From contig CANFCK010000003.1 in assembly GCA_947445035.1 (NCBI GenBank), positions 168,218 through 232,217 of the forward strand: a stretch of 64,000 nucleotides of DNA. Reading direction: 5' to 3'. Shown here piece by piece: positions 1 through 64,000 of the stretch. Origin of the DNA: Deltaproteobacteria bacterium (GTDB taxonomy: Bacteria > Myxococcota_A > UBA796 > SXON01). How positions within the stretch are numbered: the stretch's first letter is position 1; each line of letters opens with the position of its first letter. The notes beneath the pieces are model-generated. The model saw only the letters and a list, made by a program, of their open reading frames with translations, was not told the DNA's origin and searched no databases. The position numbers were made by a program, and so were the translations under genes.

Positions 1-1050
1 GTGTTCACGTCCTTGCTCCAGGAAGGAACCAGCTGGGTCGTCGGGCTCGACCGCCAGGGCGACTACGTTTGGTGGTGGCAGTCCGACGGGAACATCGAGG
101 TCGACTCCGTGCACGCCGCCGCCGACGGCCAGGGGCTGATCTTCACCCACTTTCGCCAGGTCGAACGCCCCTACGCCGGAGTCGTCAGCGTCCGGTTCGA
201 CGGATCGGCATGGGCGACCACCTGGGCGGCCGACGGCCACCACGACGCGGTGCAACTCCCCGGCGGCGAGATCGCCTACATCGCCGCGCAGCGCGCGGAC
301 GCCGTCCCACTGGAGGACGGAACCACGGCGGACCTCGCCAGTGACCGGCTGCAGGTCGTCGCCCAAGGTGCGACGAGCGCCGACAGTCCTGAAACCGTGT
401 TCAGCTTTCTCGACGACTACGCACACCAACCCTGGCGGGTCTGCTCCCATTTTGACGACGAGACCCCAGGCGGCGGTCTGAACTACACCCACGCCAACTC
501 GGTCATGGTCGATCCCGACCGCGACAGCCTGCTCATTCAATCGAAGAACATCGACGCGCTGATCGCCGTGGACCGCGAGTCGGGAGCCATCCTGTGGCAG
601 GCCGGCGGGCGATACGGCGACGTGACCGACGTGGACGGCGACGTCATCCCCGATGGCGAGGACACATGGATGGTGGAGGGACCGAACCGGACGTGGTGGA
701 GTCACGGACACATGTCCCACTTCTGGGGAGACGGCTTCGCGATGTTCGACAACGGCTACCACCATCCGGATCAGGTGTCGCGCGCGGTGGCCTATGCTCT
801 CGATCAGGACGCGCGGACCCTCGAAAAGGTGTGGGAGTTCCGCTCCGAGACCGACAGCTTCAATCCCCTGCTTGGCGACGTACGCCGGCTCAGCAGCGGC
901 AACTACTTGGTTTCTTGGACGATCCAGGGCATGATCACGGAGGTCACGGCGGACATGCGCGTGGTCTGGCGGGCCTCGGCCTCACTCGGCGCCGCAACCG
1001 GACGCTTGGTCTACGTGACGGACGTCTACGGCCGAACACCCCCCCAATAA
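1..1050 (+). CDS. Arylsulfotransferase (ASST)-like beta-propeller protein, 5' partial
   Basis: Motifs NYTHANS, HGHMSH, MFDNG, GDVRRLSSGNYLVSW typical of ASST-domain proteins; ORF is open at the window edge. Confidence 0.75.
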   Translation: MFTSLLQEGTSWVVGLDRQGDYVWWWQSDGNIEVDSVHAAADGQGLIFTHFRQVERPYAGVVSVRFDGSAWATTWAADGHHDAVQLPGGEIAYIAAQRADAVPLEDGTTADLASDRLQVVAQGATSADSPETVFSFLDDYAHQPWRVCSHFDDETPGGGLNYTHANSVMVDPDRDSLLIQSKNIDALIAVDRESGAILWQAGGRYGDVTDVDGDVIPDGEDTWMVEGPNRTWWSHGHMSHFWGDGFAMFDNGYHHPDQVSRAVAYALDQDARTLEKVWEFRSETDSFNPLLGDVRRLSSGNYLVSWTIQGMITEVTADMRVVWRASASLGAATGRLVYVTDVYGRTPPQ

Positions 1051-1059
1051 CCACCGCCC

Positions 1060-2187
1060 CTACGCCAGATACGTCCACACCCCGACGCTCAGCCCGCCGT
1101 TCTTGAACTGGACCACCCGCTCCACGCGCTCGTCCACCTTCAGCGCCATGCGACGATCGGGGGCGAGGAACACCACGCGCCAGCTGCCGAAGCGCTCCCG
1201 GAGGGAGCGACCGAAGGTGGCGTACACCTCATCGACCGTGACGCCGAGGCGCTCGCCGTACGGAGGGTTGGTCACGATGGTGCCGACCACCGCTGGCGGC
1301 TGGATCTCGGCCACATCGAGCAGACGGAAGGGCACGACCACCCCGGCACGCCGGGCATTCGCCACCGATGTCGCGACCGCCTGCGCTTGGTGGTCGCTCC
1401 CGAAGACCATCTGAACCGCGGTTCCCTTCGGCGGCGGCCGCGTTGGGGCAGCGGAAGGTGGCGGCCGCCCCCCGGAGCGAGGCTTCCCGCCCACCGGCTT
1501 CCCCTTGCCCCACTCGTCGCAAGCGAATCCGCCGCGCCCCTGGAACGGAGGCCTCCCGGCAGCCAGCAGCGCCCCCTCGATCGGGATGGTCCCAGCGCCG
1601 CAAAAGGGGTCATAGAGCGCATCGGTGCCGTCCCATTCGGCGAGGGCGAGCATGCACGCCGCGAGGTTCTCGCGAATGGGCGCGCGGCCGGCCTCGGTGC
1701 GCCAGCCACGTTTGTGAAGCAGGTCCCCGCCCGCGTCCAACGAAACGGTGACCTGGTCCTCCACGATCCGCACCTGCAGCACTTGGACATGACGGGGGCG
1801 CACGCCACGGTCGGGCACGAACGCGCCCTTCCGAGCGTCCCGGATCATCGCAGTGAGCGCGCGCGAGACGGTGTCCTTGAAGCGGAGTGCGCTGGCCCGA
1901 GAGGTGATCTCGATCTTCAGCTCGGCCTGCGGCAGCAGGAACTCCTTCCAGGGCAGGCTGCGGATGAGCACGCCGAGGGCGTCGCTGCTACGAGCGGTGC
2001 CGCTGCCGAGTTCGTAGAGCAGTTGCGACGGCGTTCGCATGGCGCGGGTGAGCATCGCGACGCGGGCGGCATCGGCAGAGAAACGAACACCCCCTGGAAC
2101 GACGTCCCCTTCGATGCCGAAGCCGGCGAGCTCGGCGGCGACGACCTCCTCAAGGCCCGGATGGATGACCGCGAAGCCGTGTCCCAT
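1060..2187 (-). CDS. THUMP-domain class I SAM-dependent RNA methyltransferase (RlmL/YpsC-like)
   Basis: LHKRGWR, APIRENLAA, DPFCGAGTIPIE, IVTNPPYGERL motifs; ATG at 2187 overlaps the upstream stop (TGATG). Confidence 0.85.
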   Translation of the reverse strand: MGHGFAVIHPGLEEVVAAELAGFGIEGDVVPGGVRFSADAARVAMLTRAMRTPSQLLYELGSGTARSSDALGVLIRSLPWKEFLLPQAELKIEITSRASALRFKDTVSRALTAMIRDARKGAFVPDRGVRPRHVQVLQVRIVEDQVTVSLDAGGDLLHKRGWRTEAGRAPIRENLAACMLALAEWDGTDALYDPFCGAGTIPIEGALLAAGRPPFQGRGGFACDEWGKGKPVGGKPRSGGRPPPSAAPTRPPPKGTAVQMVFGSDHQAQAVATSVANARRAGVVVPFRLLDVAEIQPPAVVGTIVTNPPYGERLGVTVDEVYATFGRSLRERFGSWRVVFLAPDRRMALKVDERVERVVQFKNGGLSVGVWTYLA

Positions 2188-2885
2188 CAGGGCAGGAGCC
2201 ATCCGGCACAACCCGGGCAGGTGTGAACCGCGCGAGCCAGGGTGGTCTCAACGATTCGTTGTCCGGGAATCCGGGTCTGGCAGGTCTGGCACATCTGCTC
2301 GTGCGTGTTGACCAGCGCCGGCCGTTTCCGCTGGCGCTGGTACGCGTAAGCCGACTGGTACTCGGCGGGAACGTCATCGGCGGCGTCAGGGCGGCTTTCC
2401 AGAAGCTCGGTCAGCTCCGCCCGAACGGGACGATCGCGGGTGGCAAGCGCCGTGCGTGCTACGACAAGCGCACGCTTTCCGGACTCGAGTTCCCGTTGTG
2501 CGCTGGCGCGGGCCTCCTCGAGGGCCTCGACCGCCTCCATCAACTCCAACGCGCCGGTTTCCAGCCGATCCACGATCTCCAGAACCTGGGCCAGCTGCTT
2601 TACCGCTGCGGCGTAGTCCGGCGCGGTACCAGTATCGATCATCTTGCCGGTCCGGTCCCGCTTGTCCACGTAATCGGCCAGTTCCCGGTCGTTCTTCCGC
2701 GTTCGCTGGGTCGCGTCGTCGCGCTGTACCGCAATCGCCGAAAGCTGCGCCTCGACCCCCTTCACGGCGGCGTCGGCGGCGCGCACGGCGTTGGCGAGGG
2801 CCTCGTGCTCGGCACGGAGGAGGTCGCACTGGTGATCGATCTGCCAAAGATTCGAGATGAGGACGAGATCAGGATGCAATTCCAC
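2187..2885 (-). CDS. Coiled-coil protein with C4-type zinc ribbon (DUF164/CT398-like)
   Basis: Long coiled coil followed by CQTC...CPGC; usual position downstream of rpoD-tRNA. Confidence 0.85.
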   Translation of the reverse strand: MELHPDLVLISNLWQIDHQCDLLRAEHEALANAVRAADAAVKGVEAQLSAIAVQRDDATQRTRKNDRELADYVDKRDRTGKMIDTGTAPDYAAAVKQLAQVLEIVDRLETGALELMEAVEALEEARASAQRELESGKRALVVARTALATRDRPVRAELTELLESRPDAADDVPAEYQSAYAYQRQRKRPALVNTHEQMCQTCQTRIPGQRIVETTLARAVHTCPGCAGWLLP

Positions 2886-2894
2886 TCCGAAGGG

Positions 2895-2967
2895 TAGGCC
2901 CGGCTGGGGTTGAACCAGCGACCGGGTGGATATAAGCCACCTGCTCTGACCACTGAGCTACGGGCCC
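2895..2967 (-). tRNA. tRNA-Ile, anticodon UAU (Ile2-type body); CCA not encoded
   Basis: Reverse complement folds as a cloverleaf: GGGCCCG/CGGGCCT acceptor stem, GCTC/GAGC D-arm, GGTGG-CTTATAT-CCACC anticodon arm, GCTGG-TTCAACC-CCAGC T-arm, discriminator A73. Confidence 0.95.
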
Positions 2968-2972
2968 GGTTT

Positions 2973-4697
2973 TCAGCCGTCCATGAATGCGCGGAGGCGC
3001 TTACTGCGGCTGTGATGCCGCAACTTCCGCAGCGCCTTCGCCTCTATCTGGCGGATGCGTTCGCGGGTGACGTCGAAGTCCTGGCCGACCTCTTCGAGCG
3101 TGTGGTCCGAGCGTTCCCCGATGCCGAAGCGCATCCGGAGCACCCGTTCTTCCCGCGGCGTCAGCGTGGCGAGCACTTTTCGCGCTTGTTCCACCAGCGC
3201 GCTGTTGGTGACGTTCTCCCCCGGGGAGGGCACCAACTTATCCTCGATGAAATCGCCGAGATGGGAGTCCTCCTCCTCACCGATCGGGGTTTCCAGAGAA
3301 ATGGGCTCTTTGGCGATCTTGAGTATCTTCCGGACCTTGTCGGCCGGCATGTCCATCTTTTCGGCCACTTCTTCGGGTGTGGGCTCGCGTTCGAGCTCCT
3401 GGACCAGGTACCGCTGGGTCCGGATGAGCTTGTTGATCGTCTCGATCATGTGCACGGGGATGCGGATCGTCCGCGCCTGGTCTGCGATGGCACGCGTGAT
3501 CGCTTGGCGAATCCACCACGTGGCATACGTCGAGAACTTGTAGCCGCGCTGGTATTCGAACTTCTCGACCGCCTTCATCAGCCCGATGTTGCCCTCCTGG
3601 ATGAGGTCCAAGAACTGCAGGCCGCGGTTGGTGTACTTCTTGGCGATGCTGACCACGAGGCGAAGGTTGGCCTCGATCAGCTCGTTCTTGGCCACCTCGG
3701 CCAGGTGTTCGCCACGCTTGAGCCGCTGGGCGATGACCCGCAGCTCGTCGGCATCGACGAGCAGGTCTTCTTCGATCTTGCGGATCTTGCGCAGCTCTCG
3801 GCGCACACGACTGTCGAACTCCGCCCACTGCGCCTCGGTAATACCGCTATTCTCGACCAGTTCGCTTCCGCCGCGTTCGGGGGCGCGGCGCACACGACGG
3901 ATGCTTCGCCGAAGTTCGCGGACGGGGGTATTCGCCTCCCGCGCCACAACCTCAATCTCCTTTTCGCAGGCCGCGACGCTGGCCCAGGCCGCGTGGATCT
4001 CCTTGGCCAGATCGTTGAGCACCACGCGCTCGAGCTCCAACCCGTCCATGATCTCGAGAATCTGGAACTCAATCGCGGTGACTTGCGCGGCAGGGGGCAG
4101 CGCAACCGGCTCTGCGCGCGGACGATCGTTTTCTTTGAGGAGCGCCCGTCGGCGCTCCTGAAGCTCCCGCAGTTCGTTGACTACCACATCCAGGGTGCGC
4201 CCAGATTTGGTCTTGACCCGCCGCAGCTTCTTCCCGGCGCGGGTGGCCTTTTCGATGCGCTCGTCCTCGTCGGCGAGCAGCCCAACCGCGATGCGGACAC
4301 CCAAAGGCGAGCCGATCGTATTTTTGCGGATGGCCAGCTCTCCTTCCTCGATGCGCTGCGCGATCTCAATCTCACCATCGCGAGACAACAGCGCTACAGA
4401 ACCCATCTTCCGCAGATACATCCTTACTGGATCGTTGCTACGCCCCGATGGGCTGGTCTCGTTGACCTTCCGTTCTTCAGGTTGGACGCCGCGGCGTTCT
4501 TGCTCCGCACGCCGCTTGGCTTGGTGCACGACCTCAATGTCGAGGTCTGAGAACATGATGTTGATCTCATCGAGGTTCTCATTGGAGATCAGGTGCACGG
4601 GCAAGAGCGTGTTCACCTCGTCCTGGGCAACGAATCCGCGTTCCTTACCCATGGCGATGAGCGCCTGAACCTCCCGCATCTCTTTGTCTTTGAGCAT
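2973..4697 (-). CDS. rpoD: RNA polymerase primary sigma factor RpoD
   Basis: [71 protein letters not shown]; TGATG overlap with dnaG. Confidence 0.98.
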
Positions 4698-6487
4698 CAA
4701 TCCACGACTCCCGCCCTGCGGTTGACCGACTGTTTCAGCCCTGCTTGCTGCGCATACAACACGGATAGCTCACGTACCAATGATCCATAACTTGACTTGT
4801 CGCCAGTTGTCTCGCAACGGTGAATCTCGCGGTTGATCGTGAGTATCCGCGCGTCTACCGACCGCAGCTGTAGTCGCGCGAGGATGGAGCGAGCCGCCGG
4901 AAGTGATGCTTCTAACTTGTAAAGATCTGGGTTTGCCGCCGCAGCCGCCAGGACGCGCGCCAGATCGGGCGCGTCGACTTCCGCCCAGGCGAGGACATCC
5001 GCGAGGGGATGGAGACTCAACAATCGAGCGATTGCGCCCAAAACGTCCGAACGCTCGGAAACCACGCTGGGATCCACCTCCGCGAGGGCGGGGGCAACGC
5101 GATCTGGGTATTGCACCACCAGCCAAAGCAGATGGGCCAGGTCCTTGTCCGGAGCCCAACGGCTCGGCGTGAGCGTTTGAACACTGCTTTCCGGTGGACG
5201 CCCCACTTCTCGAATCAGCTCTTCCTCAGCGATCCCCAGCCACCCGGCCGCACGCCGAATGGTCACGTCGCGAACGGTGCCGACGAGCTTCCGCAGGGTA
5301 GGCGCCAACGCCGCGACAGCACGCCCCCTGCCCTCCGAGCTGCTGCCATGTTTGTCGAGAGTGCGGCGAATGACCAACTCAAGCAGCGGCTCCGTGCGCT
5401 CCAACCGCTCCTCGAAGGCCGGGGCGCCGAACTTCTGCACGAACTCGTCGGGGTCCTTGGCGCCGGGGAGGTCCAGACGTCGGGCCTCGATGCCTGCGGC
5501 GAGAAAGAGGTCGAGCGCACGAACCGCGGCATTGATCCCCGCCTCATCGGTGTCAAAGAGCGCCACGACACGCGTGGTCAGGCGGCGCACGATCTCCAGG
5601 TGCTCCACGGTCAACGACGTACCGCAGGGCGCGACGGCTTCCTCGAACCCGGCCTGCCACAGCGACACCGCGTCGAAGTAGCCCTCGACCACCAGCAGTC
5701 GGTCCTTCCGCTGCACCGCGCTCCTCGCATACGACAAGCCGTAGAGTACCCGCGACTTTTCGTAGATTTCCGTTCCCGGCGAGTTGAGGTACTTGGGAGA
5801 GTCCTTCGGCGCGCCCGGTAAAACTCGGCCGCCAAATGCGATGGGCCGCCCTCGCTCGTCATGAATCGGAAAGAGCAGGCGCCCTCGGAAGACGTCGTAG
5901 GTCGTGCCACGAGCCTCGTGCTTCTTCACCAGCCCGCAGCGCAGCAACAATTCGCTGTCGAAACCCTCCCGCGTCAGGTGTGTTTCCAGGTTGTTCCATC
6001 CTTCTGGGGCGAAGCCAAGTCGGTACTTCTTGGCGGTGTCGAGGCTGATGCCCCGATCCGCCAAATAGGCCCTTCCCGGCGCTCCGTCCTTGCCCACCAG
6101 CAGCGTCGCCTCGTACCAGCGACAAGCGGCCTCGGCGGTCTCGTGGAGGTCCTTCCGCCTGGAAATCCTGGCCTCTTCCTGCGCACTCAGTGCCCGTTCC
6201 TCGATGGTCACCCCAACCTGGGCGGCGAGCTCCTTGACCGCGTCCATGAAGCCTACCCCCCGCGTCTTCTGCAAGAACGTGAACACGTCCCCGCCCGCCC
6301 CGCAGCCGAAGCAATGGTAGATCTGTTTGGAGGGGACGACGTTGAAGCTGCCGGTCTTCTCGTTGTGGAAGGGGCATAATCCGACGTGGCTGGTCCCGCG
6401 ACGCCGCAGGGTCACCGTCTGCCCGATGACCTGCACGATGTCGGTGCGCGCCCGCACTTCGTCGACCACATGCCTCGGAATCGACAT
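4697..6487 (-). CDS. dnaG: DNA primase
   Basis: CPFHNEKT...CFGC zinc-binding domain, FGGR, KYLNSP, VVEGYFD, FDTDEAG, KDPDE. Confidence 0.98.
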
Positions 6488-6517
6488 CGGCCCCTCGGCG
6501 GCTCCCTAACTCCTCCG

Positions 6518-7810
6518 CTACGCGACCGCGGCCGGCGCGGCGAAGCGCGGACGCCCCTCCTGACCGCGTTCGACCCGGGCGCCCACCGCCGAAAGTTTCT
6601 CGACCAAGCGCTCGTAGCCCCGATCCAGGTGGTACAGCCGGAGGATCTCCGTGCGCCCCTCGGCGGCGAGGCCCGCGAGGACCAAGGAGGCTGAGGCCCG
6701 CAGGTCGGTCGCCATCACCGTCGCCCCCGAAAGGGTGGGCTGACCGGTGATCGTCGCCGTTCGCCCCTCAATTTGAATCTGTGCGCCGAGCCGGACCAGC
6801 TCGGCCGCGTGCATGAACCGGTTTTCGAAGATGGTCTCGGTGACGCGACTGGTGCCCTTGGCGAGCGACAAAAGCGCCATCAACTGGGCCTGCATGTCCG
6901 TCGGGAAACCGGGGTGTGGCGCTGTCTCAATGTCGACGGCGCGGACGCGGCCGTCGGCCCCAGCGCTGACCCAATCCGGACCCACTTCCACCGCGGCGCC
7001 CGCTGCCCGCAAGACGTCGATCACCGGGGCCAGATCGGCCGGACGCACGTCTTCGCAGCGCACCTTCCCGCGCGAGATGACACCGGCCACGAGGTAGGTG
7101 CCCGCCTCGATCCGATCGGGGAGCACCGCGTGCGCCACCGCTGACGCCCGCAGCGATGAGACGCCGTGCACGACGATCCGCGAGGTGCCCGCGCCTTCGA
7201 TGCGCGCCCCACACCCGACCAGGAAGCGAGCGAGGTCCTCCACTTCGGGCTCTGCCGCGGCGTTGTCGAGCACGGTCGTGCCCTCGGCGAGCACCGCCGC
7301 CATGAGCACGTTTTCAGTGCCGGTGACGGTTACGACGTCGAAGGCGAATTCCGCCCCGCGCAGACGATCGACGCGCCCGTGGACGTAGCCCCCATCGAGC
7401 TCGAAGCGACAACCGAGCGCCTCCAGCCCCTTGAGGTGCTGATCGATCGGACGGCTGCCGATGGCGCACCCCCCTGGCAACGAGACGTGGGCCTCGCCGC
7501 AGCGGGCCAAGAGCGGACCGAGCGCCAAAACGCTGGCGCGCATCTTCCGGACCAGGTCATACGGCGCCTCGCAGAACGCGACCCGCGAGGTGTCGACACG
7601 CACGGTCTCGCCGAGGAGAGACGGGCAGCCGATGCGGCCCAGCAGTGAGAGCATCGAGGAGGTGTCGACCAACTCGGGCACGTTTCGCAGCCGGTGTTCA
7701 CCCGGCGCAACCACGGTTGCGATGAGGATCGGGAGCGAGGCGTTTTTAGCGCCAGAGATGCGCACGGCGCCCGCGAGGGGGCGGCCGCCGTCAAGTAGCA
7801 GGGTGTCCAT
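6518..7810 (-). CDS. murA: UDP-N-acetylglucosamine 1-carboxyvinyltransferase
   Basis: ISGAKNASLP, LPGGCAIGSRP, PGFPTDMQAQ, ETIFENRF, ATDLRA; start trimmed to MDTLLLDGG. Confidence 0.97.
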   Translation of the reverse strand: MDTLLLDGGRPLAGAVRISGAKNASLPILIATVVAPGEHRLRNVPELVDTSSMLSLLGRIGCPSLLGETVRVDTSRVAFCEAPYDLVRKMRASVLALGPLLARCGEAHVSLPGGCAIGSRPIDQHLKGLEALGCRFELDGGYVHGRVDRLRGAEFAFDVVTVTGTENVLMAAVLAEGTTVLDNAAAEPEVEDLARFLVGCGARIEGAGTSRIVVHGVSSLRASAVAHAVLPDRIEAGTYLVAGVISRGKVRCEDVRPADLAPVIDVLRAAGAAVEVGPDWVSAGADGRVRAVDIETAPHPGFPTDMQAQLMALLSLAKGTSRVTETIFENRFMHAAELVRLGAQIQIEGRTATITGQPTLSGATVMATDLRASASLVLAGLAAEGRTEILRLYHLDRGYERLVEKLSAVGARVERGQEGRPRFAAPAAVA

Positions 7811-7825
7811 GGTGGGTCCGAAGGC

Positions 7826-7885
7826 GGGGGGCCGGGGGGGGGGGGCGGGACGCGAGTATACGCGCCACCGCGGACTGTAAAGCAA
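7826..7885 (-). promoter_or_regulatory. Putative sigma70 promoter of the murA-dnaG-rpoD unit, with a poly-C (G12 on + strand) tract in the 5' UTR
   Basis: TATACT on the minus strand at 7855-7860; TTTACA/TTGCTT 15-19 nt upstream (spacing not ideal); G run at 7834-7845. Confidence 0.45.
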
Positions 7886-7899
7886 CCGTCTTCGCCCAG

Positions 7900-10800
7900 A
7901 TGAAAAAGCAAGCGCCGTGCCAGCCTGAAAGCGATAAATCGGGGACCGTGCCCGTACTCGCCTTCAGGCCTCGGTACCGGGGGGCCGACCTCCGCGTCGT
8001 CGATCTCTCGACTGTAAGCCTCAAGGGCCAGGATCTGGCCGGGTGCGATCTGCGCGGCGTAGACTTGAGCCGTCGCGATCTCTCCGGCGCCGACCTCAGC
8101 GACGCCCGGCTCGACGGCGCGACGCTCGTCGACGCCGAGTTCCGGGACACCGTTCTCAACGGAACGAACCTGACCGATGCGGACGCCCGCGGAGCGCGCT
8201 TCGACCGAAGCCGCGGCGCGGACCTGATCGCGACGGCGCTCGACGCCCGCGGGGCCTCCTTTCGTGGCGTCGAGTGGCCGCGATGCCGGCTGTCCTCGGC
8301 TCGGCTCGGCGGCGCTCGTTTCGGTGGGGCGAGACTTGACGGCAGCGACCTCGAGGGCGCGTCGCTCGTGGGCAGCGAACTTCGGCGGGCGGTCCTCGAC
8401 GACGCCGCACTCGAAGGCGCAGACCTGAGCCAGATCGCCGGGCTTGGCCTCGCCCTGGCAGGGGCCCACGGGCGCTTTCGACTTGTCGGCGCCGATCTGC
8501 GGGGGAGTGACCTGCGGGGCATCGCCCTCTTGGAGTTCGAGCTCGATGACGCCCGACTCGACGGGGCGACGGTAGACCGACAGCTCTCCCGACAATCTCC
8601 GGGGCGGCTCCGCGCCCTGGGTTGGTCACCGCCGATGCTCGGCCGCGCGCTTTCCCCCCTCCGCGAGGGCGGTCGATTCCCAACGCACGTCGCGGCGTGG
8701 CTCGACGGTTGGCGAGCGGCACGTCCGAGCGAAGCGGACGCCCGCCCCGACGACGAAGAAGCCCGCGAGCCGGACGACGACGTCATCGAAGACGCCTTCG
8801 CTGGGGACACCTTCCGTCGTGAGCGAGAGATCGCCCGACGGGCCTGGGCTCGCGAAGCGTCGGCGCGTTCGCGCGCGGCGGTCCTGCGCCCCCCCGACCG
8901 CGTCGTGCCCAGGCTGCCAATCCCCGCCGCGCCCGTGCCCGCTGCCACGCAGCGTCTGGGCACCCCGACGCTTGCCCCCAGCGAGTTCCTCGACGCCTTC
9001 CGAGACGGGGCTGCGGCGCGCGATGCAGTCGTCGCTGACGCTGCGCTCACGCGTGAGCTCCGGGCCCGAGCGGACGTCCGCCGGCGAGCGGCAGCGGCCA
9101 TTCGGGAGACGGCGAACGCTGCCCTCCGCCGGGAAAGTGAGCGGCTCCGGGCCGCCGAGGAGGCCGCGGCTCTGGCGTGGCACCAACGGCAAGAGGCGCT
9201 GCGACTCGCGGAGGCGGAGGCCCTCCAAACGGCGGCCGCTCGCGGCGCGGCCGAGGCCGATCGCGCCGCCTTGGCGCGATCGTCGCAGGTGGCGGCATCG
9301 CGTGCCGCCGAGGTGAAGGGTGCCGCGGCATCGCGTGCCGCCGAGGTGGAGCGGGATTTTGGCGACAGCGCGGGCGCAAGGGACGCGGAGCCTCCCGCCC
9401 CGGTCGTGGCCCCGGCGCCGCAGGCGATCGATCCGCCGCCGGCTCAGGAGCGCCGCGCGCGCGCCATCGCCCAGCTCATCCGCTCCGCGTCTGATCAAAC
9501 GCAGGGACGGCGCAAGCTCCTCTACCAGCTAGATGCGGCAGAGGCCCAGGAGCGCGCGCGCCGAGACGAGCAGGACCTCGCGGCGGCAAGCCCAGGCCTC
9601 TCGCCCACCCGCAGGAGTGCCGTCGGCCCGGGGGCCGTGCTCGCCGCGGCGAGACGCGTGCTCAGCGCCGCTGGTCGACAGGTAGGCAACTTCGTAGAGC
9701 AGGCAGCGGGCGCTAGCATGCGCGTCGGCCGGGGCGCGCCGACGGCAGCCGCCGACTTCGCCGGCGCCGCGACCCGCACGCTGGCTGAATTCAGGCGCCT
9801 TTTCGACACCCTGGCGGCGCCCGTCGTTCCCGCCGAACCCGGAGGGACGACCGAGGACGAACGCATTCTCAGGATCCTGCGCGGGACCGAGGACGAACGC
9901 ATTCTCAGGATCCTGCGCGGGGGGGAGTCGGCCTCCGCCGCGCCGACGGGGCCCGCTTGGGGCACCGAGAGCCGCGCGCGGCTTCGCGCGTTGGCCCGCC
10001 GCGCGCAGGGGCGCGCGCGCAACGCCTCGTTCCCAGGCAGGGTCTATTTCGGGACGATCGCAGGGCTCTCGGCCATCGCCGGGCGCATCGCCCAGCTCCC
10101 CACCTGGACGTGGTCGACGGCGGCACGCGCCGGGAACGCCGCGCTCGCCCTCACGGTGACGGTCGCGACAGGCGCCATCGCGCTAGCCATCGCTGTGGGC
10201 CACGGCGTGCGGATCGGGGCGCCGAGGCTCGCCGCAGCGTCCGATGTCTGGCTTTGGACCCCGCTGAACCACGCCATTCGGCGGGCGGCGCCGGCTCTCC
10301 GTGACGTCCTTGACCGGGCGGAGGTGGGCGAGGCGGAGCCGGAGCCAACGGGCGAGCCCGACACCGTCGCGCAAAAGCGCCGCGTGGAGTCGCAACGCCG
10401 TCGCGCGGCAGAGATGGCCCGACTCGACGAGCTCCGGACGACAACGGCGCAGCGCGCTGACGAGCTGATTCGTACCGCGAGAGCGGTGGCGCTGGCCGCC
10501 CGTGCAGGGCTGGGTCCCGCCGTGGACGCCGCGCTGGAGCCCCTCGCCCTGATCGTGGCACCGATGGTGAGCCGGTTCCAGAGCCTTCGCTCTCTCACCA
10601 CCGGCGAAAACCTTCGGAGCGCGTCCCTGTGGCTCTGGGGAGCGGACGAGGACGCACGGGTGCTGCGGGCGACCGTAGAGGACGGCCTGGAGTTCGCGAG
10701 ACGGTCGGAAGAGCGCACCCGGACCCACAGCTACTTGGGCGGCGCGCGCTACGTGGGCGTCTTGGGCGCCGTGCGGGCGTCGGCGAGAGAACGTGAGGCC

Positions 10801-13800
10801 GGCGGCGCGGTTTTTCTTCCCCACGTCATGCGCCGCGAAGCCGCATTCGTGACCCGCGGCCGGCGAGACGCCACCGACGCCATCGCCGTGGCCAGACTCC
10901 TCCGCGCCGAGGAGGCCCAAGCTTCGGTGGAGCTGCTCGTCGCCGACCGCCAACGCGGCGAGGTCTCGGCGCGACGGGCCCTGGCCGACGAGGTCCGCCG
11001 CGCACAGCTGGCGCGTGAGACCGAGCGGCGCCGGCGCCGGGAGGAGGCCGAGCTCGACCGGCTACGCACGGACGCGGAGGCCCTTGAGGATCGCGCCGAG
11101 CGCATCGTGTCACAGGAGCGATCGGATACCGCCGATGGTGTCGATACAGCGCTGCTCCGGGAGCTACGCGCCCGCCTGGAAGAGCGCCAGCGGGCCGTCC
11201 GGGAGCAGGCCGAGCGGGTCGCCGCGGCGCGCGACGCGCAAAGCGCCTCCGAGGCCGAAGCGGCGGCTCAGCGGCGGCGCCGCGTGCTGGCGGCGCTGAG
11301 CGTGGGCGTGGGCCGCTTCCGCCGCCGACTGACCCCGGAGCCGATCGACGCCCGGCCGGGAGCCGATCTGTCCGGGCAGTCCTTCGACGAGCGCGATCTC
11401 GCCGGTGTCGATCTGCGCGCCGCGCAACTCCGACGCTCGACGTTCGTCGGCGCCGACCTCCGGCGCGCGGACCTGCGGGACGCGGACCTGACCGAGTCCG
11501 ATTTCACGGGCGCCAGGCTCGAGGGCGCGCGCTTCGACGGCGCCTGCTTGGATGGGGCCGTGCTCGACCAGATCCTCGTCACCGGGGCGACCTTTGCCAA
11601 TGTGCGCGCCGCCGGCGCGCAACTGGGCGCCGTTCGCGGGCTGTCCGCGGAGGGTAGGCAGGCGCTGGTCGGCGGCGGCGCCCAGACCCCGACCGCGGCC
11701 GAGTCTGGCGGCGGTCGTCTCGCCCTCGGCGCGGTGCTCCTCACCATCGCCGTCGGCGGTGGGTTCTACGCCTACGGCCAGTTCGGCCCTCGCGCCCTGG
11801 ACGCCGCGGCGCTCGAACAGGCAGCCGCCGAAGCAAGGCAGTCCGGGCGCTCCGGTGACGCCGCTGACGCCTTCCGCCGGCTCTCCGAGCAAGCCGTCGA
11901 CCTCCAGAGTCGCGTGGACTACCTGCTCGAAGGCGCGGTCTCGGCGGAGGAGGCCAACGACCGCGCGCGTACCCTCTCGCTGCTCGAGGAAGCGATCGAG
12001 GCCGCCGGCGACACTCAGGACTTCCCCCGCGTGCTGCTTGCGCGGGCAGATGTCTGGCAACGGCTCGGCCTGGACAGTCGCGCGGCAACGGAGTTCGAGG
12101 CGCTTCTGGCGCGCAGGGACATCTCGCCCGACCAGGCTGCGGCCTCGGTCGTGGGACTCCACAACGCGCTGCGCGATGGCGGTCAGACGGCGGGACGATT
12201 CCAGGAGAAACGCCTTTTCGCCCTGGCCACCGACCCCGAACGTTGCGCCTTCGCCCTTGCCCTCGCCGACGCCTGGGCCGCCGCCGACCTGCCGCTTCCG
12301 GCGAAGGCGGCGCTCGAAGCCGCCCTCGCCTCCATTGAGAGCCCACCGGAGCGGGCGGAGGTGCAGCTACGGCTGGCACGAGCCACTGCGGAGGGCGGCG
12401 AACTGGACGCGGGCCTGGCCCTGTACGCGGCGCTGGACGGCTCCACCCGCGAAGAGGACGCACGCCTGGGCGCGGCAGAGCTGCTGGAGCGGGCCGGACG
12501 TGGCGAAGAAGCCAGGGCGATGCTCACTCCGCTCTTGAGCGCCTCGGCGGCGGATGTCCGGGCGCGGGCTCACCTTGCCCTGGCGACGACCGCCGAGCGC
12601 GCCGGGCAGAACGAGGTCGCCATGGACCATGTGCGCGAGGCGCTTGCCATCGGCGGCGTACCGCCCGCGATCTCGGATGGCGCTCGCATCCTCCTCGCCC
12701 GGCTGGATCCCAGCGCCGTGGAGGACCTGGTGGCGGAGCACCCAGGCCTCGCGACCCAGCTGCTCTTGGGGCGGGCTCAGGCGCTGCGGGAAGCGGGGGA
12801 GCGCAGCGACGCTCGCGCGATCTGGGTCAAGGTGGCGGAGGACGCGAGTACGACGCCCGAAGCCCGCGTGGAGGCGACGCTGGCCATCGCCGAACTACAG
12901 GTCGACGACGGCGACATGGAAGGCGCGATCCGCCGCTACGACGCGCTTTTGGCCGGGGCGCTGGTCGACCGCGACACCCGAGTTCGCGTCAGCCTTGGCC
13001 GCAGCCAGGCCCTGCTCCGGTCCAACCGCGTCCAGGAGGCGGAAGCGGCCTACATCGCGCTATTGGCGGGGGCCTCCGCGGAGGTGGAGGCGCAATGTCG
13101 CCTGGGACTGGCCAACGCGAAGGAGCTGCGGGGTCAGGCCGCGGCGGCGGCTGAGCTGTACCAGATGGTCGGGCGCGGGCAGGGACCCTGGGCGCTGGAG
13201 GCGCTGCTGTCGCTGGGCCGGCTCCGCGAAACAGGCGGCGACCTGCCGAGCGCGATCGAGGCCTACCGCCTTGCCCGGGGCCGACCTGGAGCCGAGGCCA
13301 GCCGCCGCACGGCTGCCGATCTCGCGTTGGCCCAGGCGCTCGACGCCAGCGGGGACGCGGCTGGCGCCGCCACCGTGTATGCGGCGCTCATCGAGGCCCC
13401 CGACACCGGCATCCGGGTGCAGGCCCGCATCGCAGTCGCCGAAGCCCGGCTCGCAGCGGATCCCGCGGCGGCGCGTGCGCTGCTCGACTCGGCGCTGGCG
13501 GAGGCGACTGCGGGCCCCGAGCAGAACGCAGCAAGAGCGCTCTGGGTGCGGGCATCGGTCGCCGTCGGCGATGCCGCAGGGGCGCGCAGCCGGCTGGACG
13601 CGTGGCTGGCAACCGATGGCGACCGCGGCTCCCGCGATGAACTGGTGGCTGCCTCCATCCGCGCGCTGCGCGCCGAGGGCGAAATCGATGCGGCTGCGGA
13701 GGTTGCCACGCGGTGGGCCGACGTCGGCTTCGAAGCTGGCATGGAGGGGGCGCTGAGCTTGCGGGAGGCGGGGCGGACTGCGGAAGCGGTGCGGGTGCTC

Positions 13801-14586
13801 AAAGACCTGGAGCCAGAGGGCGTCGACGACCGCCGCTGGCGGGACGAGGTGTACGCCGAGCTGCTCGTCGAGGCCGACGATCTGGACGCTGCGGACGAGG
13901 TGTGGGCGCGCTTGCAGCGGTCCGATCCCGACGCGGCGTACCTGGGCCGCGCGCGGATTGCCCGTATGCGCGGCGAGCCTGAGCGCGCACTGACCCTGCT
14001 CGCCGACACGCGGGACGCCCGCGCCGCGGAGGAGCGCGGACTCGCCTACGAAGCGCTGGAGCGGTGGGACGAGGCGCTCTCGGCCTACGCGTCCATGGCG
14101 TCTTCCGCCGATGTCGAGCGACGCTCGGCGGCGCACGTCGGGCAGGCGCGGGTGTGGCTGGCGCGGGAGGACGCCCGGGCGGCGCTATCCGCCCTCGCGC
14201 AGCTCTCGGTCGTCGACCCTGGCTACACCCTGACGGTGGGTCAACTCAAGGGTGATGCGTTGGTGGCGCTCAAACGTTTCGACGAGGCGCGTGACGTCTA
14301 CGCCTCGCTCGACGGGGACGCAGAGTCGCGGACGGTCGGCGCCTTGGGGCTTGGCGAATGCGCCCTTGCCGCCGGAGACCCGCGCACTGCCGTCACCCGC
14401 TTCGGCGACGCGTTGCGCGAAACGAGCGACCGCTACTACCAGGCCGACGCCATCGCTGGCCTGGTCCGGGCGTTTCACGAAGCGGGTCGCGGCGAACAGG
14501 CGCTGGCGCAGTTCGAGACGCTCAAGGACGGCTACCCCGAGCGCCCCGACGCCATCGCCCGCGCCCAGGCCGCGCTCAACGAGTGA
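7900..14586 (+). CDS. Giant pentapeptide-repeat / coiled-coil / transmembrane / TPR-solenoid protein (2228 aa)
   Basis: A(D/R)LxG pentapeptide blocks near the N-terminus and at about aa 1150-1250; hydrophobic helix LALGAVLLTIAVGGGFYAY; about 900 aa of TPR-like Ala/Leu helical repeats. Confidence 0.85.
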   Translation: MKKQAPCQPESDKSGTVPVLAFRPRYRGADLRVVDLSTVSLKGQDLAGCDLRGVDLSRRDLSGADLSDARLDGATLVDAEFRDTVLNGTNLTDADARGARFDRSRGADLIATALDARGASFRGVEWPRCRLSSARLGGARFGGARLDGSDLEGASLVGSELRRAVLDDAALEGADLSQIAGLGLALAGAHGRFRLVGADLRGSDLRGIALLEFELDDARLDGATVDRQLSRQSPGRLRALGWSPPMLGRALSPLREGGRFPTHVAAWLDGWRAARPSEADARPDDEEAREPDDDVIEDAFAGDTFRREREIARRAWAREASARSRAAVLRPPDRVVPRLPIPAAPVPAATQRLGTPTLAPSEFLDAFRDGAAARDAVVADAALTRELRARADVRRRAAAAIRETANAALRRESERLRAAEEAAALAWHQRQEALRLAEAEALQTAAARGAAEADRAALARSSQVAASRAAEVKGAAASRAAEVERDFGDSAGARDAEPPAPVVAPAPQAIDPPPAQERRARAIAQLIRSASDQTQGRRKLLYQLDAAEAQERARRDEQDLAAASPGLSPTRRSAVGPGAVLAAARRVLSAAGRQVGNFVEQAAGASMRVGRGAPTAAADFAGAATRTLAEFRRLFDTLAAPVVPAEPGGTTEDERILRILRGTEDERILRILRGGESASAAPTGPAWGTESRARLRALARRAQGRARNASFPGRVYFGTIAGLSAIAGRIAQLPTWTWSTAARAGNAALALTVTVATGAIALAIAVGHGVRIGAPRLAAASDVWLWTPLNHAIRRAAPALRDVLDRAEVGEAEPEPTGEPDTVAQKRRVESQRRRAAEMARLDELRTTTAQRADELIRTARAVALAARAGLGPAVDAALEPLALIVAPMVSRFQSLRSLTTGENLRSASLWLWGADEDARVLRATVEDGLEFARRSEERTRTHSYLGGARYVGVLGAVRASAREREAGGAVFLPHVMRREAAFVTRGRRDATDAIAVARLLRAEEAQASVELLVADRQRGEVSARRALADEVRRAQLARETERRRRREEAELDRLRTDAEALEDRAERIVSQERSDTADGVDTALLRELRARLEERQRAVREQAERVAAARDAQSASEAEAAAQRRRRVLAALSVGVGRFRRRLTPEPIDARPGADLSGQSFDERDLAGVDLRAAQLRRSTFVGADLRRADLRDADLTESDFTGARLEGARFDGACLDGAVLDQILVTGATFANVRAAGAQLGAVRGLSAEGRQALVGGGAQTPTAAESGGGRLALGAVLLTIAVGGGFYAYGQFGPRALDAAALEQAAAEARQSGRSGDAADAFRRLSEQAVDLQSRVDYLLEGAVSAEEANDRARTLSLLEEAIEAAGDTQDFPRVLLARADVWQRLGLDSRAATEFEALLARRDISPDQAAASVVGLHNALRDGGQTAGRFQEKRLFALATDPERCAFALALADAWAAADLPLPAKAALEAALASIESPPERAEVQLRLARATAEGGELDAGLALYAALDGSTREEDARLGAAELLERAGRGEEARAMLTPLLSASAADVRARAHLALATTAERAGQNEVAMDHVREALAIGGVPPAISDGARILLARLDPSAVEDLVAEHPGLATQLLLGRAQALREAGERSDARAIWVKVAEDASTTPEARVEATLAIAELQVDDGDMEGAIRRYDALLAGALVDRDTRVRVSLGRSQALLRSNRVQEAEAAYIALLAGASAEVEAQCRLGLANAKELRGQAAAAAELYQMVGRGQGPWALEALLSLGRLRETGGDLPSAIEAYRLARGRPGAEASRRTAADLALAQALDASGDAAGAATVYAALIEAPDTGIRVQARIAVAEARLAADPAAARALLDSALAEATAGPEQNAARALWVRASVAVGDAAGARSRLDAWLATDGDRGSRDELVAASIRALRAEGEIDAAAEVATRWADVGFEAGMEGALSLREAGRTAEAVRVLKDLEPEGVDDRRWRDEVYAELLVEADDLDAADEVWARLQRSDPDAAYLGRARIARMRGEPERALTLLADTRDARAAEERGLAYEALERWDEALSAYASMASSADVERRSAAHVGQARVWLAREDARAALSALAQLSVVDPGYTLTVGQLKGDALVALKRFDEARDVYASLDGDAESRTVGALGLGECALAAGDPRTAVTRFGDALRETSDRYYQADAIAGLVRAFHEAGRGEQALAQFETLKDGYPERPDAIARAQAALNE
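9292..9348 (+). repeat. 24-bp direct repeat (period 33) encoding AASRAAEV twice
   Basis: gcggcatcgcgtgccgccgaggtg at 9292-9315 and 9325-9348. Confidence 0.9.
9850..9921 (+). repeat. Perfect 36-bp tandem duplication encoding TEDERILRILRG twice
   Basis: accgaggacgaacgcattctcaggatcctgcgcggg at 9850-9885 and 9886-9921. Confidence 0.95.
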
Positions 14587-16270
14587 CGCGCGTCCACAGG
14601 GGGCCGAAGGGCTCTTTGAGCACGTCGCCAACGCGCTCGGCGAGGCGGATGTCCCGCCGGGACGCGGTGACGCGGCCTTCCCAGGAGATCGCCGGGCCAT
14701 CGACCAAGGGCGGGGAGCCGAGTCGCACACCCAGCGCACGCGCCCGTGCTTCGGCGCGACCCGCGTGTGGACCGGCAAGTGCCGGCTCGGCCCAAAGCTC
14801 GGCATCAAGGGAGTATTCTGGAAGCAGAAGGCCGCTGGTGTGAAGCACGATGCGGTCGGTCCTGCCCCGCAGCGCCGACAGCACGCCCGCGAGGTCGGGG
14901 TGCAAAAGCGGCTCGCCCCGCCATCGCAGGACCACCGTGCCGAACCGGAAACCAGCCGCCGCGGCGGCATCGAGGATGCGTGCCACCACCCCGGCGCCGA
15001 GGAACCCGCGACCAAAATCGACGTAGTGTTTGTCTCGCAGCTCGGCGAGACGCGCGGGGTCCTCGGCCACAGCCTCAAACGGCACGGGCGACCGGGCAAA
15101 GAGGGTGCGAAGCGCGGGGCTCCGCGTGTCGTCCGGCACGTCTGAAAGCTCGAAAGCGACTGGCAAATCTATGGTACTCAGTCGTCGTTGCGTCACGATG
15201 GACGCGCGCGCGACCCCGGCCAACTCGCGCACCAGCGGCACCACGGCATCGCTGTCGCGGCGGAGGTAGCAGTTCTGGATGCACGGCGTCGCGCAGCGCT
15301 TGACCACCTCACGTCGTTGTTTCAGCGTCGGGCTCGACCAGAGTTGGCGGAGCGTGGCCTCGCGCACCGAGCCATAGCGGCCGGCCAGGAAGTCCAGCTT
15401 CCCGTCGCACATGATGACGCTACCATCGGCGTTGACGTAAAGCTCCTTCCAGCCCGCCCAGCACGGCGCGTCCAGGGGCGACAGGCCTTCGCGGTAGTAC
15501 CGCGGCACCAACCGCAGGTCCGCGGCGGCGTTGAGCACCAGGGGTTCGTCCTCGAGCGCCCGCACCACGCTTTCCAGCTCGGGCAGCGATCCCTCGTCGA
15601 ACCACATGCCGCCCACAGTGTCGTCGTCCCGATCGCGGAACAGGTTGAGCACCTGCACGCCGTCGAAGCCGAGCGCACCCAGGCGCTGCACGAACGCCAC
15701 GAAACCGTCGACATTTCGTCGGTTGAGGATGACGTTGGCACACACCTTCCGACGAGGATTTCCCTGGGTCTCATCGGCCTCGCGCAGCGCGCGGTAGCCG
15801 GCCATCGTCCGCCGCCAACTCCCCTCCCCTCGCACCGCATCGTGCGCCACTTCAGGCCCGTCGATGCTGATGTTGACGTGGAGCTTTTCCACCGGTATCT
15901 TGGCGATCGCCGCGGCACGCTCGGGCCGGATCAGCGTGCCGTTGGTGGTCAGCGTGGTGTGCATGTCGCGACGTGCTGCATGCGCAAGAATGACTTCGAG
16001 ATCCGCGCGGATGAAGGGCTCGCCCCCGAGCGGGTTGAAGACCCCGACGCCCCAGTCCGCAGCTTGATCGATGAGATCCATCACTTCGCGCGTCGTGAGC
16101 TCTGGGCTGTCGTAGCAGGTGGTGCACATCACGCAGGTGAGGTTGCAACGCAACGTCAGGTTCACGCTCAACCAGTCGGGCGGCGCGAGGCTCGTCGTCA
16201 GCGCGCGGGACGCCCACATGCGCAGGTCGCGGGTGATGGCGGGGACCGAGCGGAGCACTGCCGAGGGCAT
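14576..16270 (-). CDS. Radical SAM/SPASM-Twitch protein with a degenerate second radical-SAM-like domain
   Basis: CNLTCVMC, GGEP, TTNGT, ISIDG, CWAGW...DGSVIMC...CATPCIQNC; C-terminal RWRGEPLLHPDL...HTSGLLL without the CxxxCxxC motif. Confidence 0.9.
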   Translation of the reverse strand: MPSAVLRSVPAITRDLRMWASRALTTSLAPPDWLSVNLTLRCNLTCVMCTTCYDSPELTTREVMDLIDQAADWGVGVFNPLGGEPFIRADLEVILAHAARRDMHTTLTTNGTLIRPERAAAIAKIPVEKLHVNISIDGPEVAHDAVRGEGSWRRTMAGYRALREADETQGNPRRKVCANVILNRRNVDGFVAFVQRLGALGFDGVQVLNLFRDRDDDTVGGMWFDEGSLPELESVVRALEDEPLVLNAAADLRLVPRYYREGLSPLDAPCWAGWKELYVNADGSVIMCDGKLDFLAGRYGSVREATLRQLWSSPTLKQRREVVKRCATPCIQNCYLRRDSDAVVPLVRELAGVARASIVTQRRLSTIDLPVAFELSDVPDDTRSPALRTLFARSPVPFEAVAEDPARLAELRDKHYVDFGRGFLGAGVVARILDAAAAAGFRFGTVVLRWRGEPLLHPDLAGVLSALRGRTDRIVLHTSGLLLPEYSLDAELWAEPALAGPHAGRAEARARALGVRLGSPPLVDGPAISWEGRVTASRRDIRLAERVGDVLKEPFGPLWTRVTR

Positions 16271-16334
16271 AGCCTCGGTGGCCGACCACCGCCCACGCGT
16301 GACGCATCTCGGCCAAGCTGGCTACGTTCCCAAT

Positions 16335-17696
16335 GTGCGCATTCTCGTCGTCCACCACGGCTCGCTCGCTCCCGGCTCGGCTCCCACCACCGGGGGGGCC
16401 GTTCGTGCCGCGCAACACGTCGCGGCGCTCCGAGGCGCCGGGCATGAGGTCGCGACGTTGCATCGCGATCAGGATGGTCCGGGCGGGTTCACCGGCCCCG
16501 CGCACTTGCGTTCGTTGGCGCGCCGAAGCCGGCCGGACTGGGTGCTGTGCGTGGCCCCAGAGGAGGCGTCGAGCCTGACCGGGCTCGCCCCGCTCGTCGT
16601 CGATCTCTACGCTCCGCGACTGCTCGAAGCGGCCTGGGAAGGACAGCAGGAAGACGAAGCTCGGCGCGCGCTCTTGGCGGTCGACGCCGCCGATGAGGTG
16701 CTTTTCTCCAACCCCCGGCAGCGCTGGTTCTGGTTGGGCGTGCTCGGGCTGACCGGCTGGGACCTTTCCCGTGAGGTGGGCCGCATTGTGCCCCTGGCCA
16801 CATCGTCCATCGTCAGCGGAAAGCGTCCCAAGCGGCCACGGGTGATCCTTGGCGGCCATCCCTGGCCGTGGCAGGACGCGACCGACGTCCTCGGCCGTGC
16901 GCTTCGGCACCTCAAGGGGCGCGCGGAGATCGTAAGCTACGGGCTCCCGCCAATGGACGGCGTCACGGCGCAGGGGCTGGTCTCGGTTGGCGAGTGGCGG
17001 ACGGCCTGCGCGGGAGCAACGGTCGCGCTCGACCGCTATGCGCCCCACACCGAGCGCGAGCTGGCGCTGAGCTTCCGGCAGTTGGACTACCTCTCCGCTG
17101 GCCTCCCGATCATCACCGATCCGTGGACGCCCCTGGCCGACGGTGTCCGCGCCCACCGCGCCGGCTGGGTCGACGAGAGCCTCGAAGATGCCCTCGACGC
17201 CGCGCTGACGGATGACCGAAGGGCAGGCGCCGCCTCGCTCGCAGCGACGTACGCGCCCGACGCCACGGCGGCGGTGCTGGCTTCGCTCGCCCCCACCTTC
17301 CGGCTCCGGACCTGGAGCGCGCTGCGCTGGTCTCGTCAAGCCGCGGCTGCCAAGCTCCGTTCTGAGGCCGACACCCTGCTTCGCGAGGCCGCCGAGGCAG
17401 AGGTGCGGCAGAAGCGCGACGAGGTTGATGTCCTGGTCGGGCAACTACGGGCGCTGACCAGCGCTGTCGAGAGCCTCGCTTCGTCGCAAGCGGACATGGC
17501 GGGCTTCCGGCGCGAGACCGTCCAGGTCCTGGGCACGCGGCTGGCGGGCCAGACGGGAGAGGCCGAGGCGCTGCGTCGTGAGCTGGCGATCACCCGCGCC
17601 GACCTGGAGAAGAAGGAATTGGAGCTGGCCCAGGTGCACACTGAGCGCGATCGTTTGGGCGGGGTTTTGAGGCGGTTGAAGGGGGAGGGGCGCTGA
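16335..17696 (+). CDS. GT-B glycosyltransferase (GT4-like) with C-terminal coiled coil
   Basis: MRILVV start, GGAVRA, LRGAGHEV, PLVVDLY, RQLDYLSAGLPIITD; last 110 aa or so are heptad-rich; GTG start at 16335. Confidence 0.75.
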   Translation: MRILVVHHGSLAPGSAPTTGGAVRAAQHVAALRGAGHEVATLHRDQDGPGGFTGPAHLRSLARRSRPDWVLCVAPEEASSLTGLAPLVVDLYAPRLLEAAWEGQQEDEARRALLAVDAADEVLFSNPRQRWFWLGVLGLTGWDLSREVGRIVPLATSSIVSGKRPKRPRVILGGHPWPWQDATDVLGRALRHLKGRAEIVSYGLPPMDGVTAQGLVSVGEWRTACAGATVALDRYAPHTERELALSFRQLDYLSAGLPIITDPWTPLADGVRAHRAGWVDESLEDALDAALTDDRRAGAASLAATYAPDATAAVLASLAPTFRLRTWSALRWSRQAAAAKLRSEADTLLREAAEAEVRQKRDEVDVLVGQLRALTSAVESLASSQADMAGFRRETVQVLGTRLAGQTGEAEALRRELAITRADLEKKELELAQVHTERDRLGGVLRRLKGEGR

Positions 17697-17708
17697 GGCA
17701 GGGGCCTC

Positions 17709-19082
17709 TCAACCGCCCGCCGCCTTCTTGTCCAGCTCCTCGCACATTTGCACGAACGCCAAGAACGACTCCGACTCGGTCATGGCGGCCTGCAGCCGCT
17801 TGGTGGCGTCCTTGTCGCCTGACAACAGGCGCAGCCGTCCTTCGAGGCCGATGAGTGCGCCCTGGCGGTTCGGAGCGTACCAATCCAGCCCGCTCGGCGG
17901 GGACTGCTCCAAGAGCACGAGCAGGGCCTCGAAGAAGTGGCCCTTGCGCGCGAGCTGGCGAATGGCGCCGTTCTGGAGGGCGAGGGCCTGGTAGTAACGT
18001 TCCCCTTCCGGCCGATCGCTCAGCTTCGCGACTTCGCTGCGCACGGCCCGGGGGACCTCCCCCTCGCGAAGCGTGCCCCAGCGCGTGGCGAGGCGCTCGG
18101 CCAGCGTGCGGAAGGCGGCGGCGTCGGCGTACTCTGGCTGCGGGGTCACCACCGGCGCGCCGAAGCCGCCTACATCGACCCAGGGGTCGGGGAGCGCGTT
18201 GCCGGCGAACTCGTCCGTCGTCCAGGCGGCGCGCTGCGGAATCAATGCCGCCGCCGGCCGCTGGAAAAGCGCCTTGGTCTCCCCGCTGCCGATCGCCGTC
18301 AGCGCCGCAGAGAGTGCATCCATCTGGCGCCGCCGCTCGGCCAGCGTCCACGCCCCCCACGCCTCGCTGACCACCAGCGGATCGACCGTGTCATCCCAAG
18401 CGCGCGCCAGCCACAGGGCCTTTTCGGCCGGGGAGGCCGATGCGCCCGGCGGGGAGTCCAGCGCCTCTGACGCCGCGGACACGCCCACCGCCAACGTGCG
18501 GGCGCCCTCGCGGACGTCCTCGCCCTTTTCCGCGCGCAGCGCCAGTGCGTAGTAGCGCAGGCGCATCGCGGACAACGAGGACCCTGTGGGCTCGGGAACC
18601 GTCCGGGTCGTCAGCGCAGCGCACAGGGCCCCGTCCCGCTCCAGGCCGGCCGCGAGCACCTCCCGGACCGGGGTGACCGCCGCGCTCGACAACGGCACCG
18701 CCCGCACCCGCGCCGCCGCTGAAACATAGGCGGCGGCGCATGTTTTGAAGTCACCACGCGCGGCGTCGTTCCGTGCCAGGTCGCGACCGCTGATCGCCAG
18801 ATGGGTGACCGCGGCGACACGCACGTGGTCCCAATCTGGCTGGCCGTACTCGCTGGGGCTGCGGCGGTAGCCGTCGGCAGCCGCCCACGCGGGATCGTCC
18901 CGGCCGATGCGACCGCCGCTGACCGCCGGAATCGCGAGAGGCTCCGGGGGTGCGGGCGCAACAACCTGCTTCGCCTCGACCGCCACCTTCTTCTGCATTT
19001 TTTGTACGTCGCCGTCCTTTTTACTCGAACGGCACGCAGTCAGCGGGAGGAACAGGAGTCCGAGGATCAGCAGGCGGAGCAT
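17709..19082 (-). CDS. Hypothetical lipoprotein
   Basis: Signal MLRLLILGLLFLPLTAC (lipobox), AGGAGG SD, helical Ala-rich body. Confidence 0.75.
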   Translation of the reverse strand: MLRLLILGLLFLPLTACRSSKKDGDVQKMQKKVAVEAKQVVAPAPPEPLAIPAVSGGRIGRDDPAWAAADGYRRSPSEYGQPDWDHVRVAAVTHLAISGRDLARNDAARGDFKTCAAAYVSAAARVRAVPLSSAAVTPVREVLAAGLERDGALCAALTTRTVPEPTGSSLSAMRLRYYALALRAEKGEDVREGARTLAVGVSAASEALDSPPGASASPAEKALWLARAWDDTVDPLVVSEAWGAWTLAERRRQMDALSAALTAIGSGETKALFQRPAAALIPQRAAWTTDEFAGNALPDPWVDVGGFGAPVVTPQPEYADAAAFRTLAERLATRWGTLREGEVPRAVRSEVAKLSDRPEGERYYQALALQNGAIRQLARKGHFFEALLVLLEQSPPSGLDWYAPNRQGALIGLEGRLRLLSGDKDATKRLQAAMTESESFLAFVQMCEELDKKAAGG

Positions 19083-19097
19083 GGGCTCCTCCTGGTA

Positions 19098-20171
19098 TCA
19101 CCCCACCCCCAACTCCTCCGCCCGCCTACGCGTCTGCTCCCGATGCGCCGGCTCCAGGCGGTACCAGTTGACGCCGCCGCAGCGAGCGCACGCGCCTTCG
19201 AAGCGGCCGGCGAGGTGCTGCATCCGCAGGCGCGTGGCCCGTTCGCCCTCCCACAACTCGCGGAAGCCCGCCCCTGCGAGTGAGCCCAGATCGAGTTCGC
19301 CGCCGAGATCGGCGCAACACATCATCAAGTGACCATCGTGCCGAACGACGGGCGTAAACCACGCACCGGGGCAGGCGTCGCGCTTTGGGTGGGCGTCGTC
19401 GGCCTGCCAGGGGCGGTCCGCCCAAACGCCGACCGAAAATCCCTCCTCGTGGCGGGCGACCACCCCGGCCGCCGCGAGCGCCTCGTCGTAGAGTCGGTCC
19501 GCGGCCGCCTGTCCCGAGGCGCCGCCGCCGACGCTCAGCCGCTTGAAGAGCACCTCCAGGTGGCCGCCGGGCGAGGGGTGACAGCGCGCCAGGCCCTCCC
19601 AGTAGTCCAGGAACGGCCGCGCCTCGTGGGCGTTGCCGGGCTGGACCACGAACTGGACCTGCACGTCAAGTCGGCCCGCGTCGCCACGATGGGCGAGCAG
19701 GTACCGCGCTGCTCGGCGCACCTTGGCCAGCCCTTCGCGGCCCTTCACCCGCCGGTAGGTGGCCGCCGTCGCCGCGTCGATGGTGAACACCACCAGGAGC
19801 GGCACGTCGCGGGCCTTTTCGGCGAGGAGCCGGTCGAGCCGCGCCGGGTCGAGCAACAGCCCGTTGGTGTCGATGCGCACATGCCCCACCCGGTCCCCGA
19901 GCCGCCGCCCCGCCAGCCCGACCATGCGCTCCAGTTCGGGGTGAACCGAGGGGTCGCCGAGCCACTGCAAGATGAGGTGATCGAAGTGGCAGTCCCCGTC
20001 TACGAGGCCGGCAAGGACGTGCTCGTAGAGCGGCAGCGGCATCAGGCCCTTGGCGATGCCATGGACCGAGGGCCAGTGCTCGGCGTGCGGGGCGCACATG
20101 CGACACGCGAGGTTGCACAGATCGGTGGGTTCGATCTGAAGCACGCCCATGCCGGAAGGAACCGTCGCCAC
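19098..20171 (-). CDS. Radical SAM/SPASM-Twitch protein (BtrN-like arrangement)
   Basis: QIEPTDLCNLACRMC, DTNGLLL, TIDA, CPGAW...DGHLMMCCAD...CARC; start trimmed to GTG 20171 (or ATG 20150). Confidence 0.9.
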   Translation of the reverse strand: MATVPSGMGVLQIEPTDLCNLACRMCAPHAEHWPSVHGIAKGLMPLPLYEHVLAGLVDGDCHFDHLILQWLGDPSVHPELERMVGLAGRRLGDRVGHVRIDTNGLLLDPARLDRLLAEKARDVPLLVVFTIDAATAATYRRVKGREGLAKVRRAARYLLAHRGDAGRLDVQVQFVVQPGNAHEARPFLDYWEGLARCHPSPGGHLEVLFKRLSVGGGASGQAAADRLYDEALAAAGVVARHEEGFSVGVWADRPWQADDAHPKRDACPGAWFTPVVRHDGHLMMCCADLGGELDLGSLAGAGFRELWEGERATRLRMQHLAGRFEGACARCGGVNWYRLEPAHREQTRRRAEELGVG

Positions 20172-20268
20172 GCAGCAGCCTACCCCGCGACGGCCACGCG
20201 ATGCCGCACTACCCACTTTGCCGACCTGGCGGCCAGCGCCTACGGCATCGCCCGGACAGTCCTTTGGC

Positions 20269-20297
20269 TTGAGCGTCGGCGCGGCACGGGGTAGAGT
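20269..20297 (+). promoter_or_regulatory. Sigma70-type promoter, probably leaderless transcript
   Basis: TTGAGC (20269-20274), 17 nt, TAGAGT (20292-20297), 6 nt, ATG 20304. Confidence 0.65.
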
Positions 20298-20303
20298 GGC
20301 GCG

Positions 20304-20552
20304 ATGTTGGTCCTCCTCGTACTTGCCGGCTGCCAGAACGCCTGTCAGACGTTGTGCCAGACGATGGCCGACCGGGCCGACGAGTGCGGGCTCGCAGTCA
20401 GTAAAGACGATCTTCAAAGCTGTGTTATTGCCAACGAAGAGCCGACGGCCGAATGGGTGCGCCAGTGCGCGGACGCCGACGAAGCGGTGCGCTTGGAAGA
20501 GTGGTGGACCTGCGATGAGGTCGCGGAGAACTACACAAACGGCGCCGAGTAG
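20304..20552 (+). CDS. Small Cys-rich lipoprotein (82 aa)
   Basis: MLVLLVLAGC lipobox plus six further Cys; good promoter directly upstream. Confidence 0.75.
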   Translation: MLVLLVLAGCQNACQTLCQTMADRADECGLAVSKDDLQSCVIANEEPTAEWVRQCADADEAVRLEEWWTCDEVAENYTNGAE

Positions 20553-20579
20553 ATCGCCGTCGGTTAGCATCGGCACAGC

Positions 20580-22373
20580 ATGTCCGTGGCCGGTACCGCG
20601 ACCGAACCCGCCCCCCAGCCGGCCCCCGAGGCGTTCGGCAAATACTACCTGATCGACAAGATTGCGGTGGGCGGCATGGCCGAGATCTTCCGGGCCAAGA
20701 CGTTTTCACACGGCGGGTTTGAAAACCAGCTGGTGGTCAAGCGCATCCTCACGCACATGTCGGACAACGAGCAGTTCGTCCAGATGTTCCTGGACGAGGC
20801 CCGCGTCACCGCGCTTTTGCAGCACGCCAACATCGTGCGCGTGTGGGAATTCGGCAAGATCGGCACCAACTATTTCTTGGCGATGGACTGTGTGGAGGGC
20901 AAGGACGGCAAGCTGGTGCTGCGCAAACTCTTCGAGCGGCGAAAGATGCTCCCGCGCGAATTCGCGGTGTACATCGCGGCAGAAGCGGCCAAGGGCCTGG
21001 ATTATGCCCACCGAAAGAGCACCAACGCCGGCCAGATGATGAACATCGTTCATCGCGACGTCAGCCCGTCGAACCTGATCGTCTCGTACGCGGGCGAGGT
21101 CAAGGTTGCCGACTTTGGGATCGTGCAGTCAAGCATGGTGGTGGAGACGACGACCAAAGGCACGCTCAAGGGCAAGGTCGAGTACATGTCGCCGGAACAG
21201 GCGATGGGCGAAGCGCTCGATCGGCGTAGCGACATCTTCTCGTTGGGCATCGTCCTTTGGGAGATGTTGACGGGCCGGCGGGCGTTCAAGACCGACAACG
21301 AGATCAAGACGCTCGACAAGGTGCGTGCGGTGGACGTCGAACGCGCGTCGGTCGTCAATCCGACGGTGCCGGCTCGCCTGTCCGACATCGTCAGCCGCTG
21401 CCTGGAAAAAAATCCAGACGACCGCTACCAGGACGCGCGGGAACTGCACTCCGACCTGTTGAACTTCTTGTACCCGGCCACGCCAGACGTGATTCAGCAG
21501 TCGCTGGGCCACTTCATGCAGGAGCTGTTCAACGAGGAGATCGCGGCGGAACGGGCGCGTTTGGAGACCGGCACGCGCATGGCACGACTCGTCCATGACG
21601 CAGCACCCAGCGTGGACCTGGAAGAAGAATGGGAGGAAGGACCCCGCACGAATTCGTCGCCGACCGTCGCGCCCGCCGCAACGCCGGCCAAGGCGTCGAA
21701 GACCCCGCTTTTGCTGGGAATCCTGCTGGCCTTGCTCGGGGTCAGCGCGGCCGTCGGCGCCGCGACCTGGGTCAGCCAGAAAGAGCCGGAGACGGTCGTG
21801 GTGGAAAAGGCCGCGCCGGTCGCCGCCACCAGCATTTCGGTCCGGGTCAGTCCGGTGTCAGCCTCACTTTTTGTCGACGGCGTCGAGTCCGGAGCCGGAA
21901 CCAACATCGTTAAGGAGTTGACGTTCGGTATCCACAAGATCGAGGTTCGTGCCGAAGGCTACGACACCTGGACCGACGAAGTGGAGATCAACCAGGGCGA
22001 AAAACTACGGTTGGACGCGAAGCTCGTGAAGGTCAAGGCCGCGGTGGTACTCCCCGTGCGCCCGCCCTCGTCGGGCGGCGGAAGCCCGGTCGTAGCGGTC
22101 ACCCCGCCGACAACGACCGAAGTCCCCCCTCCTCCCCCACCGCCACCGCCCGTCGAACGCGCGAAGGGCAAGCTGAGTGCCAACGTTTCCGGCGGCTGGG
22201 CCGACATTTTCGTCGACGGAAAGAAGGTCGGGACAACCCCCCTCATCGGGTATTCACTCCCACCCGGAACGTACCAGATCCGCGCCAAGAACGACGCCTC
22301 GGGGCTGGACATCACCCGGCAGGTCACGGTCAAATCCGACGAAACGTCACCGGTCAGCTTCTCAGCGCCGTAG
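20580..22373 (+). CDS. Hanks-type Ser/Thr protein kinase with TM helix and PEGA domains
   Basis: IAVGGMAEIF, VHRDVSPSN, DFG, KGKVEYMSPEQ, SDIFSLG; TM helix; two PEGA-like FVDG repeats; Pro-rich linker. Confidence 0.95.
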   Translation: MSVAGTATEPAPQPAPEAFGKYYLIDKIAVGGMAEIFRAKTFSHGGFENQLVVKRILTHMSDNEQFVQMFLDEARVTALLQHANIVRVWEFGKIGTNYFLAMDCVEGKDGKLVLRKLFERRKMLPREFAVYIAAEAAKGLDYAHRKSTNAGQMMNIVHRDVSPSNLIVSYAGEVKVADFGIVQSSMVVETTTKGTLKGKVEYMSPEQAMGEALDRRSDIFSLGIVLWEMLTGRRAFKTDNEIKTLDKVRAVDVERASVVNPTVPARLSDIVSRCLEKNPDDRYQDARELHSDLLNFLYPATPDVIQQSLGHFMQELFNEEIAAERARLETGTRMARLVHDAAPSVDLEEEWEEGPRTNSSPTVAPAATPAKASKTPLLLGILLALLGVSAAVGAATWVSQKEPETVVVEKAAPVAATSISVRVSPVSASLFVDGVESGAGTNIVKELTFGIHKIEVRAEGYDTWTDEVEINQGEKLRLDAKLVKVKAAVVLPVRPPSSGGGSPVVAVTPPTTTEVPPPPPPPPPVERAKGKLSANVSGGWADIFVDGKKVGTTPLIGYSLPPGTYQIRAKNDASGLDITRQVTVKSDETSPVSFSAP

Positions 22374-22393
22374 GCCCGGCCGACCCCACCGCA

Positions 22394-23833
22394 TCAGGGC
22401 GCCGCCGTCCGCCACGGCACATGCTCGCCGGTGAAGATGATCAGCCCGGAAACATCAAAACCGAGCGACCAGACCAGCTCGCCCGTGGGCGTGCGCTCCT
22501 CCAGGCGAGGCGGACCCCGACCGGAACCCGAGTCCTGGGAAATCGTGGCGAGGAAGTTCCCGTTCGGCATCCGCTCAACGTCGCCCCCCCCGTGCACCTT
22601 GGCGTTGACCGGGAACCTCAGCGTCTCCGTCGCGGTCAGCGCCGCGTGGTCCAGTGTGAGCACCTGGACGGCGCTGACCTCTGCCGAGATCGCGCGGTTG
22701 TCGAAGAGCAACATGCTGCCGTCGTCGAGGAGCTGCGCCGAATGTTGCGCCTCGAACCACGTCCCGGCGGTGAGCGCAAAGTCGCCATCGGCGCCGAGCC
22801 GCCACGCCAGCGTGGTGTCCGTGCGGTTGACGGCGACGACCCAGCTCTGATGTCGCAACGACACCAACACCTCGTCGCGTGCGACGTCGTAGTGAAGGTG
22901 GTTGGCGTGCGTCCAATCGACGTCGATTTCCTCGACCTTCCCGCTGAGGTCGGCGTCGATCCGGGAGGGGTCCAGACCATCGAAGGTGGACCACGACCAC
23001 ACCTCGATGTCGTCTTTGTCGTACTCGCGAATGACGTTGCCGCGGATGTTCAGCCCGTCGATGTCCTGGTCCTCGACCTGGAGGGTGAGGATGTTGCCGT
23101 TGGGCCGCACCTCGACGTCATGGCCCACCCCGGGCTTGGCGAGATCCCGTTGCAGCGAGGCGTCAGGGGCCACGAACCAGGCGCGCTCCCCGGTGATGAC
23201 CGAGACCGTACCGTCGGTCATCCGGCGCGAGAACCGCGAGACGCCCAGCTCGCCTACGATCGCGCCGGCATCGAGGTACCAGACGACGAAGCCCTCCCGA
23301 TCGAAGCCCAAGACCGCCAACCCGAAGTCCGGGTCGTCCTTGGTGACCGGCGTCGCCAGGAAGATGTCCCCGGGATCGCCGCCGGCCTGGATGACGGCCG
23401 GCCAGCTGGTGTAGTCGCCGACGGGCAGCGCACCAGTGGTGAAACTCTGGTCCTCCATACTGGCAACCTCGACGCCCCCCCGGTAGACGATGGGCGTGAG
23501 CGTCCAGGCCGTCGCGGCGCGCATCCCCAGCACGTCTACCGTGTGCCAGTGGCCGAGCGCGCTGCGCTGCGTGCGGAAGGTGCCGACGCCCTCTGCGGAG
23601 AATTCGATCTCCAGTTCCGCTTGCTCAACCACGGCAATCGTCGCGATCGCCGCCACCGTCATGCGCGGGTTCGCCGCGACGCGCCAGGCGTCCTCCGTCG
23701 GGGGTGCGCGCCCGGTGTCGGCAGTGTCCGCACTGTCGGTGGTGGTGTCGGCATCGGTGTCGACCGCGGCGGTGTCGGACGAGTCCTTGGCGCCGGTGCA
23801 CCCGACAAGGAGCAGGAGCGATAAAAGACGCAT
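22394..23833 (-). CDS. Arylsulfotransferase (ASST)-like lipoprotein
   Basis: Lipobox LLVGC, DT-rich linker, GHDV, WTHANHL, SLRHQS, QHSAQ, LFDN, GDVERMPNGN. Confidence 0.8.
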   Translation of the reverse strand: MRLLSLLLLVGCTGAKDSSDTAAVDTDADTTTDSADTADTGRAPPTEDAWRVAANPRMTVAAIATIAVVEQAELEIEFSAEGVGTFRTQRSALGHWHTVDVLGMRAATAWTLTPIVYRGGVEVASMEDQSFTTGALPVGDYTSWPAVIQAGGDPGDIFLATPVTKDDPDFGLAVLGFDREGFVVWYLDAGAIVGELGVSRFSRRMTDGTVSVITGERAWFVAPDASLQRDLAKPGVGHDVEVRPNGNILTLQVEDQDIDGLNIRGNVIREYDKDDIEVWSWSTFDGLDPSRIDADLSGKVEEIDVDWTHANHLHYDVARDEVLVSLRHQSWVVAVNRTDTTLAWRLGADGDFALTAGTWFEAQHSAQLLDDGSMLLFDNRAISAEVSAVQVLTLDHAALTATETLRFPVNAKVHGGGDVERMPNGNFLATISQDSGSGRGPPRLEERTPTGELVWSLGFDVSGLIIFTGEHVPWRTAAP

Positions 23834-24507
23834 CAGAACTGGTCCCGGCGGCGGCGCAAGGCCGCGAAGGTCGCGACGCCCGGAACGGAGCCCACCATAG
23901 CGGCAAGGTGGGCGTCATCGCAGCGGAGGAAGAGGTTGGTCTGCACTTCGAGGCCCATCGTAGCCGGCGGCGGGAGCGGCTGCCGGTCGGTGGTGAGCAG
24001 GGTTTTGGTGAACGCAAGGTTTTTGGCGGCGTAGTCGTGGCCGAACCATGCACGCGTGGCGGCGGGGAGCGCGGCGAGGCGGGCCAGTGAGGTGTACATC
24101 ATCTCCGCATCCCCCTCGAAAAGCCGGCCGCACCCCATCGCAAACATCGTGTCGCCGACGAAGACCTCCCCTTCCGGGAAATAGAAGGCGAGCGCATCGA
24201 GCGTGTGCCCGGGCACGGCCATGATCCTCATGCCATCGAGTTCATCGCCGTCGGCAAACGTGTGGGTGAGCCCCTCGATCGGGCGGCGTCCGCTCCCGCA
24301 CACCTTCAGCCCTGGGAAGCATGACGCAAGCTCGACGACGCCGCCGACGTGATCCCAATGGTGGTGGGTGCACCACACCGCTGTGAGCGAGGCGCCATCG
24401 AGCCGATCGAGCACCGGCCCCGCCTCGGACGGGTCGATGACCACCCCCAGTTCGGGCAGCCAGTAGGCGTAGTTGTCGATGAGACAGGGGATGGCGACGA
24501 CGTTCAT
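23833..24507 (-). CDS. gloB: Hydroxyacylglutathione hydrolase (glyoxalase II)
   Basis: IPCLIDNYAY, THHHWDHVGG, PGHT, GDTMFAMGCGRLFEG, LRRRRDQF; start trimmed to ATG 24507. Confidence 0.92.
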   Translation of the reverse strand: MNVVAIPCLIDNYAYWLPELGVVIDPSEAGPVLDRLDGASLTAVWCTHHHWDHVGGVVELASCFPGLKVCGSGRRPIEGLTHTFADGDELDGMRIMAVPGHTLDALAFYFPEGEVFVGDTMFAMGCGRLFEGDAEMMYTSLARLAALPAATRAWFGHDYAAKNLAFTKTLLTTDRQPLPPPATMGLEVQTNLFLRCDDAHLAAMVGSVPGVATFAALRRRRDQF

Positions 24508-24579
24508 CGGTGCGGGGGAGTAACCGGAGCCGAGGGCTGACGGTTCAGCCCCGCGATAGACCGGGTCCGCGGAGGCGTG

Positions 24580-26373
24580 ATGCGGGACTTGCGTGCTTTC
24601 CTCGACGTGCTCCGTCGTGAGGGCGAGTTGGTGGAGATCGAGGCCGAGGTGGACCCCCACCTGGAGATCGCCGAGGTGCATCGCCGGGTGATCGCCGGGG
24701 GTGGGCCGGCGCTGCTGTTCAAGCGGCCGAAGGGCTCGACGTTTCCGGTGGTCACCAACCTGTTCGGCACCAAAAAACGCGTCGACCTCGCGTTCGGCAC
24801 CCGCGCCGCCGCGTTCGTCAAACGGGCCGCGGGCTTGCCGCACGAGCTGATGCCGCCTTCGCTGGGCAAACTCTGGGGCCTCCGCGACTTCGGCCTGCAG
24901 GGGCTCAGCGTGGGCCTGAGCCAGAGCGGAAGCGGGCCCGTCCGCCAGGTCGAGAGCGCCCCGAAGCTCACCCAGATCCCGATGCTCACCAGTTGGCCCG
25001 AAGACGGCGGGGCCTTTGTGACCCTCCCGCTGGTCTACACCGAGCACCCCGAAACCGGGGCCCACAACCTGGGCATGTACCGCATCCACCGCAAGGCCGA
25101 TGACCGCACCGGCATGCACTGGCAGATCGGGAAGGGTGGCGGCTTTCATCACCACCTCGCCGAGTCCCGAAACCAGGCACTGCCGGTGAACCTCTTCGTG
25201 GGCGGACCCCCAGGGCTGATCGCCAGCGCCATCGCGCCGCTCCCGGAAAACGTCCCCGAGCTTTTGTTGGCCTCGCTGCTCGTGGGAGAGCGCCTCCGCC
25301 GCTGCGACAACCCTGCCGGCCCCCTGCCCCTGGTCTCCGACTGCGAGTTCGCTTTCGTCGGCGCGGTGCCGCCCCACCGGCGCGAGCCCGAGGGGCCGTT
25401 CGGAGACCACTACGGCTACTACTCCTTGGAGCACGACTTTCCGGTGTTTGAGGTCGGGCGGATGTTCCATCGCAAGGACGCCATCTGGCCGGCGACCGTG
25501 GTCGGTAAGCCGCGTCAGGAGGACTTCTTCCTCGGCGACTGGCTCCAAGAACTTTTGTCGCCACTGTTTCCGTTGGTCATGCCCTCGGTGCGCCAGCTCT
25601 GGAGCTACGGCGAGACCGGCTACCACGCCCTTTCAGCGGCAGTCGTGCAAGAACGCTACCGACGCGAAGCGATGGCCAGCGCCTTCCGAATCCTCGGCGA
25701 AGGGCAACTGTCCCTCACCAAGTTCTTGCTCTTGCTCGACCAGCCGATGGACCTCACCGATTTCCCGCGCGTGCTCGAACACGTCCTGGCTCGTTTCCGG
25801 CCCGAGACCGACCTCTACATCTTCTCGAATCTGTCGATGGACACCCTGGACTACGCTGGGCCCACGATCAACGAAGGCAGCAAGGGCGTGATGATGGGCG
25901 TCGGCGACCCGGTCCGCGACCTCCGGCGCGCCTACCAGGGTCCCCTCCCCGTCGGCATCAAAAAAGCGGTCGCCTACTGCGGCGGCTGCCTCGTGGTGAG
26001 CGGTCCCACCTATGTTTCAGAGCCGACGGCCGCGACTCGGATCGGCGAGGCCTTCCCCGACTGGCCCCTGGTGGTGCTGGTCGATGACGCATCCCAGGCC
26101 ACGCGCAGCAACAGTCGCTTTTTGTGGACCGCCTTCACGCGGATGGAGCCCGCCGCCGACCTGCACGCGCGCCAACGCATCCACCGAAACCACGTCGTCT
26201 ACGAGGGGACGTTGGTGCTCGACGCACGGATGAAGCCGACCTACCCGCGCGAACTGTTCTGCGACCCGGACACGGCCGCTACCGTGGGTCGCCGCTGGAA
26301 GGAGTACTTCCCCGCGATGGATGTGGAGATGGGCGACTCGGATGTGGGGCACTTGGACGCGACGAAATCCTGA
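24580..26373 (+). CDS. UbiD-family prFMN decarboxylase (menaquinone/futalosine-type, MqnL-like)
   Basis: DLRAFL, WPEDGG, NLGMYR, MHWQIGKG, EGPFGDHYGYYS, TVVGKPRQED, DTLDY. Confidence 0.9.
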   Translation: MRDLRAFLDVLRREGELVEIEAEVDPHLEIAEVHRRVIAGGGPALLFKRPKGSTFPVVTNLFGTKKRVDLAFGTRAAAFVKRAAGLPHELMPPSLGKLWGLRDFGLQGLSVGLSQSGSGPVRQVESAPKLTQIPMLTSWPEDGGAFVTLPLVYTEHPETGAHNLGMYRIHRKADDRTGMHWQIGKGGGFHHHLAESRNQALPVNLFVGGPPGLIASAIAPLPENVPELLLASLLVGERLRRCDNPAGPLPLVSDCEFAFVGAVPPHRREPEGPFGDHYGYYSLEHDFPVFEVGRMFHRKDAIWPATVVGKPRQEDFFLGDWLQELLSPLFPLVMPSVRQLWSYGETGYHALSAAVVQERYRREAMASAFRILGEGQLSLTKFLLLLDQPMDLTDFPRVLEHVLARFRPETDLYIFSNLSMDTLDYAGPTINEGSKGVMMGVGDPVRDLRRAYQGPLPVGIKKAVAYCGGCLVVSGPTYVSEPTAATRIGEAFPDWPLVVLVDDASQATRSNSRFLWTAFTRMEPAADLHARQRIHRNHVVYEGTLVLDARMKPTYPRELFCDPDTAATVGRRWKEYFPAMDVEMGDSDVGHLDATKS

Positions 26374-26407
26374 CGCCTTCGGACGCGGCCCGCGCTACCC
26401 TGTGTCC

Positions 26408-27418
26408 ATGCTGGTCTTCTTTCTTGCGTGCGAAACCGCCACCTTGGACATCGGAGGACACGACTCTCACGACTCTGACGTCGACACGTCGGACACCAGC
26501 GACACCGGCGACAGCGCCGAAACCGGCGACACCGACACGGGCGTGCCGCCCATCGAATTCGACTGCGACGCGCTTCCAGAGGCGGACGACACCGAGATGA
26601 CAGGCGACGCCGGCGGCCCGGGACCCCGCGCCTACCACGACGTGGTCTTCGACGATGACGGCCACCTGATCGGCAACGATCTCAGCTCGCTCTTGAGCGC
26701 AACCTATGAGGGCGGGGTGACGCCGATGGTGCCCGGGACCGGCATGCTCCAGGGCATGGATCGGCTGCCTGACGGCGACCTCGTCGTGGTGGATGACACC
26801 AACGGCACCTTGGTCCGCGTCTCGCCGGAGGGCGCCACCTCGATCATCACCACCGGCATGTACGGCACCTACGGGGTGACCACCGGGCCCGACGGCATGC
26901 TCTACGCGGCGCCTGTCTACCAGGGCGATGGCAGCGTCGTCATCGCCCGGGTCGACCCCGAAACCGGAGACACCACCGAGTGGGCGAAACTAAGCCGCGT
27001 GCACACGCCGCGCATCGTCGTCTTCAACCTCGACAGCACCATCGCCTACGTCGCGACCATTGGCACCGGCACCGTCTTCCAGATTCCTGTGGACGACAAC
27101 CTCGACCCCACCGGCCAGGCGGAAGACTACGCGACCGGCATCGGCTCGTGGATGGACGGCCTGGGCATCGATGCGTGTGGCAACCTGTACGTAGCGGAGT
27201 ACGCCTCATCGGGGCTGTACCGGGTGCGGACCGACTCCAGCGTAGAAAGCCTCGTGCGCAAGCGCCCGACCCCGTACGGACACGGTCTGGAGTGGGGCAG
27301 CGGCATCGGCGGTTGGCGCACCGACGCGCTGTACCAGCCCCAGCCCTACGACAACAACACCGTGCGGGAGGTGGTGATCGGCGTCCCGTCGGGGGCCGCA
27401 TACCGCACCTGGCGGTGA
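26408..27418 (+). CDS. SMP-30/gluconolactonase-like beta-propeller lipoprotein
   Basis: MLVFFLAC lipobox, DT linker, DGLGIDACGNLYVAE, GPDGMLY. Confidence 0.75.
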   Translation: MLVFFLACETATLDIGGHDSHDSDVDTSDTSDTGDSAETGDTDTGVPPIEFDCDALPEADDTEMTGDAGGPGPRAYHDVVFDDDGHLIGNDLSSLLSATYEGGVTPMVPGTGMLQGMDRLPDGDLVVVDDTNGTLVRVSPEGATSIITTGMYGTYGVTTGPDGMLYAAPVYQGDGSVVIARVDPETGDTTEWAKLSRVHTPRIVVFNLDSTIAYVATIGTGTVFQIPVDDNLDPTGQAEDYATGIGSWMDGLGIDACGNLYVAEYASSGLYRVRTDSSVESLVRKRPTPYGHGLEWGSGIGGWRTDALYQPQPYDNNTVREVVIGVPSGAAYRTWR

Positions 27419-27422
27419 GCCG

Positions 27423-28187
27423 ATGATCCTCGTCGATGGCGCGCCCGGGGCGGTGCCTGGGGACGATCCGGGACTCCTCAGCGGAATGGCGGTTTTCGAG
27501 GCCCTGCGCACCTATCAGCGCCGGCCGTTTCGACTCGCGGCCCACCTTCACCGGCTGCGGGCCAGCGCCGGCTGGTTCGGAATTGCGGTGCCGAACGACG
27601 AAGTTTTCGCCCGCGAGGTGGAGGCGGTCATCGCGTCGTCGCCCGTCGAGCTCGTGATCGTCATCCTCCTGACCGAAGGCGGGCACCGGGTGATCCGGTC
27701 GCGCCCCGTCGATCCGAGCCGGGCGGGGGGCGTCATCAGGCTGGCCACCATCCCCTTCGAGGCCCCAGCGTGGCTGCCGGGCTGGGTCAAGCACACCAAC
27801 CGCGCCGGATGGCTCCTGGCGGCTCGGCAACGGCGCGTGGACGAGGTGCTCCTGGTCGGAAGCGACGGCACCTGGACCGAGGCCAACCGCAGCAACATTC
27901 TCGCGGTTCGGGACGGCGTGCTGCACACGCCCCCAGTTGACGGCCGGATCTTGGACGGCGTTACCCGCCGGGTGCTCTTGGAGTGCGCCGCTGCGGCAGG
28001 CATCCCTGTCGCTGAAACGCCGATGGCGCCTGGGTCCTGGGACGAGCTGTACGTCTGCAGCACCCTCAAGGAGCTGGCTCCGGTCGTGCTCGTGGATGGG
28101 TTAGTCGCCGCGGGCGCCGGCCCCATCGGCGCCAAGCTTCATGCGCTCTTTTGCCACGCAACCCGAACGCCCGAGGCGGAAGGTTGA
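27423..28187 (+). CDS. Class IV PLP aminotransferase (PabC/IlvE-like)
   Basis: VFEALR, HLHRL, KHTNR, EANRSNI, ILDGVTRR. Confidence 0.9.
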   Translation: MILVDGAPGAVPGDDPGLLSGMAVFEALRTYQRRPFRLAAHLHRLRASAGWFGIAVPNDEVFAREVEAVIASSPVELVIVILLTEGGHRVIRSRPVDPSRAGGVIRLATIPFEAPAWLPGWVKHTNRAGWLLAARQRRVDEVLLVGSDGTWTEANRSNILAVRDGVLHTPPVDGRILDGVTRRVLLECAAAAGIPVAETPMAPGSWDELYVCSTLKELAPVVLVDGLVAAGAGPIGAKLHALFCHATRTPEAEG

Positions 28188-28237
28188 CTCAAGTTCCGCA
28201 CGATTCTATCGTTTCCACGTTGACCGAGGACCGCTGA

Positions 28238-28921
28238 TTGGCCACTGAGCCCAACCAAATCGCCGCCCGCATCGGGGTGGTCGCTATTTTCGTGAACGTC
28301 CTGGCGTTTGTGCCCTTCGCCCTGGTGGACGACTCGTACCGTCCTGACCTGATCGAGCGGTGGAGCTTCGCCGTCGAGAGCCGGGCCGGGCCGGTAAGCG
28401 TGGGCGCGTGGCTTTTCTCGGCAGGGGCCCTCCTCCTGGTGCCGTGGGCGGCGGGACTCACACGATCGCTCGGACCGTACTCCTGGCCAGGCGGCGCCTT
28501 GCTCGTGGTTGCAGCCGCCGTACGCATGATCGGGAGCCTGCTGCCCCTGGTCGCCGCGCGCTTCGTACCCCACGGCGAGTCGGGCATCGTCACCACCCTG
28601 CTCGGAATGACCCTGCTGCTCGAGTCACTTTTCCACCTTTGCCTGGGAATTGGCGTGCTTTTGGTCTCGCTGGCGATGGCCCGCCACCGGGACGTGCCGA
28701 TCTGGTTGGCCCCCGCTGGCCTGTTGACGGGCCTCCTGGCCCTGCCCGTGGCGGGCATGGTGAGCTCAGCACCCGCGGCCGTATTCATGCCCGTCGCCGA
28801 CTTCATCTTCCTTGGCTGGACCTCGCTTACCTGCCTTTACCTGGTCGGCGCCTGGGCCCCCCGCACCGCCCCCCAGTCTACGCGCGTGCCGCTGCCGCCC
28901 CAGCCCCAACTGGGGAAGTAG
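28238..28921 (+). CDS. Integral membrane protein (DUF4386-like)
   Basis: About six hydrophobic helices, PIWLAPAGLL, FLGW. Confidence 0.65.
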   Translation: MATEPNQIAARIGVVAIFVNVLAFVPFALVDDSYRPDLIERWSFAVESRAGPVSVGAWLFSAGALLLVPWAAGLTRSLGPYSWPGGALLVVAAAVRMIGSLLPLVAARFVPHGESGIVTTLLGMTLLLESLFHLCLGIGVLLVSLAMARHRDVPIWLAPAGLLTGLLALPVAGMVSSAPAAVFMPVADFIFLGWTSLTCLYLVGAWAPRTAPQSTRVPLPPQPQLGK

Positions 28922-28925
28922 GCCG

Positions 28926-29228
28926 TCAGATGAGGCCGACCGCCTCGCTGAGCACCCGAGCCACCTCGACGTAGGCGTTGCCGATCTCGGCCCCGAAGAA
29001 CTGGACCTCCATCTCCGGATTCCAGACGAACGGACGGAGATCCCAGCCCATCTGCACGCCGACGACGGCGTACACGACGAACCAGCTACCTCGCAGCACG
29101 CGGTGGGTCGGGTTCTTCGCGACAAGGGGCTGGTAGACCCGGTCGAGCGACACCCGCGCGTTCCACGCCGCGCCAGCAAAGATCAGACTGCTCCGGGCCT
29201 GGGCGACCCGCTGCAGGCCCTGCCTCAT
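28926..29228 (-). pseudogene. C-terminal remnant of a membrane protein (QMGWxLRPF family)
   Basis: WFVVYAVVGVQMGWDLRPF...NAYVEV looks like a conserved C-terminus; upstream sequence is not protein-like. Confidence 0.5.
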
Positions 29229-29401
29229 CCGCCGGTGAGCGCCAGCCACAGGTGGCGCAGCGTCGCCTCCATGAAACCACCGCCCTTCCCACGAACGAAC
29301 GCGAACGGCTCGTCGGGCGAGCCGATGAACGGTCGGAGTATCCATCCCGACTGCTGGACTCCGCGAGGCTGACGGTGCGGCCGCCGCCGCACACCGCGGG
29401 C

Positions 29402-30874
29402 TCACGGCGCGGCCGGCGCCCCCGAAAAATCCCCGTGGGGAAACACGCCGACCTTCCTACCCGATTCGGTGCCCGCCAGGCCGCAGTTGGCGATGGTGCC
29501 GTACACGTTGCCGGTGAAGTCGGTGTAGGCGCAAAAGTCGTCGGACGTGGCGTGAAGGCGGGCGGGCCATGAGGCGTCGAGGCCGCCTTGATCGTAGGGC
29601 TCGTAGTCCCACTGCTGGAAGGCGTCCGCTTCGTCGCAGATCGCCGTGATGACCGTCCACGGGCCGATCCAGGAGTCGGTGTGGCTCAGACAGGCACCGT
29701 TGACGACGCTCTTGTAGGCGCTGTGCCCACCGACCGAGAGCACCTCCCACTGTTGCGACGGGTCTGTCGAAATGCACGAGGTCGTCGAAGCGACAACGCC
29801 GCCCGACTCGGCCACCAGGCATCGCCCGTCCGACTTGAACTGGATGAGCGAGAAGGCTGGAGCCGTATCGCAGAGGTCGCCCACCCCGTCGCCATCTCCG
29901 TCCAGTTGGAAGGGATCGAAGACCTCGGGACAGACGTCCACGTCGTCCGCGATGCCGTCGCCATCGGTATCGCTGCCGGCGTCGATCGGCGGGTCGCCGG
30001 GCTCTGGACAGATCGCGCCGTGACAGGTCCAGTCAGGGTAATCGTAGCGGATCATCGCTTCGCCCGGCGCGCACACCTCGCCAGGAACGGGCCCGGACGC
30101 GCAGCCCCCTTCGAACCAACCGCCAGCGCGCGCCGCGTCGGTGATCACGATGGCGGACTTCACCTTCCCGAGGAAGTCACCTGAGACGGTGAGGGTCCCA
30201 CCTTCATCGCCGTTGCCAGAGAAATCGGTGTCTTGTTTGAGCACCCCGTCCAGGACCAACTCGATCTCCAGCGGCAGCACCGCCGCCTCGTCCTGCCAGT
30301 AGGGATCGACGGGGTCGTGGACCTCGACGGTGGTGCTGGCTCGACAACTTGAGTAGGTGAACTGGCTGATGGCCCGCAGCCCGTCGAGGGAAACGTTCCA
30401 CTCCACCGTACCATCGCCGCAATCGGCGCTCCAACTGCCCGTGCCCGAGGGGTTCTCGCAGCCGTTCATGCGACAGGTCAGCTCGTCCTTGATGGCGACG
30501 AACGCACGGACCAGTTCGTCGTTCTGCCAGAGGATCACGGGCCCGTCCACCGCCGCGCAGTCCGCATCCTCCACCAGGTAGGAGGCCTGCTCCAGGTCGG
30601 CCTCGCCCTCCCCCCAACGGATGCTCACCGCGTGAAACCCACAGGCGAGCGGCACGTGTCGTTCGGCATCGAGCGTCGCGACACAGGTGTCGCCGAAGCC
30701 AGGGTCCCCAACGTCCACCGCGACGCACACCACCGCATCGTCCAGCCCTACGACATCGACGCCAGAGGACTCATCGGTCAGGGTAGTCCCCGAGGGCGGG
30801 TCGAAGTGTGTGGCAGAGGGGTCCAGACTGCTCTGGGTGGTGCAAGCAGCGAGCAGGAGGGGGAGCGAACGCAT
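29402..30874 (-). CDS. Cys-rich lipoprotein with thrombospondin type-3 Ca-binding repeat and ricin-B-like lectin domain
   Basis: Lipobox LLAAC; DTDGDGIADDVDVCP...DGDGDGVGDLCD; GRCL...QQW and ACL...QQW repeats. Confidence 0.8.
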   Translation of the reverse strand: MRSLPLLLAACTTQSSLDPSATHFDPPSGTTLTDESSGVDVVGLDDAVVCVAVDVGDPGFGDTCVATLDAERHVPLACGFHAVSIRWGEGEADLEQASYLVEDADCAAVDGPVILWQNDELVRAFVAIKDELTCRMNGCENPSGTGSWSADCGDGTVEWNVSLDGLRAISQFTYSSCRASTTVEVHDPVDPYWQDEAAVLPLEIELVLDGVLKQDTDFSGNGDEGGTLTVSGDFLGKVKSAIVITDAARAGGWFEGGCASGPVPGEVCAPGEAMIRYDYPDWTCHGAICPEPGDPPIDAGSDTDGDGIADDVDVCPEVFDPFQLDGDGDGVGDLCDTAPAFSLIQFKSDGRCLVAESGGVVASTTSCISTDPSQQWEVLSVGGHSAYKSVVNGACLSHTDSWIGPWTVITAICDEADAFQQWDYEPYDQGGLDASWPARLHATSDDFCAYTDFTGNVYGTIANCGLAGTESGRKVGVFPHGDFSGAPAAP

Positions 30875-30931
30875 CGCGGGGGAGTGTAGCCCCACGCCGG
30901 ACGGCTCCCCCCGACCGGTAGTCACTCTCAC

Positions 30932-30960
30932 AAGACATTCGCGTCCGGCCCGGCTACTGT
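30932..30960 (+). promoter_or_regulatory. Sigma70-type promoter for the leader peptide / ATP-grasp gene
   Basis: AAGACA (30932-30937), 17 nt, TACTGT (30955-30960), 6 nt, GTG 30967. Confidence 0.6.
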
Positions 30961-30966
30961 TCAACT

Positions 30967-31053
30967 GTGACCCGCCTCGCCATCGCCACCAACGTCTTGT
31001 CCGTGGACACCTGTTGTTGTCCGCGTTCAACCGTCCGGTTGGCCCTGGCCTGA
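30967..31053 (+). CDS. Putative leaderless poly-cysteine leader peptide MTRLAIATNVLSVDTCCCPRSTVRLALA (28 aa)
   Basis: GTG...TGA in frame; TGT-TGT-TGT at 31012-31020; start sits at the predicted TSS. Confidence 0.65.
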   Translation: MTRLAIATNVLSVDTCCCPRSTVRLALA

Positions 31054-31099
31054 CCTCGCGCCGCGAGGCGCCACCCCACCGGATGCCCCTAAGGCATCC
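31034..31099 (+). promoter_or_regulatory. Attenuator-like alternative RNA structures
   Basis: Hairpins CCTCGC-gcc-GCGAGG (31054-31068) and GGATGCC-cctaa-GGCATCC (31081-31099); TCCGGT (31034-31039) can pair with ACCGGA (31078-31083), which overlaps the second hairpin. Confidence 0.5.
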
Positions 31100-31130
31100 A
31101 CCTTTCGGGCACCAATAACCTGGAGCTCGA

Positions 31131-32081
31131 ATGTCCCTTGTTCACGTTCTCTACGAAAACTCTGCATGGCTGCCCCCACTCGCCCGAGCGCTCGACGCGC
31201 GCGGCTTGCCGTGGGTCGCCCACTTCGCCGCCGAGGGCGCCTTCGAGGTCGAGGCCGACCCCGCGCCCGGCGTCTGGCTCAACCGGATGAGCCCCTCGGC
31301 CCACACCCGCGGTCACGCGGGCGGCATCCACTACGTCCGTGAGTGGCTTGGTGTGCTCGAGGAGCGCGGGTCGCCGGTGATCAACGGCGCGCACGCCTTT
31401 GCCCTGGAGGTCTCGAAGGTCCGGCAGCACGCCGCCCTCCGCGCCGCGGGAATCCTCACGCCACGCACCATCGCCGTCATCGGCCGCGACCGGCTACTCG
31501 AGGCCTCCCGGAGCTTCGAGGCCCCGTTCCTCACCAAGCACAACCAAGGTGGCAAAGGGCTCGGGGTGCAACTTTTCCGCTCTCACGACGCCTTCGATGC
31601 CTGGGTGAAAAGCGACACCGAGCTGCCGATGGATGGGGTCACCCTGCTTCAGCAGTACATCGAGCCACCGTCCGGCGCGATCACCCGCGTGGAGATCGTG
31701 GATGGACGGTTCCTTTTCGCGATGCGCTCCGCCACCGACGGCGGTTTCGAGTTGTGCCCGGCCGACAGTTGCCAGGTCGGCGACGCTTTCTGCCCCACGT
31801 CCGGCTCGTCGCGCTTCGCGGTTGAGGACATCGGGGCCGACGACCCCCTCGTCACCGCCTACCTCCGCTTCTGCGAGGCCCACCGCATCGATGTTGCAGG
31901 CATCGAGTACGTGACCGGTGCCGACGGCCGCCGCTACACCTACGACATCAACATGAACACCAACTACAACTCCCAGGTGGAGCGCGAAGCCGGCGTCGAC
32001 GGCATGGGCGCCATCGCCGAGCTGTGCGCCCGGCGGTTAGGCCTCGCCGCCAACGAGGTGGAGGGCTTCGGGGCGGCGTAG
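31131..32081 (+). CDS. RimK-like ATP-grasp ligase (alpha-L-glutamate ligase family)
   Basis: NRMSPSAHTRGH, VING, KHNQGGKGLGV, LLQQYI, FELCPADSC, YDINMNTNYN; GGAG SD. Confidence 0.88.
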   Translation: MSLVHVLYENSAWLPPLARALDARGLPWVAHFAAEGAFEVEADPAPGVWLNRMSPSAHTRGHAGGIHYVREWLGVLEERGSPVINGAHAFALEVSKVRQHAALRAAGILTPRTIAVIGRDRLLEASRSFEAPFLTKHNQGGKGLGVQLFRSHDAFDAWVKSDTELPMDGVTLLQQYIEPPSGAITRVEIVDGRFLFAMRSATDGGFELCPADSCQVGDAFCPTSGSSRFAVEDIGADDPLVTAYLRFCEAHRIDVAGIEYVTGADGRRYTYDINMNTNYNSQVEREAGVDGMGAIAELCARRLGLAANEVEGFGAA

Positions 32082-32210
32082 GGGGGCCTCGCGGTCTCGT
32101 TGGCCTGCGAGCGCTGGGCCGCGCCATTGACCCTCGCCCTGGCGGCCGTCCAGCTCACCCTCGTGCGACCCGCGCTCCAGCCCTTCCTTTCGATGCGATC
32201 GGCGGAGTCC

Positions 32211-32312
32211 GTCTTCTCCACCCAAGTGCTCCAGGAGTTCTACGTCACCGCGGTCACCGGCCGCGTCTATCAAGGCGGGCGGGTCGAGAACCCCTTTCTC
32301 ATGCCCGGCTGA
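32211..32312 (+). pseudogene. Internally deleted PIN-domain (VapC-like) toxin remnant
   Basis: STQVLQEFYVT joined directly to GRVYQGGRVENPF, i.e. the middle and C-terminal signatures of a PIN family with the region between them missing. Confidence 0.6.
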
Positions 32313-32323
32313 CCAGACCGGCG

Positions 32324-33574
32324 CTACGGCCCGATGAGCCTCTCGGCCATCACCGCCACCATCTCGTGCTCCACACTGTCGCCGTCGAGCTCCCAGGTCA
32401 TCACGCCCCCGAGCCCGAGGGCGTCGATCAGGTCGAGCTTCTCGCCCAGGCTCTCGGGGTCCTCGTAGCTGATGAACAAGCCCGTCTCTTCGCTGTAGAG
32501 GGTGGGAACGCGGGCGCTCGGATGCAAACGACGGGTGTACCGGGTGTCGCCGATGTAGTTTTCGACGAGGTCGTCGTAGTCGAACATTCCGGCCTCCCAG
32601 GTGCCCTCGCTCGTCGCGCGACCGGCCTGGAACAGCCCGCCGTCCGTGCTGCCGACGCCGCCCCACCCACGCCCATACAGCGGGACGCCCACCACGAGCT
32701 GGTCGGCGGAAACACCCTCGTCCAACCAGCGCTGTACCGAGGCGTCAACGTTGTAGGTCTCGGCGTGCACCGCCGTGGATCCATCGGGCATGTAGAGCGC
32801 GTTGTGGAGATTGGTCGTCGGCTCCCAGCCGCCGTAGAAGTCATAGGTCATCAGGTTGATCCAGTCGACTTCGGCGGCAATTCCGGCGGGCTCGAGGTTG
32901 TCCACCTTGTCGGACCCCGCGGGCGCGGCGATCGTGAGGAGCGAGGCCGGCGCCCGACTGTCAAGTTCGCTACGGACCGCACGGAGCAGCAGCGTAAAGT
33001 TCTCGGTGTCCGCCGCCGCCCCTTCGGTCAGCCCGCCGGTGACCGGGTACTCCCAATCGATGTCGATTCCGTCAAAACCGTACTCGAGCATGAAATCCAC
33101 GCACGACGTCGCGAACCGCCCCCGGCCAGCCGCGGTAGCGGCAACCTCGGGAAAGTCAGCCGACAACGTCCAACCGCCGACGCTGATCAGGGTTTTCAGG
33201 TGGGGGTACGCCGCCTTGATCTCGACCAATTGGGCGAAGTTGCCACCCCGAAGCTCGAGGGCAGCCCAGGGGTCGTAGACGGCACACTCGCCGTCCGTGA
33301 TGGTGGCGAACGCGTAGTTGACATGGGTCAGCTGCGCCGCCGGGATGTCGGCGACGCGGTAATTGCGGTCGTAGACGCCCCACTCCACGAAGTAGCCGAT
33401 GACCCGGCGCTCCACGAGGGTCCCGGTGTTGGTGTCACTATCGGTGTCGGTGTCGATGTTGGCCACGCAGCGGTCGCCCTCGAGGTGCGTGCCGCGCCCG
33501 CACGAAACGTCAACGCTGTCTTCGGTGCACCCGACGGCCAAGCCTGAGAGGGCGATCACAGAGAGAGCGCGCAT
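32324..33574 (-). CDS. GH18 chitinase, lipoprotein
   Basis: GYFVEW, THVNYAF, SVGGWT, FDGIDIDWEYP, NLMTYDF, GVPLYGRGW, GGVMTWEL; lipobox LAVGC. Confidence 0.95.
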   Translation of the reverse strand: MRALSVIALSGLAVGCTEDSVDVSCGRGTHLEGDRCVANIDTDTDSDTNTGTLVERRVIGYFVEWGVYDRNYRVADIPAAQLTHVNYAFATITDGECAVYDPWAALELRGGNFAQLVEIKAAYPHLKTLISVGGWTLSADFPEVAATAAGRGRFATSCVDFMLEYGFDGIDIDWEYPVTGGLTEGAAADTENFTLLLRAVRSELDSRAPASLLTIAAPAGSDKVDNLEPAGIAAEVDWINLMTYDFYGGWEPTTNLHNALYMPDGSTAVHAETYNVDASVQRWLDEGVSADQLVVGVPLYGRGWGGVGSTDGGLFQAGRATSEGTWEAGMFDYDDLVENYIGDTRYTRRLHPSARVPTLYSEETGLFISYEDPESLGEKLDLIDALGLGGVMTWELDGDSVEHEMVAVMAERLIGP

Positions 33575-33630
33575 GGAAGAACCTTGGGCTCCGCTAGCAT
33601 ACGCCGATCCCGGCTGAGCGGCGACTCCCC

Positions 33631-35664
33631 CTACAACCAGCGTGCGAACCACCCCGCCACTTGCCGCATCCGTTCGATGCGCCGGTCGATACGCCCCACT
33701 CGCGACAGGCTGTGGCTTTCTTCGGGGTACAACACAAGGGCCGTGGGAACGCCCTTTCGGAGCAGCGTCTCGTAGAGGGCATAGGCCTGCGAGGCGCTGC
33801 ACCGGAGGTCGCTCTCAGCGTGCATCACCAGGAAAGGAATCGTGACCCGTTCCGCATCCTTGAGTAGGGAGAAATCCCGCCACGGTGCCGGGTCCAACCA
33901 CGGCAGCCCGAAACCGAAGGTCTCCGGAAGAATGTAAGAGTAGTCACCATCCGTTGCGGCCAGGGCCCAATCGTAGAGCCCCCGGTCAGCGACGGCGGCT
34001 TTGAACCGGGTGGTGTGTTCGGCCAGGTACAGCGTCATGAACCCACCGTAGCTGCCCCCTGTGACCCCAATCCGCTGGGCGTCCACTTCGGGGCGCGCTG
34101 CCATCGCCTCCACGAAGGCAAGAAAGTCACGCGTCTCGACGGGCCCCCAGTGGGGCGAGATCGCCGATGCATGGGCCTCGCCGAAGCCGTGACTGCCGCG
34201 GGGATTTCCCCAGGTCACGGCGAAGCCCTCGTCGGCCAGGCGCTGCATCTCGAAGAACACCCGCGCCCCGTAGGCGGCCCACGGGCCCCCATGGATGTAG
34301 AGAATCCCGGGCGCGGGAACGGAGGCGCCGCGTGGCGATAAATACCAAGCCTGAGTGGTGACCCCATCGACCACACACTCAAGCCGTTCCGGGGCGCGTA
34401 ACGCGACGTCCGCAGCCAAGGCATCGTTGTGAGTGGTACGGTTGGCGACCCTTCCATGCAAGATGTGCGCGACCTCGACGAACGCGCCGGTCGTGCCATG
34501 CAACCCAGCGAGCCCCCCAGCGACGATCACGGGACAACAGAACGACTCGAATTCGGGTGTCAGATACTCCGTGGATCCGTCCAGCCCGAACCGAACGAGA
34601 CGTGTCGCGTCACGATCTTGCACGGAACACACAACAGCGCCGCCCACCCACAACGGCCTCCAGGGCACCAACGCGCACCCCGCCAGATCATCGAGTCCAA
34701 GGTCCATGACCGGGCGATCCAGGGTCGGTCCGAGGAGCCGGCCTTCGCCGGTGGCCAACTCGGTCACCCCTACCCGTGTGTTCCGCCAGCCCCACAGATC
34801 GTCCGGCGCCTGCCAAGACCAGGCCACAAAACGCCCGTCGGGTGAGACCGAGGCGTTGTCGAGCAGGCCATCGACAGCCGAAAGGCGTGTGGCCGATCCA
34901 TCTGAGACGTTGACGCGAACGAGCTCGTTGCGGGTGAACTCGCGGTCACCGCGGGGAAGCTCGGCGCGGGTCGCGACCACCGCCTGACCGTCCGGCGTCC
35001 ACGACGGGGCGCCATAGGCGTAGGGTCCGCACGTGAGCCGCCGGGCGGCGCCGGTCTCGATGTCGACAAGCCAAAGGTGGGGGAGGAAACCACCCTCCCA
35101 GCCGCCGCCATCGACGCGGGTGTGCGGCCTTGCGTAGACCCTCGCCACCGGAATGGTCGGTGCTGCTTTCCACTCCGGCTCACCCGCTGAGGCCCCGGGA
35201 AAGGCCTCGGGCCCGTCATTGCCAGCCGGCTGCCCCCACCGCTCAGCCGCCAGCACCATCGGCTGGTCCGGGCCCGCCGAAGGGGTGAACCCCACCACGA
35301 ACGTCCGTCCGTCAGGGGAAAGCGCCCCCATCCCAAGGGTTCCGTGGCCCAGGTTGGTGACTCGGCGCGCGTCGCCACCCTCGGCGTCCAGGCGCCAGAG
35401 CTGCCCGCCGCGCTCGCGGTCGGAGACGAAGAGCACGTATCGGCCGCCCGGCTCGGCGATCGGAGTCCGGTCGGCGTTTTCCCCCTGGGTAAGACGCACC
35501 GGCGCCGTGCCATCGAGGGCCGACGCGTAGAGCGCGGTGCGGTACCGTTTGCCATCGGCACCCACACGCTTGACTACGTACACGACCCGATCGCCCCATC
35601 GGCACGGGGCGGACGGAATCAGCACGCGCGCAAGATCGGACGCTTCGAAACGGCCGCTGGCCAT
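33631..35664 (-). CDS. S9 family peptidase (acylaminoacyl/dipeptidyl aminopeptidase)
   Basis: SPDG propeller repeats, YIHGGP, NPRGS, GGSYGG, ESDLRC, YPEESH. Confidence 0.93.
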   Translation of the reverse strand: MASGRFEASDLARVLIPSAPCRWGDRVVYVVKRVGADGKRYRTALYASALDGTAPVRLTQGENADRTPIAEPGGRYVLFVSDRERGGQLWRLDAEGGDARRVTNLGHGTLGMGALSPDGRTFVVGFTPSAGPDQPMVLAAERWGQPAGNDGPEAFPGASAGEPEWKAAPTIPVARVYARPHTRVDGGGWEGGFLPHLWLVDIETGAARRLTCGPYAYGAPSWTPDGQAVVATRAELPRGDREFTRNELVRVNVSDGSATRLSAVDGLLDNASVSPDGRFVAWSWQAPDDLWGWRNTRVGVTELATGEGRLLGPTLDRPVMDLGLDDLAGCALVPWRPLWVGGAVVCSVQDRDATRLVRFGLDGSTEYLTPEFESFCCPVIVAGGLAGLHGTTGAFVEVAHILHGRVANRTTHNDALAADVALRAPERLECVVDGVTTQAWYLSPRGASVPAPGILYIHGGPWAAYGARVFFEMQRLADEGFAVTWGNPRGSHGFGEAHASAISPHWGPVETRDFLAFVEAMAARPEVDAQRIGVTGGSYGGFMTLYLAEHTTRFKAAVADRGLYDWALAATDGDYSYILPETFGFGLPWLDPAPWRDFSLLKDAERVTIPFLVMHAESDLRCSASQAYALYETLLRKGVPTALVLYPEESHSLSRVGRIDRRIERMRQVAGWFARWL

Positions 35665-35717
35665 GGCGCTCTGGGAGAGCCGGCGGTCTATCCGGGCGCC
35701 GTGAGATAGGTGGCGGC

Positions 35718-36602
35718 GTGGCAACCCCCGACGAGGTCTTCGAGCTCGGTGCCAACGCGCTGCTCGCCGCCCGGGATCACAACCGAGAACGATGGGGACC
35801 AGCCCGCGCGATCCTCGCCCCGGCGAAGACAATCTGGTGCGTCGGCCTCGGGAAGAGCGGGATCGTGGCCCACAAGTTGTCCGCCACGCTGAAGAGCTTC
35901 GGCCGCGCGGCACACACCCTGCACCCTGTCGACGCGCTCCACGGCGACGCGGGGGCGATGGGCGCCGAAGACGCCCTCGTGGCGATCTCCGCCAGCGGAC
36001 ACACCGCGGAGATCCTGCGCTTCTTACGTGGCTCTCCCCTGCCCATCGTGGCGCTCACCGATCCCGGCTCGCCCTTGGCGGCCCTCGCCACCGCCACTCT
36101 CGACGCCTCGGTCGAGTCCGAAGCCGGCGGCGACGCACCGGTCACCAGCTTCCTCGTGGCGAGCGCGCTTGCGGATGCGCTGGCGCTGCAGCTGCGTGAC
36201 GACGGGGGACTGAATCATCCCGGCGGTTTCGTGGGGCTGGGACAGCGGCTGGTGGCCTCGTTGATGCGACCGGCACCACTGGTGACTGCGACCCTCACCG
36301 TAGCGGGCTGCATCCCCCATCTACACGATGGCGCCGTGCTCATCGAGGGGGGCGGCATCTTCACGGACGGCGATCTCCGCCGTGCGGTAGGCGCCGACCC
36401 GGCGGCGCTGTCGCGACCTGTCGGTGAGCTGTGTACGCGTGAGCCGGTGACCGTCCGCGCCACCGACCCGGCAAGCCTCGCCCTCGACCGCATGGAGCGC
36501 CGCAGCTCTCAGCTCAGCGTCCTGCCGGTGGTGGACGAGGGCGGCCGCTACGTCGGCTTGGTGCGGCTTCACGACCTCGTGCGCGCGGGGCTCGGCGCAT
36601 GA
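35718..36602 (+). CDS. kdsD: Arabinose-5-phosphate isomerase (KpsF/GutQ, SIS+CBS)
   Basis: GLGKSGIVAHK, DALHGDAG, HPGG, GIFTDGDLRR, LHDL; coupled to kdsA. Confidence 0.9.
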   Translation: MATPDEVFELGANALLAARDHNRERWGPARAILAPAKTIWCVGLGKSGIVAHKLSATLKSFGRAAHTLHPVDALHGDAGAMGAEDALVAISASGHTAEILRFLRGSPLPIVALTDPGSPLAALATATLDASVESEAGGDAPVTSFLVASALADALALQLRDDGGLNHPGGFVGLGQRLVASLMRPAPLVTATLTVAGCIPHLHDGAVLIEGGGIFTDGDLRRAVGADPAALSRPVGELCTREPVTVRATDPASLALDRMERRSSQLSVLPVVDEGGRYVGLVRLHDLVRAGLGA

Positions 36603-37408
36603 TCACCCCGTGGAAGCTGGGTGACATCACGGTGGGCGAGGACTTCTTCTTCGTGCTCGGCCCGTGTGTGCTCCAGCCGGGGGGCATCACTGAACGGGTG
36701 GCCGACGGTATCGCCGAGGTGTGCGCGCGGGTGGGCGTGCGCTGGGTGTTCAAGGCCAGCTTCGACAAGGCCAATCGCAGCTCGGGTGCCGGTGGGCGCG
36801 GCCCGGGGCTGGACGAGGGGCTGGAGCAGCTGAGGCGCCTTCGGGAGCGGCTCGGGGTGCCGCTCACCACGGACGTCCACCTTCCCGAGCAGGCCAAAGC
36901 GGTGGCCCAGGTAGCGGATCTGCTGCAGGTTCCTGCGTTCTTGTGCCGGCAGACCGACCTGTTGGTAGCCTGCGCGGAGACCGGCAGGCCGGTCAACGTG
37001 AAGAAGGGCCAGTTCATGGCGCCGGGACAGATGCGTGGGGTCGTCGGCAAGCTCGGTCGTGCGCCTGGAGTCATGCTGACGGAGCGGGGGACGAGCTTCG
37101 GGTACAACGATCTGGTCGTCGATTTTCGAGGGCTCGTGCAGATGCGCGAGCTGGGCGTTCCAGTGTGTTTTGATGCCACCCACAGCGTCCAGGCCCCCGG
37201 GGCGCTCGGCGACGCGTCGGGGGGGGATCGGCGCTACGTCGGGCATCTGGCGCGCGCGGCCGCCGCCGTCGGCATCGATGCACTGTTTGCAGAGGTGCAC
37301 GACGACCCAGCGTCGTCGCCCAGCGATGCGACCACGATGTTGCCATTGGAGGGGTTGGAGCGCCTGCTACGCGCGGTCGTCGCGGTGAGGGCGGCAGTGG
37401 CCGGATGA
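36599..37408 (+). CDS. kdsA: KDO-8-phosphate synthase
   Basis: KASFDKANRSS, QVPAFLCRQTDL, NVKKGQF, ERGTSFGY, DATHSVQ. Confidence 0.97.
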   Translation: MITPWKLGDITVGEDFFFVLGPCVLQPGGITERVADGIAEVCARVGVRWVFKASFDKANRSSGAGGRGPGLDEGLEQLRRLRERLGVPLTTDVHLPEQAKAVAQVADLLQVPAFLCRQTDLLVACAETGRPVNVKKGQFMAPGQMRGVVGKLGRAPGVMLTERGTSFGYNDLVVDFRGLVQMRELGVPVCFDATHSVQAPGALGDASGGDRRYVGHLARAAAAVGIDALFAEVHDDPASSPSDATTMLPLEGLERLLRAVVAVRAAVAG

Positions 37409-37415
37409 CGCCCGC

Positions 37416-38816
37416 TCAGAATTGAAAGTAGTAGAAGTCGCGCGCTTCGACGGCGTACAACGAAACCAATCCGCCGACTACCGCGATCAAGAGCGCCAAG
37501 GCCGCCGGACTCGCGGAACGAGCGTTGGCGAGAACGCGCTCCTTCCAGCCGCGTGGGCTCAGATGCAAGAGGATGACGCCGACCAGGAACAGCGCCGCGG
37601 TTGGATCCCAGAGGCCGCCCGCCGCTCGCCCGAACGAAAACAGGCTCCGCAACGCTTCGCCGAGCCGATCCAGCGGGATCGGCCGCAGCGCCATGACGCT
37701 CAGCGCGGTGAGTTGGAACGCAAACAAGCTCTCCAACACCAGCGCCCCCCCGCGCCCGGGCTCCGGCCGGACCAGCCTCCAGGACGCCGCCAAAACCCCG
37801 TTCCACAAGCCCATGAGCACATAGGAAGCGCCCACACCGTGCCACACGCCCGAAACGAAGAACACGAGGAACAGGTTGAACCACAGCCGACCCCGGCCGG
37901 CCCGTGAGCCGCCGAGCGGAAAATACAGGTAGTCCCGCAAGAAGGAGCCGAGGGTCATGTGCCAGCGGCGCCAGTGTTCCAACGGGCTCGGCGCGAAGGC
38001 CGGGCGGTCGAAGTTGACCGGGAGCACGATGCCGAAGAGCAGCGCGGAACCGATGGCGATGTCGGTGTACCCAGAGAAGTCGCAGTACAACGAGAAGTAG
38101 GCCGCCCAGTCCGCGAGCCAGGCTTCTGCTGCATTGTAGCGGCTGGGATTGGCGAAGAAGGGGTCCACCAGCGCCCGCCCGATGGTGTCACCCAACACCA
38201 ACTTCTTGACCATGCCGATGCTGATGAGCATGAGCCCCTGGCCAATCGCGCCCGCGTCGCGCCGGGGCGGCGCAGCGATCTGCGGCAGAAACTCCGACGC
38301 GCGAACGATCGGGCCGGCAACGAGCTGAGGAAAGAACGAGACGAAGTGAAAGAACTCCAGCAGGTTCCGCGCCGGCGCGATCTGGCGCCGGTACACATCG
38401 ATCGAATAGCTGAGGGTCTGAAAACTATAGAAGCTGATGCCGATCGGGAGCCCGATCCCCAAACGTGGGAGGGTGACGCTGAACCCAAGCAGCCTACACA
38501 ACGCCTCGACCGACTCCAGGAGAAAATCGCCGTACTTGAACACCCCAAGCATGCCCAGGTTGCCAACGATGCTGACACCCAAGAGACGTTTGCGTATATT
38601 GGGGCGATCTTCCCGACCCAAAAGCGAGCCGACCGCGTAGTCCAGCACGGTCGCCGCACCGAGGAGAATCAGGTAGCGAAGGTCGAAGCTCCCGTAAAAG
38701 CTAAGGCTGGCAACCGTCAACCACAAGACCGCGAACCAGGTGCGCCCCTTCAGCGCCCGAAAGACCACCCACACCACGGCCAGGAAGATCACATACTGGA
38801 GGTCGGTGAACCGCAT
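37416..38816 (-). CDS. MBOAT O-acyltransferase (AlgI/DltB-like) ending in FYYFQF
   Basis: LPIGISFYSFQ, FFPQLVAGPI, YCDFSGYTDIA, WRRWHMTL, SGVWHG. Confidence 0.95.
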   Translation of the reverse strand: MRFTDLQYVIFLAVVWVVFRALKGRTWFAVLWLTVASLSFYGSFDLRYLILLGAATVLDYAVGSLLGREDRPNIRKRLLGVSIVGNLGMLGVFKYGDFLLESVEALCRLLGFSVTLPRLGIGLPIGISFYSFQTLSYSIDVYRRQIAPARNLLEFFHFVSFFPQLVAGPIVRASEFLPQIAAPPRRDAGAIGQGLMLISIGMVKKLVLGDTIGRALVDPFFANPSRYNAAEAWLADWAAYFSLYCDFSGYTDIAIGSALLFGIVLPVNFDRPAFAPSPLEHWRRWHMTLGSFLRDYLYFPLGGSRAGRGRLWFNLFLVFFVSGVWHGVGASYVLMGLWNGVLAASWRLVRPEPGRGGALVLESLFAFQLTALSVMALRPIPLDRLGEALRSLFSFGRAAGGLWDPTAALFLVGVILLHLSPRGWKERVLANARSASPAALALLIAVVGGLVSLYAVEARDFYYFQF

Positions 38817-39860
38817 TCAGCGCACCGATCCGGCCAGTTCCGCACACACGCGCGCCGACAGCTTCCCCGCGCCGGATGCATTGAGATGGTCGGGGTCGAT
38901 GTACTGCTCGCGAACCCGCCACTCGGGAAGGTTCAGGTCGAGGAACGCCCCGCCGTGCGAGGCCGTGGTCTCGGGGACCCAGCGCAAGAACTCAGCGTAG
39001 GCCGCCTCCGGCACCTCGGCCTGGTAGACCTCGCTGACCGGCAGGTTGACGACGTGGACGGCCACGCCCTCGGCCTTCGCCCGATCCAGCAGCGCGACGA
39101 AGTGCCGGGCGGGCAGCCCCCCCTCGATGGTGTAGTCGATGAACCGTTCGGTGCGGACCTTGGGCAAAACCCGGTCGATGCGCGTCTTCCAACGACCCTG
39201 GTGCCGCAGATCATAGTCGGCGTTGCGCGCTTCGCAGGCGGGCGTCCCGAAGCAATACTGCCCGCCGCCCGCATACAGCGCCATCCAGGTGATGTGTCGG
39301 TGCTCGGTCAGGGGGCGGTGCAACCAGAAGGCGATGTTTTCCACGCCGCGAAATAATGGCCGTGCACAACCCGATAAAGATGGTGGGCCGAAGGTGGCCG
39401 CACCGATACATTCTGATACATCGCCGAGCCCGGCGCTCGAGGCCACGTTGTAGTCGAGCTCGAAGTGGTTGGCGTTGAGCGACTCCGGCGCGACCTCCAC
39501 GACGAGGGCGCGGGGCTTGCGCTCCCCCGAAAAAAGCTCCCGCGCGACGATGTCCGAGGCGTAGAGCGATGCGGCGAGGCGATTCGCCGAAACCGTGGTT
39601 GTCGCACGCCCCGCGGTGAGGGCGAGACAAGCGTCGACGGCGGTAGGAGCGAGTCCATAGTGGGATCTGCTGCTGCCCACGATGCCGACGTCCACGGGTA
39701 GCGGGCGCTCCAGCCGACCGAGCGCGTACAGGTCGGTGGGCCACTCGACCTCTTGCACCCAATGCAAGCCGAGCGCCCGAGAAAATAGGCCAGTCACGAG
39801 GAGAATCCCGAGGAGCCAGCCCAGGACCGCGAACCCGCGGCGGTCGACCTCGTCGATCAC
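38817..39860 (-). CDS. SGNH-like membrane-anchored acyltransferase/esterase (DltD/AlgJ/DUF1574-like)
   Basis: N-terminal TM helix, IVGSSRSHYG, DPDHLNASGA. Confidence 0.8.
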   Translation of the reverse strand: MIDEVDRRGFAVLGWLLGILLVTGLFSRALGLHWVQEVEWPTDLYALGRLERPLPVDVGIVGSSRSHYGLAPTAVDACLALTAGRATTTVSANRLAASLYASDIVARELFSGERKPRALVVEVAPESLNANHFELDYNVASSAGLGDVSECIGAATFGPPSLSGCARPLFRGVENIAFWLHRPLTEHRHITWMALYAGGGQYCFGTPACEARNADYDLRHQGRWKTRIDRVLPKVRTERFIDYTIEGGLPARHFVALLDRAKAEGVAVHVVNLPVSEVYQAEVPEAAYAEFLRWVPETTASHGGAFLDLNLPEWRVREQYIDPDHLNASGAGKLSARVCAELAGSVR

Positions 39861-40048
39861 AGGCGTTCCTGCACGGTCAACGTGGCGCCGGAGATCGCCT
39901 TGGGAGCCGGTGGAGGCAGGCCGGTTTGCAGGAACGCGTCGTAGGCGGCCTGGTTCTTCGCACGCTCACGCTCGGCGGTCATGCCGGTCACCCCCAACGC
40001 GGCCGCGAAGACGAGGAGCACCACCAGGGTTTGTCTACGGTGCCGCAC
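39857..40048 (-). CDS. Small single-TM protein (63 aa), not called separately in the ORF track
   Basis: GTG 40048 gives MRHRRQTLVVLLVFAAALGVTGMTAERERAKNQAAYDAFLQTGLPPPAP...; fills the operon gap and its stop overlaps the next start (GTGA). Confidence 0.6.
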   Translation of the reverse strand: MRHRRQTLVVLLVFAAALGVTGMTAERERAKNQAAYDAFLQTGLPPPAPKAISGATLTVQERL

Positions 40049-40056
40049 AGCCGAAC

Positions 40057-40929
40057 CTACCAGGACTCCACCCGCCGAGCCATGCCGGGCCAACGGGGCG
40101 TCAGCCGCATCCATAGCCGCCGACCCGCCTCGGCGTCGAGCAGCACTGGGTACAACGACATGGCCATCACCCCGAGGGGCCCCACCTCCATGAGCACGTC
40201 GATGGAGAGATGCATCGCCACCCCAGCCAGGAGCACCCAGGCGCTCAACCGGCGAAAGCCCACCAGGAAAGAAAAGCCCACTTCGAAGGTGATGGTGAAC
40301 CAGCTGGCGAAGGCGCACAGGAGCGGCTGGCCGCTCAACCAGGTCGGGAACCAACCGCCCGCGTGCCAGCGGTCCATCAAGTCGTACGAAAGCGCGGTAC
40401 CGTTCCACCATGCCCCCTCCTCCAGGGCCTTCATCATCCCGGTCGACAGGTAGAACGAGCCGTACACGACGAGCAGGAAGTAGCGGCCTAGCGGTGACAC
40501 CGTTCCGGCGACCAGGCCCCGGATGCCGATAGGGCCGAGACTCAAGCCCAAAACCGCCCACACAATGAAGCGCTCCGGCACCCGCACGTTGAGCCCGCAG
40601 GTGGCCAATAGCGCCGCGTACGCCAGAAACCACACCCACAGGCCGGGCTTCGCGAAACGTCCTCCCCAGAAAAGCCCTGCGAGGCCCACCAGACCGAGCC
40701 CCCAGAGGCTCCAGGCCGCGGGCGCCGCCAAAAGGACGCGCTCGGCGATGTGCGCGGGTCCCGAGTTGAACACCACGTGCGGATTCGCCAGCGCATCGCG
40801 TACGTGCCACCCACGATCGAGCTGGCAATGCAAGGCCGCCATCGCGAAGGCGAGCCGGGCCAGCGTCCACCCGCCAGCCCAGCCCGGGCGGAACAGGGCT
40901 TCCACCACCCCCGGCTGGCTCACCGACAT
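40057..40929 (-). CDS. HTTM-domain membrane protein (SdpB / vitamin-K carboxylase N-terminal-like)
   Basis: YLSTGMMKA...WWNGTAL, TITFEVGFSFL, GVAMHLSI. Confidence 0.82.
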   Translation of the reverse strand: MSVSQPGVVEALFRPGWAGGWTLARLAFAMAALHCQLDRGWHVRDALANPHVVFNSGPAHIAERVLLAAPAAWSLWGLGLVGLAGLFWGGRFAKPGLWVWFLAYAALLATCGLNVRVPERFIVWAVLGLSLGPIGIRGLVAGTVSPLGRYFLLVVYGSFYLSTGMMKALEEGAWWNGTALSYDLMDRWHAGGWFPTWLSGQPLLCAFASWFTITFEVGFSFLVGFRRLSAWVLLAGVAMHLSIDVLMEVGPLGVMAMSLYPVLLDAEAGRRLWMRLTPRWPGMARRVESW

Positions 40930-41384
40930 CCGAAACTCACGAGCTCGGTCCGCTTTTCGCCCGTGCGTGGCTGCGCTTCCTGGCCGCGGGTCTTGGGCCA
41001 ACGCACCTCGGTGAACCGCGCCGCACGGGTGCCCGGAATGCGGCACAGGTCCGCGGCCAACACCGAAAGCCGCTTCGGATTCTGATAGTAGTCGTCCCGG
41101 AGGTACCCCGGCCCCTCGTCCCAGTGCAGCGGATAGCGCTCGGCGAGGTCGAGACGCGTCCAGCCCGAAGCGCCCTGCACCTCGGCCTCTACATCCCAGT
41201 GTTCATCGCGCAGATCGGTGAACATCTTCCAGCGACCCAGCCACGTCACCCCTTGAAGCGCGGGCAGGCCCTTGGGAAGCTGGGCGACCCCCAACGTCGC
41301 GAGCGCTACGCGATAGGACAAGAGGAAGTAGAAGGCCAGCCCCGCGAGCAGGAAGAGCTTCAGCCCCGGTAGCCGTTCGGGCAT
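40920..41384 (-). CDS. SdpA/DUF5819-like membrane-anchored protein
   Basis: N-terminal TM helix, RWKMFT motif, LC...ARF, terminal Cys; directly upstream of the HTTM gene. Confidence 0.6.
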   Translation of the reverse strand: MPERLPGLKLFLLAGLAFYFLLSYRVALATLGVAQLPKGLPALQGVTWLGRWKMFTDLRDEHWDVEAEVQGASGWTRLDLAERYPLHWDEGPGYLRDDYYQNPKRLSVLAADLCRIPGTRAARFTEVRWPKTRGQEAQPRTGEKRTELVSFGCR

Positions 41385-41412
41385 CCGTCCAGTTAGCCGG
41401 CTACAGGGCGCT

Positions 41413-41781
41413 GTGCTCCTGTTACCCCTCTTCAGCGCCCTCGCGGCCTTGCCCACCGAAGAAGAGCTGTTCCGCGCCGTCGTGGTGCGCATCGACCGCG
41501 ACGGCAACGGTTCCGTCTCGCGCGGGGAGTACGTCCGCTTGGACACGACCGAGACTTTTTCCCGCATCGACGCCGATCAAGACGGAGTGGCCACCGCGGG
41601 CGAGTTGGCTGACTGGGCGCGCAGCCAACAGCCGCGCCCAGCCGAACGCACACGACCCGACACGCCCGGCTTCGCCCCGCTGACGCGTCAGATTCCGCCG
41701 CCCCCGAAGGGTTGTGCCCACGCCCCAATCCACCCCATCGCACCTCTGGCCGTCCTCCTCCTGGTCAGGAGGCGCCGATGA
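41413..41781 (+). CDS. Small EF-hand protein with MYXO-CTERM-like tail
   Basis: DRDGNGSVSRGE, DADQDGVATAGE; GC...PLAVLLLVRRRR C-terminus. Confidence 0.8.
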   Translation: MLLLPLFSALAALPTEEELFRAVVVRIDRDGNGSVSRGEYVRLDTTETFSRIDADQDGVATAGELADWARSQQPRPAERTRPDTPGFAPLTRQIPPPPKGCAHAPIHPIAPLAVLLLVRRRR

Positions 41782-43385
41782 TCAGCCTGTTTTTGGCCTG
41801 CAGCGAGCCACCCGTCCCAGTGCGCCCAAAAAACGCCCATCCCAACGTGCTCCTGATCAGCGTGGACACCCTCCGTGCCGACCACACGAGCGCCTACGGA
41901 TACGCGCGCGACACCACTCCGGTCCTCGACGCGCTCGCCGCTGAAGGAACGCGTTTCGACCTCGCGTTCAGCCAAGCCAACGAGAGCGCGTGGTCGCACG
42001 CCGCGCTCTTGACGGGCCGCTACGCCTCCGAGCTGGCGTCACCCGTTTACGCGACCTACGCCATCCCGACCGACGTCACCCTGGTTTCCGAGGCGCTCTC
42101 CGCCTATGGGTACGCTACCGCCGCCTTTTCAGCAGGGGGTCACGTCACCGCCGACTTCGGCTACGACCAGGGCTGGGACCTGTGGTCGGCCGAGCCCGGT
42201 TTTGGTTCTTTTTTCGACACCGGGCCCAAGGCGATCGACTGGGTCTCCAAGGTGCCGTCCGACAAACCCTGGTTCGCGTTTCTTCACGGCTACGACGCAC
42301 ACCGCCCGTACACGCGGCCCGGGCCGTGGAATCACCTCTACGCTGGCGGCGAAGGCTCCCCGCTGGCGGAAGCCCTGTGCAAGAATCCCTGCATCTCGGA
42401 GATGGTGCTCGGCGATGCCCTCTTGTTGGACGTCGTCCCCTCGTGGTTCGCCCACACCGGCGGGGACAACATCCTCGACCCCGAGAGCTACACCCGACTG
42501 GCGGCTGCCGCCCCGGACGCGCGCCGCGTAGCCGTGACCGCGGCCGACAAGCAGCACGTGCAGGATCACTACGATGGCGCCGTGCGCTATGCGGACACGA
42601 TGCTGGGGCTTACGCTTACGCGGCTAAAAGCGCTCGGTGCGCTCGATGACACCGTGGTCATCGTCTTGTCGGACCACGGCGAGGACCTGCTCGACCACGG
42701 GTACATGAACCACCGGACGGGTTTGTTCGACTCGTGCACGCGCGTCCCCCTGGTGGTGTGGGGGCCGGGTTTTTCCGAAGGCGGCGTCGCTCCGGGGCTC
42801 GTGGACGGCCGCGATGTGGCGGCGACGATTCTGTCGGTGGCCGGCGCCTTGCCGCCAGCAGGCAGCGGCGGCCGGGACCTCCGTGCCGTGGCGCGGGGGG
42901 AACTTCCGGCCGACGCGGTGTTTGCCGAAGGGGTGATGGACATGCTCAGCGTACGCACCACGACACATCGTCTCGTCGCCAAGAATATATCCCTCATCGA
43001 TCCTGGGCTCGCTGCGAGCCTGGCCGCGGAACCACTCGAGAGTTCAAAGTTCGAACTCTATGATCTGCGCTCTGACCCCGGAGAGCACACCGACATCCAC
43101 TGGGAGGACCCCGCGACGACTGATACACTGCGTGGCCGGCTGGTGGACTGGCGAAGAAGTATCACCGTGGGTCAAAATGTATTGAGCCAGGATCAAGTGT
43201 CACCCGAGGTCGCCGCCGAGCTGCGCAAGCATGGGTATTGGGAGGTTCCGGGCGGGCACCCGGCGGCGCCAGCCGCGGTGCCGACGCATGGGACCGCGGT
43301 GGGGAATCCACCCGAGGGGAGCACGCCCCGGCCTCAGCAGAAGGACGCCGCCTGCAACGAAAGGTTTCAGTTCGCGCCGGGGTGA
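41778..43385 (+). CDS. Sulfatase-superfamily lipoprotein
   Basis: PNVLLISVDTLRADH, YDAHRPY, YDGAVRYAD, SDHGE, ELYDLRSDPGE; lipobox FLAC. Confidence 0.9.
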   Translation: MISLFLACSEPPVPVRPKNAHPNVLLISVDTLRADHTSAYGYARDTTPVLDALAAEGTRFDLAFSQANESAWSHAALLTGRYASELASPVYATYAIPTDVTLVSEALSAYGYATAAFSAGGHVTADFGYDQGWDLWSAEPGFGSFFDTGPKAIDWVSKVPSDKPWFAFLHGYDAHRPYTRPGPWNHLYAGGEGSPLAEALCKNPCISEMVLGDALLLDVVPSWFAHTGGDNILDPESYTRLAAAAPDARRVAVTAADKQHVQDHYDGAVRYADTMLGLTLTRLKALGALDDTVVIVLSDHGEDLLDHGYMNHRTGLFDSCTRVPLVVWGPGFSEGGVAPGLVDGRDVAATILSVAGALPPAGSGGRDLRAVARGELPADAVFAEGVMDMLSVRTTTHRLVAKNISLIDPGLAASLAAEPLESSKFELYDLRSDPGEHTDIHWEDPATTDTLRGRLVDWRRSITVGQNVLSQDQVSPEVAAELRKHGYWEVPGGHPAAPAAVPTHGTAVGNPPEGSTPRPQQKDAACNERFQFAPG

Positions 43386-43428
43386 GGGTCCTGGGCCGGG
43401 AACGCGTGGTCTGAGCGGCAGCGCCCGC

Positions 43429-44502
43429 CTACCTCCCCGCGAAGTGGTACTTCTCCTCTCCTGCGATCGGCGGAATCCGGTCCCGCGGCAAAAGGCAGGT
43501 GCGGACGTTCCACAGCTCGGGAAAAACTCGATAGGCGGTAGTCTGGTCCAGGTATTCGACGCCGGCGCTGCCGCCGCTGCCGACGCGACGGCCGATGGTG
43601 CGCTCCACCATCCGCGCGTGCCGATGACGGAAGAGCACCGTCTGCTCCTCCAGCTCGACACACGTGTCGAGGAGCAGGCGCGGCCACGCCAGAAGCGGAA
43701 GGTGACGGTAACTTTCGATGAACACCAGAGCCGCCCGTGCCCGACGTGAAACCGGGTCGCTCGGGAGCAAGAACTCGCGGACCGCGGCAAGAGAACCTTC
43801 GACGCGGCCGCGGATCTTATCGGCGTCCACACCGTCCAAAACCGTGATCAGCTGATCGGCCCCCTCGCGTTGGTGCCGTTCGACGCGCGCGTAGTATTCG
43901 AGGAGGAAGCGCGCCACGACCTCAGCGTCCCCGGGATCGCCGGGGGAGCTGCCCATGATCGGCGTGCGGCCCAGCCAGGCCAGAAGCGCCTCGCGCAGGT
44001 GGGTCTCGGCGATGGTGGCTTCGAGCCGATCCGCCACCGCCTTCCCAGCCGGAGAGTGCGTCTGGCTGCGGATGTGCTCGATGGGATCGGTGCCAGCGTA
44101 CTTGACACGACGCTCAGGCGTCAAGCCGAGGAGGATCTCGAACTCCCGCATTTGAAAGCTTTGAAATCCGCTTGACGGAACGAGCTTGTCCCGAAAGTCG
44201 AGGAAGTCCTGGGGGGGAAGCGTCTCCATGACCGCAAACTGGTCCACACACAGCCGCAGAATCGCGTTGACCCGCCCCAAGTGATGTACGACGAACGGCA
44301 CCTGTTCTTCCGGAAGGTGCGGCGCCGCAAGGTGATCGCGCGCCAGACGAAGCTGGGAAAGCGTGAGCTTGAACCAAAGTTCGTAAACCTGGTGCACGAT
44401 GATGAAGTGCAGTTCGTCCGGGGCCGGTGCGTCGTTGAGCCCGTTCTGACACGACAGCAGTTCCGGCAGGTGCAGGTAGTCCCAGTACGTCGGAGCAGGC
44501 AT
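43429..44502 (-). CDS. kynA: Tryptophan 2,3-dioxygenase
   Basis: YWDYLHL, DELHFIIVHQVYELWFK, SSGFQSFQ, HARMVERTIG, GSGGSAGVEYL. Confidence 0.95.
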   Translation of the reverse strand: MPAPTYWDYLHLPELLSCQNGLNDAPAPDELHFIIVHQVYELWFKLTLSQLRLARDHLAAPHLPEEQVPFVVHHLGRVNAILRLCVDQFAVMETLPPQDFLDFRDKLVPSSGFQSFQMREFEILLGLTPERRVKYAGTDPIEHIRSQTHSPAGKAVADRLEATIAETHLREALLAWLGRTPIMGSSPGDPGDAEVVARFLLEYYARVERHQREGADQLITVLDGVDADKIRGRVEGSLAAVREFLLPSDPVSRRARAALVFIESYRHLPLLAWPRLLLDTCVELEEQTVLFRHRHARMVERTIGRRVGSGGSAGVEYLDQTTAYRVFPELWNVRTCLLPRDRIPPIAGEEKYHFAGR

Positions 44503-44532
44503 CCGGCCAGCTAACCCGGTTACGCTCGGCCC

Positions 44533-45279
44533 ATGCGCGTGCTCCTCCCACTCTTCCTCACGGGCTGCGCCACGACTCCGTGGGGCACCTGGGCCTTCAC
44601 ACTCGAACTGACGGCGCCCGTCGGCGACGAGTGCGCCACCGAGATCAACCACAACTTCACCGGTGCGCATCCCGCGCTGGTTTCGACCCCGACCGACGAG
44701 AGTTGGACGGCGTCGTCTGAGGAATCGGCAAGCAGCCAACTGTTCTTCGGCCGGATTGACGCCTACGGCCAGGGTTCGATGCTCATCGTCGGCACCGAAG
44801 CCCTCCCCGGCATCCACAACGAAGACGGGAGTTGGACATTTGGGTGGACGGGCGAAGAAGAGAGCGACGCCACAGCCACCCACGCCTCCGGGTACGACTA
44901 CAGCGTGCACGCCGAAAACAGCCAGAGCCTCCGCCTCAAGGGCACCTTCAACAATGAAATCTTCACCGGGAACTACCTGCCGAACTCGCAGGCGGTCTCC
45001 ACCTGGGGCGAATCCGACACCTGGGCCGACGAAGCTGCGGTGTACGTGGGAGACAACGGGGAAGCTCCCGTTGGGGCCTATCTTTTTCTCACCGATGCCG
45101 CCGGGGCCGAGATCCCGGCGAACAACGGGCGGGCGGTCTACGATTGTGACACCGCAGGGTGCACTCTTTCGGTCGAATCGACGTGCACCTACGCCTACGC
45201 CATTTCGGGTCAGCTCACCGAATTCACGGCCGACGACGCCGCGTGGACCGAGGACGCCGGGCAACCGGCGGGGCTGTAG
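44533..45279 (+). CDS. Hypothetical lipoprotein (beta-rich)
   Basis: MRVLLPLFLTGC lipobox; TACGCT 6 nt before ATG. Confidence 0.75.
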   Translation: MRVLLPLFLTGCATTPWGTWAFTLELTAPVGDECATEINHNFTGAHPALVSTPTDESWTASSEESASSQLFFGRIDAYGQGSMLIVGTEALPGIHNEDGSWTFGWTGEEESDATATHASGYDYSVHAENSQSLRLKGTFNNEIFTGNYLPNSQAVSTWGESDTWADEAAVYVGDNGEAPVGAYLFLTDAAGAEIPANNGRAVYDCDTAGCTLSVESTCTYAYAISGQLTEFTADDAAWTEDAGQPAGL

Positions 45280-46688
45280 TGCTGTTGGCACTCGTGTCCC
45301 TCGCGCAGCCCGCGGGCTTCACCCTGGTGGACTCGGGTGTGCGCGGGCAAGGACGTGCAGGGGCGTTTGTCGCGGGAGCGGATGACATCAGCGCCCAGTG
45401 GTACAACCCGGCGGCGCTTTCGTCGATGCAGGGCACGAGTGTCAAGTTCGACCTGTGGGCGACCCAGCAGACGGTCGAGTTCGACCGCGAGGATATTTTA
45501 GGCGTCAACCCGTTCAACCCGGTGGAGAGCGCGGCGTCGCCGGTGCTCGAGCCAGCTGGCGGGTTGGTCACTGGTTTGGGCGGGGTACACAAGGCCCTCG
45601 AAAACACGACTCTCGCCGTGGGGGTGATGGTGCCCACGGGCTCGGACTATGCGTACCCTGCCGATGGCGCCCAACGCTACGCGATCATCGACTCTGCCAT
45701 CCGCCAACTCTACGTTGGGCCCAGTGTCGCGCAACGCTTCACCCGTTGGCTGTCGGTGGGCGCGGGACTACAGTACACCTTCCTTCATGCCGATCAGTCG
45801 TTGGTCGCGACGCTCTGCAACAGCGCCGATCCCGACGCTTGCGGAAGTGACACCCCCACCGATGACGTGGTCCTGGACATCGCCGCCACCGACCCGTTTG
45901 CGATGACGTGGAACGCCGGCGTTTTGCTGACGCCGATTCCGGCCTTGGCCATTGGCTTGTCCGTTCAGCCCGGGGTGTCGTTTGCAGCCGGCGGCGCCAC
46001 CACCGCGACCCTGTCTGAGGACAACGGGACCGTACGACCCTACCTCACCGACGCCAGCTTCACCGACGAGGATGCGACGCTCGAGGTCGAGCTTCCGTGG
46101 ACCGTGCGCGGGGGGGTGCAGGTGACGCCCGTACCCGCCGTCCGCGTGGAGTTGGCCGGCACCTGGACCGGCTGGTCAGCGACCGACGCCCTGGTGGTGA
46201 CCGACCTCGACCTGACGCTGACCGGCACCGAGGACGGCCCCCTTCAGGGTGCAGACATCGTGGTCACCGATGATGTCTCATTGCCGACGGGGTTCGTGGA
46301 CACCTGGAGCCTGCGCCTCGGCGGCGAGTGGGACGCCCATTCCGCGGTGACGGTGCGAGCTGGCGTGTACCGCGAGACCGGCGCCACCCCCGACGGGATG
46401 GCGAATCCGAGCGTGCCGGACGCGGACAAGGGCGGCGCCGCCCTCGGGCTGACGGTGCGCCTCGGCCCGCACCTGAGCCTCGATGCCAGCGGCATGTACA
46501 CGGCGTGGATCGACCGGGGAGTGACCACCTCGGCCTACGCCCAGCCCGCGCTCAACGTCGACTACGGCGATTCGTTCCGCACCACCGTGGGCGCCGGACG
46601 CGTCATCGGCAACGGGTCCTACCGATCATCGGCGTGGGTGGCGGGCCTCGGCGTGGGCTGGCAGTTCGGCGGGCGCGATGGACGCTGA
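45279..46688 (+). CDS. FadL/OmpP1-family outer-membrane transporter
   Basis: GRAGAFVAGADD...WYNPAAL, DTWSLRLGGEW, VRAG, C-terminal GWQF. Confidence 0.9.
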   Translation: MLLALVSLAQPAGFTLVDSGVRGQGRAGAFVAGADDISAQWYNPAALSSMQGTSVKFDLWATQQTVEFDREDILGVNPFNPVESAASPVLEPAGGLVTGLGGVHKALENTTLAVGVMVPTGSDYAYPADGAQRYAIIDSAIRQLYVGPSVAQRFTRWLSVGAGLQYTFLHADQSLVATLCNSADPDACGSDTPTDDVVLDIAATDPFAMTWNAGVLLTPIPALAIGLSVQPGVSFAAGGATTATLSEDNGTVRPYLTDASFTDEDATLEVELPWTVRGGVQVTPVPAVRVELAGTWTGWSATDALVVTDLDLTLTGTEDGPLQGADIVVTDDVSLPTGFVDTWSLRLGGEWDAHSAVTVRAGVYRETGATPDGMANPSVPDADKGGAALGLTVRLGPHLSLDASGMYTAWIDRGVTTSAYAQPALNVDYGDSFRTTVGAGRVIGNGSYRSSAWVAGLGVGWQFGGRDGR

Positions 46689-47550
46689 GCTTGCGGCCAA
46701 TCCGGGGATCGCGCTGACCCGGCCGGTGGCGCCTGCGACCGCGCCGCCATCAGCACTCGCCGAGCTACGCGCGCTCTGGGACGCCCGCCGGCTTTTCTGG
46801 GCGCTGACACAAAACGACCTGCGGGTGCGCTACCTCGGCAGCAGCATCGGATTGTTCTGGGCGGTGGTGAATCCAATCCTGGAAGTTGCCACCTATACGC
46901 TGGTGTTCCATGTCCTGCTCAACGTGCGCTTCCACACCGGACAGACCACCGGCCAATATGTTCTGTACCTGTTGTGTGGAACCGTGGCGTGGAGCGGGTT
47001 CGCCGACGGGCTTTTGCGGGGGACGACATCGATCACCAACCACGCCCACCTGATTCGCAAGGTCAACTTCCCCGCGGTGGTGCTTCCCGCACAGGCGATG
47101 GCCTCGTCGTTGATCAACCAACTGTTCCGGACGGCGGTGCTCCTGATGGCGTGTGTGCTCATCGGCGATGGGTTGAGCTGGCACGCGTTGTTGCTGCTCC
47201 CGTTCGTGGTGGCACAAACACTCTTCGGCTTGGGGCTGGGCCTCCTGTTTTCAGTGCTCAACGTGTATTTCCGGGACGTGGGACACTGGGTTACCGCCGG
47301 CCTGATGATCGGCATGTTCGTGACACCGGTAATGTACCCGGCCTCCGCCTACCCGCGTGAGTTGTTCCTGCTTTTGTATCCCAACCCGATGGCCCAATAT
47401 ATCGGCATCTACCAGAACCTGCTGCTCGGACACAGCCTCCCGGCGGCGCTCACGTCTGTCATCTACTCTTTCGTGGCGGCGGGTCTCGCGCTGGCGGTCG
47501 GCGCAAGCGTGTTTGCACACAATCGGAAGAAGTTCGCCGATCTGGTATGA
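46678..47550 (+). CDS. ABC-2 polysaccharide export permease (Wzm/TagG-like)
   Basis: DLRVRYLGSSIGLFWAVVNP, LIRKVNFP, YFRDV, TPVMYP, NPM, FADLV. Confidence 0.92.
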   Translation: MDAELAANPGIALTRPVAPATAPPSALAELRALWDARRLFWALTQNDLRVRYLGSSIGLFWAVVNPILEVATYTLVFHVLLNVRFHTGQTTGQYVLYLLCGTVAWSGFADGLLRGTTSITNHAHLIRKVNFPAVVLPAQAMASSLINQLFRTAVLLMACVLIGDGLSWHALLLLPFVVAQTLFGLGLGLLFSVLNVYFRDVGHWVTAGLMIGMFVTPVMYPASAYPRELFLLLYPNPMAQYIGIYQNLLLGHSLPAALTSVIYSFVAAGLALAVGASVFAHNRKKFADLV

Positions 47551-47637
47551 AATGTGAAGCGGGGAGGCGGCCCACCTCGTGAGTTCCTGGCCTCCGCACC
47601 CGCGGCGGCGCGGCGGCGCGGCGCGTCCCCGCGACGG

Positions 47638-48372
47638 CTACTTCCGCGAGCGGCTGACCTCGTCCACCTGGCTTTCGAGCGAGCTCACGTCCATGCCGAG
47701 CAACTTCATCCGTTCGAGCAGGAGCTTGCTGTCGACGAGGTAGGCCACGACCTCGGTGTTCGGGGGCATGCGGTCGCTCACAGTCGGGACCGCGGCCGCG
47801 TGGGCAGCGAGCTTCGACGCGAGTTCCTTGACCTTGGGGTCGGGCGAGGCGAGCGCAGCCTCGGCCTGGGCGTTCCACAACGTCGGTGCGAGCTGGAGGT
47901 GACGCAGCAGCCGCGTCGCGCCGCGTGGGGCGCCCGAAACCGGCTGGGCGGAGATCGGTGAGGCCTCGGTTTCCCCCCCGACCACCCCGCCACTGCCGGT
48001 CACACCGCCGCTCGAGCCGCCGCCGCCCGACGTTCCGCCCTCACCGGACGTCCCCCCGTCTCCGCCCCCGCCGCCCGAGCTCGGCAAGTTCTCCTGGCTG
48101 CCTTGTGTGCCGGGACCGGCGCCCGCCATGCCCGAGGATGCGTTGCCAAGTCCCGGTGAGGCGCTACCCCCGCCCTGCCCTTCGCTCCCCTGGGCGGCGC
48201 CGCCCCCCTGCTCGCCCGAACCGGATTTCCCCCCGCTCACCCCAGTAGACCCACCCTGCTTCTGGCCCCCGGACACACCCACTGCGAGCGAGTTGTTCGG
48301 CGAAAGGTAGACGACCGAGCCGCCGACGAGCACCCCTGCGAGAAACACCGAGATCATCCGGTCTGCGTTCAT
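47638..48372 (-). CDS. Gly/Ser-rich membrane-anchored hypothetical protein
   Basis: N-terminal hydrophobic helix, long GGS linker, helical C-domain; TATCGT 6 nt before ATG. Confidence 0.7.
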   Translation of the reverse strand: MNADRMISVFLAGVLVGGSVVYLSPNNSLAVGVSGGQKQGGSTGVSGGKSGSGEQGGGAAQGSEGQGGGSASPGLGNASSGMAGAGPGTQGSQENLPSSGGGGGDGGTSGEGGTSGGGGSSGGVTGSGGVVGGETEASPISAQPVSGAPRGATRLLRHLQLAPTLWNAQAEAALASPDPKVKELASKLAAHAAAVPTVSDRMPPNTEVVAYLVDSKLLLERMKLLGMDVSSLESQVDEVSRSRK

Positions 48373-48388
48373 GGGCCCACGATATTCA

Positions 48389-49654
48389 ATGTTAGCCGTC
48401 GCGGCGATGTCGCTCGCGCTGTTGTTGCTGGTCATCGCCCCGATTCGGGCCGCAGATGCGCCGATCGATCTCGCGGCCGCCTTGGATCGCGCGCTTGCCG
48501 ATGGCATCGATGCCGAGGAGGCCGCGCTCGCCCGAACCGCCGCCGCGAGCACGCTGTCCCGCCAGAAGCAGGCAGGGTTTCCGGCGCTTGGCGGGTGGGC
48601 GGCCGCTTCTGCTGGGACTGCGCAAGGCCCGGAGGCCAGCGCGGGGCTGAGCGCCGACATGACGTTGTACGGCGGCGGCTCGATCCGCGCCGGGGTGGCG
48701 CGCGCGCGCGCCCAGCTCGCCGCCGCCGAGGCTGGGGTTGAGCGGATGCAGCAGGACCTGCATCTTGCGCTGGCGACCACGATGCTGGAGCTTGCCGCGG
48801 CCAGGGCCCAGGTTGTGGCCGCAGGCTCGACGCTCGCGGCCGAAGAGGCCCTCGAAAAGCGCATCCGCAGCGGCGTCGACGTCGGCGCCCGCACCCGGGC
48901 CGACGCCCTGCAGCAGACCGCAGCGGCCGCCCGCGCGCGCTCTGCCCTGGTCGCTGCCGAGCGCATCGCGGCGCTCACGGAGCTCTCGCTGATCCAGACC
49001 CTGCGGCTCGACCCGCGGCGGGACTGGCCTTTCGCACCGCCAACCCGCGGGCCGGAGCTGGACGTCGGGGGGGTGGACGCGCTCCTTGTGCGCGCCGATG
49101 CCGAACTGCCAGAGCTCGCCGTGCTGCGCTGCGGCGTGGAAGCGGCCGACGCCGAGGTGGTCACCGCCCGCGCTGGCGGGCTGCCCAGCGTCGGCCTGGG
49201 GCTGGACGCCGGCTCCTCGCTGGCCGCCGACGGAGGTGCCGCAGCCGGCACGCAGTTCACGGACAACGTAGCGGCGACCGCCAGCGTCGGCATCACGGTT
49301 CCGATCTACGGCAGGGGCGCCACCCGGGACGCCGTCGCCCAGGCCACGATCGCGCGTGACCGGGCCGCTCTGGCCCTCGCCTCAGGGCGCGAATCGGCCG
49401 CAATCCAGGTGCGCGCGGCGCTCATCGACCTGCGGGCGGCAGCCGCATCGCTCGACGCGGCTCGGGCCCGAGACGAAGCCAGCGCCGCGGCGGTGGTGGT
49501 GGTGCGAGATCGCTACGAAGCAGGCGCCGCCGTGCTCTCGGAGCTGCTGACCGCGCGGGCGGACCTCGCCGACGCCCAGCGCGCACGCATCGCAGCGGAC
49601 GCCGAGGAGCTGCGCGCCCGGTTCGCACTGGCCTGGGCGGTCGGCGGGCTGTAG
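48389..49654 (+). CDS. TolC-family outer-membrane efflux protein
   Basis: Two OEP repeats, LYGGG, VPIYGRG, RYEAG...ELLTARADL. Confidence 0.88.
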   Translation: MLAVAAMSLALLLLVIAPIRAADAPIDLAAALDRALADGIDAEEAALARTAAASTLSRQKQAGFPALGGWAAASAGTAQGPEASAGLSADMTLYGGGSIRAGVARARAQLAAAEAGVERMQQDLHLALATTMLELAAARAQVVAAGSTLAAEEALEKRIRSGVDVGARTRADALQQTAAAARARSALVAAERIAALTELSLIQTLRLDPRRDWPFAPPTRGPELDVGGVDALLVRADAELPELAVLRCGVEAADAEVVTARAGGLPSVGLGLDAGSSLAADGGAAAGTQFTDNVAATASVGITVPIYGRGATRDAVAQATIARDRAALALASGRESAAIQVRAALIDLRAAAASLDAARARDEASAAAVVVVRDRYEAGAAVLSELLTARADLADAQRARIAADAEELRARFALAWAVGGL

Positions 49655-49711
49655 GCCGAAGTCGGGCGGCCCTCCGTACGCGAGGTTACGCGCCGCCCCA
49701 CGGGAGGCCCC

Positions 49712-51073
49712 ATGGCCGGCATCTACGACAGCATCCTCGACGCGATTGGCAACACCCCGCTGGTGCGGCTGCACAACGTCGGGAAGGACACCGGCTGCGA
49801 GCTCTTGGTCAAGTGCGAATACCTCAACGCGGGCGGGTCGGTGAAGGACCGCATCGGCCGGCGCATGGTGCTGGAAGCGGAGAAGTCCGGTAGGATCAAG
49901 CCGGGAGATACCCTGATCGAGCCGACCAGCGGCAACACCGGCATCGGCATGGCGCTGGCCGCAGCGGTGCGCGGATACCGCATGGTCATCACCATGCCCG
50001 AGAAGATGAGCCGCGAAAAGCAGGTGGTGCTCGAGGCGCTGGGCGCGGAGATCATCCGCACCCCGACCGAGGCGGCCTGGGATGCACCGGAGAGTCACAT
50101 CGGCGTGGCGATCCATCTCCAAAAACTTCTTCCAAACGCACATATCCTCGATCAGTATGCCAACCCCGACAACCCGATGGCCCACTATGAAGGCACCGGC
50201 GCCGAGATCGTGGAGCAGACCGGCGGACGCTTGGACTACCTCGTGCTCACCGCCGGCACCGGCGGGACGCTGACCGGCACCGCACGCCGCGTGAAAGAGG
50301 CCATTCCCGGCGTGAAGATCGTGGGCGTCGACCCCGTCGGCTCGATCCTTGCGGGTCCCAGTGCCATCGGCAGCTACAAGATCGAGGGCATCGGGTACGA
50401 CTTCATCCCCAACGTGCTCGACGCTGGGCTGGTAGACGAGTGGATCAAGACCGAGGATGGCCCTAGCTTTCGCATGGCGCGGCGCCTGATCCGCAAGGAG
50501 GGCCTTTTGGTCGGCGGCAGTACCGGCTCAGCGGTCTGGGCGGCCGTGGAGGTGGCAAAGCGGGTGGGTCCGGGAAAGCGGATCGTGACGCTCGCGGCCG
50601 ACGGCGTCCGCAACTACATGACCAAGTTCCTCGACGACGGCTGGATGCGCCAGAACGGCTTCACCGAGCGGAGCTGGGAGTCGGCGAGCGTGGCGGAGCT
50701 TTTGCGCTATCTCCCCCGGCGCGAGCTCATCTCGGCCGACGCCGGGCTCACGGTCGCCGAGGCGGTGCGCACGATGAAGGCGCATGGGATCAGCCAACTA
50801 CCCGTACTCGAGGAGGGGCGGCTCATCGGCATCCTAACCGAGTCCGACGTGCTCGGAAAGCTGGTGGACGGGCGCGCCAACCTCAACAGTCACGTGGCCG
50901 AAGTGATGTTCCGCAACGTGCGGACGGTCCAGGACAGCGACGACGCCGCGACTCTGACCCGCGTTTTCGCGGACGGCATGGCCGCGGTGGTCGTGGACGA
51001 CAATCGCATCGTGATCGGCCTGTTGACCAAGCTCGATCTGGTCGACTACCTCACCAAGCGGCCCGCTACCTGA
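49712..51073 (+). CDS. cbs: Cystathionine beta-synthase with C-terminal CBS domains
   Basis: IGNTPLV, GGSVKDRI, EPTSGNTG, GTGGT, YKIEGIGYDFIP, RNYMTKFLDD, CBS pair. Confidence 0.9.
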   Translation: MAGIYDSILDAIGNTPLVRLHNVGKDTGCELLVKCEYLNAGGSVKDRIGRRMVLEAEKSGRIKPGDTLIEPTSGNTGIGMALAAAVRGYRMVITMPEKMSREKQVVLEALGAEIIRTPTEAAWDAPESHIGVAIHLQKLLPNAHILDQYANPDNPMAHYEGTGAEIVEQTGGRLDYLVLTAGTGGTLTGTARRVKEAIPGVKIVGVDPVGSILAGPSAIGSYKIEGIGYDFIPNVLDAGLVDEWIKTEDGPSFRMARRLIRKEGLLVGGSTGSAVWAAVEVAKRVGPGKRIVTLAADGVRNYMTKFLDDGWMRQNGFTERSWESASVAELLRYLPRRELISADAGLTVAEAVRTMKAHGISQLPVLEEGRLIGILTESDVLGKLVDGRANLNSHVAEVMFRNVRTVQDSDDAATLTRVFADGMAAVVVDDNRIVIGLLTKLDLVDYLTKRPAT

Positions 51074-52703
51074 GCGTCCAGAGGCGCACCCCGTCCACGA
51101 GCTCCGGCGGACCAAAGGCAGCAGTGAGGACCCGGGTGCTCTCCCCCGGTAGCTGGGCGCGAGCGTCCAGTTCGGGATGAACGATGACCCAGCCGTAGCG
51201 CGCTCGCAGGCCGGACATCGCCGTCACCGACAGCTCCGGGACCCGGCGAGGACCGCTTGGGGAAGGCAAGAAGAGCCGCACGCTGGGGGCGTCGCCATTG
51301 CCCTCCGCACGCACGTTGGGCCACCACGGAACGGGGTGCCGGTGCACCGTCTGGTACCAGAAATACACGCTCGTCGCCATCGTCTGGCGGACCTGTGCCG
51401 GGAGGTCGAGGACCGCTCGCGGATCATCGGAAGCGGCGAGGCGTTCGTACACCGCTGGGACCGCGGCAGGGGCTCCTGGAAGCGGCCATACAGCCCGTGA
51501 AAAACCCAAGGTCTCGCCGATGACCAGGGGCAGCACGACCAGCCCACGCCGGCCGTACACCCGGAGCCCCTCGGCGGCGAGCGCGGCGACGATCGCGTGG
51601 GCGGTCACCGCCAAACGGGCGGGGTGGGTGATGGCGATGTCGGGCACCAAGCGGGTGAGCAGACCGAATGGGAGGAGTGGACCGCGCTCGCCGAGCGGGT
51701 AGCCGCCGGCCAAAAAAAGCCGGTCGCCGAGCCCCAAAAGCAGACCCCAGACGGCGAGCGCGAGCCACGGCAGGGTGGCCCGGGGTTGGCGCCAGACCGC
51801 GGCCGCCAACAGCAAAAGCAGCGACCAACGTAGGTAGAGCGTGTGCCGGAACTTCTCGCCGCCGTACTCCTCCTCGAAGTTGACCGACTGGAAATCCCCT
51901 GGCATCAACGGCTCGCGGATGTCAACCGCGTTGTGCCGGGCGATCGCCTGCTCCGAGCCCTCCTCCCGCTGGATGACCGCCTCCTTCGCCACCAAGGCCG
52001 CCCGCCAGGTCAGCACCGCGCCGCCGCTCAGCAGCCCCGCCAGGACAATCCCGGGCACGGCCATCCGCCAACTCAACGCGCTCCGACCCAATGCAAGCAC
52101 CGTTGCCGGGAGCAGACCCAAGATCAGCGCGGCGCCATAGTAGGGCGTGGCCCAGGTGGCGCCCCCCAGACAGAGACCGGCCAGGGACCAGGCCCTCCAC
52201 GACCGCGTCCGCACCGCGATCAGCCACTGCGCCAGCACCAGCGGCACCCAGCCGGTCGCGCAGACCTCACTGATCCCGTTGTAGAGTTCGCACAGTACGT
52301 AGGGGCTGGTGGCGAAGGCGACCCCGGCGACGATGGTGTGGGGGCCTTGCGTCCCGAGCAGCCCGGCGAACCGGCGCGCGTGGAAGCCCGCCCAGGCGAT
52401 GCGCGTGATCAACAGCAGATTCCACGCCGCCGCCGGCCCGAAGAGCAGGGTCACGGGCAAGGCGGCGAGGGCTCCGAGTGGGTCCGCGAACCAGAGCACG
52501 CCGCCGTGCGGGGTGGACAAGAGCGCCGTGCGCCACGGCAGCGCCCCGGAGCTCAGCGTTTCGGCCCACCACCACAACCCCCACACATGGTTCCAGACAT
52601 CGACGTCCGGGTGTCCGATCAGCTCGCCGCGCCCCCAGGCCGGCGCCGTCAGGACCGCCGCGAACGCAAACCAGCAGAACCACTCCCTCGCGGCGCGCCT
52701 CAC
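51066..52703 (-). CDS. Polytopic membrane protein, probable GT-C glycosyltransferase
   Basis: DVWNHVWGLWW, P-x-GG, multiple TM helices, HPARL, AVLDLP, WYQTVH. Confidence 0.65.
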   Translation of the reverse strand: MRRAAREWFCWFAFAAVLTAPAWGRGELIGHPDVDVWNHVWGLWWWAETLSSGALPWRTALLSTPHGGVLWFADPLGALAALPVTLLFGPAAAWNLLLITRIAWAGFHARRFAGLLGTQGPHTIVAGVAFATSPYVLCELYNGISEVCATGWVPLVLAQWLIAVRTRSWRAWSLAGLCLGGATWATPYYGAALILGLLPATVLALGRSALSWRMAVPGIVLAGLLSGGAVLTWRAALVAKEAVIQREEGSEQAIARHNAVDIREPLMPGDFQSVNFEEEYGGEKFRHTLYLRWSLLLLLAAAVWRQPRATLPWLALAVWGLLLGLGDRLFLAGGYPLGERGPLLPFGLLTRLVPDIAITHPARLAVTAHAIVAALAAEGLRVYGRRGLVVLPLVIGETLGFSRAVWPLPGAPAAVPAVYERLAASDDPRAVLDLPAQVRQTMATSVYFWYQTVHRHPVPWWPNVRAEGNGDAPSVRLFLPSPSGPRRVPELSVTAMSGLRARYGWVIVHPELDARAQLPGESTRVLTAAFGPPELVDGVRLWTLR

Positions 52704-53407
52704 TCGCCCTCACCGAGCCAACGTTGGTAGTTGGCGCGCAACGCGTCGGCGTACTCGTGCACGTGCGCCGAGGTCCAGCCTGACGTGTCGATCGGGGGGT
52801 GCACCTGGACGACCACACGACCGGCTTCCGCCCACCAGCGACCGGGCGGCATCAACAGACCGGGGTGAAGAAAACACACGGGGACAATAGGCGCGCCGGT
52901 TTCGACCGCCATGTGGAAGGCGCCCATCTTGAAGGGGCCGAGCCGCCCCGTTCGGGAGCGGGTGCCTTCGGCGCTGAGCACCACACTGCGCTCGCGACGT
53001 CGCAGTTCGGTGACCAACTGCGCTACCGATCGTCGGGCCGCTCCCGCGTCGCCGCGATCCACGAAGCGCTGGCCCAGCGCCACCCACATGAGGTTGAAGG
53101 GGAAAAGCCAGCGCAGCTCCGCCTTGGCGAGGACCAACGGCGCTTGCGGACAGATCGCCGCGAAGATCGGCATGTCGAGCGCGCTCTGGTGATTCGCGAC
53201 CACGATGCGCGAACCCGGATGCCGCAGGTGCTCTTCGCCGATCACCTCGATTTCGATCCCCAAAAGCCACAAGGACGGCCGGCCCCAGACCCGGGCCAAC
53301 GCGGTGGTGAGCGAAGGGCCGACCAGCCCCAAGGCGCCCAAGGCCAGCACCGGGGCCACCGAAAACACCAGGCCCGACCAGCACCAAGCCGCCAGCGCCC
53401 GCGCCAA
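52700..53407 (-). CDS. plsC: 1-acyl-sn-glycerol-3-phosphate acyltransferase (start may extend to CTG 53470)
   Basis: NHQSALD, FVDR, EGTRS, FKMGAF. Confidence 0.9.
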   Translation of the reverse strand: MARALAAWCWSGLVFSVAPVLALGALGLVGPSLTTALARVWGRPSLWLLGIEIEVIGEEHLRHPGSRIVVANHQSALDMPIFAAICPQAPLVLAKAELRWLFPFNLMWVALGQRFVDRGDAGAARRSVAQLVTELRRRERSVVLSAEGTRSRTGRLGPFKMGAFHMAVETGAPIVPVCFLHPGLLMPPGRWWAEAGRVVVQVHPPIDTSGWTSAHVHEYADALRANYQRWLGEGE

Positions 53408-53517
53408 TTCAACGACCGTCGGCCGACGCCAGGGCGGGGCGACGCGGGGATCCGGCGGCAGCGACGACAGGGCGGGACTCCGAAGCCAGCCTATCGCGGC
53501 CGAGTTAGTTCGCGCAT

Positions 53518-54627
53518 ATGGGAACTGCCCTCGATCGTGCTGCCGCCCGCGTGATCGCCGGGGAACGGATCGACCGCGCCGATGCCCTTACGTTGTGGAA
53601 CGACGCCGACGACGAGCTGCTCTCACGACTTGCGACGGGAGTGCGGGGGCGTTTTCACTCCGCAAACAGCGCGACCTACGTGATCATGGCGATTGTCAAC
53701 TACACCAATGTCTGTGTGGCACGATGCGACTACTGCGCCTTCTACAAGTTCCCGGGCGAGGCGGGAACCTACGTCCTCTCCTTCGAAGACCTGGTCAAAC
53801 GAATCGATGTGGTGGCCGGGCTCGGCGGGCAGCTCATCGGCTTCAATGGTGGCTTTCACCCTGATCTGTCGGTCGAGGACTACTGCCGACTGTTCCGACA
53901 ACTCCACGCGCACTATGGCGAGCGTCTGGCGTTCTATGAGATGACGATCGCCGAGTTCATGTTTGTCGCCAAACGAAGCCATATGAGCTACGCCGACGCG
54001 GCCAAGCGCTTCTATGACAGCGGTACGCGCTGGATCACCGGGGGGGGTGCCGAGATCCTCGACGATGCTTTCCGACTCCGACACAGCCCTGGCAAATACA
54101 AGGTGGAGGACTACTACGCGGCCCAGAGCGCGGTGCTCGAGGCGGGGCTCGGAAGCACCGCGACCATGGTCATCGGTTTTGACGAGAGCATCGACGAACG
54201 CCTGAACCACCTGGAGCGCCTACGGGCGTTCCAAGACGAGCGCACCGCCGCGGGTCGCCCTGGCCTGTCGAGTCTGTTGGTTTGGACCTTCAAACCCTAC
54301 AACACCGAGCTTGGGGGTCAGGAGGTCTCCACGCAGCAATACCTGCGCCACCTTGCGCTTTGCCGCATCTACGTGGACAACATCACCAACCTCCGCGCCA
54401 GCGTGCTCACCCGCAACGAAGACGCGTTGTTGGGGCTCCGGTACGGCGCCAACGACTTCGACCTTCCCACGGAGGACGAGGTCACTCAGAAGGCGGGCGC
54501 CACGGTTTCGCTGGAGTTCGAGGCGATCCTCGATGCGGCGCGGCGGCTCGGGTTTGTGCCCGTGAAGCGGGGCGCGTGGGCGATCGGGGGCGGAACCCGC
54601 GTTCAGGACTCGTCGACCGCGACCTGA
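53518..54627 (+). CDS. mqnC: CofH/MqnC-family radical SAM (dehypoxanthine futalosine cyclase)
   Basis: NYTNVCVARCDYCAF, GGFHPDL, GGGAEIL, STATMVIG, YGANDF. Confidence 0.82.
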   Translation: MGTALDRAAARVIAGERIDRADALTLWNDADDELLSRLATGVRGRFHSANSATYVIMAIVNYTNVCVARCDYCAFYKFPGEAGTYVLSFEDLVKRIDVVAGLGGQLIGFNGGFHPDLSVEDYCRLFRQLHAHYGERLAFYEMTIAEFMFVAKRSHMSYADAAKRFYDSGTRWITGGGAEILDDAFRLRHSPGKYKVEDYYAAQSAVLEAGLGSTATMVIGFDESIDERLNHLERLRAFQDERTAAGRPGLSSLLVWTFKPYNTELGGQEVSTQQYLRHLALCRIYVDNITNLRASVLTRNEDALLGLRYGANDFDLPTEDEVTQKAGATVSLEFEAILDAARRLGFVPVKRGAWAIGGGTRVQDSSTAT

Positions 54628-55784
54628 TTCCCACCGGCCCGTTTCGCCTGGTACATCGCCCGATCGGCACGGGCCAGCAGCCGGATGTCGCTCTGGTCGT
54701 CGGGACGAAGGACCGCGACGCCGAGGCTGGCCGAGATCGGGCAGACGAGTCCCGGGACGGTGAGCTGTGCGAGTGCCCCGCCGATGCGCTCCGCAACCGA
54801 CGCAGCCTCGGCCAGGGTCGCGCCGGGCATCACCACCGCGAACTCCTCGCCGCCAATGCGGCCGGCATGGTCGCCGCCCCGGACATGAGCGTTGAGGCAG
54901 CCTCCGAACGCGGCGAGGACGGCATCGCCCACGACGTGGCCACACTCGTCGTTGACCCGCTTGAACTGGTCGGCGTCGATGACCAAGAGCGCGAGCGAGC
55001 GAGCGCCGCTGCGCGCGCGCGAGATCTCAGCGCGCAAGATCTCGAAGAGCGCCCGCCGGCTCGCGAGACCCGTCAAGGCATCCTCACGGACGGCACGCTC
55101 CAGGAGTCCCTGGGTGGTGCGAAGGCGTTGAATCAACTCGAACCCTGCAAAGCCGCAAAAGGCGGCGCCGCCGCCGACCTGGGCGGCGATCACCAACAAA
55201 AGCGGCAACGCCGCCTCGCGACCCAGGACCATCGCGTCCACCGGGCGCGGACCACCCAGCAGCATCTCCACGGCGCGGTAGCCGAGGCCGAGGGCCATGC
55301 TTCCGAACGTTGCCCCGGCGACGAGGACCAACGCCAGCGGGCGGCCGACTGGCCGGAACAACTCCCAGACGATCGATACCGCAGCGACCGCCATCGCGGC
55401 GGAGGCCACGGCAGCGCGGCGATCGGGCCGGGGGTCCACATGGCCGAACCAGGTGTGGATCACGACGAAGCCGACGAGGCAGGCAACCGTCACCCCGATC
55501 CGACGGCGAGACGAAGGCGTGACTCCCGCGAGCCCCTGGCGCATCAGCAGCAGTCCGACCACGGCCAGAACATCCGCGCCCATCGACCACGGAGGGCTGG
55601 CCCCTGCCGTGATGTACAGCACCATGGCAGCGGTGACGCAGAGCGCCGCGCCGGCCCAGTGGCGAGGACCCCCGAGGTCTGGCAGCGCCCTCCCGGTCGC
55701 GATGGCGAGCGCACCCATCGGCAGCGCCACGGCAAGCGCTGCGTACATGAGCGTGGGGGAGTGGAGCTCGGCGATCGGGAACAC
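54603..55784 (-). CDS. Membrane-bound diguanylate cyclase
   Basis: About seven TM helices, DALTGL, DADQFKRVND, RIGGEEF, ADRAMYQAK. Confidence 0.95.
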   Translation of the reverse strand: MFPIAELHSPTLMYAALAVALPMGALAIATGRALPDLGGPRHWAGAALCVTAAMVLYITAGASPPWSMGADVLAVVGLLLMRQGLAGVTPSSRRRIGVTVACLVGFVVIHTWFGHVDPRPDRRAAVASAAMAVAAVSIVWELFRPVGRPLALVLVAGATFGSMALGLGYRAVEMLLGGPRPVDAMVLGREAALPLLLVIAAQVGGGAAFCGFAGFELIQRLRTTQGLLERAVREDALTGLASRRALFEILRAEISRARSGARSLALLVIDADQFKRVNDECGHVVGDAVLAAFGGCLNAHVRGGDHAGRIGGEEFAVVMPGATLAEAASVAERIGGALAQLTVPGLVCPISASLGVAVLRPDDQSDIRLLARADRAMYQAKRAGGNQVAVDES

Positions 55785-55965
55785 CGAGATCAGCCCCCGA
55801 CGGGAGTGAGGGCGTCACCAGCCCGCAGCGCCGGATCCGCAACGCCGAAGCCGACGTCCATCAGCGCGGCCCGGCCCGGCAGGCGGCGAGCGACGCCATA
55901 GGGCGTGGAGTCGAACTGCGCGATTGGAGCCATGGGGGATTCCCCTCGGAAGGCTCAGTAACGTG

Positions 55966-56100
55966 TCAGAACCTCGCATGCCCGGTGAGCGGGCCATTCC
56001 GGAATCGCCGGCGCCGGCCCATCAACACCACCGCGGTGAGCACCAACCATGCGTGCCCAGCGCTCCCGACGGCGGCGCACCCGACTGGTGGCGGCCACGA
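55966..56100 (-). pseudogene. Orphan MYXO-CTERM-like tail (gene remnant)
   Basis: PPPVGCAAVGSAGHAWLVLTAVVLMGRRRR with no credible upstream domain or signal peptide. Confidence 0.45.
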
Positions 56101-56512
56101 CACCGCCGCCACGGTTCTCAAGAAAAGCAGCCATTCCAGCCGCTCACGACGCGCGCCGCCGCCGCCCGGCGGCTCGGAACGGACCCGAAAGCGACGAGGC
56201 GCGGCCGCACGGGCGAGGCCCGGCTCAGGGATGGCGTCAGGCATCCACCGCCAGATGCGGCCTCTGCCGAGGCAAGCCCTGTCAGATGCGGACTCCGTCG
56301 GCGGCCGCAGTGGCTCCGTCGGACCGGCGAACGAGCCAACGCCCGTTTTCTCCCGCCGCCCCTCCTCAAGGAGCGCCCGGGGCCGCATTGGGGGAGGGAT
56401 ACCTCGCCGGGGGCCGCATCCAGCGGCACTTGGCTCTCCAGCGCCGCCGTCGGCACTGGCTCGCGCCCCCCCCGGGGCCACCGGGAGGTGGGACAGTCCG
56501 TACCGACCCCCC

Positions 56513-57361
56513 TCACACCGCCCAGGGAATCGCCTCGCCCGCGAGGAGCGCGCGGACCGCAGCCGCCACCCCGTCGCTGATGCCCGCGCTCATTCCGGGG
56601 TGCCAACCGGCCGCGTGGGGGGTGACGATCACCCGCGGATCGGTGAAGCTTGCCAGCGCCGCCGGCTCCGCTGGGAACACGTCCACGCCGAGCCCGCCGA
56701 GGTGGCCAGCCACCACCGCAGCGTAGGCAGCATCGACGTCGAGGAGCTTTCCCCGCGCGGTGTTCACCACCACACAGCCTGGCCGCAGCGAGGCGATCAT
56801 CCGGGCGTCGACGAGCTGGTGGTTGGTCCGGGTCAGGCTCGCGTGAAGGGTCAGCACCTCGACATCGCGAGGAATCGCCTGCCCGTCGCGCACCTCCACG
56901 ACCTCGGCCCCGAGCACCCGCAGCACCTCAGCCATCTTCGTCCCGATGACGCCCATCCCCACCACGCCCACCCGTCCCAGCAGCCGGGCATCGTAACGAT
57001 CGAGGCGTTTGCGGTCCCAAACACCCGCCCGCGCCGTTTCCGAGAACGCACCGAAGCGCCGTGTGAGCGCCAGCATCATCCCCAGCGCGGTCTCGACCAC
57101 AGCGTCGCGACGCACCAGCGGCAACCGTGCGCATCGCACGCCGGCGGCACGGAGGGAGGGCACGTCGAGGTTGTCAAAACCCGAGGTGGTGGTGATCACC
57201 AGCCGGGCCCGAGGCACATCCGACGGCGTGACACGCTGGGTGCTCGGCACCACCACGACGTCGGCAGCGCGCGGATCATCGACGAGGTTGACCGCATCCG
57301 GAAGCCCAATGAGCGCCCCCGTCTCGTAGTCGGCTTTGCCCCAGCGGCAGAGGGTCAACAT
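56513..57361 (-). CDS. D-isomer-specific 2-hydroxyacid dehydrogenase (NAD-binding)
   Basis: SGFDNLD, GVVGMGVIG, TLHASL, VNTARG, GVDVFPAEP, TPHAAG; start trimmed to ATG 57361. Confidence 0.9.
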   Translation of the reverse strand: MLTLCRWGKADYETGALIGLPDAVNLVDDPRAADVVVVPSTQRVTPSDVPRARLVITTTSGFDNLDVPSLRAAGVRCARLPLVRRDAVVETALGMMLALTRRFGAFSETARAGVWDRKRLDRYDARLLGRVGVVGMGVIGTKMAEVLRVLGAEVVEVRDGQAIPRDVEVLTLHASLTRTNHQLVDARMIASLRPGCVVVNTARGKLLDVDAAYAAVVAGHLGGLGVDVFPAEPAALASFTDPRVIVTPHAAGWHPGMSAGISDGVAAAVRALLAGEAIPWAV

Positions 57362-57416
57362 CGTCCCCGACCCTATCCCACCAAATTCTGGCACGCCCCC
57401 CGGATAGGCGAGCGGC

Positions 57417-58772
57417 ATGGCCAAGGTCAAGACGGCGTTCGTGTGCCAGCAATGCGGGCACCTGGTCCATTCGTGGATGGGGCGGTGCGTCGCTTGTGGC
57501 GGTTGGAATACGTTGGTCGAGGAAGTGCAGGGGAACGATGCGCCCCGGGCGGCCAGCAAGGGCCCCCGCCCCGCCACCCGCGCTCGCCCGATCACCGACA
57601 CCAGCGGGGACGCCGGTGGCGAGGTCCGACTGCGCATCGGCATCGGCGAGCTGGATCGGGTGCTGGGCGGGGGCCTGGTCACCGGCTCCCTCACGCTGGT
57701 GGGGGGTGATCCAGGCGTGGGCAAAAGCACACTTCTGCTCACGACGGCGGACGCCTTCGCCAAGCGGGGAATCCGGGTGCTGTACGTCAGCGCCGAGGAA
57801 TCGGCGCGGCAGGTGCGCCTCAGGGCAGAGCGGCTGGGGGTGCTCTCCGACGAGCTCTGGCTCCTCGCTGAAACGTCGATCACCGCAGTGTTGGAGGCGG
57901 TGGACGAGGTCAAGCCCAAGATGTTGGTGCTGGATTCGGTGCAGACCTTCTCCGACACCGAACTGAACGGCGTCCCGGGCAGCATCGGCCAGGTGCGGGA
58001 GGTGGGGCATCGGGCCATGCTCCTGGCCAAATCCAAGGACATCGCCACCTTCCTGGTCGGGCACGTCACCAAGGACGGCAACCTGGCCGGGCCGCGCACG
58101 CTCGAACACCTCGTCGACACCGTGCTTTACGTCGAAGGCGACGGGGCCACCGCGTTGCGGGTCGTACGCGCCACCAAGAACCGCTTCGGCAGCACCGGGG
58201 AGATCGGGCTGTTCGAGATGCGGGAGGAAGGCCTGGTCGAGGTTCCTGACGCCTCGGCCCGGCTTTTGCGGGAGCGGCTGCCCGATGCCGCGGGCACCGT
58301 GGTCACCTGCGCGATGGTGGGGTCACGCCCGCTGCTGGTCGAAGTCCAGGCGCTGGTGGGCCGGCCGACCCAGGGCACGCCCGCGCGAACGGTGCTCGGC
58401 TTCGAACGGGGTCGGTTGTCGATGCTGCTCGCGGTGCTCGGGCGGGCCGGGCTCGATCTGAGCGACCGTGACGTTTTTGTCAGCGTCGCGGGCGGCCTTC
58501 AGGTGGACGAGCCGGCGGCGGACCTCGCCGTGGCGATGGCGATCGCGTCCAGCGCACGTGGCCAGCCGTTACCAAGCGACCTGATCGTCCTCGGTGAGGT
58601 GGGCCTCGTGGGCGAGATTCGCGGGGTGGGCATGCCGCAAGCGCGGCTCCGCGAGGCTGAACGCCACGGGCTGCGGCAAGCGTGGGTGCCGCCGGGCGTG
58701 GAGTACGCCGGGCGCCTGCGGATCGACGAGGTTCGGCGCGTGGGCGACGTACTCGGAAAGTGGGGCGCGTGA
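57417..58772 (+). CDS. radA: DNA repair protein RadA/Sms
   Basis: CQQC...CVAC, GDPGVGKSTL, KNRFG, EVQAL. Confidence 0.97.
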   Translation: MAKVKTAFVCQQCGHLVHSWMGRCVACGGWNTLVEEVQGNDAPRAASKGPRPATRARPITDTSGDAGGEVRLRIGIGELDRVLGGGLVTGSLTLVGGDPGVGKSTLLLTTADAFAKRGIRVLYVSAEESARQVRLRAERLGVLSDELWLLAETSITAVLEAVDEVKPKMLVLDSVQTFSDTELNGVPGSIGQVREVGHRAMLLAKSKDIATFLVGHVTKDGNLAGPRTLEHLVDTVLYVEGDGATALRVVRATKNRFGSTGEIGLFEMREEGLVEVPDASARLLRERLPDAAGTVVTCAMVGSRPLLVEVQALVGRPTQGTPARTVLGFERGRLSMLLAVLGRAGLDLSDRDVFVSVAGGLQVDEPAADLAVAMAIASSARGQPLPSDLIVLGEVGLVGEIRGVGMPQARLREAERHGLRQAWVPPGVEYAGRLRIDEVRRVGDVLGKWGA

Positions 58773-58773
58773 C

Positions 58774-59673
58774 CTACTGCCCGAGGATGATCGGCGTGTC
58801 CCCGTTCAGGACGATGACCTTGGCGTTGGCGCTGGTCGCCAGCTCCTTGTAGGCCTTGATCTGCTCGTAGCGGAGCTGGTTGTCGTTGAGGCTGGCGCTG
58901 ACGATGCGCTGGTAGTCGGCGATGCCCTGCGCCTCGACGCGCTTACGCTCGGCCTCCTGCTGTTCTTTCTGCAAGACGAAGACCATCTTCTGCGATTCCT
59001 GCTCGGCCTGGATCTTGCCTTCGATGGTGGTCTTGACCGAGGCCGGGAGCGAGAGGTTCCGCACCAGCACGCTCTCCACGACGATGCTGCGCGAGGCCAG
59101 CTCGCTGGTGATCGACTCGGTGATCTTGAGCTGGAACTCGTCGCGCTTTTCGGTGTAGAGCTGCACCGCCTGGTAGTAGACGGCGGCGTCACGGACGCGA
59201 GAACGCGCGATGGGCCGGATGACGTTTTCTTCGTAGTTGATGCCCACCTCGCTCAGCAGCTTGGGCGCTTCGCTGGGGAGCACCCGGTAGAGCACGGTCA
59301 TGTCGATGATCACCTCCAGGCCGTCGCTGGTCAGCGCGCGGATCGCGTCATCGCCCTGCTTCAGCCCCTCGTCGTGGAGCGCGCTCATCGTGTAGTTGCG
59401 TGTCTTGCCATCGACGTGGACCACGGTGGCCAGTGGATTGACGAAGTGGAGCCCCGGCGCCAGGACGTCGGGGGAGACCTTGCCGAACAGCTTCACCACC
59501 CCGATCACGCCAGCGTCCACGGCGACGGTGGCGGACACGATCGCAGCGCCGAGCATCATCAGCGGGCCGAGAATGTTGAAGACCCGCGCGAGCGGGGCCA
59601 GACGAGCGTCGCTGGCACGAATCACCACGGCCGCGACGAGGAGGACACCACCGAGCACGAAGAAGGGCATCAC
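58774..59673 (-). CDS. SPFH/prohibitin-family protein
   Basis: Two TM helices, PGLHFVNP, TSDGL, RSRVRD, EAERKRVEAQG. Confidence 0.92.
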   Translation of the reverse strand: MMPFFVLGGVLLVAAVVIRASDARLAPLARVFNILGPLMMLGAAIVSATVAVDAGVIGVVKLFGKVSPDVLAPGLHFVNPLATVVHVDGKTRNYTMSALHDEGLKQGDDAIRALTSDGLEVIIDMTVLYRVLPSEAPKLLSEVGINYEENVIRPIARSRVRDAAVYYQAVQLYTEKRDEFQLKITESITSELASRSIVVESVLVRNLSLPASVKTTIEGKIQAEQESQKMVFVLQKEQQEAERKRVEAQGIADYQRIVSASLNDNQLRYEQIKAYKELATSANAKVIVLNGDTPIILGQ

Positions 59674-59704
59674 TTAGCGATAAGCACCGTTCGGCCCGCG
59701 ACCG

Positions 59705-60643
59705 CTATCGGTGCAGCCCATCCTCGACGAAACCTTCGGGCTCGACCTGGATCGTGCTGTGCGAAATCCCGAACTCGTCCCGCAGACAAGCCGCCCCCGC
59801 CGACAGGATTACGCCGGCATCCTGCCCTGGCGCGGCGACGAGATGCCCGCTCATCGAGATCATGCCGCTGGTGATCGTCCACACGTGCACGTCGTGCACG
59901 CCCGCGACGCCGGGGAGGGCGGCAAGCTTCGCCCGCATCCGCTCGGTGTCGATGTGGGCGGGTGCCGTCTCCATCAGCACGCCAACGCACTCCTGGAGCA
60001 GCTTGTAGGCGCTTCGCAGCACGAGGATCGCGATGAGCAGGCTTGCCACGGGATCCGCCCACGACCAACCGTACGCCCACACCGCGAGCCCCGCGAGGAT
60101 CGCGCCGGCGCTGCCGAGCGAGTCCGACAGCAGATGTAGCCACGCACCGCGCACGTTGAGCCCGCTGCGATCGGCACCGCTGAGGATGCCGAGACCGATG
60201 AGATTGACGACCAGCCCACCCGCCGCGATGGCGATCATCGGCCCCGGGAGTATCTCGGTCGGTTGGCCGAGTCGGAGCAGGCCCTCGACAAAAACCCCCA
60301 CGCCGATGGCCAGGAGGGCCGCCCCGTTGACCACCGCCGCCAAAACCTCTGCTCGATGATATCCATAGGTGCGACGGTGATCTTCTGGCAGCCGTGCCAA
60401 GCGCAGCGCGAACAGCGTCACCCCGAGCGCCGCCGCGTCAGAAAGCATGTGTCCAGCGTCAGCCATGAGCGCCAGCGAGCCGGTGAACCACCCGCCGACC
60501 GCCTCGACCCCCATGTAGGCGAGGCCGAGGAGCAGCGTCGCAAAGAGGCGCCGCTCGTCCTGGGTGCGCGAGTGCGCGTGGCCTTGGCCGTGATCGTGGC
60601 CGTGAGCATGCCCATGCTGGTGATCGTGCCCGCCTGCCGACAT
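59705..60643 (-). CDS. Cation diffusion facilitator (CzcD/ZitB-like Zn/Co/Cd exporter)
   Basis: His-rich N-terminus, ADAGHMLSD, TYGYHRAE, LHLLSD, HDVHVW, HSTIQVE. Confidence 0.95.
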   Translation of the reverse strand: MSAGGHDHQHGHAHGHDHGQGHAHSRTQDERRLFATLLLGLAYMGVEAVGGWFTGSLALMADAGHMLSDAAALGVTLFALRLARLPEDHRRTYGYHRAEVLAAVVNGAALLAIGVGVFVEGLLRLGQPTEILPGPMIAIAAGGLVVNLIGLGILSGADRSGLNVRGAWLHLLSDSLGSAGAILAGLAVWAYGWSWADPVASLLIAILVLRSAYKLLQECVGVLMETAPAHIDTERMRAKLAALPGVAGVHDVHVWTITSGMISMSGHLVAAPGQDAGVILSAGAACLRDEFGISHSTIQVEPEGFVEDGLHR

Positions 60644-60690
60644 CGTCGCGGCCGTATCCTCCCGCGCCGGCCCGTGGTACCGTGCTCGCC

Positions 60691-61455
60691 GTGACCCTCC
60701 TCTCCTTGTTTGTCGCCTGCGTCGAAATCCCCGCCGAAGTGGCGCCGCCCACCTTGGAATCACAGTCCCTCCTGGCGCTACAGCGCTTCTATGAGGACGA
60801 CGCCACCGAGCAGATCGAGACGCTGATCGACCTCGTCGCCGACGAGGTGGGTGACGAGGCGGGCGGGTTCTACTTCGAACCGCTCACCCCCGAAGACGTG
60901 GAGATGTTCGAGCACTCCGACGCAGCGATCTGGGAGCACACCGCCGGCTGCGCGACGTTCTCGAAGATGCGCGGGACGGTCGCGCAGTACGCGACCAGCG
61001 TTCCCGAGGCCGACCAGAGTTTCCCCCACGAGACCTACAAGTTGTGGTCCCGCGAGATCACCGGCGGCACGGAAGCGGAGTTCCTCGCCGGCGGCCCGCT
61101 CGACACCTGGAACGAGGTCGAAAAGGAGGGTTTCGCCTTCACCGTCGCCTACGGAATGGACAAGGACTACCGCTGGATTGGCGACGACACCCTGGCCATG
61201 ATCAGCCTCGTGCCTGAGGGCGAGCAGCCCATCGACGCCTTCGGCACCGAGCTGGTGGTGGGCTTCACCATCGAGTTGTGGACCGAGATCGACGGGGAGC
61301 TGGTCTGGTACAACGGGAGTTGGACCGAGATCGAGAGCCCGCTCGACGAGGACACCGTCGACATCGAGTGGTGGCTCGATCAGCTCATCGACGGGACGAT
61401 CGACTACTTCGAAGGCACCGAGCTGCACGTGATGGGCGAAGAGGTGGTGGAGTAG
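60691..61455 (+). CDS. Acidic hypothetical lipoprotein
   Basis: MTLLSLFVAC lipobox; TACCGT 7 nt before GTG 60691 (alternative start 60682). Confidence 0.75.
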   Translation: MTLLSLFVACVEIPAEVAPPTLESQSLLALQRFYEDDATEQIETLIDLVADEVGDEAGGFYFEPLTPEDVEMFEHSDAAIWEHTAGCATFSKMRGTVAQYATSVPEADQSFPHETYKLWSREITGGTEAEFLAGGPLDTWNEVEKEGFAFTVAYGMDKDYRWIGDDTLAMISLVPEGEQPIDAFGTELVVGFTIELWTEIDGELVWYNGSWTEIESPLDEDTVDIEWWLDQLIDGTIDYFEGTELHVMGEEVVE

Positions 61456-61468
61456 GCCCCGACGAGCG

Positions 61469-64000
61469 TCACCCCCGCGCGCCCACCTGGATGCCGAGCG
61501 ACTGGACCGGTAACTCCCCAAGGGAGCGGCGGGTTTCCCCATCGGGCCCGAAGTTCCACGCCGGGAGCAGGGTGCGCTCGATCGACAGCTTGAGGTCGAG
61601 CCCCTTGGTTCCGAGCGGCACGGAGATCATCACCCGGTCCTTTCGAGCGACGTCGGGGACAAGGCCGACGAAACCCGAGGCCTCCACGATGAGTTGTTTG
61701 GTTCGAAATAGCCGAAGGGTGAGCCGGGCCGCGGGCTCCACGTGGTATCCGTACGCGATGGTGTCCCCGCTCGCCGCGTGGTGGTAGCCTGCCGACGCCC
61801 CGGCGAAGACGCCGAAATAGGGCTAGCGCAAACCGCCGTACAGCGCGTAGCTGGGATCGACTGACAGCGCGATCGGTCCTTCTTCCTCCCCATCTGCGTA
61901 CTCCACCTTGTCGACGTAGGTCATCCCGAAGGTGAATCGAAGGCCGAGCTGGTCGTGGATCACCGGACCGTAGCGGAGCTTGAGCAGCGACTCCAGCACG
62001 CCATAGTGCGCGTCGAAGCCGACCATGACCGGCGCGATGCGCGAGCCGACCTCCGACCCGGTCTGGATTTCGCTGGGCGCCAGCCCGACATGCCCGTCGA
62101 TGAACTCGTTGGGCGGCAAAACCCCCGCCTGGTAGCTCTCCGTGGACACCGAAGCGACGGCCTTGTCGGCCCGTAGTGGAGCACCGGCGCCTACGACAAT
62201 CGGACTCGACAGGTAACGTGTCGCGACCTCGAAAGAGAGCCCGATGGGCGCGGCGCGGACGGTCTCCCGGGGGGCCAAGAGGCCCTCGACCACCGCGGCC
62301 GCCAGCCCGAACTCGGTCTGAAACCACGACGCAGCCTCGCCCTCGGCCTTGCCGTCGTGAAGGACCGAACGCACGAACGCCTCGCCGGCGGCGGCGCCGT
62401 CTCCGCCACCGAGGGCAAGCCGCCCCTCGTCTCGCGCCAACTTCGCGCGATGCGCTCGAACACGGGCGCTCAGTCCGCCGTGAAGCTCAGTCGCCGCGGC
62501 GCCCGCAACGGCCGGCGCGATCGCGATCACCGAATGCGATGGCGAAATGCTCTGCGTCAGGTGTGTGACGGGGTCCGCGTCGGTGTGCCCGGGAACGTCG
62601 TAGGCCCATGAGGACGCCTCGGACCCGTGCCGCTGGCTGAACGGCGTCGAAAGCGTGGTGCCGTCCGTCCAGACGATGGACGCCGCGCCGCTGATCTCCA
62701 CGACCACCTCACGCGTCGTCACCGAATAGGTGACCGACCGCTGCACGTCCCGGTGCTTCTCGATGTCGCGCAGCTCATAGATCGGGACCAGCCGATTTTC
62801 GTAAACCGGCTCCTGCCGCACGCCGTAGACCCAGCCGCCCTCCACATTCTCCTGGTAGCCGACCTCGCGGGTGCCGGTCTGCACCACCACCAAGTCGGTG
62901 CCGATCTGGACGTTCTCCTGAACATAGTAGAGCTCGTCCGCCACGTACCCATGCTGGCGCGAGCTGACCGAATCTCGTGATGTCGCGATGCATTGGCTGG
63001 ACATCGAAGTCAGCAGCGTCGGCAGCGCACCCTTGGGGAAGGCGGCACCCACGAGGCTTTCCATGGGCCCACAAGGACCAGTGCTCGCGGGCGGCGGGGT
63101 CAGCGCCAACGAGGTGGCAAAGCTGGGCTCGAGCCGGGCACGCTCGGCGGTCGCAAGGCGACCCTCTCCTGAAAGCGAGGCAGCAGCGCGCAGATGGAGC
63201 AGTCTGCGGTACCCGGGCGGGAGCGCCTCCGCCTGAGTGGCATGCCAGACGGCGCCCTCAGACGCGACCCTGGCCAGCCGAGCGACGAGCGGGTGCCCCG
63301 GCTCGACCTGAGCCGACAATGGCAAGAGCGCGTCGTAGAGCGGAAGGTACCGGTGCGCCGCGGACTCCTCGTCCGTCCTGGCGAAAATCAGGGCGCGAGC
63401 GTCCGTTTCAGCGCGGTCGGCAAGCGCGATCGCTGGTGACGGCGCGCCCAGCGCGCGCGCAAGCCTTCGCAGCGAAAGGGCCCGATCGAACGAGGTGACC
63501 GCGTTGTCGACGGTCGGCGGCGGGTACGAAGCGCTCCCCGCGCGGTCGAACTCGCCGGCGAGCGCTGCGTCGAACGCCTCGGGGAAATTTCGCTGTCGTA
63601 GGGCCGCCCGCAGGTCCAAAAGCTCGCCGAGCCGATCGAGTCCGCCGGACGGGCCCGGCGCTGGAAACCCGATGCTGACGCTCTGACCGAAGGCGGCCAC
63701 GACGGTGTCGATGGGCTCTTGCGGGGCGCCGGACGCCAACGCCGCATCGAAGAGATCCAGGAGCTCGGCAAGCCGGACCTCGACCTCGGCTGGCTCGCGC
63801 GCCGCGAGGTCCAGGACCGACACCGCGCGCAGGACTTCGCCGTCGATCCGCGCGGAGAGTTGTTCAGGAATACCGGCAGAAAAGGCTGCTTTTCGCAGTT
63901 CAAACAGCTCGGCGGCGTAGGCGGCCGTGGTGGGAGACGGGGCCATCCCCAACAAGGCGTCCACCCTGGGCGACCACTCCCCCTCCATCAAGCGTTTGCG
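61469..64000 (-). pseudogene. Large hypothetical (probably outer-membrane) protein, 5' partial, interrupted by an in-frame TAG at 61823-61825
   Basis: ORF 61823..63991 continues in the same frame after the TAG for 117 more codons of amphipathic beta-strand-like sequence to TGA at 61469. Confidence 0.7.

Follow-up and report, generated by a model that had tools for sequence, protein, structure and literature searches.

The closest systems described so far are a laboratory strain and several lineages that read AUA with a UAU-type tRNA-Ile. A Bacillus subtilis tilS-deletion suppressor reportedly goes back to Fabret et al. in 2011. According to Kohrer et al. (2014, PMC3919564) the suppressor lives without TilS by means of a U34 tRNA-Ile and shows that one mutation can be enough for the transition, with little misreading of AUG. 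Mycoplasma mobile has lost TilS, carries an Ile2-type tRNA with a UAU anticodon and reads AUA as isoleucine; its IleRS is a type-1 enzyme that owes its specificity for UAU to a Trp-to-Arg replacement in the zinc-binding domain (Arg865), and experiments found an unmodified U34 and ribosome-based rejection of AUG (Taniguchi et al. 2013, PMC3575796). The same source describes Bifidobacterium and Neorickettsia as devoid of tilS and endowed with tRNA-Ile(TAT) and an 'eukaryotic-type' IleRS (type 2, no zinc-binding domain). In the eukaryotic cytoplasm a type-2 IleRS likewise serves a minor UAU-type tRNA-Ile for AUA, read as pseudoU-A-pseudoU and relying on pseudouridines 34 and 36 (PMC3575796). For tRNA-Ile(TAT), the tRNAscan-SE 2.0 paper gives 17 of 4036 bacterial genomes (PMC8450103). 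TilS is regarded as essential and as the only wobble-modification enzyme that bacteria keep stably in evolution. Diwan and Agashe (2018, PMC6063277) find it in 98.18% of the bacteria studied, and the exceptions named in a 2026 review (PMC13602947) are still limited to M. mobile and one mutant of B. subtilis.

The bacterial family analysed here is a new lineage of the kind known from Mycoplasma mobile, Bifidobacterium and Neorickettsia. It differs from M. mobile, whose genome is reduced and AT-rich, in that its type-2 IleRS enzymes have no counterpart of Arg865. Unlike the B. subtilis mutant, which arose in the laboratory from tRNA-Ile1 (GAU to UAU) and has a type-1 IleRS, it carries the change in tRNA-Ile2. 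Compared with Bifidobacterium and Neorickettsia, it belongs to another phylum with an independent origin of the trait, an entire family with genomes of 4-9 Mb and 68% G+C and rare AUA codons is concerned, and the tRNA-Ile2 locus beside rpoD can be named as the site of the switch, the family having sister families with TilS on both sides. Neither TilS loss nor a tRNA-Ile(UAU) is described for Myxococcota or Chloroflexota in the literature searched, which mostly excludes subscription journals, and an earlier mention is possible.

The sole tRNA gene of the window, the whole 64-kb stretch of DNA analysed, is called by ARAGORN as tRNA-Ile with anticodon tat (2893-2967, minus strand; Table 1). Rfam model RF00005 matches 2967-2895 at 67.3 bits (gathering score 29, E 1.8e-12, positions 1-71 of 71 aligned) and covariance model R1, built here, at 100.3 bits. 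The gene has 73 nt, forms a canonical cloverleaf and does not encode CCA. ARAGORN and RF00005 bear out the intact cloverleaf of the preliminary description, and its position for the UAU anticodon (2932-2934) is correct; its account of the locus stands except that it omitted the strand, the gene lying on the minus strand. Read on that strand, the acceptor stem is G1-U72, G2-C71, G3-C70, C4-G69, C5-G68, C6-G67 and G7-C66 with discriminator A73, which contains all the acceptor-stem features listed previously (G1-U72, C4-G69, C5-G68, A73). The anticodon loop is C32 U33 U34 A35 U36 A37 U38. A73, C4-G69, U12-A23 and A37 are the same as in tRNA-Ile2.

Table 1. Features of the window around the tRNA-Ile(UAU) gene.
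Feature	Position	Strand	Basis
tRNA-Ile, gene-encoded UAU anticodon	2895..2967	-	ARAGORN, Rfam RF00005, covariance model R1, orthologs
Anticodon U34 A35 U36	2932..2934	-	ATA on plus strand is the reverse complement; sequence read directly
Position 38, U	2930..2930	-	Alignments of orthologs
rpoD (primary sigma factor)	2973..4700	-	NCBIfam NF004208, RpoD equivalog, 650 bits (cut-off 555)
AUA codon, RpoD residue 552, invariant Ile of region-4.2 motif R-I-R-Q-I-E	3045..3047	-	Orthologs
AUA codon, RpoD residue 459, invariant Ile	3324..3326	-	Ile in 18/18 family and 11/11 outside orthologs
dnaG (primase), upstream of rpoD, same direction	4697..6487	-	TIGR01391, 419.9 bits (cut-off 283.6)
Conserved 232-aa coiled-coil protein (CT398-like), orf232	2187..2885	-	Pfam PF24481, 31.1 bits
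THUMP-domain RNA methyltransferase (RlmKL/Trm14-like)	1060..2211	-	PF01170, 126.6 bits, with THUMP and RlmL_1st (NCBIfam, Pfam)

The 5' end of the tRNA lies 5 nt from the stop codon of the upstream rpoD gene, and orf232 starts 10 nt past its 3' end. Homologs of orf232 follow the tRNA in UAU and CAU lineages alike (tblastn synteny), so this gene is not specific to the switch. The next gene downstream of orf232 codes for the THUMP methyltransferase, a matter of neighbourhood that implies no connection to the tRNA. rpoD is found immediately upstream of the tRNA in 20/28 loci of the family and, counting only loci that are long enough, in all 12 CAU loci of the class outside it. The order rpoD-tRNA-orf232 is conserved and the anticodon is CAU in the 12/12 loci examined outside the family. 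BLAST identity of the window tRNA to CAU orthologs is 73-78%, and under a joint covariance model these orthologs reach 84-93 bits, elongator-Met tRNAs no more than 81 bits. An Ile2-type CAU tRNA is present in 14 of the 16 sister-family genomes, and the lower-ranked matches checked in ten of them include no TAT. Judged by gene order and sequence, the window tRNA is the positional and sequence ortholog of the sister-family tRNA-Ile2(CAU). The suggestion that a UAU tRNA sits at the locus of tRNA-Ile2(CAU) thus holds, the sister families having a CAU tRNA at the same rpoD-linked place. Its proteobacterial framing does not, the organism most likely being a myxococcote and not a proteobacterium in the present sense. 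G1-U72 is not particular to the UAU form and occurs in several sister-family CAU tRNAs as well; G1-U72 and C4-G69 are an inheritance from the CAU ancestor.

The family, one of uncultured freshwater bacteria that probably belong to the Myxococcota, was sampled by 33 species-level genomes, all draft MAGs of 75-96% completeness (source genome, 92%). The orthologous tRNA is found in 29 of them, one copy each, at 89.9-101 bits, and has TAT in every case; the four genomes without it are 75-86% complete, and all 13 high-quality genomes carry tRNA-Ile(TAT). Position 38 is always a pyrimidine in these 29 orthologs (U in 26, C in 3). Substitution of U38 for A38, as first described, is locally true: the 14 sister-family CAU orthologs have A38 (9) or C38 (5) and never U38. 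The family is monophyletic both in the RpoD tree (SH-aLRT 99) and in that of vertically inherited IleRS, so that a single change of anticodon suffices.

The window sequence itself is covered from 2600 to 3075, with zero differences, by three contigs: one of 1099 nt from another study's DNA run and two, 553 and 537 nt long, that come from two RNA libraries. The contigs of four sequencing runs hold no variant at the anticodon, and 20 public records sharing the same tRNA body read TAT. The RNA-library support consists of contigs in which DNA carry-over is possible, and does not extend to the presence, the ends or the level of mature tRNA. UAU anticodons were also met elsewhere: in two genomes of a second family of the phylum, which are without TilS, and in three genomes of other phyla, where TilS was not found. 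The second family, Chloroflexota of the Limnocylindria type and CPR bacteria are candidates for the same in-place change of C34 to U34.

Profile searches of 31 family genomes gave not one TilS above cut-off, whereas by the same method it was found in 14/16 sister-family genomes, 106/110 genomes in the rest of the class and 378/388 in the rest of the phylum sample. It is this contrast across many genomes that makes the case, since any single absence from a draft genome is weak. In the source genome the best match to TIGR02432, at 22 bits, is LarE; the PP-loop model PF01171, which matches 14/14 control genomes, finds nothing above cut-off, and tblastn with four sister-family TilS proteins nothing below E 0.01. 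One family member, G002 (80% complete), has a 199-aa TilS fragment (HMM positions 96-186, 89.6 bits), which is truncated and has no ATP-binding PP-loop. The fragment adjoins VgrG-like genes, and its contig neighbours are syntenic with the source genome, whose matching contig ends right there; these data favour neither contamination nor a relic.

The tRNA inventory agrees in pattern. ARAGORN reports 45 tRNAs in the source genome, only two of them with CAU: the initiator (C1xA72, three G-C pairs in the anticodon stem) and a tRNA of elongator-Met type (U4-A69/U5-A68). No tRNA-Ile2(CAU) is found among the 45. This set is visibly incomplete, a genuine tRNA-Ile(GAU) being missing from the assembly, where the single GAU call is a 94-nt false positive. 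None of the 33 family genomes has a second Ile2-like tRNA at E 1e-19 or better, and the CAU tRNAs that rank next, as checked in 13 family genomes and the source genome, are all of elongator-Met type. TilS appears to have been lost family-wide. The proposal that this lineage decodes AUA without TilS gains support at each point where it was tried, namely the locus, the relatives, the HMM search for tilS (none in the source genome, 0/31 in the family) and the search for a separate Ile2-CAU gene beside a retained tilS, neither of which was found in the source genome.

AUA codons are in use, as had been observed: those at 42987-42989 and 38595-38597 are in frame within GC3-rich ORFs (41613-43385, plus strand, and 37416-38816, minus strand). 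AUA is the second-rarest sense codon of the source genome, with 752 codons in 3213 GC3-filtered ORFs (0.54 per 1000). Two AUA codons fall at invariant isoleucines of RpoD. Residue 552 is Ile in 18/18 family and 11/11 outside orthologs, and the 29 other orthologs encode it by ATC (26) or ATT (3). At 92 AUA sites the residues of aligned paralogs resemble the ATC/ATT profile and not that of ATG, the Met share being 0.04 at AUA sites and 0.24 at ATG sites. A small and noisy ortholog test outside rpoD (24 cells, two of them duplicates) gave 10 Ile, 5 Leu, 4 Val, 1 Met and 4 other residues. Taken at the level of these alignments, AUA is a rare isoleucine codon here. Disappearance of AUA as the driver of the switch was rejected, its frequency in the loci compared being 0.51 per 1000 in the family and 0.52 in the TilS-bearing sisters, which is no drop.

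All three IleRS lineages present belong to type 2, with a C-terminal PF19302 domain and no zinc finger, and their best PDB match is P. megaterium IleRS2. The five further UAU-bearing genomes (two of the second family, three of other phyla) all have the type-2 IleRS C-terminal domain. The basic residue of the M. mobile type (E. coli W905/M. mobile R865) is absent, the enzymes here being without the zinc-binding domain. In an alignment of 33 IleRS sequences that opposes 15 family members of the vertical lineage to its 10 TilS-bearing members, only 5 columns separate the UAU family from the TilS-bearing enzymes, none of them in the PF19302 anticodon-binding domain, and the xenologous IleRS of the source genome is without these 5. 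The alignment gives no sign of an IleRS adaptation tied to the switch, which the preliminary description had named, with a U34 modification and the altered 32-38 pair, among possible safeguards against misreading of AUG. The whole order already has type-2 IleRS, which would provide a permissive background where no special change of the synthetase is needed.

We favour, with good confidence, an in-place switch to UAU in the ancestor of the family that made TilS and the CAU form dispensable and led to their loss. The wobble base of the rpoD-linked tRNA-Ile2 gene would have changed from C to T where it stood, and the resulting tRNA-Ile(UAU) would pair directly with AUA. From the 5-nt spacing and the bridging contigs in RNA libraries, the tRNA is probably co-transcribed with dnaG-rpoD; it would then be processed, receive its CCA post-transcriptionally and be charged with isoleucine by the type-2 ('eukaryote-like') IleRS, AUA remaining a rare isoleucine codon. 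By analogy with M. mobile and the B. subtilis suppressor we propose a threefold safeguard of AUG: a U34 that carries no xm5-type modification would by its nature pair only weakly with G, tRNA-Met would compete for the codon, and the anticodon loop would be retuned through C32 and a pyrimidine at position 38, probably pseudouridine-38 made by TruA.

Several other readings were weighed against the in-place switch. An artefact of assembly or binning, or a mutation private to one genome, has nothing in its favour and is refuted by TAT in 29 independent assemblies, in the 20 public records and in contigs from other studies' runs; close relatives have no CAT at the locus, all 29 family orthologs reading TAT, and the assembly error and private mutation envisaged in the preliminary description can be set aside. 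Gaps or divergence might instead hide TilS and a tRNA-Ile2(CAU), the UAU tRNA being redundant as in Lactobacillus casei or Cyanothece. The drafts are indeed incomplete, tRNAs of the rRNA operons are missing from the source genome, G002 retains its fragment, and bacteria with both systems are described (PMC3575796). Such oversight would have to reconcile the absence from all 31 family genomes with detection in 378 of 388 others by one method, as well as the failure of the general PP-loop model and the want of a second Ile2-like tRNA at E 1e-19 or better in the 33 genomes. Nor is chance a likely cause of the missing CAU gene, for the locus where it belongs is present and reads TAT. This reading is very improbable. 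Slightly more so is the idea that AUA is unassigned or reassigned, for instance to Met, and that the tRNA is not an isoleucine acceptor. The rarity of AUA would suit it, and identity is not provable from sequence alone. It is opposed by the two AUA codons at invariant Ile sites of the essential RpoD, where relatives have ATC or ATT, by the low Met share in the paralog profile, by AUA usage equal to that of the TilS-bearing sisters and by the tRNA-Ile2 features retained (A73, C4-G69, U12-A23, A37). MetRS, besides, depends on C34.

The most serious rival accepts the same switch and differs in how AUG is discriminated, namely by a modification of U34 (pseudouridine-34 as in eukaryotes, an xm5U type or another). 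The genome encodes MnmG (602 bits), MnmA (304 bits) and probably MnmE, whose 210 bits fall short of the cut-off of 252.6, and with this set U34 may well be modified. When a tRNA-Ile2 of haloarchaeal origin is mutated to carry U34, it becomes modified (Kohrer et al. 2014, PMC3919564), and the same possibility was raised for Mycoplasma suis (Taniguchi et al., PMC3575796). On the other side, U34 is unmodified in both chemically analysed bacterial cases, M. mobile and the B. subtilis suppressor (PMC3575796, PMC3919564), and the modified haloarchaeal tRNA also binds AUG, an unwanted outcome (PMC3919564). We regard U34 modification as a genuine contender, if one with somewhat less than even chances.

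The in-place switch can be extended further. The change of C34 to U34 in tRNA-Ile2 could be a recurrent and easy route to TilS loss in free-living bacteria with type-2 IleRS, the accuracy at AUG being secured in the family by the retuned loop (C32, a fixed pyrimidine or pseudouridine at position 38, perhaps the absence of TtcA, the enzyme that thiolates C32) and not by wobble modification. This combined proposal is speculative and rather unlikely. U38 as a general requirement for UAU was rejected, as C38 occurs in three genomes of the family, and A38 as well as C38 in the second UAU family; U38 in the Chloroflexota and CPR matches is uninformative because the search pattern demanded a pyrimidine there. 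If true, the retuned loop would be a third answer to the AUA/AUG problem, based on RNA structure, in a bacterium of normal genome size.

The finding bears on practice: genomes of this family will be misjudged wherever an annotation pipeline looks for an Ile2-CAU tRNA or a completeness check includes TilS, and antibacterial ideas directed at TilS cannot assume that the enzyme is universal. Its main significance is biological. TilS appears to have been replaced across an entire family of free-living, high-G+C bacteria of ordinary genome size, represented by 33 species-level genomes. With TilS-bearing sister families for comparison, and a single locus that displays the states before and after, the family offers a clean natural experiment on how a decoding system for a sense codon can be swapped without altering the code and on what limits U34-G wobble at AUG.

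The only tRNA gene of the 64-kb window is called by ARAGORN as tRNA-Ile with anticodon tat and matches the Rfam tRNA model over its full length (67.3 bits, E 1.8e-12, gathering score 29). Its acceptor stem combines a G1-U72 pair with six Watson-Crick pairs, C4-G69 and C5-G68 among them, and discriminator A73; the D-stem has a U12-A23 pair, the anticodon loop is C32-U33-U34-A35-U36-A37-U38, and CCA is not encoded. All the tRNA features of the preliminary description are seen on direct reading of the minus strand; only the strand had gone unmentioned there. A 2228-aa ORF at 7900-14586 on the plus strand is by far the longest of the window's first part.

Features of the tRNA-Ile(UAU) locus, its neighbours and related loci (short coordinates are window positions)
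Feature	Position	Strand	Evidence or context
tRNA-Ile(UAU)	2895-2967	minus	ARAGORN, Rfam
rpoD	2973-4700	minus	650 bits, RpoD equivalog; stop codon 5 nt before tRNA-Ile(UAU) start
dnaG	4697-6487	minus	precedes rpoD
Conserved coiled-coil ORF (232 aa)	2187-2885	minus	10 nt past tRNA-Ile(UAU) 3' end
THUMP-domain RNA methyltransferase	1060-2211	minus	next after coiled-coil ORF
IleRS gene	G000 (own genome) contig 3, 163636-166971 (locus L066:3636-6971)		PF19302 domain
Truncated TilS-like ORF	locus L105 (contig 32 of relative G002) 632-1231	minus	HMM match
Chloroflexota-titled loci	L131, L133, L140, L146, L149, L154, L156, L161, L163, L164, L166, L168		
CPR loci with tRNA-Ile(UAU)	L155, L167		

The family (f1) comprises 33 species-level genomes, our own included. 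With a threshold of E 1e-19, a covariance model built on 24 orthologs of the tRNA gives a single match per genome in 29 of them, among which are all 13 high-quality genomes; the four without a match are 75-86% complete. ARAGORN reads TAT in 29/29 orthologs, so that this is not a private mutation, and the next-best CAU matches in the 13 family genomes checked are all of elongator-Met type. Nor is the anticodon an assembly error: contigs (not reads) of other runs leave 2932-2934 untouched, the only variants near the gene being at 2923, 2924 and 2927, in contigs of related strains. The segment 2600-3075 is matched without difference by a 1099-nt contig that another study's DNA run yielded and by 553- and 537-nt contigs from two metatranscriptome libraries, a type of library that can contain DNA. 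These contigs back the sequence and fit a putative dnaG-rpoD-tRNA co-transcript. Public runs containing the stretch carry lake-water or freshwater metagenome labels. Four MAG records (L136, L138, L143, L158) bear the family's tRNA on DNA of 63-74% G+C, for which reason their titles, Klebsiella pneumoniae or Enterobacteriaceae, look wrong.

The draft genome (5.27 Mb, 60 contigs, 68% G+C, rated 92% complete), most likely that of a member of the Myxococcota, has 45 tRNAs according to ARAGORN, only two of them with a CAU anticodon. One is an initiator, having a C1xA72 mismatch and an anticodon stem closed by three G-C pairs; the other is of elongator-Met type (GGCUUCG..., U4-A69 and U5-A68), and no third CAU tRNA is called in the whole draft. 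The sole Ile(GAT) call, 94 nt long and on contig 7, is a false positive, and tRNA-Ala(TGC), Asp(GTC), Trp(CCA) and Val(TAC) are not called in the draft by ARAGORN. Since the GAU call is false and tRNA-Ala(UGC) is also missing, the tRNAs of the rRNA operon were probably not assembled. Two tRNA-SeC(tca) genes are also listed.

The preliminary description proposed that AUA may be decoded without TilS, and a search of the genome with HMMs detects no TilS. The best match to the TilS N-domain model TIGR02432 reaches only 22 bits and is LarE (285 bits to TIGR00268); PF01171, the general family model, has matches in 14/14 control genomes and none over cut-off in this one; tblastn with four TilS proteins of sister families likewise gives nothing below E 0.01. 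In the family, 0/31 genomes tested have TilS over cut-off; in six sister families of the same order, 14 of 16 genomes have it. In the rest of the class, 106/110 genomes with a completeness of 85% or more give a match at E 1e-10 or below, and in an even sample of the phylum (genomes at least 90% complete) TilS is found at E 1e-20 or better in 378/388 genomes outside the family, against 0/13 within it. Among seven of the ten TilS-negative outside genomes, five have an ordinary Ile2-type CAU tRNA, so that TilS is probably just unassembled there, and the other two, the sole sampled members of a second family (f44), both carry tRNA-Ile(UAU). Within the family, G002 has a 199-aa TilS-like ORF covering HMM positions 96-186 and devoid of the PP-loop, immediately after a VgrG-like gene that contains a Gly-Ser repeat. 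Its neighbours have 89-94% identity to the start of contig 21 of our genome, which ends at that point; the fragment may be a relic, an acquired fragment or an assembly chimera. A second anticodon-loop modification enzyme of the TilS PP-loop family, the C32-thiolating tRNA 2-thiocytidine(32) synthetase TtcA, is likewise not found in the family (0/25 genomes); in the sister families, 11 of 16 genomes have it over cut-off, and a copy that was checked scores 427 bits to NF007972.

Outside the family, the closest relatives of the tRNA are CAU tRNAs with an Ile2 body (GGGCC[C/U][A/G]...), found in 14/16 sister genomes; no TAT occurs among the lower-ranked matches checked in ten of these genomes. The locus was correctly recognised as one normally held by tRNA-Ile2(CAU): rpoD lies directly upstream of the CAU tRNA in all 12 class loci long enough to examine, often with a homolog of the 232-aa ORF downstream as in the window, and it is upstream of the tRNA in 20 of 28 family loci examined. 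G1-U72 and C4-G69 occur in CAU tRNAs of the sisters as well and are inherited features. In quick trees made without bootstraps, the family is one clade for RpoD (SH-aLRT 99; nearest neighbours f5-f7) and also on the vertical IleRS lineage. A single in-place C-to-T change at position 34 on the family stem, without duplication, explains the data; no intermediate bearing both the CAU/TilS and the UAU systems is seen among the genomes examined.

AUA codons are indeed in use, with 752 occurrences in 3213 GC3-filtered ORFs (0.54 per 1000 codons, 1.6% of Ile codons), AUA being the second-rarest sense codon in this set. Its frequency over sampled loci is 0.51 per 1000 in the family versus 0.52 in sister families. 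The adjacent rpoD has two, at residues 459 and 552, the latter encoding the Ile of the region-4.2 motif RIRQIE. Orthologs have Ile at both residues (18/18 in the family, 11/11 outside), and the codon at 552 is ATC (26) or ATT (3) in the 29 other orthologs; AUA arose there recently and synonymously, in a gene that is essential and in a genome that lacks TilS. In paralog pairs, the residues opposite AUA codons (92 sites; V 0.25, L 0.17, I 0.16, M 0.04) resemble the profile seen for ATC (I 0.27, V 0.25, L 0.16, M 0.02) and not that of ATG sites (M 0.24, L 0.23). Judged from sequence, AUA is still isoleucine in this genome.

As ways in which AUG might be spared, the preliminary description suggested a U34 modification, an adapted IleRS or the altered 32-38 pair. 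The genome encodes a single IleRS, ~4 kb upstream of the tRNA and outside the window (~1.2-4.6 kb ahead of its first base); this enzyme carries PF19302 as its C-terminal domain, is devoid of the zinc finger and is most similar to P. megaterium IleRS2. An adapted enzyme is not borne out, no family-specific substitution being found in the C-terminal domain. The order has three IleRS lineages: a vertical one (most of the family with f2, f3, f4 and f6), a xenolog (our genome and the few relatives G003, G007, G023 and G028) and a third in f6 and f7. All are type 2, so TilS-bearing and TilS-less genomes have the same IleRS class. Four congeners (G001, G009, G010, G011) have the vertically inherited enzyme, showing that ileS was replaced within the genus. 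The type-2 enzyme of the family matches the remark of Taniguchi et al. that Bifidobacterium and Neorickettsia without tilS possess an eukaryotic-type IleRS, whose natural eukaryotic substrates include UAU-type tRNA (PMC3575796). Five further UAU-bearing genomes (TilS missing from G242 and G374 in the phylum scan and not found in the other three) have the type-2 domain in 5/5 cases and a zinc finger in an IleRS-sized frame in 0/5. Since IleRS2 is used by nearly half of all bacteria (PMC13752280), it is a permissive background, not the cause.

The 14 CAU orthologs have A (9) or C (5) at position 38, the 29 UAU orthologs U (26) or C (3) and never A, a pyrimidine thus being fixed within the family. 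The U38 highlighted earlier in place of the usual A38 is therefore real, but it is no general need of UAU tRNAs, those of f44 having A38 or C38. TruA is encoded (173 bits) and, given its specificity, U38 is probably pseudouridine. MnmG, MnmA and a probable MnmE are also encoded. We privilege the hypothesis that a U34 without xm5-type modification would limit AUG reading, with the loop context and tRNA-Met competition as contributing factors. It is built on analogy with M. mobile, whose U34 is unmodified and whose AUA/AUG discrimination depends on its own ribosome (PMC3575796), and with a B. subtilis suppressor whose unmodified U34 binds AUA >>> AUG (PMC3919564).

Family f44 looks like a second, independent case of UAU with TilS loss in the phylum, both sampled members (G242, locus L178; G374, locus L180; 93-96% complete) carrying tRNA-Ile(UAU) and a type-2 IleRS without any TilS match. 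A tRNA-Ile(UAU) with G1-U72 occurs in thirteen Chloroflexota-titled records (Limnocylindria type and others), its D-arm and anticodon arm almost identical to those of the family and its acceptor and T stem different. TilS is found in 0/3 UAU-bearing Chloroflexota and 0/2 CPR genomes tested, all of unstated completeness. Replacement of CAU/TilS by a UAU tRNA is already known as a kind: Taniguchi et al. 2013 count nine species in three clades (PMC3575796), and tRNAscan-SE 2.0 reports 17/4036 genomes, all Bifidobacterium, Mycoplasma or Neorickettsia (PMC8450103). Diwan and Agashe 2018 describe TilS as the one stable modification enzyme (PMC6063277). Neither Myxococcota nor Chloroflexota are brought up in connection with such a replacement in the literature searched, whose coverage is incomplete. 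Distinctive in the present family are its ordinary-sized, high-G+C genomes of free-living bacteria, their very low AUA use, a single family-wide origin assignable to a known locus, and sister families with TilS available for comparison.

What the first reader, a model, noticed from the sequence alone, without database searches (positions are those of the whole stretch)
30932..32081. Leaderless tri-cysteine leader peptide: candidate cysteine-sensing attenuator controlling an ATP-grasp ligase
Seen in sequence: the 256-bp gap before the RimK-like gene holds AAGACA-17-TACTGT, then 6 nt, then GTG, opening a 28-codon ORF (30967-31053, MTRLAIATNVLSVDTCCCPRSTVRLALA) that is too short for the ORF track. 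It has three consecutive Cys codons, all TGT, the less favoured synonym in a high-GC genome. Downstream are mutually exclusive pairings (31034-31039 with 31078-31083, versus hairpin 31081-31099) and then the GGAG SD. Established: polycysteine leaderless sORFs act as cysteine-responsive attenuators in mycobacteria. Inference: an equivalent switch in a Myxococcota-like organism would tie this poorly characterised ATP-grasp family (CPADxC motif) to sulfur limitation. No U-tract follows the hairpins, so control would have to be translational or Rho-dependent.
Basis: partly seen in the sequence, partly recalled or inferred. Interest (0 to 1): 0.85.

Follow-up and report, generated by a model that had tools for sequence, protein, structure and literature searches.

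The report
Cysteine-sensing leader peptide before ATP-grasp gene
A tiny upstream reading frame with three cysteine codons most likely acts as a cysteine gauge that switches on an enzyme of unknown function, and the same arrangement recurs before about half of this enzyme's relatives in several bacterial groups.

Summary
GTG 30967 opens a 28-codon ORF with TGT-TGT-TGT at 31012-31020, six bases after a TACTGT -10 box and 77 nt before a monocistronic RimK/LysX-like ATP-grasp gene (31131-32081). On its own it could be chance (about 1% per gap). Comparison rescues it: 74 of 152 non-redundant orthologous loci carry a stop-terminated sORF with at least 3 clustered Cys (up to 12) 125-285 nt upstream. 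On the opposite strand this was 4 of 92 and 4 of 65 in the two sets. 41 of 74 have a TTGnnn-17-TAnnnn promoter ending 5-9 nt before the sORF start (0-6 of 74 at control offsets). 26 of 74 have a canonical terminator in the spacer (2 of 74 on the reverse strand, 4 of 78 in sORF-less loci). A 98%-identical relative keeps the Cys run and downstream RNA (2/125 changes) while the peptide's N-terminal half drifts (6/39). Metatranscriptome contigs from three studies start at 30978-30993 and run into the gene. Caveats: the window is the only carrier in its 18-member clade, its hairpin lacks a U-tract, and nothing was tested experimentally. It is a new member of the known Cys-leader attenuator class, and it ties an orphan enzyme family to cysteine supply.

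The parts
30897..30966 (+). Promoter block. Similarity to the 98%-identical relative L114 starts at about 30897; upstream of that the two sequences are unrelated.
   Evidence: Pairwise alignment; 8 of 70 positions differ.
30932..30937 (+). -35-like hexamer AAGACA, 17 nt before the -10 box.
   Evidence: Read; unchanged in L114. The strict sigma-70 scan did not list it.
30955..30960 (+). -10 hexamer TACTGT, 6 nt before GTG 30967.
   Evidence: It is the only one of 51 intergenic Cys-run sORFs in the genome with this layout. L114 has TACTAC here.
30967..31053 (+). Leaderless 28-codon leader ORF (GTG to TGA): VTRLAIATNVLSVDTCCCPRSTVRLALA.
   Evidence: RNA contigs cover it from 30978-30993 onward. 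The L114 homologue is VTRPANATTVLFVDTCCCPRSTVRLALA.
31012..31020 (+). Three consecutive TGT (Cys) codons, the proposed stall site.
   Evidence: TGT is 24% of Cys codons in the genome's genes but 233 of 356 Cys codons in leader runs across loci.
31032..31042 (+). Region 2, the sORF 3' part. In the free RNA it pairs with sORF codons 7-10. It can also pair with region 3 as an antiterminator.
   Evidence: (duplex -15.8 kcal/mol).
31075..31085 (+). Region 3, C-rich. It is the partner of region 2 and overlaps the 5' arm of the hairpin.
31081..31099 (+). Hairpin GGATGCC-CCTAA-GGCATCC (regions 3:4), followed by ACCTTTCGGG. It is a candidate attenuator hairpin without a proper U-tract.
   Evidence: P(hairpin) is 0.95-1.0 with a ribosome at the stop, and 0.31-0.69 with the 5' part and a Cys-stalled ribosome masked. 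Identical in L114.
31104..31131 (+). Hairpin that encloses the GGAG Shine-Dalgarno (31122-31125) and the A of the ATG.
   Evidence: -11.8 kcal/mol, P = 0.93 in all ribosome states. The pair 31114:31121 is A-U in the window, G-U in run X18 and G-C in run X12.
31131..32081 (+). RimK/LysX-like ATP-grasp ligase gene, 316 aa, monocistronic. The next gene is a convergent GH18 chitinase at 32324-33802.

Best explanation
The 28-codon ORF is a leader peptide that reports the supply of Cys-tRNA(Cys) to the transcript of the ATP-grasp gene.

Transcription starts at or next to GTG 30967, from AAGACA-17-TACTGT, so the mRNA is translated without a leader.

When cysteine is plentiful:
- The ribosome runs to the UGA at 31051-53.
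- There it covers region 2 (31032-42).
- Hairpin 31081-99 forms, and the SD hairpin 31104-31 forms.
- Little full-length, translatable message is made. The cause would be weak intrinsic termination, Rho-dependent termination in the 77-nt untranslated C-rich spacer, or both.

When cysteine is scarce:
- The ribosome stalls at UGU 31012-20.
- Region 2 stays free and pairs with region 3 (31075-85).
- The hairpin cannot form, and RNA polymerase reads into the gene.

What is shown: the anatomy; its recurrence before orthologues; promoters abutting the sORFs; terminators in relatives; selective conservation of the Cys run and downstream RNA; and co-occurrence of sORF and gene on RNA contigs.

What is inferred: the stalling, the direction of the response, and which step (termination or translation) is controlled in this window.

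The enzyme's reaction is unknown. Its regulation, and its occasional operon partners (a cysM-like cysteine synthase, a siroheme methyltransferase, an SfnG/SsuD-like monooxygenase), point to cysteine or sulfur supply.
For: Recurrence:
- In the genome set, 37 of 92 loci carry a forward sORF with at least 3 clustered Cys; the reverse strand has 4 of 92.
- In the independent metagenome set it is 42 of 65 against 4 of 65.
- Merged and made non-redundant, it is 74 of 152.
- Runs reach CCCCCCCC and CCCMCCCACCTCCCVC.
- Background: 5 real hits in 3134 upstream regions of this genome.

Leaderless layout:
- TTGnnn-16..18-TAnnnn ends 5-9 nt before an in-frame ATG/GTG in 41 of 74 loci. At offsets of +/-10, 20 and 30 nt it is 0-6 of 74.

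Termination:
- A stem plus at least 5 T of 8 lies in the spacer in 26 of 74 loci, against 2 of 74 on the reverse strand and 4 of 78 in sORF-less loci.
- The hairpin is favoured with the ribosome at the stop rather than at the first Cys codon in 10 of 30 loci, and the opposite in 2 of 30.

The window's own lineage:
- L114 is 98% identical in protein. It differs at 2 of 125 positions in 31006-31130, against 22 of 313 third codon positions (Fisher p = 0.02) and 6 of 39 in the sORF's 5' part, 4 of them non-synonymous.

RNA:
- Contigs of runs X6, X8, X12 and X18 start at 30982, 30978, 30993 and 30984 and continue into the gene (X6 to 31943, X12 to 32055).
- X6, X8 and X18 have no cover at 30892-30965.

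Structure:
- z = -4.23.
- 2:3 duplex -15.8 against 3:4 hairpin -10.9 kcal/mol.
- P(3:4) falls from 0.95-1.0 to 0.31-0.69.
- One compensatory pair in the SD hairpin between strains.

Context:
- cysM-like genes lie 24 and 95 nt downstream in L073 and L092. A cobA/cysG-type methyltransferase overlaps the stop in L068. An SfnG/SsuD-like monooxygenase was scanned in L076; its homologues (one blastp cluster) sit downstream in 4 Salinibacteraceae loci in all.

Precedent:
- Cys-run leader ORFs are shown or predicted elsewhere (Canestrari 2020, sections 9 and 10 read; passages of PMC1262725, PMC4007540 and PMC8632094).
Against: - The window is the only carrier among the 18 rows of its well-supported clade (98 SH-aLRT). 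The trait needs 17 changes on the tree, at least 11 of them forced by supported branches. The window's copy could therefore be a recent, untested gain.
- Its leader has no nucleotide similarity to any other leader except L114, so homology of the element is not shown.
- The window's hairpin has only three U after it, and the terminator scan found none.
- When pairing across the ribosome is allowed, the hairpin stays formed in every state. The switch appears only if the 5' part is also masked.
- Predicted RBS access does not change with ribosome position in the window (0.39 in all states). It rises in 7, falls in 4 and is unchanged in 22 of 33 loci.
- The SD hairpin is predicted to persist in all states.
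- L114 has TACTAC, not TAnnnT, at the -10 box. The window's -35 is not TTG.
- Logan contigs cannot show strand, true ends or level. The X6 end carries an adapter at 30982, 15 nt inside the sORF.
- 78 of 152 orthologous loci have no such sORF.
- No other Cys-leader locus was found in this genome, so there is no regulon to lean on.
- Most downstream neighbours are unrelated to sulfur.
Confidence: 0.78

Rival explanations
1. The sORF in this window is a chance open frame. The gene is expressed from this or another promoter without any cysteine sensing. The recurrence in other clades is real but does not apply to this copy.
For: - TGY x3 runs are common in this 68% GC genome: 407 in all, about 1% per gap.
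- All 17 closest relatives in the tree lack the sORF.
- There is no U-tract.
- No sequence similarity to other leaders.
Against: - It sits at the same distance from the gene as in other clades: Cys run 119 nt before the ATG in the window, about 115-165 nt in the first set.
- It is the only one of 51 Cys-run sORFs in the genome with a -10 box abutting its start.
- The Cys run and downstream RNA are conserved below the synonymous rate in L114.
- RNA contigs include it.
- The leader is unusually structured (z = -4.23).
Confidence: 0.1
2. The Cys-rich peptide is itself the product that matters. It would be a substrate or carrier modified by the RimK/LysX-like ligase (RiPP-like), or a small metal- or redox-active peptide co-expressed with it.
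For: - The closest folds are enzymes that act on protein or peptide termini: ArgX/LysX with LysW, RimK with RpsF, PsnB with a precursor peptide.
- In one subgroup the tail after the Cys run is conserved at the peptide level (..CCCWTPVRLPVVP).
- The sORF and the gene lie on the same RNA contigs.
Against: - 78 of 152 orthologous loci have no such peptide.
- Apart from Cys nothing is conserved between clades, and C-termini differ (..LALA..RSDL..AGVR..CCCCCCCC..PVVP).
- In L114, 4 of the first 14 residues changed although the enzyme is 98% identical.
- Terminators stand between the sORF and the enzyme gene in 26 of 74 loci, which would uncouple a substrate from its enzyme.
- Most sORFs start at the transcript's 5' end, as sensory leader ORFs do.
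Confidence: 0.07
3. The leader is a structured RNA switch that senses a ligand or protein directly. The short ORF is tolerated but not needed.
For: - Strong predicted structure.
- The RNA downstream of the Cys run is the most conserved part.
- RBS hairpin with one compensatory pair.
Against: - No Rfam family matches the window leader at E <= 10 beyond noise or 20 positive loci at gathering scores.
- Across clades the RNA sequence is not conserved, but the Cys run, the frame, the stop and the abutting promoter are. A ligand-binding aptamer would not explain that.
Confidence: 0.05

Closest known systems
Polycysteine leaderless sORFs of mycobacteria (Ms5788A and others; Canestrari et al. 2020, bioRxiv 10.1101/834739 / Mol Microbiol 114:93)
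   Same: - An unannotated short ORF at the 5' end of the transcript.
- A run of at least 2-3 Cys codons toward its 3' end.
- It lies upstream of and co-oriented with the controlled genes.
- Ribosome pausing at Cys codons is the proposed sensor.
   Different: - A different phylum, with no sequence relation tested.
- In Ms5788A the Cys tract pairs with the SD of the next gene and control is translational (passages and section 10 read). Here the Cys codons pair locally, predicted RBS access does not change, and relatives carry intrinsic terminators.
- The mycobacterial targets are annotated cysteine-metabolism operons. Here the target is one orphan ATP-grasp gene.
- 'ATP-grasp' and 'ligase' occur 0 times in that paper's main text. 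Its Table 1 is an image and its supplements were not seen.
uORFC-8-2 motif upstream of cysS in Rhodobacterales (PMC8632094) and the leaderless 10-aa Cys-Cys leader of Deinococcus deserti cysS (PMC4007540)
   Same: A uORF with tandem Cys codons followed by a stem and a U run. It is read as ribosome-mediated transcription attenuation. The Deinococcus case is leaderless.
   Different: - Those control cysteinyl-tRNA synthetase and have two Cys codons, mostly UGC (passages read).
- Here the runs have 3-12 Cys, mostly UGU (233 of 356), and the target is an ATP-grasp ligase.
[quoted passage not shown] 2005, PMC1262725)
   Same: Short ORFs with Cys-codon runs near the stop and no obvious terminator.
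   Different: They are confined to Actinobacteria and to known cysteine genes (passages read).
Classical trp/his/leu leader-peptide attenuators of Proteobacteria (recalled textbook knowledge; described in the introduction of Canestrari 2020)
   Same: A 1:2 / 2:3 / 3:4 arrangement of alternative helices. The regulatory codons lie a few codons before the stop. The terminator forms when the ribosome reaches the stop.
   Different: - Those leader ORFs are SD-led; here most are leaderless.
- In this window the 3:4 hairpin lacks a U-tract.
LysX/ArgX and RimK ATP-grasp ligases (PDB 3vpb, 3vpd, 5k2m, 5zct)
   Same: Same fold (Foldseek E about 5e-18, TM 0.72 on the query). Pfam RimK domain above its cut-off (24.9 against 21 bits).
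   Different: - 14-19% identity.
- Below the NCBIfam cut-offs for rimK_fam (55.5 against 143.4) and LysX (33.5 against 275.6).
- An extra invariant loop, CPxDxC..CP, modelled with pLDDT below 50.
- No LysW-like or other conserved partner gene nearby.

Membership tests
Leader-peptide (ribosome-mediated) amino-acid attenuator | Short ORF upstream of, and co-oriented with, the controlled gene on one transcript | tested here: met
   ORF 30967-31053, 77 nt before the ATG at 31131. Single RNA contigs span both (X6 30982-31943, X12 30993-32055). Contigs do not prove a single transcript.
Leader-peptide (ribosome-mediated) amino-acid attenuator | Run of codons for the sensed amino acid, conserved across orthologous loci | tested here: met
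   CCC in the window. 74 of 152 loci have at least 3 clustered Cys, against 4 of 92 and 4 of 65 on the reverse strand.
Leader-peptide (ribosome-mediated) amino-acid attenuator | Terminator (or RBS sequester) downstream, with an alternative helix that depends on ribosome position | tested here: inconclusive
   - Window: a hairpin without a U-tract. The alternative 2:3 helix is stronger than 3:4, but the switch appears only under one masking model.
- Relatives: 26 of 74 have a canonical terminator. In 10 of 30 the hairpin depends on ribosome position in the expected direction, and in 2 in the opposite direction.
Leader-peptide (ribosome-mediated) amino-acid attenuator | Expression responds to the availability of the amino acid or charged tRNA | not testable with these tools
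   Needs reporters, Term-seq or Ribo-seq under cysteine limitation.
Leader-peptide (ribosome-mediated) amino-acid attenuator | Controlled gene acts in the metabolism of that amino acid | tested here: inconclusive
   The enzyme is uncharacterised (names). cysM-like, cobA/cysG-type and SfnG/SsuD-like genes follow it in a few lineages. Most neighbours are unrelated.
Mycobacterial-type polycysteine leaderless sORF | Transcript begins at the start codon of the sORF | tested here: inconclusive
   TACTGT lies 6 nt before the GTG. RNA contigs begin 11-26 nt inside the sORF and three of four runs have nothing upstream. 41 of 74 loci have an abutting promoter. No TSS mapping was done.
Mycobacterial-type polycysteine leaderless sORF | Cys tract base-pairs with the Shine-Dalgarno region of the next gene (translational attenuation, as in Ms5788A) | tested here: not met
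   In the MFE fold the Cys codons pair with GGACA just upstream, not with the SD. RBS unpaired probability is 0.39 in all three ribosome states.
RimK/LysX-type ATP-grasp ligases | ATP-grasp fold and Pfam RimK domain | tested here: met
   PF08443 24.9 bits (cut-off 21). AF2 model pLDDT 86.7. Top Foldseek hits are ArgX, LysX and RimK.
RimK/LysX-type ATP-grasp ligases | Membership of the curated RimK or LysX subfamilies | tested here: not met
   TIGR00768 55.5 bits against 143.4; TIGR02144 33.5 against 275.6.
ATP-grasp RiPP systems (graspetides) | Precursor peptide with a conserved core always encoded beside the ligase | tested here: not met
   78 of 152 loci lack the sORF. Peptides share only Cys. 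Terminators separate the sORF from the ligase gene.

The most novel reading that the evidence does not exclude
This ATP-grasp family is an undescribed enzyme of cysteine supply, switched on when Cys-tRNA runs short. For example, it could be a step of a CysE-independent route to cysteine or of sulfur mobilisation, activating a carboxylate on a small molecule or carrier in the manner of LysX/ArgX.

Leads, not proof:
- It is the only gene in this genome with a Cys leader.
- It heads operons with a cysM-like synthase, a siroheme methyltransferase or an SfnG/SsuD-like monooxygenase in three lineages.
- Among 61 related genomes it occurs in 26 of 52 without a full-length CysE-like match but in 1 of 9 with one. 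Kin are not independent.
Probability: 0.25. Interest if true: 0.8.

Novelty: new member of a known kind. Interest (0 to 1): 0.64.

Why it matters
Cys-codon leader ORFs have been shown only in mycobacteria. They have been predicted before cysS or cys genes in a few other groups.

Here the same logic turns up in Myxococcota and in records labelled Rhodothermota, Acidobacteriota and Nitrospirota. The runs reach 12 Cys codons, the promoters are typical of leaderless transcripts and the terminators are textbook. So amino-acid attenuation by leaderless sORFs is not an actinobacterial peculiarity.

The element also acts as a free functional label. An orphan RimK/LysX-like enzyme family is marked as needed when cysteine is short; that family has more than 6600 relatives at E <= 1e-20 among the 8000 candidates scored, and none carries a specific name. 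This gives a direct experimental handle on its function, and possibly on how CysE-less bacteria obtain cysteine.

Tried and rejected
- **Rfam.** Nothing meaningful in window 30700-31300 at E <= 10. No family at gathering score in 40 sORF-negative loci (only a tRNA and a c-di-GMP riboswitch elsewhere in the loci). None in 20 positive loci either (one tRNA).
- **A wider Cys regulon in this genome.** Six hits with at least 3 Cys in 3134 upstream regions. One is a regex artefact. Three lie antisense to divergent gene starts or inside a mis-called gene by eye, and one (C13, CCGC) was not examined further. None of the other 50 CC-or-more sORFs has an abutting -10 box.
- **Translational model.** RBS access under three ribosome masks did not change in most loci.
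- **Conserved operon partners.** All-against-all clustering of neighbouring ORFs found only an NHL/SGL propeller in 16 of 92 loci, on either side and strand.
- **Sequence similarity of the window's leader to other leaders or elsewhere in the genome.** Only L114.
- **Covariation in one leader subgroup.** 8 sequences; 1 of 43 pairs has a double change; too conserved to be informative.
- **PDB by sequence.** Only 5i47.
- **Literature on ATP-grasp and sulfur or cysteine starvation.** No paper held 'ATP-grasp' together with the starvation terms among the 15 listed of 175.
- **Complex prediction.** Not used for the peptide-ligase rival, because the peptide has 28 residues and the tool asks for 30 or more.
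- **Depth along the RNA contigs.** Cannot be read as attenuation, because there is one figure per contig.
- **Supplements and image tables of Canestrari 2020.** Not seen, so I cannot say whether an ATP-grasp gene is in the mycobacterial regulon.
Full report
**1. What is in the window**

The gap 30875-31130 (256 bp) separates two genes. One is a divergent minus-strand gene, with its ATG at 30874 and a lipoprotein-like N-terminus. The other is a 316-aa gene at 31131-32081.

The 316-aa gene is monocistronic, because the next gene (a GH18 chitinase, 32324-33802) converges on it.

The elements in the gap, in order:
- AAGACA at 30932-37;
- 17 nt;
- TACTGT at 30955-60;
- 6 nt;
- GTG at 30967;
- a 28-codon ORF ending at TGA 31051-53, reading VTRLAIATNVLSVDTCCCPRSTVRLALA, with TGT-TGT-TGT at 31012-20.

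TGT is the minority Cys codon in this 68% GC genome: 2228 TGT against 7030 TGC in my gene calls. GGAG lies at 31122-25.

The leader 30967-31150 folds at -71.4 kcal/mol (z = -4.23; 0 of 200 shuffles fold as well). The terminator scan found nothing.

**2. Is it more than chance?**

Alone, hardly. The genome has 407 runs of at least three TGY codons in any frame, about 1% per 256-nt gap per strand.

With home-made gene calls (4519 genes, 92.5% coverage) I scanned 3134 upstream regions. They hold 51 sORFs with CC or more, and six with at least 3 Cys. One of the six is a regex artefact. Three others lie antisense to divergent gene starts or inside a mis-called gene by eye, and one (C13, CCGC) was not examined further.

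Only the window's sORF has TAnnnT 5-10 nt before an in-frame ATG/GTG (1 of 51). So the locus is singular in its genome, and there is no wider Cys regulon to lean on.

**3. Orthologous loci**

The protein is a weak Pfam RimK match (24.9 bits, cut-off 21). It falls below the NCBIfam RimK and LysX cut-offs.

I collected relatives from three sources:
- 61 related genomes, of which 29 have a match;
- GTDB genome contigs, using alignment A1: 586 confirmed relatives, 80 kept;
- metagenome contigs: 511 confirmed, 80 kept.

Counts of a stop-terminated forward-strand frame with at least 3 clustered Cys, 125-285 nt before the conserved N-terminal HVLYEN anchor:

| Set | Forward strand | Reverse strand |
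|---|---|---|
| Genome set, de-duplicated | 37 of 92 | 4 of 92 |
| Metagenome set | 42 of 65 | 4 of 65 |
| Merged, non-redundant, at least 200 nt upstream | 74 of 152 | not counted |

Examples of the runs are CCCCCCCC, CCCCCCC, CCCLCCCCCAC, CCHNCCTCCCACC and CCCMCCCACCTCCCVC. Apart from Cys, the peptides share nothing between clades. In these runs TGT outnumbers TGC, 233 to 123.

**4. Leaderless layout**

A TTGnnn-16..18-TAnnnn promoter ends 5-9 nt before an in-frame ATG/GTG of the sORF in 41 of 74 loci. When the anchor is shifted by +/-10, 20 or 30 nt, the count is 0-6 of 74.

Among the 19 loci with a single possible start, strict TAnnnT at gap 5-9 occurs in 5. At each of six control offsets it occurs in 0-1.

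A few sORFs are instead SD-led, by eye: L042, L049 and L051. The window has TACTGT at gap 6 but a non-TTG -35.

**5. Terminators**

A stem of at least 5 pairs followed by at least 5 T in 8 lies between the sORF stop and the gene in 26 of 74 positive loci. The count is 2 of 74 on the reverse strand of the same spacers, and 4 of 78 in the last 140 nt before the gene in sORF-less loci.

I then folded each transcript up to the hairpin, with a ribosome masked at the first Cys codon or at the stop. Of 30 loci:
- in 10 the hairpin is favoured by more than 0.2 at the stop;
- in 2 the reverse holds;
- in the rest it is stable in both states.

By contrast, RBS accessibility rises with a Cys-stalled ribosome in 7 of 33 loci, falls in 4 and is unchanged in 22. 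The family-wide mechanism is therefore classical transcription attenuation, not the SD-pairing model shown for Ms5788A.

**6. The window's own switch**

In the free RNA:
- sORF codons 7-10 pair with 31032-43;
- the Cys codons sit in a local hairpin;
- 31081-99 forms a 7-bp hairpin;
- 31104-31 forms a hairpin that holds the SD and the A of the ATG.

Region 2 (31032-42) can instead pair with region 3 (31075-85). That duplex is -15.8 kcal/mol, against -10.9 for the hairpin.

If only the footprint is masked, the hairpin stays formed in every state, with P about 1.0. If the 5' part behind a Cys-stalled ribosome is also masked, P falls to 0.31-0.69. With the ribosome at the stop it is 0.95-1.0.

The geometry fits:
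- A ribosome with a Cys codon in its A site would reach to about 31024-33, leaving region 2 free.
- A ribosome at the stop would cover about 31036-66 (inference from usual footprint sizes).

The hairpin is followed by ACCUUUCGGG. This step is unresolved.

**7. Selection in the window's lineage**

L114 (98% protein identity) has the sORF VTRPANATTVLFVDTCCCPRSTVRLALA. Similarity to the window begins at about 30897; upstream of that the two sequences are unrelated.

| Segment | Differences |
|---|---|
| Promoter block 30897-30966 | 8 of 70 |
| sORF 5' part 30967-31005 | 6 of 39 (4 non-synonymous) |
| 31006-31130 | 2 of 125 |
| Third codon positions of the gene | 22 of 313 |

The 2 of 125 against 22 of 313 gives Fisher p = 0.02. 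This is one pair of sequences only.

So the Cys run and the RNA after it are constrained, and the N-terminal half of the peptide is not. That suits a sensor, not a functional peptide. The -10 box is TACTAC in L114, which weakens that assignment a little.

**8. RNA**

Of 24 runs listed, six are RNA libraries that hold part of the stretch. I laid four of them, from three studies. Their contigs start at 30982 (X6), 30978 (X8), 30993 (X12) and 30984 (X18). They run through the sORF and spacer into the gene: X6 to 31943, X12 to 32055.

X6, X8 and X18 have no cover at 30892-30965. X8 has separate low-depth pieces on the divergent gene.

This fits a start at or near 30967 and excludes a start downstream of 31020.

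Limits of this evidence:
- Contigs show neither strand, exact ends nor level.
- The X6 end is an adapter junction 15 nt inside the sORF.
- DNA can be present in RNA libraries.

The strain variants give one compensatory pair in the SD hairpin. The pair 31114:31121 is A-U in the window, G-U in X18 and G-C in X12.

**9. Distribution**

I built a quick ML tree of 91 proteins. The truncated L027 was left out.
- The trait is clustered: it needs 17 changes, against a mean of 27.8 in shuffles, and 0 of 500 shuffles are as low.
- It is also scattered: at least 11 changes are forced by supported branches.
- It occurs in records labelled Myxococcota, Rhodothermota (Salinibacteraceae), Acidobacteriota and Nitrospirota. 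Several record labels look unreliable.
- The window is the only carrier in its 18-row clade (98 SH-aLRT).
- Its leader matches no other leader but L114.

Either the element is often lost, or it is gained repeatedly. Homology of the window's copy with the others is not shown.

**10. The enzyme**

- The AF2 model has pLDDT 86.7 and pTM 0.88. The invariant CPxDxC..CP loop (residues 210-225) scores below 50.
- The best Foldseek hits are ArgX, LysX, RimK, Ddl, DcsG and PsnB.
- Database names are generic.
- No operon partner is conserved.
- In three lineages the next gene on the same strand relates to sulfur: cysM-like in L073 and L092 (358 and 339 bits, below the equivalog cut-off), a cobA/cysG-type methyltransferase in L068 (298.5 bits, above its cut-off), and an SfnG/SsuD-like monooxygenase scanned in L076, whose homologues (one blastp cluster) sit downstream in 4 Salinibacteraceae loci in all.
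- Seventeen other downstream ORFs scanned were unrelated to sulfur or had no family.
- Among 61 related genomes, a full-length CysE-like match (E <= 1e-45) occurs in 9. The ATP-grasp (E <= 1e-80) occurs in 27. Both occur together only in G052.
- PALP enzymes of the CysK/CysM/CBS type occur in 60 of 61 genomes.

These are leads to a role in cysteine supply, not evidence of a reaction.

**11. What is known**

- Canestrari et al. 2020 showed Cys-responsive translational attenuation by polycysteine leaderless sORFs in M. smegmatis. I read the abstract, passages, and sections 9 and 10.
- Seliverstov et al. 2005 predicted Cys leader peptides without terminators before actinobacterial cys and cbs genes (passages).
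- de Groot et al. 2014 described a leaderless 10-aa Cys-Cys leader before cysS in D. deserti (passages).
- PMC8632094 describes the uORFC-8-2 motif before cysS in Rhodobacterales (passages).

None of the passages read links such a leader to an ATP-grasp gene or to Myxococcota. Searches found no such paper. The library lacks most subscription journals, and supplements were closed.

**12. Verdict**

The finding is a real, conserved cis-regulatory element of a known kind, in new lineages and before a new target. For the element family I am nearly certain. For this window's copy I put 0.78 on a working Cys-sensing attenuator. The mechanism downstream of the stall (intrinsic, Rho-dependent or translational) remains open.

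Noticed in passing
related genomes G001-G060: A full-length CysE-like match is found in only 9 of 61 related genomes. The ATP-grasp gene occurs in 1 of those 9, but in 26 of the 52 without CysE. G000 itself has no CysE-like match better than E = 1e-5.
   Followed up: partly
window 49736-50623 (+): A CysK/CysM/CBS-type PALP match (321.8 bits to TIGR01136, in a 472-aa open frame) lies 18 kb downstream of the finding. It is one of three such genes in G000.
   Followed up: no
window 26402-27415 (+); L002, L082, L023 and others: An NHL/SGL beta-propeller protein of about 400 aa lies within 3 kb of the ATP-grasp gene in 16 of 92 loci, on either side and either strand. The window has one 3.7 kb upstream (weak SGL hit).
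   Followed up: partly
L002-L015 (sORF-less sister clade of the window's gene): The ATP-grasp ATG is preceded by G.TAnnnn plus about 6 nt, as if the gene itself were leaderless. The automated count is weak: a TA hexamer at gap 5-9 in 30 of 78 sORF-less loci against 13-20 at control offsets, and a full promoter in 5 of 78.
   Followed up: partly
L120 and L121, 282 and 140-146 nt before the anchor: Two poly-Cys sORFs in tandem lie before one ATP-grasp gene (CCCCC then CCCCCC; CCCC then CCCCC).
   Followed up: no
L027, L127, L129, L133, L136, L148, L152, L190: In this subgroup the peptide tail after the Cys run (..WTPVRLPVVP) is conserved. The terminator's U-tract is predicted to pair with the SD region of the ATP-grasp gene. 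The proline-rich end could be a termination-pause motif, which is speculation.
   Followed up: partly
L086:1689-1764 (+): A c-di-GMP-I-GGC riboswitch (70.7 bits, gathering score 59) lies just after the ATP-grasp gene of this locus.
   Followed up: no
Genome contigs record titles, L031, L039, L041, L051, L060 and others: Records titled Klebsiella pneumoniae, Enterobacteriaceae or Poseidoniales archaeon fall inside Myxococcota-like clades of the protein tree. The taxonomic labels of these MAG records look wrong.
   Followed up: no
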